A DNA stretch of 19,077 nucleotides from Paraphysomonas bandaiensis (GCA_965644295.1 CBFFRP010000662.1:1-19077), one strand, 5' to 3'. Numbered from the stretch's first letter, positions 1-19,077 are shown. Numbers and translations: made by a program. Notes: generated by a model from the letters alone, not told the origin.

Positions 1-2
1 CA

Positions 3-41
3 GCGGCGCTGCAACAACTGATCAACGGTATCCAACTGTAA
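3..41 (+). CDS. Possible 3' end of an upstream retrotransposon ORF (...AALQQLINGIQL*), truncated by the window edge
   Basis: Open frame from the window edge to TAA at 39-41, directly followed by a purine tract and the LTR start. Only 12 codons are visible. Confidence 0.35.
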   Translation, partial: AALQQLINGIQL

Positions 42-60
42 AAGAGGAAAGCAAGGGTAG
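40..60 (+). promoter_or_regulatory. Polypurine tract (PPT) before a 3' LTR
   Basis: AAAAGAGGAAAGCAAGGGTAG abuts TGTAA at 61, the exact start of the repeated unit. Confidence 0.6.
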
Positions 61-1564
61 TGTAAAGCTGTGGCGTTCAACTATTATTCCATCGTACTCT
101 CTATTCTCTAGCGGGCATATAATGGACTACAGATGTCGAGAATGAGTGTGACTCACACCAGCGGTGATATGTTGTATTTTATGCATACTATGTTACATCT
201 ATGCTTGTTTGTACACTACACTATGTGATTGCACTGATTATTATTATCATGGCATGTGTATTGAAGTAGTGCTATGCATGTATCACCTATACCATACACT
301 CACACCTCATACACATTACATTCACAATACATTACACCACACCACACATATTTGACATACATTATTATACATCTTATATATATCATTGCATACATACCAC
401 ACTTCACACTTATAACACCGTATGCTGTGTTGGTACTGATTCTTCTCTAGCTGCAGATAGAAGGAATTAGATATCAATGTAGTGAATACATATTCATCTA
501 TACCTTCCAATATATCTGTATGTATGTGTGTCACCATCTATATCCATCATCACACTCTTATCACTTGCATACTGTATGGCATATAGTGCTCGTGCTTGTA
601 TAAGATCCAAGTCTTGTCATAAGCACGATCTGCATGTATACATGACATGAATATGACGTATGTATGATATATGTACACATTGTATCACCTGAGGGTCCAT
701 TCATCTTGTCATGAGGCCATTGATACTCTCTATGTGGTCTTCATATTCCTGGGGAGCGCAGTGGACTCTAACTCCTCGTGTTCATGATGTTTGGAGCCGT
801 GACTTGCGTCGGACGTCTGTCATTATGGACTTGACTAGGGTGCCAAGTGTCATCGTCTATCTCTTACTGGTTATGGAGCGTTGACATGTGTCTACAATGA
901 GCGTTAAGAGCATCATCCTCTTCAGTCTCTTCTCAACTGTTGTTTTTATCGTATGCTGTATTTACTGTATTTGCTGTATACTCCTGGATGCTAATCTGGT
1001 ATGCGGGATGTATGAGACCTTGTACTCCTCTGTATATACGATTGTATGATGCTGTATATGATTCCGAGTATACAGTATTGTGCTGTTGTATATCTGTATA
1101 TGGTCTATAGTACAGTGACGGTATATTGTCGAGTACAAGCATATGATTGGACGATATTCTCATTATGGTGTGCTGGAGACTCTGTTGGTTAGAGTTGGTC
1201 TTCATAGCATTCTACGGGAGTGTTACAGAAAACTGATATGTCCACATAATCAACCAAATCTTGTACAATCTTTTGTAGAATATTGTTCTAGATGTTATTG
1301 TGTGCTTCTAGATAGCTTGTAGAACATGAGTGGTTCTTTATGAGTTATTTTGTGTTCTGCTTGCTGTTCAGTATTTTGTTATTGTGCCTTACACCTTAAC
1401 ACGTAGTTGGAGGTGTCCAGTTATAAGAGCTTGGGGGTGCCTGAGCTATTGTAAGGCTATTAACAAGCACATTCCTCTTCTTATTTTCTTTTTTTATTCA
1501 CATATTTCTTATTTATTTAGTCTTTCATAAGCTGCACCCGGTGTTATACCTCGGGTTAGCTATA
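61..1564 (+). mobile_element. LTR of family A, copy 1 (probable 3' LTR, TG...TA ends)
   Basis: Near-identical to the reverse complement of 2883-4394. Starts TGTAAAGC right after a PPT, and homology ends at ...GGGTTAGCTATA (1564). Confidence 0.7.
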
Positions 1565-1900
1565 CCTTTTTATCTTTTTTGTGATTCGAAAATGGGCTGT
1601 TTTATGCAGAAGTTTGGAAATTAGCAGTTTGATGGGGTTTTGGAGTTCGAAAATAGGCGGTTTACTGGTTAGGGTTAGTTGATGCAATATGGAGACCATC
1701 TTTGGATCATGAACCGATATCCTTTGGACATACCTGTCCTTTGGACATTAATGCATACATATATACTTACTTACTTGGAAGTGTTGGACTGATGTGTTAC
1801 ATCATTGACCTATGGACAATGACACTCTCTAGATTATACATTTGTAGAGAGAGATCACTTTTTACATCCAAGAGAGATCATATAATCTATAATATATATT

Positions 1901-2374
1901 ATGGCAGAATATAACGAAGTCGAAGTCGATGTCGACATGGTTGATTGCATGATAAAGGTTGAATACATGTATGAAGTGTTAGGGCACACGGCATCTATTG
2001 CCTGCAAAGGCTATCCCGGAAAGTTGACCTATTTCGATCAACTTCACCCCTTTGTGTATATTCTAAGTAGTCCAATGGCAGTGAGGATTCTTTGGTCGGA
2101 GAATTTAAGGAATGCACTAATCCGAGAATTCATCCGACAGGGATATCCTTTAGTCCGTCATGCATCACGGGATGATGTGCTCGCGCATTGTGGAATGCGC
2201 ATTTCTGTGTCTATGGTGATGCATGTACTAAGAGAGCTACATATTGATTCTGTTAGAGTCACGACCTATGGGATGCGCCATCCCTTTGATTTTATCTACT
2301 ATCAGTTGGGCGATAAGACGGCGAATCATCCGGATATTCCGAATAGGTTCGATTTTGCGCAAACGGTATTTTGA
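1901..2374 (+). CDS. Hypothetical protein, 157 aa, no recognised family
   Basis: ATG-initiated ORF with globular-looking composition, preceded by TATAATATATATT. Overlaps the tail of the opposite-strand ORF. Confidence 0.45.
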   Translation: MAEYNEVEVDVDMVDCMIKVEYMYEVLGHTASIACKGYPGKLTYFDQLHPFVYILSSPMAVRILWSENLRNALIREFIRQGYPLVRHASRDDVLAHCGMRISVSMVMHVLRELHIDSVRVTTYGMRHPFDFIYYQLGDKTANHPDIPNRFDFAQTVF

Positions 2375-2779
2375 TAACCCATGAACTCGGACGTGGATAG
2401 GAAGCTGTTTAGCGTTAGAAGTGGTAGGCACCATCACTGGAATCGAACCTTCTGAGGTTGCATTATCATCTTCATGGTGTGTGGATGCTTCTGGCTCCAT
2501 AAAACGCTCCTGCTGAGGTGAACAAAACTCTTCTTGGATCTGTTCGGCCATTGCGGCGGTAGTGACCTCTGGATAAGAAACAGGCATAGCTGAGGAGTTC
2601 TCTTGCATCTGATCAGATTTCTTAATTTCCCCACACTTCTTGCAGGCCAATACAAGTAAACTGATCATGTTCTGATTTCTTTGACACATCTTCTGAAGAC
2701 GTAGTTCCAGTCTTCGTTCCAGTCTATCAAAAATCTCCTCCACATCCTTAGAGAACGTAGATCTGCTGGCCAGTTCCAT
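2237..2779 (-). CDS. Putative truncated gag-like ORF1 of the family A element
   Basis: Starts ~100 bp downstream of the end of the minus-strand LTR (2883). Has an N-terminal helical or coiled-coil stretch (EEIFDRLERRLELRLQK) followed by a disordered region. No diagnostic motif. Confidence 0.4.
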   Translation of the reverse strand: MELASRSTFSKDVEEIFDRLERRLELRLQKMCQRNQNMISLLVLACKKCGEIKKSDQMQENSSAMPVSYPEVTTAAMAEQIQEEFCSPQQERFMEPEASTHHEDDNATSEGSIPVMVPTTSNAKQLPIHVRVHGLSKYRLRKIEPIRNIRMIRRLIAQLIVDKIKGMAHPIGRDSNRINM

Positions 2780-2867
2780 GTGACGGGGACTATTGTCTTA
2801 ACTTGACGTAGATATATATATCCTTCCAATAATGTTATCAAAATCTGCAGATTTCAAAGCTGCTTTT

Positions 2868-2887
2868 CTATAGTAAATTTACTATAG
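2868..2887. repeat. Perfect 20-bp palindrome CTATAGTAAATTTACTATAG spanning the LTR/PBS junction
   Basis: Read directly from the sequence. A second perfect palindrome, AAATCTGCAGATTT, lies at 2841-2854. Confidence 0.9.
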
Positions 2888-4394
2888 CTAACCCGAGGTA
2901 TAACACCGGGTGCAGCTTATGAAAGACTAAATAAATAAGAAATATGTGAATAAAAAAAGAAAATAAGAAGAGGAATGTGCTTGTTAATAGCCTTACAATA
3001 GCTCAGGCACCCCCAAGCTCTTATAACTGGACACCTCCAACTACGTGTTAAGGTGTAAGGCACAATAACAAAATACTGAACAGCAAGCAGAACACAAAAT
3101 AACTCATAAAGAACCACTCATGTTCTACAAGCTATCTAGAAGCACACAATAACATCTAGAACAATATTCTACAAAAGATTGTACAAGATTTGGTTGATTA
3201 TGTGGACATATCAGTTTTCTGGAACACTCCCGTAGAATGCTATGAAGACCAACTCTAACCAACAGAGTCTCCAGCACACCATAATGAGAATATCGTCCAA
3301 TCATATGCTTGTACTCGACAATATACCGTCACTGTACTATAGACCATATACAGATATACAACAGCACAATACTGTATACTCGGAATCATATACAGCATCA
3401 TACAATCGTATATACAGAGGAGTACAAGGTCTCATACATCCCGCATACCAGAGTAGCATCCAGGAGCATACAGCAAATACAGTAAATACGGTAAATACGG
3501 CATACGACAAAACAACAGTTGAGAAGAGACTGAAGATGATGATGCTCTTAACGCTCATTGCAGATACATGCCAACGCTCCATAACCAGTAAGAGATAGAC
3601 GATGACACTTGGCACACTAGTCAAGTCCATAATGACAGATGTCTGACGCAAGTCACGGCTCCAAACATCATGAACACGAGAAGTTAGAGTCCACTGCACT
3701 CCACAGGAATATGAAGACCACACAGAGTGTACCAATGGCCTCATGACAAGATGAATGGACCCTCAGGTGATACAATGTGTACATATATCATACATACGTC
3801 ATATTCATGTCATGTATACATGCAGATCGTGCTTATGACAAGACTTGGATCTTATACAAGCACGAGCACTATATGCCATACAGTATGCAAGTGATAAGAG
3901 TGTGATGATGGATATAGATGGTGACACACATACATACAGATATATTGGAAGGTATAGATGAATATGTATTCACTACATTGATATCTAATTCCTTCTATCT
4001 GCAGCTAGAGAAGAATCAGTACCAACACAGCATACGGTGTTATAAGTGTGAAGTGTGGTATGTATGCAATGATATATATAAGATGTATAATAATGTATGT
4101 CAAATATGTGTGGTGTGGTGTAATGTATTGTGAATGTAATGTGTATGAGGTGTGAGTGTATGGTATAGGTGATACATGCATAGCACTACTTCAATACACA
4201 TGCCATGATAATAATAATCAGTGCAATCACATAGTGTAGTGTACAAACAAGCATAGATGTAACATAGTATGCATAAAATACAACATATCACCGCTGGTGT
4301 GAGTCACACTCATTCTCGACATCTGTAGTCCATTATATGCCCGCTAGAGAATAGAGAGTACGATGGAATAATAGTTGAACGCCACAGCGTTACA
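2883..4394 (-). mobile_element. LTR of family A, copy 2 (probable 5' LTR), inserted in a gypsy protease gene
   Basis: Inverted copy of 61-1564. Begins TGTAACGC at 4394, interrupting the protease frame after ...LWQFF. Followed by GTAAATTTAC and an ORF. Confidence 0.7.
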
Positions 4395-4889
4395 AAAGAA
4401 CTGCCATAGTTCTCCAAGAATCGCCGGCATACCTATGATGACTTCGTTCTGCAGCATCTCAAGGACAACGAAATCTCCGGAGTATATAATATCTTGCTGT
4501 TCACTCGATATCTTCATGTCTAATTGGATTGTTGTATCACTTTCAAGTCTTGTCTTGTTGTCAGCCAGCCCGATCTTCAAATTCTTTTTAATAATTCTCT
4601 TGTTCTCTAGTTGTTCTCTTATTTTTGTGAAAATTCTCTTACTGATGTAGTTCGCACACAGGGCTCCAGTGTCGAACAAAACTCTAATCTTATCTGATAT
4701 TACACCATTATTATCAAAATTGCTGCTTAACAGCTGTCCATTAAAATGCACCATGTCCGGGGTAGCTTGAAAATTTCTCACCAAATCCCCCACAATGGCA
4801 CATAACTCATGTGGAGGCATCTTCGACTCATCAGGGTTCGCAAGTATGTTTTCATTATCCTGGTGAGTGCCGGAGACGCCTCCTACCAG
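4395..4889 (-). pseudogene. Ty3/gypsy-like retropepsin (aspartic protease), 5' part of pol, truncated by the LTR insertion
   Basis: VLFDTGALCANYIS catalytic motif, flap-like IGLADN and C-terminal EVIIGMPAI. The frame is open from the gag stop (4892-4890) to the LTR junction. Confidence 0.85.
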
Positions 4890-5429
4890 TCAGGCTCTGG
4901 TCTGGTCCCGCTTCAGGACCTTGGGGTATCCTTCTCTCTCAATCGTGGCCAACTTCTTCATGAAATCAGTGGGAGTCATCTTGTAGAAATCTGCTTCAGA
5001 CACTTCATGGTTATGCATCAGCAAACTTCGTAGTCGCTTTGACAATATCCGTGGAGGTTCTAGTTTGAGGCTGTAAGTGCTCTCCCATTCCATCCACTGA
5101 ATCAAGAAATTGGAGAAATCCGCTAGGTCAGTAGAGTCTAGGAATATGTGCTTGAAGTCTGGCGGTGGCATGTTGATCACTACCATTCGCTTCTCTTCTG
5201 CAGCAGAAACATCTTCAAGGTCTTTCTGGAATCGTGTCTTTCTTGATTGTCTTTCTCTTGCTGAAACATGCGATCCATCATCCCTTTCATCATCTTTATC
5301 AAGAGTGCGCTCGCCCTCCAAAATACTGAGTCTAGATTCGAGTGCGGCAGATCTATCCGCTTGTAAGTCCATTTTCACAACCAAAGACTGTAAAAGAGTC
5401 TTTATAGTGTCTTCTTCGTCAATTTCCAT
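4890..5429 (-). CDS. Gag-like protein of family B LTR retrotransposon (short, possibly internally deleted)
   Basis: Starts at MEIDEEDTIK, about 40 bp after the LTR end. Has a coiled-coil N-terminus and a helical Trp-containing region, and lies in frame directly upstream of the protease. Confidence 0.65.
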   Translation of the reverse strand: MEIDEEDTIKTLLQSLVVKMDLQADRSAALESRLSILEGERTLDKDDERDDGSHVSARERQSRKTRFQKDLEDVSAAEEKRMVVINMPPPDFKHIFLDSTDLADFSNFLIQWMEWESTYSLKLEPPRILSKRLRSLLMHNHEVSEADFYKMTPTDFMKKLATIEREGYPKVLKRDQTRA

Positions 5430-5470
5430 TGTTAACAATATTTTCCGGCTTTTAACCCAAGTAAATTTAC

Positions 5471-6604
5471 TGCAATGGAACTCAGGTTGGGACCTGAGAG
5501 CCAAACTCTAAATAAGCTAAAACTCGCTTTAAGAGAGAGAATGTTGCTTATTATTAACCTATACTACTTCTGCAGTACTAAATGCTTCTCGGCACCCCAA
5601 GAAACTAAAGCACAACTCACCAGCTATGCAGTTCAGTACTAAACAGAAAAGTGACGAGCTACAACAACCAACAAAGAGAGAACAAGCTTAACTAAAAAGA
5701 ATGACGATGCGCTTGAGCGTTGACAGCCACACAGTGACTAAATCCAAATTTTCTGCGAAGGAGTGACGATATTTATGAATATTCTTGGAGAATTCTTCTT
5801 CTTCATACTCTACACATTAATGTATGGACTCTGCCGTATACACTCTCAACTGCTGCTCATCTAAACGATAATGGGCACTCGACCAATCAGCATTGAGAAT
5901 AGGGAAAGCATTGGTTCAGTATTCGCTTCCTGTATTTATACAGTGTAGGGTACAGTATACTGACACCGTATACCTACGAGTGATATAGACGCATACATAC
6001 GATAGAGGAATACTGCAAATACATCATATACAGTGTATACGGTATACAGTGCGGTTGCTGAGAGGAGATGCAGCTCGCTCCTAACTGCCATCTTAATGTG
6101 ATTGCAGCACACATACCGAACATACTTATAAGCGAGCAGATTATCGTGAAAATTGAACAATATGTCCAGAGATGCATTACCATTGTACTCGCTAAAGACC
6201 ACTGCTTCTTCAATTGCCGATATAGAGTACGAGGCGATATAGTATATTGACTGTTCAGCATCAGTACGAGGGTCCACACAGTGTGATGATCAAATGGAAG
6301 GTACCGTAAAATCATGTAATCAGTACGTACAGTCATGACAGGTGATATACAGGTCCTTCTTCCAGACAGAGGCGGTCTATGGCAACCCTTAGTCACCATT
6401 AATTGGAAATGGACATATGCACCACACAGAGGCATATAATAACGGTAAAGAAGCCGCAGACACATCCACTGACTGCAGGAAAAGCACGTATACACTGTTT
6501 ACGTACTATAGGTGATTGTAGAAGCTACATATGTGCATTTACAGGCCACTGGTTGAATATAGAGCCATGTACACATATATACCATATATTAGGGTAAGGA
6601 TACA
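5471..6604 (-). mobile_element. Probable 5' LTR of family B element (distal boundary uncertain, 6604 or ~6644)
   Basis: Ends ...CCATTGCA at 5471 on the minus strand. Shares motifs with the 3' part of LTR A (GAATGT(T)GCTT, GGCACCCC(C)AAG, sub-terminal hairpin, downstream GTAAATTTAC). Candidate TGTAT start at 6604. Confidence 0.45.
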
Positions 6605-6813
6605 ACATATATATATATTCTGTAGAAGGGTCACAACCTATACATATATGTGTGGGTGAAAGAGAGAAACTAGGTTAGTATGTACGCATATATATATGTA
6701 TACATCCAAACTGTAATAATAATAACTCTTCAAAAGAATTATATATCACAGCCCAGCATATAGAATAGAAGATAGTGCTGATGATTATAAACCTGCTTTA
6801 AACCTGCACAGGT

Positions 6814-7177
6814 TTACAGAAAAGTAGATTTATGCTTTTTCTCAGGTTCTTTATTATTATCTCCTAATCCTATTAATCTATTATTCACTTTATTTAATTC
6901 GCCTCGCAATGTGTCTACTTCTCGCGTTAATACACTTGCTCCAGTATTGGGAAAAACACTAGCACCTGTGTTAGAGATCGGTACACCTGTATATTAGAAA
7001 AACGTAGGCTGTAACATAGTCACGCATATTAGGATTATGTTTTATTGGGTCAAAAGCCGCAGCAGTATTGGTCTTTGTCTTCTTTGCTTTCTTCCTCCTC
7101 TTCCTCCTCTTTTTCTTATCATCTTCTTTTATTAGTTTTTTAATATCTTCTATTGTCATTCTGAATTCTTTCACCAT
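6814..7177 (-). pseudogene. Basic (Lys/Arg-rich) viral protein, probably frameshifted or truncated
   Basis: 68-aa ORF (DDKKKRRKRRKKAKK) at 7177-6971. A second frame at 6993-6814 continues with protein-like sequence (NTGASVFPNTGASVLTREVDTLRGELNK). Confidence 0.5.
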
Positions 7178-7216
7178 TATTATAATATAACAAAATAATA
7201 ATAATAATAAAATTAA

Positions 7217-7765
7217 TTAATAAAAATAGTCATGTGGATTAAATGCGGGTTGTTGTCTCACTTGTTGCTTTTGCTTTTGTTTACGCATATGAATATATTG
7301 AATTTCATCCTCTGACTCATCGCTTTCTGTATCGCTCTCTGTCTCACTTTCAGACTCATATATAATTCTTTTTATAGGTTTCTTCTTTGCTTTCTTTTTC
7401 TTCTTTTTATAAATAACTTCCTCTTCTTCGCTCTCACTCTCATTATATTCATTATCATCCTCGCTTTCGCTCTCACTTTCCTCTACTACAGGCTTTTTAT
7501 TCTTCTTCTTCTCTTCTTGTTTTTTTGCCCATATCTCCGCTAATCTTTCCTCCTCTTCTCTCTTCTTTGCTTCTATTTTCTCTTTTCTCTTTAATTGTGC
7601 CTTCTCAAATGCTTTTTTTTGTGCTTCTGAACGTACTTTACGCCTGTTTGGTTTTTCAACTGGTTCTTTTTTGGGACGTCCTACCTTCTTTTTTGTTAAT
7701 GGTGCTTCATCCTCACTAGTCTTAATATTATCTATATCGGATTCGTAAACGTCTTTTTCTTCCAT
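7217..7765 (-). CDS. Highly charged K/E-rich viral protein with an AT-hook-like motif
   Basis: 182 aa with KKKVGRPKK, a helical RSEAQKKAFEKAQLKRKEK segment and alternating poly-K and ESESE tracts. Divergent from the ATPase gene. Confidence 0.75.
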   Translation of the reverse strand: MEEKDVYESDIDNIKTSEDEAPLTKKKVGRPKKEPVEKPNRRKVRSEAQKKAFEKAQLKRKEKIEAKKREEEERLAEIWAKKQEEKKKNKKPVVEESESESEDDNEYNESESEEEEVIYKKKKKKAKKKPIKRIIYESESETESDTESDESEDEIQYIHMRKQKQKQQVRQQPAFNPHDYFY

Positions 7766-7815
7766 GCTTATATATATAAATATAGAAAAAAATATTTTTT
7801 ATAGTATATTATTAT

Positions 7816-8568
7816 ATGCCAAGCAAAAAGAAAAATAAATATAATATAGTTGAAATTAATAATGATTTACCAGAGACAGAGCCGATTAAAGAACATTTCG
7901 GAGTATATATAGATGATATAAACCCAAATTTGCCACGGAGGAATGGGACTATATGGGCTATATGTGGTAAAGGTGGATCGGGTAAGACATCATTATTTTT
8001 ATCGTTGTTTAAATCCAAGAAGTTATTAAGGGCAAAATTTGACGAAGTACATTATATAGTAAATTCTACTTCATTTAATTCGGCCAAAAGCAATCCATTT
8101 AAAGACCATGAAAATATACACCATGAATTAACACCTGACCTATTACACGATATTCATGAGGATGCCTTACAACGACGTGAAGAATGTATAGAAATGGATA
8201 TAGAATGTGAACACACTTGTATTGTAATTGATGATTTCGGAGCTATGTTAAAGGAATATGAAATAGAAAACGCATTAAAGAAAATCATGAATGTTGCGAG
8301 ACATGCAAATTTATATATAGTGTTTATTGTTCAGACCTTTAGAATGATACCAATGGAATTAAGACGTATTTTAACACATGTGACACTTTTTAAACCAAAT
8401 CCTGAGGAATGGAGTATAATAAAACAAGAAATGATTATAGATAATCCTGATAAGTTGGAAGCTATATATAAATATGTTTTTAGTCAGCCTTATAATCATC
8501 TAGACTTATATTTAAAGGAAAATGAGATACGAAAAAATTTTAAATTATTACAAATTGATAGTATATAA
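7816..8568 (+). CDS. A32/FtsK-HerA-family DNA packaging ATPase
   Basis: 250 aa with Walker A GKGGSGKT, Walker B CIVIDD, the ARH arginine motif followed by IVFIVQ, and IPxxLRxxxTH. This is the motif order of Polinton/virophage/NCLDV packaging ATPases. Confidence 0.9.
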   Translation: MPSKKKNKYNIVEINNDLPETEPIKEHFGVYIDDINPNLPRRNGTIWAICGKGGSGKTSLFLSLFKSKKLLRAKFDEVHYIVNSTSFNSAKSNPFKDHENIHHELTPDLLHDIHEDALQRREECIEMDIECEHTCIVIDDFGAMLKEYEIENALKKIMNVARHANLYIVFIVQTFRMIPMELRRILTHVTLFKPNPEEWSIIKQEMIIDNPDKLEAIYKYVFSQPYNHLDLYLKENEIRKNFKLLQIDSI

Positions 8569-8586
8569 TTATCTATTCTTATATTA

Positions 8587-9531
8587 ATGAAAGATTTTTA
8601 TACAAATGAAACTTTTACATATGTGATTGATACAAATAATATGGTATGGGGTGGTGATAACGCCAGCTTTGATTTACCAATGTTAGGCGTATTGCCGTCA
8701 GACGTTGAATATTTTATATGCTGTCCTCTATTTTTTAATTCCACCAGTAATGTGTTATCACAACCTGCTTCTTCAACAATTGTTTTAGAGGCTAAAGATT
8801 TTGTTAATGAGGGATTCAGTACACATAATAACAGCTCCTTTAAAGCAATTACACCCCCTATAATTGCGTCTGAGTTTTCAACACATAGGACAGGATTACT
8901 TAATAATATAAGTAATATGGTATATGTTGTAAAAAACTTTAATAATAAAACTATACGTTTTACCATGCGTAACTGTGAAGGATTTGAACAGGATGTAGTA
9001 GCTAATGGTGGATATAAAAAACACTGGATCTTGTTATTAAGTTTAACACCTATTAGGGATAAGGTTCCAAGATATATAAAAAATAATAGTTCATTTACAT
9101 ATACAATTACTAATTTAAATGCTGTGGGTAGTGCTAATGATTGTTATATTACCTTACCAACGATTAACGATAATTACAATAGCTATTTTGTAGATGTTGT
9201 CAACTTTAAAATAAATGCTGACTCTTTAAATACTGGTCAGTATAGGTATATTAATTTATATGCTTTTGGTTGGGCTGAAAATGGGTATAGTGGTTATTAT
9301 AAATATACTGATAGGATATTAATCGCTGCACCATATATAAAAGTTATTAGCGCTCCCAATTATTTTGCTGGTAATGGATCAGTATTTAAAATATCCAATA
9401 TGAAACAACAGAGATATATACGGTTTAAAATGTATTATCCTTTTATAGGTGAAGAAGTCCCAAGCGGAGATGTTGATAATGGTGAAACAACATATTATTA
9501 TATAACGTGTATTATTAGGGCAATAAATTAA
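8587..9531 (+). CDS. Putative capsid-type protein with two tandem beta-rich (jelly-roll/penton-like) domains
   Basis: 314 aa. Both halves begin FTYxI and contain xGF/Y, (V/I)(K/S)NxxxxxxIRF and a terminal aromatic/hydrophobic strand. Homologous to 9561-10037. Confidence 0.65.
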   Translation: MKDFYTNETFTYVIDTNNMVWGGDNASFDLPMLGVLPSDVEYFICCPLFFNSTSNVLSQPASSTIVLEAKDFVNEGFSTHNNSSFKAITPPIIASEFSTHRTGLLNNISNMVYVVKNFNNKTIRFTMRNCEGFEQDVVANGGYKKHWILLLSLTPIRDKVPRYIKNNSSFTYTITNLNAVGSANDCYITLPTINDNYNSYFVDVVNFKINADSLNTGQYRYINLYAFGWAENGYSGYYKYTDRILIAAPYIKVISAPNYFAGNGSVFKISNMKQQRYIRFKMYYPFIGEEVPSGDVDNGETTYYYITCIIRAIN

Positions 9532-9560
9532 TTTTATTTTCTATAATAATTATATATATA

Positions 9561-10037
9561 ATGGAAAATATGCATAGTTTTACTTATACTATCTCTTCTG
9601 CTAATGCTAATAGTGGAAATGCCGAAGATTGTTATATAGATTTACGACCTTTACCATATAATTATGAGTATTATAATGTACAATGCACCGGCTTTATTAT
9701 GAATTGTCAAAGCATGAACCAGACAACAATGCCTAATTATGTGCATTTAGTAGCAGATGATTTGGCTGAAAATGGTTATTATCAGGGTTTTGATTCTAAT
9801 CAGTGCGTAGTTTCTCATTTATTAACTCATTCTTCAGTGTCACAAATGACTAGCGGCGAAGGTAGCATATTTAGGGTTAAAAATATGCGACAACAAAGAA
9901 GAATAAGATTTAGGTTATATAGTCCTGATTTAACACCATTAAGTGGCGTTGTAGATGATTCCGATACTACATATTGGTGTGTATCACTGTTGTTTAGTCC
10001 AGTTATTACTGAACCTGCAACATTAGAGCTGAACTAA
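9561..10037 (+). CDS. Putative minor capsid (penton-like, single jelly-roll) protein
   Basis: 158 aa, beta-strand patterned. The C-terminal IRFRLYSPDLTPL...YWCVSLLFSPV resembles the end of PLV/Polinton minor capsid proteins. Located near the packaging ATPase. Confidence 0.65.
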   Translation: MENMHSFTYTISSANANSGNAEDCYIDLRPLPYNYEYYNVQCTGFIMNCQSMNQTTMPNYVHLVADDLAENGYYQGFDSNQCVVSHLLTHSSVSQMTSGEGSIFRVKNMRQQRRIRFRLYSPDLTPLSGVVDDSDTTYWCVSLLFSPVITEPATLELN

Positions 10038-11567
10038 ATCTATATGGGTTTTCCAAAATATAGAACCTGAGCCTACAGTTTGAAAATCGTTATATGTATG
10101 AATTTCAAAAGTCCAATTATCAGCAACATCATTTATAGTAAATATTAATGGTGCTAATGTACATCCAACACAGCTAACACTTCCCCTATTCGCGTCCCAT
10201 ATACCAGGACCATAAAGGGTTGCTCTATCCAGTGTACCATTTTGCTTTATTAATACACGTGCTCTTATATCTGTCCATGATTTAATACCCATAATTTCAA
10301 ATGAAACATGCAGCATATAACGCCCTGTATATTGAATATAACCGTTTACATCAATCATATTTGAATCACCACCTGCAGGTGTTGTACTTAGCTCTGATGA
10401 TGTCATATAATGACCGCCAGAGCTTGTTTGATAAGTGGTATTATATGACATGGATGTAAAATAAGTAACTGGGCCGTCTATTTCTTCCCAGTAACATTGC
10501 TTTTTACTGGTCAGTGTGTCTAAGTTTGTTCTATCTGATGATGTAAAGGCTGTGGTTTGTATAGTGGTGTCTGGGAATTCTATTTTTTGATAGCAATTAA
10601 AGTGATCACAACGTATTTCATCTATTGCACCACCTGATACAGCTTTTAAAATTGTGTTGGTAGGATATGACCACTCATTAGATGTACGGGTTATATCGTC
10701 TAACAATGTACTGTAATCTGTACTAAATGCTGTAGCTTGTTCTGTGTTATCTGGGAATTCTATCACGCCGTTCGTGCCTCTAATATCTAATCTACAATTG
10801 GTACCTGTTAATCTCAGTTCAGAGCCTGTACCTGATATAGTATGTAAGCCATAATTTTTATTTAATAATAGATCGCTCGTTATGGTTAAATCATCATAGC
10901 CACCAGAAAGATATGATAAGGGTGTTATAGTGTGTTGTATATTGGATATATCAATGGTATTATTATATATATCAGTCTGCATATCAGTAATATCATTGGT
11001 ATTAATCAATATATCAGTTTGTATATCAGTGATATCAGTTTGTATATCTGTAATATCATTCTGTATATTCATAATGTCAATATCATTGTTATATATAGCA
11101 TTGGCATTTACACTTATATCTGATTGCATGGCTATAATATCAGTTTGTATATCAGATATATCAGTTTGCAAGGTCGCGATATCATCAGCATTAATCAATA
11201 TATCAGCCGTGTTGTTACTTACATCAGTATATATGGCCAATATATCGCTTTCAATCGCCAGTATGTCGCTCTCTATGTCTGCTATGTCATTATCATTATT
11301 CGTTATCTGTGTTTGAATATTATCACTTACATTATTCAAATAGCTTAACTCTATGTCCGATATCTGCACGCCATCAGTATATATATAGGCCCCTGAGTTC
11401 ATGATTATGTCTGTGTCTATGGTTATGTTGTTGGTCTCTATGTTCTGTAGGTATATGTTATTGGCATTAAGGTTGTCTGCTGATAGCTCACCTGTATACA
11501 GCTCGTCTAAATCAAGGCTCTTCAGTCCGTTTATAGTGGAATACTGTACGGTATTTATTTGGTTCAT
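10023..11567 (-). CDS. Fibre/spike-like virion protein with a trimeric coiled coil
   Basis: 514 aa with the ELSYLNNVSDNIQTQI fibre-type motif, 17 heptads of DIxx(I/N)xx, two IEFPDxTxQxTAF repeats and a beta-rich C-terminal head. Confidence 0.75.
   Translation of the reverse strand: MNQINTVQYSTINGLKSLDLDELYTGELSADNLNANNIYLQNIETNNITIDTDIIMNSGAYIYTDGVQISDIELSYLNNVSDNIQTQITNNDNDIADIESDILAIESDILAIYTDVSNNTADILINADDIATLQTDISDIQTDIIAMQSDISVNANAIYNNDIDIMNIQNDITDIQTDITDIQTDILINTNDITDMQTDIYNNTIDISNIQHTITPLSYLSGGYDDLTITSDLLLNKNYGLHTISGTGSELRLTGTNCRLDIRGTNGVIEFPDNTEQATAFSTDYSTLLDDITRTSNEWSYPTNTILKAVSGGAIDEIRCDHFNCYQKIEFPDTTIQTTAFTSSDRTNLDTLTSKKQCYWEEIDGPVTYFTSMSYNTTYQTSSGGHYMTSSELSTTPAGGDSNMIDVNGYIQYTGRYMLHVSFEIMGIKSWTDIRARVLIKQNGTLDRATLYGPGIWDANRGSVSCVGCTLAPLIFTINDVADNWTFEIHTYNDFQTVGSGSIFWKTHIDLVQL
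10932..11288 (-). repeat. Degenerate 21-bp coding tandem repeat (17 heptads)
   Basis: The protein reads DIADIES DILAIES ... DITDIQT DITDIQT ... DISNIQH. ATATCAGTTTGT recurs in the DNA. Confidence 0.85.
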
Positions 11568-11634
11568 TATATATTATGGTACATATTTTTTTACTTGATA
11601 AAATAAGTACATTGTACTGCATTGTACAGATAAG

Positions 11635-11663
11635 TTATACAGTGTGATATAGACACTGTATAA
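11635..11663. other. Perfect 11-bp stem hairpin in a viral intergenic region
   Basis: TTATACAGTGT-GATATAG-ACACTGTATAA. Confidence 0.6.
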
Positions 11664-11761
11664 ATAAAAAAATAGGTTTATATTATAATAAAATTCTCAA
11701 TTCGTTCGCGGACATTTCCAAGAAAAAAAAAGCCGCGTGAACTGTACTGAGGTCGTCATAC

Positions 11762-12538
11762 TCAGTTCGAACCCCAGTAGGGCCATTTTGCACAATTTTT
11801 TTTTTGTTTTTTTAGCCATTTGATGGCCTTTGATACAGATAAACGTATAGGTGTGAAGCATAATGTTAAAGTCCAATACGTTTGCTTCGTAACACCATCT
11901 AAAGGTTTTAAGTCTTCACTATCAACCAATTTAAAATTTACCTTTCTTGTCTGTCCTGTGTTCTTGACTCTGAACCCTCTGTTTTCTTCTAGTTCTTCAT
12001 GTGTAGAACGTGTATTAACACCAGTTTCCAAACAACAAACAACACATTTATTTCCTTTTAACATATAACAGTTGGAATGGTCGCCGAAATTTTCTGATAC
12101 CAATACTATATTATACGGTATTGTTTTCTGGTCCATGCTTTCACAATTCAAATAAAATGATTTACATTGTACATTATAATAATCGCAATTTTCATAGGGC
12201 AAAGGACCTAAAATAATATTACAATCTCCCGCAGATTCGCCTTTATTATTAACTGATGAAAACACATAGGTAAAGCTTTCATTCATTGCCATTTTATACC
12301 TTGTGCGTGTTTTTTGTATTTCATCCCCCAAGTAAAACGAATGCTGAAACCGGGGATCAAATCTACGTTCATCAATCAAACCGAGTAAATCATCCGAATC
12401 TGAATTTTCACTGTCTAAATCCGCGTCTTCTTTATATATTGGTATCATGGTATGACTCGGTATATAGGATGTTTCATAATCATATTTTGATTCTGGCACT
12501 TCTGTTAATGTTGTATTGTTTATATAGATATTGTTCAT
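11762..12538 (-). CDS. Third penton-like paralogue with an acidic N-terminal extension and basic tail
   Basis: Residues ~85-232 align with the 158-aa protein (SFTYxxSSxN, DCxIxLxPLPY, YYNVQC, NCxSMxQxTxP, NxCVV, FRVKN, DLxPLxGV, TYW). Confidence 0.7.
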   Translation of the reverse strand: MNNIYINNTTLTEVPESKYDYETSYIPSHTMIPIYKEDADLDSENSDSDDLLGLIDERRFDPRFQHSFYLGDEIQKTRTRYKMAMNESFTYVFSSVNNKGESAGDCNIILGPLPYENCDYYNVQCKSFYLNCESMDQKTIPYNIVLVSENFGDHSNCYMLKGNKCVVCCLETGVNTRSTHEELEENRGFRVKNTGQTRKVNFKLVDSEDLKPLDGVTKQTYWTLTLCFTPIRLSVSKAIKWLKKQKKNCAKWPYWGSN

Positions 12539-12573
12539 TATATAATATGTGTTATATAATAATTTAAAATTAA

Positions 12574-12747
12574 TTAAAGCTTTTTCTTAATTCTTTTCTT
12601 CACAGATGTAGCCTTTTTGTTTATCTTCTTAGCTACTTCTTTACGTTTGTTCTCTGCATGCTTTGTTACGTCTTGTTTAGCTTTGTTTACTGTTGCTCTC
12701 AAAGCTTTATTAATCAGTTTGTTTACTTGTGCTTGTTTCTTTGGCAT
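12574..12747 (-). CDS. Small basic protein (57 aa), possible DNA-condensing core protein
   Basis: MPKKQAQVNK...KKRIKKKL. The ATG at 12747 has the same TATATATG context as neighbouring genes, so it is preferred over 12801. Confidence 0.6.
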   Translation of the reverse strand: MPKKQAQVNKLINKALRATVNKAKQDVTKHAENKRKEVAKKINKKATSVKKRIKKKL

Positions 12748-12891
12748 ATATAATAAGTGTATATATTTTTTTACAGGATAATAGGGAGTAAAATACGGCA
12801 TGTCTATATATAGGGTAGTTAGGTCTGTTGTTCCGTCTATCTGTTGTAATTGTTCGGTGTTTAAGTCAGGGTTGGTATATCGTTTGTTAAT

Positions 12892-13171
12892 AGGGTCGGT
12901 TGATCGTTGAGGTTAAAGGGTCGGTTGATCGCTAGGGTTAATATGTATAGTATTATTTTATTTTGATTGCATTTTTTTTGACATTTTTGTTGAAAATATT
13001 TATTTTGGAATTTATTTTTTTAGAAAAAAGTTTTTTTTTAAGAAAAATGTTGTAAAAAATGTAGTGTATACTGTTACAGAATTTGTGAAAATAAGATTTT
13101 TTTTGCATTTTTTATTGTGAAAGGTGACACTACATTTTTTATGTAAAAAAGTGTATAAAAAAATGTAATGT
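12892..13171. repeat. Non-coding direct and inverted repeats near the right end of the viral island
   Basis: AGGGTCGGTTGATCG at 12892 and 12917. Perfect 15-bp inverted pair TAAAAAATGTAGTGT (13053) / ACACTACATTTTTTA (ends 13141), plus a degenerate extra copy near 13156. Confidence 0.75.
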
Positions 13172-14573
13172 ACAATATTGGAAGCACTTGTACGTGATAC
13201 ACAGCGATACCATAGGGGTAAGGGTCAGTATAAATTAATAGTTTTCATGGTCACGGTTAACACGGCTAGGGTTGAAACCCCCCCCCCCTCTCTCTGTGTG
13301 TGTTTAAAGTATAGTATTATTAATATTATTATATAAGATAATTATTATATTTAAAGATAGAGTGGAAAGGAAGAGTAATAAAAGGAATGTTTTATTACGA
13401 TACGGAGAGCCCTTCTGGCTCAGGAAGAATGCCTAAGCGGCAAGAGCGTCCCTTGCTTCCTTCCGCCTCGCTGTGTGTCTCCTGCTTGTTGACAGCCCCT
13501 ACACTGGTCAGTGTCTTAACAAAACCCCGCCGGACGCAGAAGTGAACGAGTTCCCAGTTGCAGTGGCATCATAGCTCACGTCGGACATGATGGCCGCACC
13601 GCTTTCGTCCGTCCACGCGGTATGGCCAGTATAGCTACGACTGGGGTCTAACCCTCTTTCTCACTTGTCCTTGGCTCTAAAAGACAGACATTTCATCATA
13701 AATACATATGCTCCGACAGAAAAGAGTTACCTGAAGACCACTCCTCGACAGAAATCTGTATAAACGCATAGATAGACAAAAGTAGCTTCCTGAGGAGCAT
13801 TCTTCGAGATATATTTTGCTCTCAGCAGTGCAGGTTCACACTGCATAACTGCGCAACCTTGAACCAATTAAAACCATTATTGAGGTCAACATCAGATCCA
13901 TAACTGTCTTTCGACTGTGCTTTTGCAAATTTAGCTGCCTGGAGCTTGTCTATGGCGTCTTGTCGGTTCTCTTCTCGTATGCTTTTGAAGTCATGCAAAG
14001 AAGTCACTGAAAGAACACATATCAGACATTATTCAAAAACAAGTCGTAGGAATTGCACAGCACTCGTATATGTGAGAGTCCATCTGTATACAAACCTTTT
14101 AAGATCTTCATGATGAAAATTCAATGTAGGGATTTCGATCAATGGGGCCGGATGTGAGGGGTACTCGATGAATTGGAACGATATAGGAAACCTTGCGATA
14201 TTGAAAGAAGCAGTAAATGAAATGAAAATCTGATTGCATATTCGTGTCCAGTGGTCCATGATTGCCATAGAATGATAAGTCTCCAGTGTCGGGTCAGTTC
14301 AAGTGTTGTGTTAATAGTATTTCAATGTCACTGAAGCGAGATAAACGTATGGGCAGCCAGCATCTTATTTTTCGGGAATTAATTGAAGTAAATATTCTCT
14401 ATATTACTGCAATACAACTACGGCTGGAATACAGATAATTGTTGTTTCAATATTAGAGGCATCTTTGAACAAAAATATACAAAGGGTGCCGATACGAAAA
14501 TGAGAGTTTAGAACGACATTTTTGGACTTTTGATCAAAAAACGGTTGTTCGGACTTTTGACGCCGGCTAGCTG

Positions 14574-14747
14574 GGAGACTTTTTTCGACAAAGCGGACCA
14601 GTCTGGTCCCACTTTATTTTTTTGTATTGTGTTTTTTCGTATGGAATATGAGTGTAGAGCTTTGAAATTGTGGTCAAATTTATTTCAAGTGGGACCAAAT
14701 ACAGTCCGACAAGTGGAGGGCTGGTCCACTTTGTCAAAAATGTCTCC
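14574..14747. mobile_element. MITE-like foldback element
   Basis: 27-bp terminal inverted repeats with 3 mismatches (GGAGACTTTTTCGACAAAGCGGACCAG / CTGGTCCACTTTGTCAAAAATGTCTCC), plus an inner pair TGGTCCCACTT / AAGTGGGACCA. No clear TSD. Confidence 0.6.
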
Positions 14748-14945
14748 TGGATCTATTACTCACCAGCAACACCATACATACCTGGTCACTCATCATCACC
14801 ACTTCTATAGTTCCACACCATTTTGGTGTACGGTACCTTCCACATTTTACAGAAAAGAACATCCTCCATCTTGTGTTTGATTTCTCTTCGCAGCATCTCA
14901 TCAACAGAAGAAACAAACATCCATCTACTGAACAATGCGAGCTGA

Positions 14946-16619
14946 ATGATGAAGCTCAGAACCACCCCGCGCAGTACGCTGGCATTAGCTTGTCGACGCA
15001 ATAAGTCTTGTCGATTTCTTTCCATTGACACCAACCTCATCAAGGGGAACCTGGGTAAGTTCTCCCCGGAAGCCAGCGACGACCAGTCCGATTTCCTCGA
15101 GGGCTTGGCGAACTGTCGAGTTGAAGCCATTGGGGATGGCATCGATGTAATTCATATTGATAACAAGTTGGGAGTGCCATGGAAATGCTTGGGCCCACAG
15201 AAGTTGTTTGTAAGGGAGTTTTATCCTGACTTGTTGAGAGAAATAAGGAAAAATGACAGAAGTGTTCTCATTGGAAACCCTGGGATTGGCAAATCCTTTT
15301 TCCAGTATTATTACCTGGCTCGAATACTGAATCCGTCTTTGTTCGGGCCCCTTCCTCCTGACTGCTACGACTCCACCACCCCGCCGAAGATAGTCATCCG
15401 CCAGGTGGGCACTGCTACCATGACTATATTCGACATTGCCAATCGCCAAGCAGAGAGAGTTGTTGGTTGTCTAGATTCACTTCTAGACTGTTTTGATCCA
15501 GAAACGTCATTATATTTGATGGAACCTGGTAAAGCTGTGGTGGAACCCCATTTTGAAGGCCTTCGCATTCCCACTTTGGCCACCGTATCTCCGAATCCGG
15601 CCCGATATAAGGAATTCTGCAAGAACGGAGGAGCAGCACTGTACATGCCTGTTTTCACTCTTCCGGAGTTGCTTGCGATTGGAAAGTATTTGCTGGAGAA
15701 CGAGCATGTGCCGAAGTTGCTGCAGCCGGAGTATTCTTCTGAGCAGATCACGGAGCGCTTTCGCCGATTTGGGGGTATTTTCCGCCATGTGCTGCCGATA
15801 TCTCTCACTTACCTTCGTATGTGTCAACGTAGTCAGTCCAAGGCAATAGGTTCGTGTAATGCACATGCACTCCTGGTCTCCTTCGATGTTGAGGATGCGG
15901 ACGTCAGTCATTTCATCATGCAATATGACGTGGACAGGGATGGCAAATTCCCCTTTTACGAATATCGTTTGAACTTTGTCAACGAATCCGTCGCATCTCA
16001 AGTTCAAGATAAGCTTAACGAGTCCTCTCTGAAGGACAGGAGATCAGCGCTGATTCGAAATGACGAGACAGGATTTATGGCGGATGCATCTGCTAAGATC
16101 TATGAAAGTGTCATTGCGGATCAATTGACATCTGCTCTTGGCGTGCGATGGAGAAAACGGGAAGTGATGGCCAGCTCAGAGGGGAAAGTAAGTGAATGGT
16201 CCGATTTCTCGTTGAGGTTGAATGAAGCGGTTAAGCTGCACCCTCCTCCGTTCGAGGAAATGCGGCCACTGGTGCTCTACGTGTCTTCGAATCCGACCTT
16301 TCCATTGGCTGAATACATGTACAAGACGGAGCAGGGGGAATTGGTTATGTTTCAGGTCACCAGAAACAAGTCCCCAAAGAAGATTATCAAGGGGAGTGCT
16401 TTGAAGCAGTTATTGGACAAGATTAAACTTCCCGTCGACAAGGTATCGCTGCTGAGGTTAGTTCTCATCCCATTGCCGTCGCTGGCACAAAGCGCACGAT
16501 TCGAAGTAGCCGAGGACGACAAGAAGATCCTAATGAATGCGGCGCTGGAAAATGGTTATGAAGTCTGGCATATTCCCACAGATTATTCGAGCGATTTCGC
16601 GAATGAGAAGGAACTATAG
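14946..16619 (+). CDS. Crinkler/RHS-like protein: P-loop NTPase plus C-terminal restriction-endonuclease-like domain
   Basis: 557-aa intact ORF with LFVREFY, GNPGIGKS, SPNPARYKEF, YMPVFTLPEL, FGGIFRHV, SHFI, YE, NPTFPLAE and FQVT. This motif series is typical of CRN/RHS NTPase-REase C-termini. Confidence 0.8.
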   Translation: MMKLRTTPRSTLALACRRNKSCRFLSIDTNLIKGNLGKFSPEASDDQSDFLEGLANCRVEAIGDGIDVIHIDNKLGVPWKCLGPQKLFVREFYPDLLREIRKNDRSVLIGNPGIGKSFFQYYYLARILNPSLFGPLPPDCYDSTTPPKIVIRQVGTATMTIFDIANRQAERVVGCLDSLLDCFDPETSLYLMEPGKAVVEPHFEGLRIPTLATVSPNPARYKEFCKNGGAALYMPVFTLPELLAIGKYLLENEHVPKLLQPEYSSEQITERFRRFGGIFRHVLPISLTYLRMCQRSQSKAIGSCNAHALLVSFDVEDADVSHFIMQYDVDRDGKFPFYEYRLNFVNESVASQVQDKLNESSLKDRRSALIRNDETGFMADASAKIYESVIADQLTSALGVRWRKREVMASSEGKVSEWSDFSLRLNEAVKLHPPPFEEMRPLVLYVSSNPTFPLAEYMYKTEQGELVMFQVTRNKSPKKIIKGSALKQLLDKIKLPVDKVSLLRLVLIPLPSLAQSARFEVAEDDKKILMNAALENGYEVWHIPTDYSSDFANEKEL

Positions 16620-16918
16620 CAGTATTGGTGACTTTCAAGTCTTGTGCCATCATCATCACAGCAAGTGCACCTGCCTGCCTGCGGCTGAGGGGTCCACAGT
16701 GACCTGTATATGTGTATCTCATATCTATCATGCTAGTGACGTTGTCTACTCAATACTGTCACACGTAAGAATAGCAAGTTATATTATATGGTATACACAA
16801 CTCTTGTGAGTCAACTAATAAGCAACTTTGTACTACGCACTAGCTACTTCTCTCATGCATACATAATAGGTATTATCCGGAATCCGCCCGGACCCTTAAT
16901 ATCAAATAATCTCCCTTC

Positions 16919-17204
16919 TGTTGGAATACGTATGGTTCTCTAAGATAGTACTGTAGAATACGTTAAATACAATGTGAAAAACAGTAATACGTAGTCAATA
17001 GTCAAAGGTGCTATATAGCTATAACTGTGAAACTGAAGTATTATATCATGACGATTCAAGATACGGAAGTTGAGCAGTGGTTGACATGAACGAAATAATT
17101 TATCATGTTGTTGACATGTGTTACATGACAACACACACAATTGTGTATACAATCATAATAAAGTAATCTATCTAGTTTGACTAACTTAAACTTCTCTTAC
17201 AACG
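16919..17204 (+). mobile_element. Possible copia-like LTR
   Basis: Starts TGTTGGAA, contains TATATA and AATAAA, ends TTACAACG just upstream of a gag-like ORF. No second copy or TSD is seen. Confidence 0.35.
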
Positions 17205-17221
17205 ATCTTAATCATCTGAAA

Positions 17222-17581
17222 ATGGTCATTTGTCAATGTGGTAGCGAATGCGGAGGAGAGAAGGAGGATAGAGCTGATGTTCCATGGTTCGACGAGAGCA
17301 ACGTTGAACAATGGATCGAAGACTTTGAGACGTTCCTTATGAGAAAGGAGCAGAGTGAGGTGACTCTAGAAAGGCCACCAGAGGAAGAGGATTTCGGAAT
17401 TCAACCCCTGAATAGTCTTGAGACTAAGTCCTACAAAGAAGCGGTGGACAAGTATTGGAAGGCGAATGCAATTGCCTACTCATACTGCAGAGAGGCGGTG
17501 AAGCGATCTCCGAAGGCGCTGCAGAAGTTTCATCTGAAGCACAAAAGGAGTTCAAGGCAGCTGAAGGAAGAGTTAAGATGA
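17222..17581 (+). pseudogene. Truncated Ty1/copia-like gag N-terminal fragment
   Basis: VPWFDESNVEQWIEDFETFL...YWKANAIAYSYCREAV matches the FxxxNxxxW...L...WxxxNxxAxSxI pattern of copia gag. Confidence 0.5.
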
Positions 17582-18716
17582 ATTAAGTGTGTGATATGGA
17601 GTTTATGCAGTTCTGGTTGTTGATATTATGATAGTAGTGAATGTCTGATTATTTAGCAATAGGCGTTGAGACCTTGCATCAATTAGTGGCTAGAAGAATG
17701 CTAGTCATACTAGTTAGACCACTACCCGTAACTAATCAATACAAACTCTTTTATCCTACTATTTAACGCTACGAAAGCTGCTTGTGCGTCGCCGCAAGCA
17801 CCAAGGTGCAACCACTTCCGTTCTGATATTATGATATGACGTAACCCGGTTTGATAACCAGAATCACGGCTCGCAGTACAGGTATACCACACAAACACGC
17901 AAGTGAAAGAACAATGTATTGTTAATGTTGTGATTGCTCTAAGCAATAACCTAATGCCCAGTTAATGATTTCCGCCAGAAATCACCACGCAGGTAACACC
18001 GCCAGTGCAACAAGATCGTTGGCACCAAGCACTTCGGTTAAGCCTAAACATGTGCATAACACCATAGCATACATGTTACACCCACTCCTACTCCTCAACA
18101 ACATCACAACACCCTGCAACGTCATCACCACCCACAGAAACGTGTTTATTCTATAAACTGAATACACACAGCAACCTAAGGAGCAACGTATAACCGCATA
18201 CTAATAGTACACTACATCCTACGTTTTACTTTCTACCTAAATACCCATACAAAACAGTATACCGCCACTCTGGTGTATTTTAGCATTCAAGAACCCAAAA
18301 CCCCTAATATCCAGGTTATACGTAAATACAATCCTGCATACCACATATTGCATGCCGCAATTGATTCCCCACTGAGTCTGGTATGAACACCCGTGCACCT
18401 CGAGTATATAATATCCATTCTCCGTTGATGTGATATGTACTTGCCCCCCTATAGGGTAGTATGGGTAATGCCAGTACGTATTCCTATGGAAGTATACACT
18501 GCAACTGCTACACTGGAATACTGACCCACATAACTTTATTATAAATTTGTGGCACATTTCACATTGCGTGAAGTCACCATCAGCAGATCATAGTGTACAT
18601 CATCATCAGTAGATAAAGTGGACATCACACCTGAACGTTGATTCAGTGTGTAGGTACATCATAGCTCATTAACCCATCTTAATGAGTATAACATAGAATA
18701 TGCATCCTAGACATGG

Positions 18717-18782
18717 TATAGGGTCCTGATGATATAATGTTCTTGATATATAGGGTCCTGAACTGATATTATAGGGTCCTGA
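18717..18782. repeat. Short dispersed repeat TATAGGGTCCTGA x3
   Basis: Exact copies at 18717, 18749 and 18770, with a degenerate copy in between. Confidence 0.8.
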
Positions 18783-19077
18783 ATGGGCAATGCATGCAGT
18801 TCTGGTACTATAGCCACGTAGATAGGGCATAGGAAATGCCACGTGGTCACACTGCCTCCCCCCCTCGTTTTTGTGAGAAATCCATGGTCGCACACATGTC
18901 AATGGGACTAGGTTTGAAATAGCCATCAAAACGAACCACCATGGAGTATTATTATCATATTATAGATGTAATTCGGAGAATACTGAAAAATTTCACATCG
19001 TAAATTGTAGAGTAGGAACACTTTATACCGACTGATTAACTTGTGGAAATTTGCTGGCAAATTCCTCGTCTACCAAG

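Follow-up and report, generated by a model that had tools for sequence, protein, structure and literature searches.

Introduction

Among the DNA viruses of aquatic protists, Polinton-like viruses (PLVs) belong to the most abundant. To our knowledge, neither a particle structure for the clade considered here nor an account of the vertex and attachment machinery of these viruses is available. A stretch of 19,077 nucleotides from Paraphysomonas bandaiensis (GCA_965644295.1 CBFFRP010000662.1:1-19077), hereafter called the window, encodes one domain of about 150 aa in four copies distributed over three intact genes, namely p314 (two copies), p158 (one) and p258 (one). The locus raises the question of what a penton-like domain that occurs in tandem within one chain may contribute to a virus particle. 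A first-pass annotation had proposed that the two-domain protein is a duplicated penton or, alternatively, that a penton domain has newly given rise to a major-capsid-like protein. Here, these proposals are considered together with the predicted fold, the family architecture and the gene neighbourhood in related viruses.

The viral island

The window contains a low-GC island of 6.8 kb (about 6600-13400), with a G+C content of about 30% as compared to about 40% in the flanks (composition profiles). Similarity to related viral contigs is confined to this island in an HMM and tblastn comparison of the whole window, and the island is a partial PLV within eukaryote-like DNA. The virus clade features an NCLDV-type major capsid protein (MCP), an A32 ATPase, a protein-primed polymerase and a retroviral-type integrase. 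An intact A32-type genome-packaging ATPase of 250 aa (7816-8568, plus strand; Pfam Pox_A32, 2e-15) is 40-44% identical to the ATPases of the relatives L001, L014, L019 and L021, and p314 lies directly downstream of it, as had been annotated. This ATPase-to-p314 junction is kept in an independent marine contig of 95% DNA identity. All seven island genes are preceded by a TATAT element (upstream-sequence comparison).

Further genes are found towards both island ends. The gene of a 182-aa Lys/Glu/Ser-rich protein (7217-7765, minus strand) matches a 194-aa gene of L001 in position. Next to it, a remnant gene (6820-7177, minus strand) is recognised by a single tblastn segment to a 373-aa protein of L001 (E 1e-4), a homologue encoded two genes upstream of the ATPase in relatives. 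The remnant, of which only about 50 codons can be recognised, is cut once by the island edge and probably carries one frameshift as well. At the opposite end, a gene call for a 75-aa Lys-rich protein with no assigned role (12574-12801, minus strand) is followed by an AT-rich non-coding stretch with short direct repeats (12802-13400; repeat search and composition). This stretch, which includes a 25-nt tandem pair at 12892-12941 and repeats of about 45 nt at 13031-13179, may be the terminal region of the element. No terminal inverted repeats joining both island ends were found in the repeat search.

Of the PLV morphogenetic module (double jelly-roll (DJR) MCP, mCP and A32 ATPase), the window carries the ATPase only. 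No capsid gene was detected across all 19 kb by HMM and tblastn searches, in agreement with the annotated absence of a visible canonical MCP from the island. Additionally, neither a DUF5901-like penton-candidate gene nor polymerase (pPolB/helicase-primase) or integrase (rve/tyrosine recombinase) genes were found in the window. Since the element is incomplete, the window copy is probably unable to form particles by itself. Possibly, the window's own lineage has no capsid gene, as is the case in the window itself.

Four copies of one domain and an adjacent fibre gene

The two-domain protein p314 (8587-9531, plus strand) carries its N-terminal domain, D1, at about 8602-9057 and its C-terminal domain, D2, at about 9082-9525 (HMM envelopes). 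Its single-domain partner p158 (class S; 9561-10037, plus strand) carries the domain at 9561-10004 (HMM). In p258 (11762-12538, minus strand), the domain (11843-12292) is placed between an acidic leader of 82 aa (12293-12538) and a basic tail (11762-11842). The leader is probably translated, because its first ATG carries the TATAT element common to the island genes.

In pairwise BLASTP, p158 and p258 are 42% identical over 150 aa (E 6e-34) and the C-half of p314 matches p158 with 37% identity (E 1e-28). The N-half gives E 1e-5 against p258 and E 2e-4 against p158. Compared directly, the two halves of p314 have no significant likeness (BLAST E 0.025 over 27 aa) and share 18% identity in the alignment; as far as sequence can tell, they are connected through the family alone and not by direct similarity. 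The family HMM finds both halves in p314 as well as in the two-domain proteins of relatives (9e-23 and 3e-42 in L008; 1e-15 and 2e-16 in L001), and it finds no fifth copy in the window. BLASTP and HMM thus confirm that the same domain occurs twice in the 314-aa protein, alone in the 158-aa protein and with an acidic leader in the 258-aa protein. The shared motifs quoted in the first-pass annotation are found in full in p158 and the C-half of p314; the N-half and p258 have them in part only. Moreover, the domain genes look functional and are under purifying selection, with a dN/dS of about 0.3 relative to a marine metagenome contig of 95% DNA identity.

A 514-aa fibre-like protein is encoded at 10023-11567 (minus strand), and the 3' end of its gene overlaps that of p158. 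Its N-terminus, of moderate conservation, is followed by heptad-type repeats (DNA 10936-11391, spaced 21/42 nt in the repeat search) and a C-terminal domain. It matches the trimeric coiled-coil fibres UspA1 and P22 gp26 weakly and a PHROG minor head protein with 2e-7. The large C-terminal domain is the variable part of the protein (82% vs 44% identity pattern) and would be expected to form the receptor-binding part. Wherever a locus extends past its two- or three-domain gene, as in the window and seven others, a fibre homologue adjoins that gene. The single-domain member of L021 has no adjoining fibre gene.

The domain family and its relatives

The family is small, with 87 representatives among 1.84 billion proteins searched. 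No Pfam or PHROG model was found for it, and there is no Pfam match at E <= 1. Its chains contain one domain, two domains and, in one case, three, the last (P0048 of L023) being a fusion of a p158-type domain to the two-domain protein. Orthologues of p314 include P0043-P0052 and others. In the tree, D1 domains, D2 domains and the partner single domains (S) form three separate clades, so the duplication is old, and the proposal that p314 was newly built from a penton domain is not borne out. A further, diverged S-type copy is represented by p258.

The family is found solely in the structural gene block of PLV contigs. Gene maps place its members within the morphogenetic block in the window and in L001, L014, L019, L020, L021, L023 and L025, and every sampled clade genome has at least one member adjoining capsid or fibre genes, including genomes with a single-domain member only. 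The full module (MCP, mCP and ATPase) is present in L001, L014 and L019-L021; pPolB and rve are found in L019, and rve also in L007 and L021. All six related lineages that have a multi-domain member and enough context (L001/L026, L014/L015, L020, L023, L025 and L013) encode a conventional MCP of 436-476 aa (Pfam Capsid_N), as do L019 and L021. Three of these six, on contigs reaching that region, also encode a conserved 244-aa penton candidate (Pfam DUF5901), to which the penton role is assigned from gene position only. In L013, whose module is 70% DNA-identical to the window, and in L023 and L025, a major capsid gene holds the slot that p258 occupies in the window. With p258 in the capsid slot and both a canonical capsid gene and the penton candidate absent, the lineage of the window may differ from its relatives.

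Predicted fold and likeness to pentons

Confident AlphaFold monomer models were obtained for p314 (pLDDT 84, pTM 0.87; two sandwiches, each with 9-10 beta strands) and p158 (pLDDT 85.6; all-beta, 9 strands). The models point to an 8-9-stranded beta sandwich of the jelly-roll type as the fold of the domain, and p314 is predicted to consist of two such sandwiches in succession, as supported by the HMM hits to both halves. In Foldseek, p158 matches mostly jelly-roll proteins, and its top match by TM-score, of moderate strength, is chain 6ncl_a6 (TM 0.50/0.48, probability 1.0). By length alone (167 residues), this chain fits the penton P1 of PBCV-1 (a310l), which has 170 aa and is ordered from residue 2 to 168 (PMC6344570). 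Non-penton jelly rolls follow by a small margin, including a TNF-like Pgp3 domain (0.39-0.45) and nucleoplasmin (0.38/0.51), and further fold matches are a cucumovirus coat protein and MAM, Eph and CBM domains. The modelled size and fold of p158 fit the compact single jelly roll of about 150-250 aa expected of pentons.

A link to the penton candidate of relatives is provided by profile comparison. The DUF5901-like 244-aa family aligns with the p158 family in hhalign (probability 91.7%, E 8e-7, 83 columns) and, more weakly, with the two-domain alignment in the same region (40%, 3e-4). In the control, comparison of the domain family with the clade MCP yields a probability of 1%. This single moderate profile-profile match suggests that the DUF5901-like protein is distantly related to the domain. 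Taken with the fold model and the best match by TM, assigned to P1, it supports the description of a duplicated, penton-like jelly-roll domain.

The same approaches lend no support to p314 as a major-capsid-like protein. The p314 model does not superpose in Foldseek on DJR MCPs (TM <= 0.19), whose two rolls lie side by side in solved capsomers. The alignment TM, normalised to the query, is 0.16-0.19 with P3 of PRD1/PR772, 0.17 with a Megaviridae MCP and 0.15 with the capsid protein of SGIV. Furthermore, Pfam and hhalign comparisons revealed no likeness of p314 or the domain to Capsid_N, Capsid_NCLDV or the clade MCP. The separate MCP of the relatives likewise counts against the capsid reading, and a conventional MCP of this kind is what the first-pass annotation itself had named as reducing the case to penton paralogy. 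In view of this MCP and the failed superposition, a self-similar DJR capsid protein is an unsupported reading of p314.

Possible roles of the domain proteins

The reading preferred here, with moderate confidence, is that the proteins are diverged minor virion paralogues of the penton type, not the shell protein, and together with the fibre would form a vertex or host-attachment complex. It builds on observations of how the domain is repeated and folded, how the chains of the family are organised, which genes adjoin them and that relatives have a separate MCP. From these we infer the vertex location, the fibre partnership and the stoichiometry. D1 and D2 of p314 and S of p158, three old and non-equivalent classes, would act as one 1:1:1 set, since one relative fuses them in one chain. 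Most likely, this set would join the adjacent trimeric coiled-coil fibre in the complex, where jelly-roll layers, stacked or mixed, would lie on or beside an ordinary penton by analogy with the STIV turret and the PR772 vertex. A more specific arrangement, in which D1-D2 and S either enter the five-fold vertex alongside two penton-candidate copies or are stacked on it as a turret, is a tentative and rather improbable suggestion. We know of a mixed vertex documented so far only in the bacterial tectivirus PR772 and of a stacked turret only in the archaeal STIV. If the specific arrangement were true, a eukaryotic PLV would resolve the mismatch of a trimeric fibre on a five-fold position by dedicated penton paralogues.

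Other roles have to be weighed against this proposal. The proteins could be the five-fold pentons themselves while the DUF5901-like protein does something else, with homopentamers in genomes limited to a single-domain gene and mixed pentamers in those with the two-domain gene (e.g. two p314 and one p158, five jelly rolls in all). The minimal penton as top TM match, the constant adjacency to capsid or fibre genes and the purely positional assignment of the DUF5901-like protein speak for such a role, which we consider unlikely. With at least 416 matches vs 87 representatives, the DUF5901-like protein has a far wider distribution, and it holds the usual ATPase-penton-capsid position in relatives; moreover, a three-domain fusion would not readily tile a five-fold ring, and the long-kept distinction of D1, D2 and S is more in keeping with three fixed places than with five equivalent ones. 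Alternatively, D1, D2 and S might form a three-fold, receptor-binding fibre head or collar outside the shell (a TNF/C1q-like pseudo-trimer) with no five-fold role. Three non-equivalent domains per genome, fused once in one chain, would suit this, as would the adjoining trimeric fibre, the matches to the trimeric TNF-like Pgp3 C-terminal domain and to ligand-binding Eph, MAM and CBM jelly rolls, and the pTM of p314, which suggests tight D1-D2 packing. However, the fibre has its own large variable C-terminal domain of the kind expected for receptors, the sole sequence-level relative of the domain is the capsid-module DUF5901-like protein, and single-domain-only genomes exist, so that a fibre head appears distinctly doubtful.

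The remaining two explanations are much weaker. Beta-sandwich proteins unconnected with virions (e.g. secreted, lectin-like), resembling pentons through fold convergence, would account for the many non-viral jelly rolls that Foldseek returns at similar E-values and for the absent Pfam/PHROG annotation. The restriction of the family to the structural block, the profile link to a capsid-module protein and the promoter-like element common with neighbouring virion genes make this very unlikely. Lastly, p314 might have taken over as shell protein in the window's lineage as a minimal self-similar DJR MCP. The size range of the smallest known DJR capsid proteins includes 314 aa, the window has yielded no capsid gene, the place upstream of the fibre gene is taken by p258 instead, and the ATPase-p314 junction recurs in the marine contig. 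Nevertheless, a conventional MCP lies beside p314 orthologues in all six lineages, including L013 with its module of 70% DNA identity, and TM to DJR MCPs is low. The absence of a capsid gene is best explained by incompleteness, because the island spans just 6.8 kb, has no replication or integration genes and carries a truncated gene at its edge. Such a takeover is therefore extremely unlikely.

Comparison with known systems

Several viruses offer parallels to the proposed vertex or host-attachment complex. P1 (A310L) of PBCV-1, to which the best TM match of p158 is assigned, is a minimal eight-stranded jelly roll of about 170 aa without an insertion domain, although its sequence similarity to the window domains is undetectable. 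PBCV-1 has two strongly diverged penton paralogues, P1 and P1v1 (about 10% identity), at different vertices (PMC9617893). Unlike in PBCV-1, up to four domains occur per element here, two or three of them fused, and their five-fold place is putative. In the turret of STIV1, A223 with two jelly rolls and C381 with three form pentamers stacked on the vertex, the upper layers of which bind the host, and this virus also has a separate DJR capsid protein and an A32-like ATPase (PMC10551542). The pattern of one-, two- and three-domain chains described here is analogous in architecture only; STIV A223 and C381 were absent among the fold-search matches listed and from PDB sequence searches. STIV1 also differs in being an archaeal virus without a trimeric fibre, and stacking would be hypothetical here.

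At the vertex of PR772/PRD1, P31 and the P31-like domain at the N-terminus of the trimeric spike P5 form a 3+2 heteropentamer, which in PR772 resolves the mismatch of three-fold on five-fold symmetry (PMC6750898). Similarly, the present family has three distinct penton-fold domains, found together with a trimeric fibre and with a penton candidate encoded separately. In PR772, however, the extra jelly roll is inside the spike chain, whereas the fibre here has no such domain, and this bacterial virus has no sequence relation to the family. Within PLVs, some members ('Trimcap B') are reported to have two mCP copies (bioRxiv 10.64898/2026.06.19.733378). The mCP genes belong to the same virus group and structural gene block as the window family, but the passage on these copies mentions no tandem two- or three-domain fusions or fibre linkage, and the copies need not belong to the window family. 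As to DJR MCPs, p314 resembles them in its two predicted jelly-roll-type sandwiches per chain beside an A32 ATPase and differs in its lack of profile similarity, its low TM and the genuine member that relatives encode separately.

Significance

The family supplies no intermediate form that would link single with double jelly-roll capsid proteins. What it adds is a previously unannotated group of proteins in which a predicted jelly-roll penton domain has been duplicated and fused, giving chains of one, two or three domains, and has persisted in three distinct classes next to a fibre gene. The family may represent a counterpart, in a eukaryotic virus, of the vertices that STIV and PR772 build from several jelly rolls, and for the host-recognition vertex of PLVs it is a concrete candidate open to testing.

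Organization of the island

The viral genes of the window are confined to a low-GC island of about 30% G+C, which the composition profile places at roughly 6600-13400, within ORF-poor, eukaryotic-looking surroundings of about 40% G+C. The island contains seven intact genes and one remnant. The remnant (6820-7177, minus strand), on the left margin of the island, carries one truncation and probably one frameshift, with about 50 codons recognisable. It is followed by genes for a 182-aa Lys/Glu-rich protein (7217-7765, minus), an A32-type packaging ATPase (7816-8568, plus; Pfam Pox_A32, 2e-15), the two-domain protein p314 (8587-9531, plus), its single-domain partner p158 (9561-10037, plus), a 514-aa fibre-like protein (10023-11567, minus), p258, which bears a fourth copy of the domain behind an acidic leader (11762-12538, minus), and a 75-aa Lys-rich protein (12574-12801, minus). 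Beyond the last gene extends an AT-rich, repeat-bearing stretch with two 25-nt tandem units (12892-12941) and a pair of AT-rich repeats of about 45 nt (13031-13179). At 13279-13305, just inside the jump to about 55% G+C, a C-run gives way to CT/GT dinucleotide repeats. These repeats and the C-run/dinucleotide tract may represent a virus terminus or an integration junction at the right end of the island. A repeat search of the window found no inverted repeat linking both ends of the island, and an Rfam scan of the window gave 0 matches.

The viral copy in the window is incomplete and arranged differently from its relatives. Genes for a major capsid protein (MCP), the DUF5901-like penton candidate of the clade, a polymerase, and an integrase were not detectable in any frame of the whole 19 kb. 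The junction between the ATPase and p314 is no accident of this copy, as the Tara Oceans contig L024 has the same junction at 95% identity. Outside the island, the right flank holds an intact 557-aa ORF (14946-16619, plus) with a P-loop (Walker A) motif in a stretch of 45-49% G+C; it has no Pfam match and presumably belongs to the host or to another mobile element. The left flank has a weak, below-threshold match to a retroviral-type aspartyl protease (4344-4820, minus; Pfam RVP_2, E 0.004), which hints at a decayed retroelement.

Upstream of each of the seven island genes (window 7200-12815), TATAT stands no more than 14 nt from the ATG, extended to TATATA in five. Within the island the background rate of TATAT in windows of this size is 10%, which makes the binomial P about 1e-7. 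Judged from the sequence, TATAT looks like a promoter-type element common to the island genes and unusually near their start codons. Its presence at all seven genes backs the assigned start codons; that of p258 is the first ATG, so the acidic leader of the protein is supported as well.

Sequence evidence for the repeated domain

The four domain copies are connected by pairwise BLASTP to different degrees. The strongest likeness is between p158 and p258 (E 6e-34), followed by the C-terminal half of p314 against p158 (E 1e-28), whereas the N-terminal half of p314 matches p258 and p158 more weakly (E 1e-5 and 2e-4, respectively). The direct likeness of the two p314 halves is not significant (18% identity), and they are joined through the family only; the family HMM detects both halves in every two-domain relative. 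The same HMM found no fifth copy within the window. A comparison with L024, which shares 95% DNA identity across window 8489-9941, puts dN/dS at about 0.3 for p314 as well as p158, indicating that both genes are under purifying selection.

When 1.84 billion representative proteins were scanned in full with HMMER, the family amounted to 87 matches at E <= 1e-3. Shorter and longer kin were covered, as the scan was unrestricted in length and was combined with per-domain HMM matching. Counting in close cluster members, the family comprises about 99 single-domain proteins, 18 two-domain proteins, and one three-domain protein, P0048. The latter combines p314-type and p158-type genes in one reading frame (L023, 104-1501, plus; 465-aa frame), a fusion seen on one contig only that could be a sequencing artefact removing a stop. 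The very long matches P0064, P0125, and P0126 were rejected as bacterial Ig-like or IQ-repeat false positives without a full-length domain match. In a rough neighbour-joining domain tree, the N-terminal domains of the two-domain proteins (D1), their C-terminal domains (D2), and the partner single domains (S) together with the third domain of P0048 form three separate clades. Thus, the set of two plus one domains is old and its three members are non-interchangeable. Other two-domain fusions (P0105; P0066/67/69) have independent origins, and p258 forms a separate branch resembling the single-domain class.

Scanned against Pfam and PHROG, p314, p158, and p258 matched nothing, and an exact-match query with the p314 of the window found no recorded protein. 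Sequence and profile searches of the PDB with the p314 family, the p158 family, the DUF5901-like family, and the clade MCP gave noise only. Among IMG/VR viral contigs, the p314 alignment turned up 276 pattern matches, none of them a true relative, and the same alignment found 0 loci in metagenome contigs; scanning the metagenome contigs with p158 relatives found two.

Relatives and their gene neighbourhood

All relatives are metagenomic, many from Tara Oceans marine samples and several others from JGI samples. The longer contigs represent a Polinton-like virus: L019 encodes a protein-primed polymerase, an rve integrase, an A32 ATPase, and a structural block, and rve is also found in L007 and L021. 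In L001/L026, L014, and L020, the block runs in the order ATPase, short ORF, 244-aa protein, Lys-rich protein of about 150 aa, MCP, fibre, two-domain gene, and single-domain gene, with the last two in L020 encoded on the other strand, convergent with the fibre. In L023, L025, and L013, the two- or three-domain gene and the single-domain gene come first, and the fibre and MCP converge on them from the opposite strand; the gene of about 150 aa after the MCP is seen only in L025, and L013 ends within a 24-codon ORF matching the MCP C-terminus. L019 and L021 each have no more than a single-domain member, again next to the MCP or fibre. Split genes occur in L014, where one frameshift divides the DUF5901-like gene into two pieces, and in L020, where two breaks leave the MCP in three; these may be assembly errors.

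The first-pass annotation had raised, as one of two options, p314 as a self-similar double jelly-roll shell protein. This is not borne out, since relatives with p314 orthologues carry a separate conventional MCP. An MCP of 436-476 aa, inside the 400-600 aa range named there for a separate capsid protein, is present in all six lineages that have a multi-domain member and enough context, and Pfam Capsid_N was matched in four of five (best 1.4e-6, above the curated cut-off). The MCP position of L013, L023, and L025 is occupied in the window by p258 and the 75-aa gene. The 75-aa protein was considered as a shortened form of the Lys-rich protein preceding the MCP in relatives, and this was unsupported.

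The 244-aa protein has at least 416 relatives, and some members match Pfam DUF5901 above threshold. Of the lineages with a multi-domain member, all three with contigs extending into that part of the genome carry it (L001/L026, L014, and L020). We infer from gene position alone that DUF5901 is a penton family; no literature on DUF5901/PF19254 and no solved relative were found. By hhalign, the DUF5901-like family matches the p158 family over the C-terminal 83 columns (probability 91.7%, E 8e-7) and, more weakly, the two-domain alignment in the same region (40%, 3e-4), whereas the clade MCP as a control reached a probability of 1%. According to these scores, the repeated domain is probably a diverged paralogue of the conserved penton candidate rather than of the jelly rolls of the capsid protein.

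Two further features of the relatives were recorded. The protein of about 150 aa is Lys/Gly/Ala-rich, conserved without a family match, and always located between the DUF5901-like gene and the MCP (L001 5773-6228; L014 5405-5872; L019 10758-11204; L020 2339-2785; L021 10770-11237); it could serve as a minor protein of the virion, either internal or membrane-associated. Additionally, L021 (GCA_054404035.1) encodes a DVNP-type (dinoflagellate/viral nucleoprotein) protein (3124-3330, minus) and an integrase with a chromodomain (1709-2749, minus), a hint that the host range of part of the clade is dinoflagellate-associated.

The adjoining fibre

A fibre homologue adjoins every multi-domain gene in contigs extending past that gene. 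The fibre contains heptad-type repeats and weakly matches trimeric coiled-coil fibres; in the window, a run of 21/42-nt periodic repeats at 10936-11391 (minus) encodes heptad-like units. Across relatives, the N-terminus is moderately conserved and the central repeats and C-terminus are variable. The C-terminal 304 aa of the window fibre are 82% identical to those of L008/L013 as against only 44% for the N-terminus, a pattern that suggests modular exchange within the fibre. A phage-tail Collar domain (Pfam PF07484) is part of the L019 fibre (12714-14864, plus), whose likeness to the window fibre is confined to the N-terminal ~110 aa; this fits a conserved capsid-attachment end with swappable distal parts.

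Predicted folds

AlphaFold models were built with family alignments and compared by Foldseek. p314 is confidently predicted as two beta sandwiches (pLDDT 84, pTM 0.87) and p158, likewise with confidence, as a nine-stranded domain (pLDDT 85.6, pTM 0.81). The Foldseek matches are almost exclusively jelly-roll proteins. The top TM-score for p158 is to chain 6ncl_a6 (TM 0.50/0.48, probability 1.0), taken as PBCV-1 penton P1 on the match in length alone, since its 167 residues fit the ordered region 2-168 of the 170-aa a310l product (PMC6344570, supplementary table). Further jelly rolls follow at no great distance, among them a TNF-like Pgp3 domain, a cucumovirus coat protein, MAM domains, and nucleoplasmin. 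With the penton top-scoring and other jelly rolls near, "penton-like" is the best but non-exclusive reading. For p314, no global match was found among solved or predicted structures; it reaches TM 0.21-0.25 with two-jelly-roll enzymes and 0.15-0.19 with double jelly-roll capsid proteins. The observation itself is real, and the more cautious proposal of a duplicated penton-like domain is upheld.

Possible roles in the virion

The domain is a repeated jelly roll, it belongs to a small dedicated family of one- to three-domain proteins, and its placement in the virion block is constant. We lean towards p314, p158, and p258 being accessory parts of the vertices, where they would act with the fibre. 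A trimeric fibre accompanied by three fixed domains of penton fold that are not equivalent to one another recalls two known assemblies. The STIV turret stacks pentamers of A223, which has two jelly rolls, and C381, which has three (PMC10551542), and the PR772 vertex is a 3+2 heteropentamer of the penton-like domain of the spike and the true penton (PMC6750898). That the proteins are the pentons themselves is possible and distinctly less probable. In its favour is the top structural match of p158, the chain taken as the PBCV-1 penton; against it stands the DUF5901-like penton candidate of the clade. One virus, PBCV-1, keeps two very different pentons (PMC9617893), and two minor capsid (penton) protein genes are described for some Polinton-like viruses in a 2026 preprint (bioRxiv 10.64898/2026.06.19.733378).

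A three-fold fibre head is a little more doubtful again; the fibre is the steady neighbour of the multi-domain genes, and the hhalign link leads to the penton candidate. It is improbable that these are beta-sandwich proteins outside the virion; non-viral folds such as nucleoplasmin do score near, and against this reading stands the fixed position in the virion block. Least credible is a new self-similar capsid protein in the lineage of the window. No MCP is detectable in the window, the complete virus may have one at another place, and the p314 model scores poorly with double jelly-roll capsid proteins. What keeps its interest is a set of penton paralogues that is linked to a fibre, structurally plausible, and without annotation, in an abundant and structurally unexplored group of viruses.
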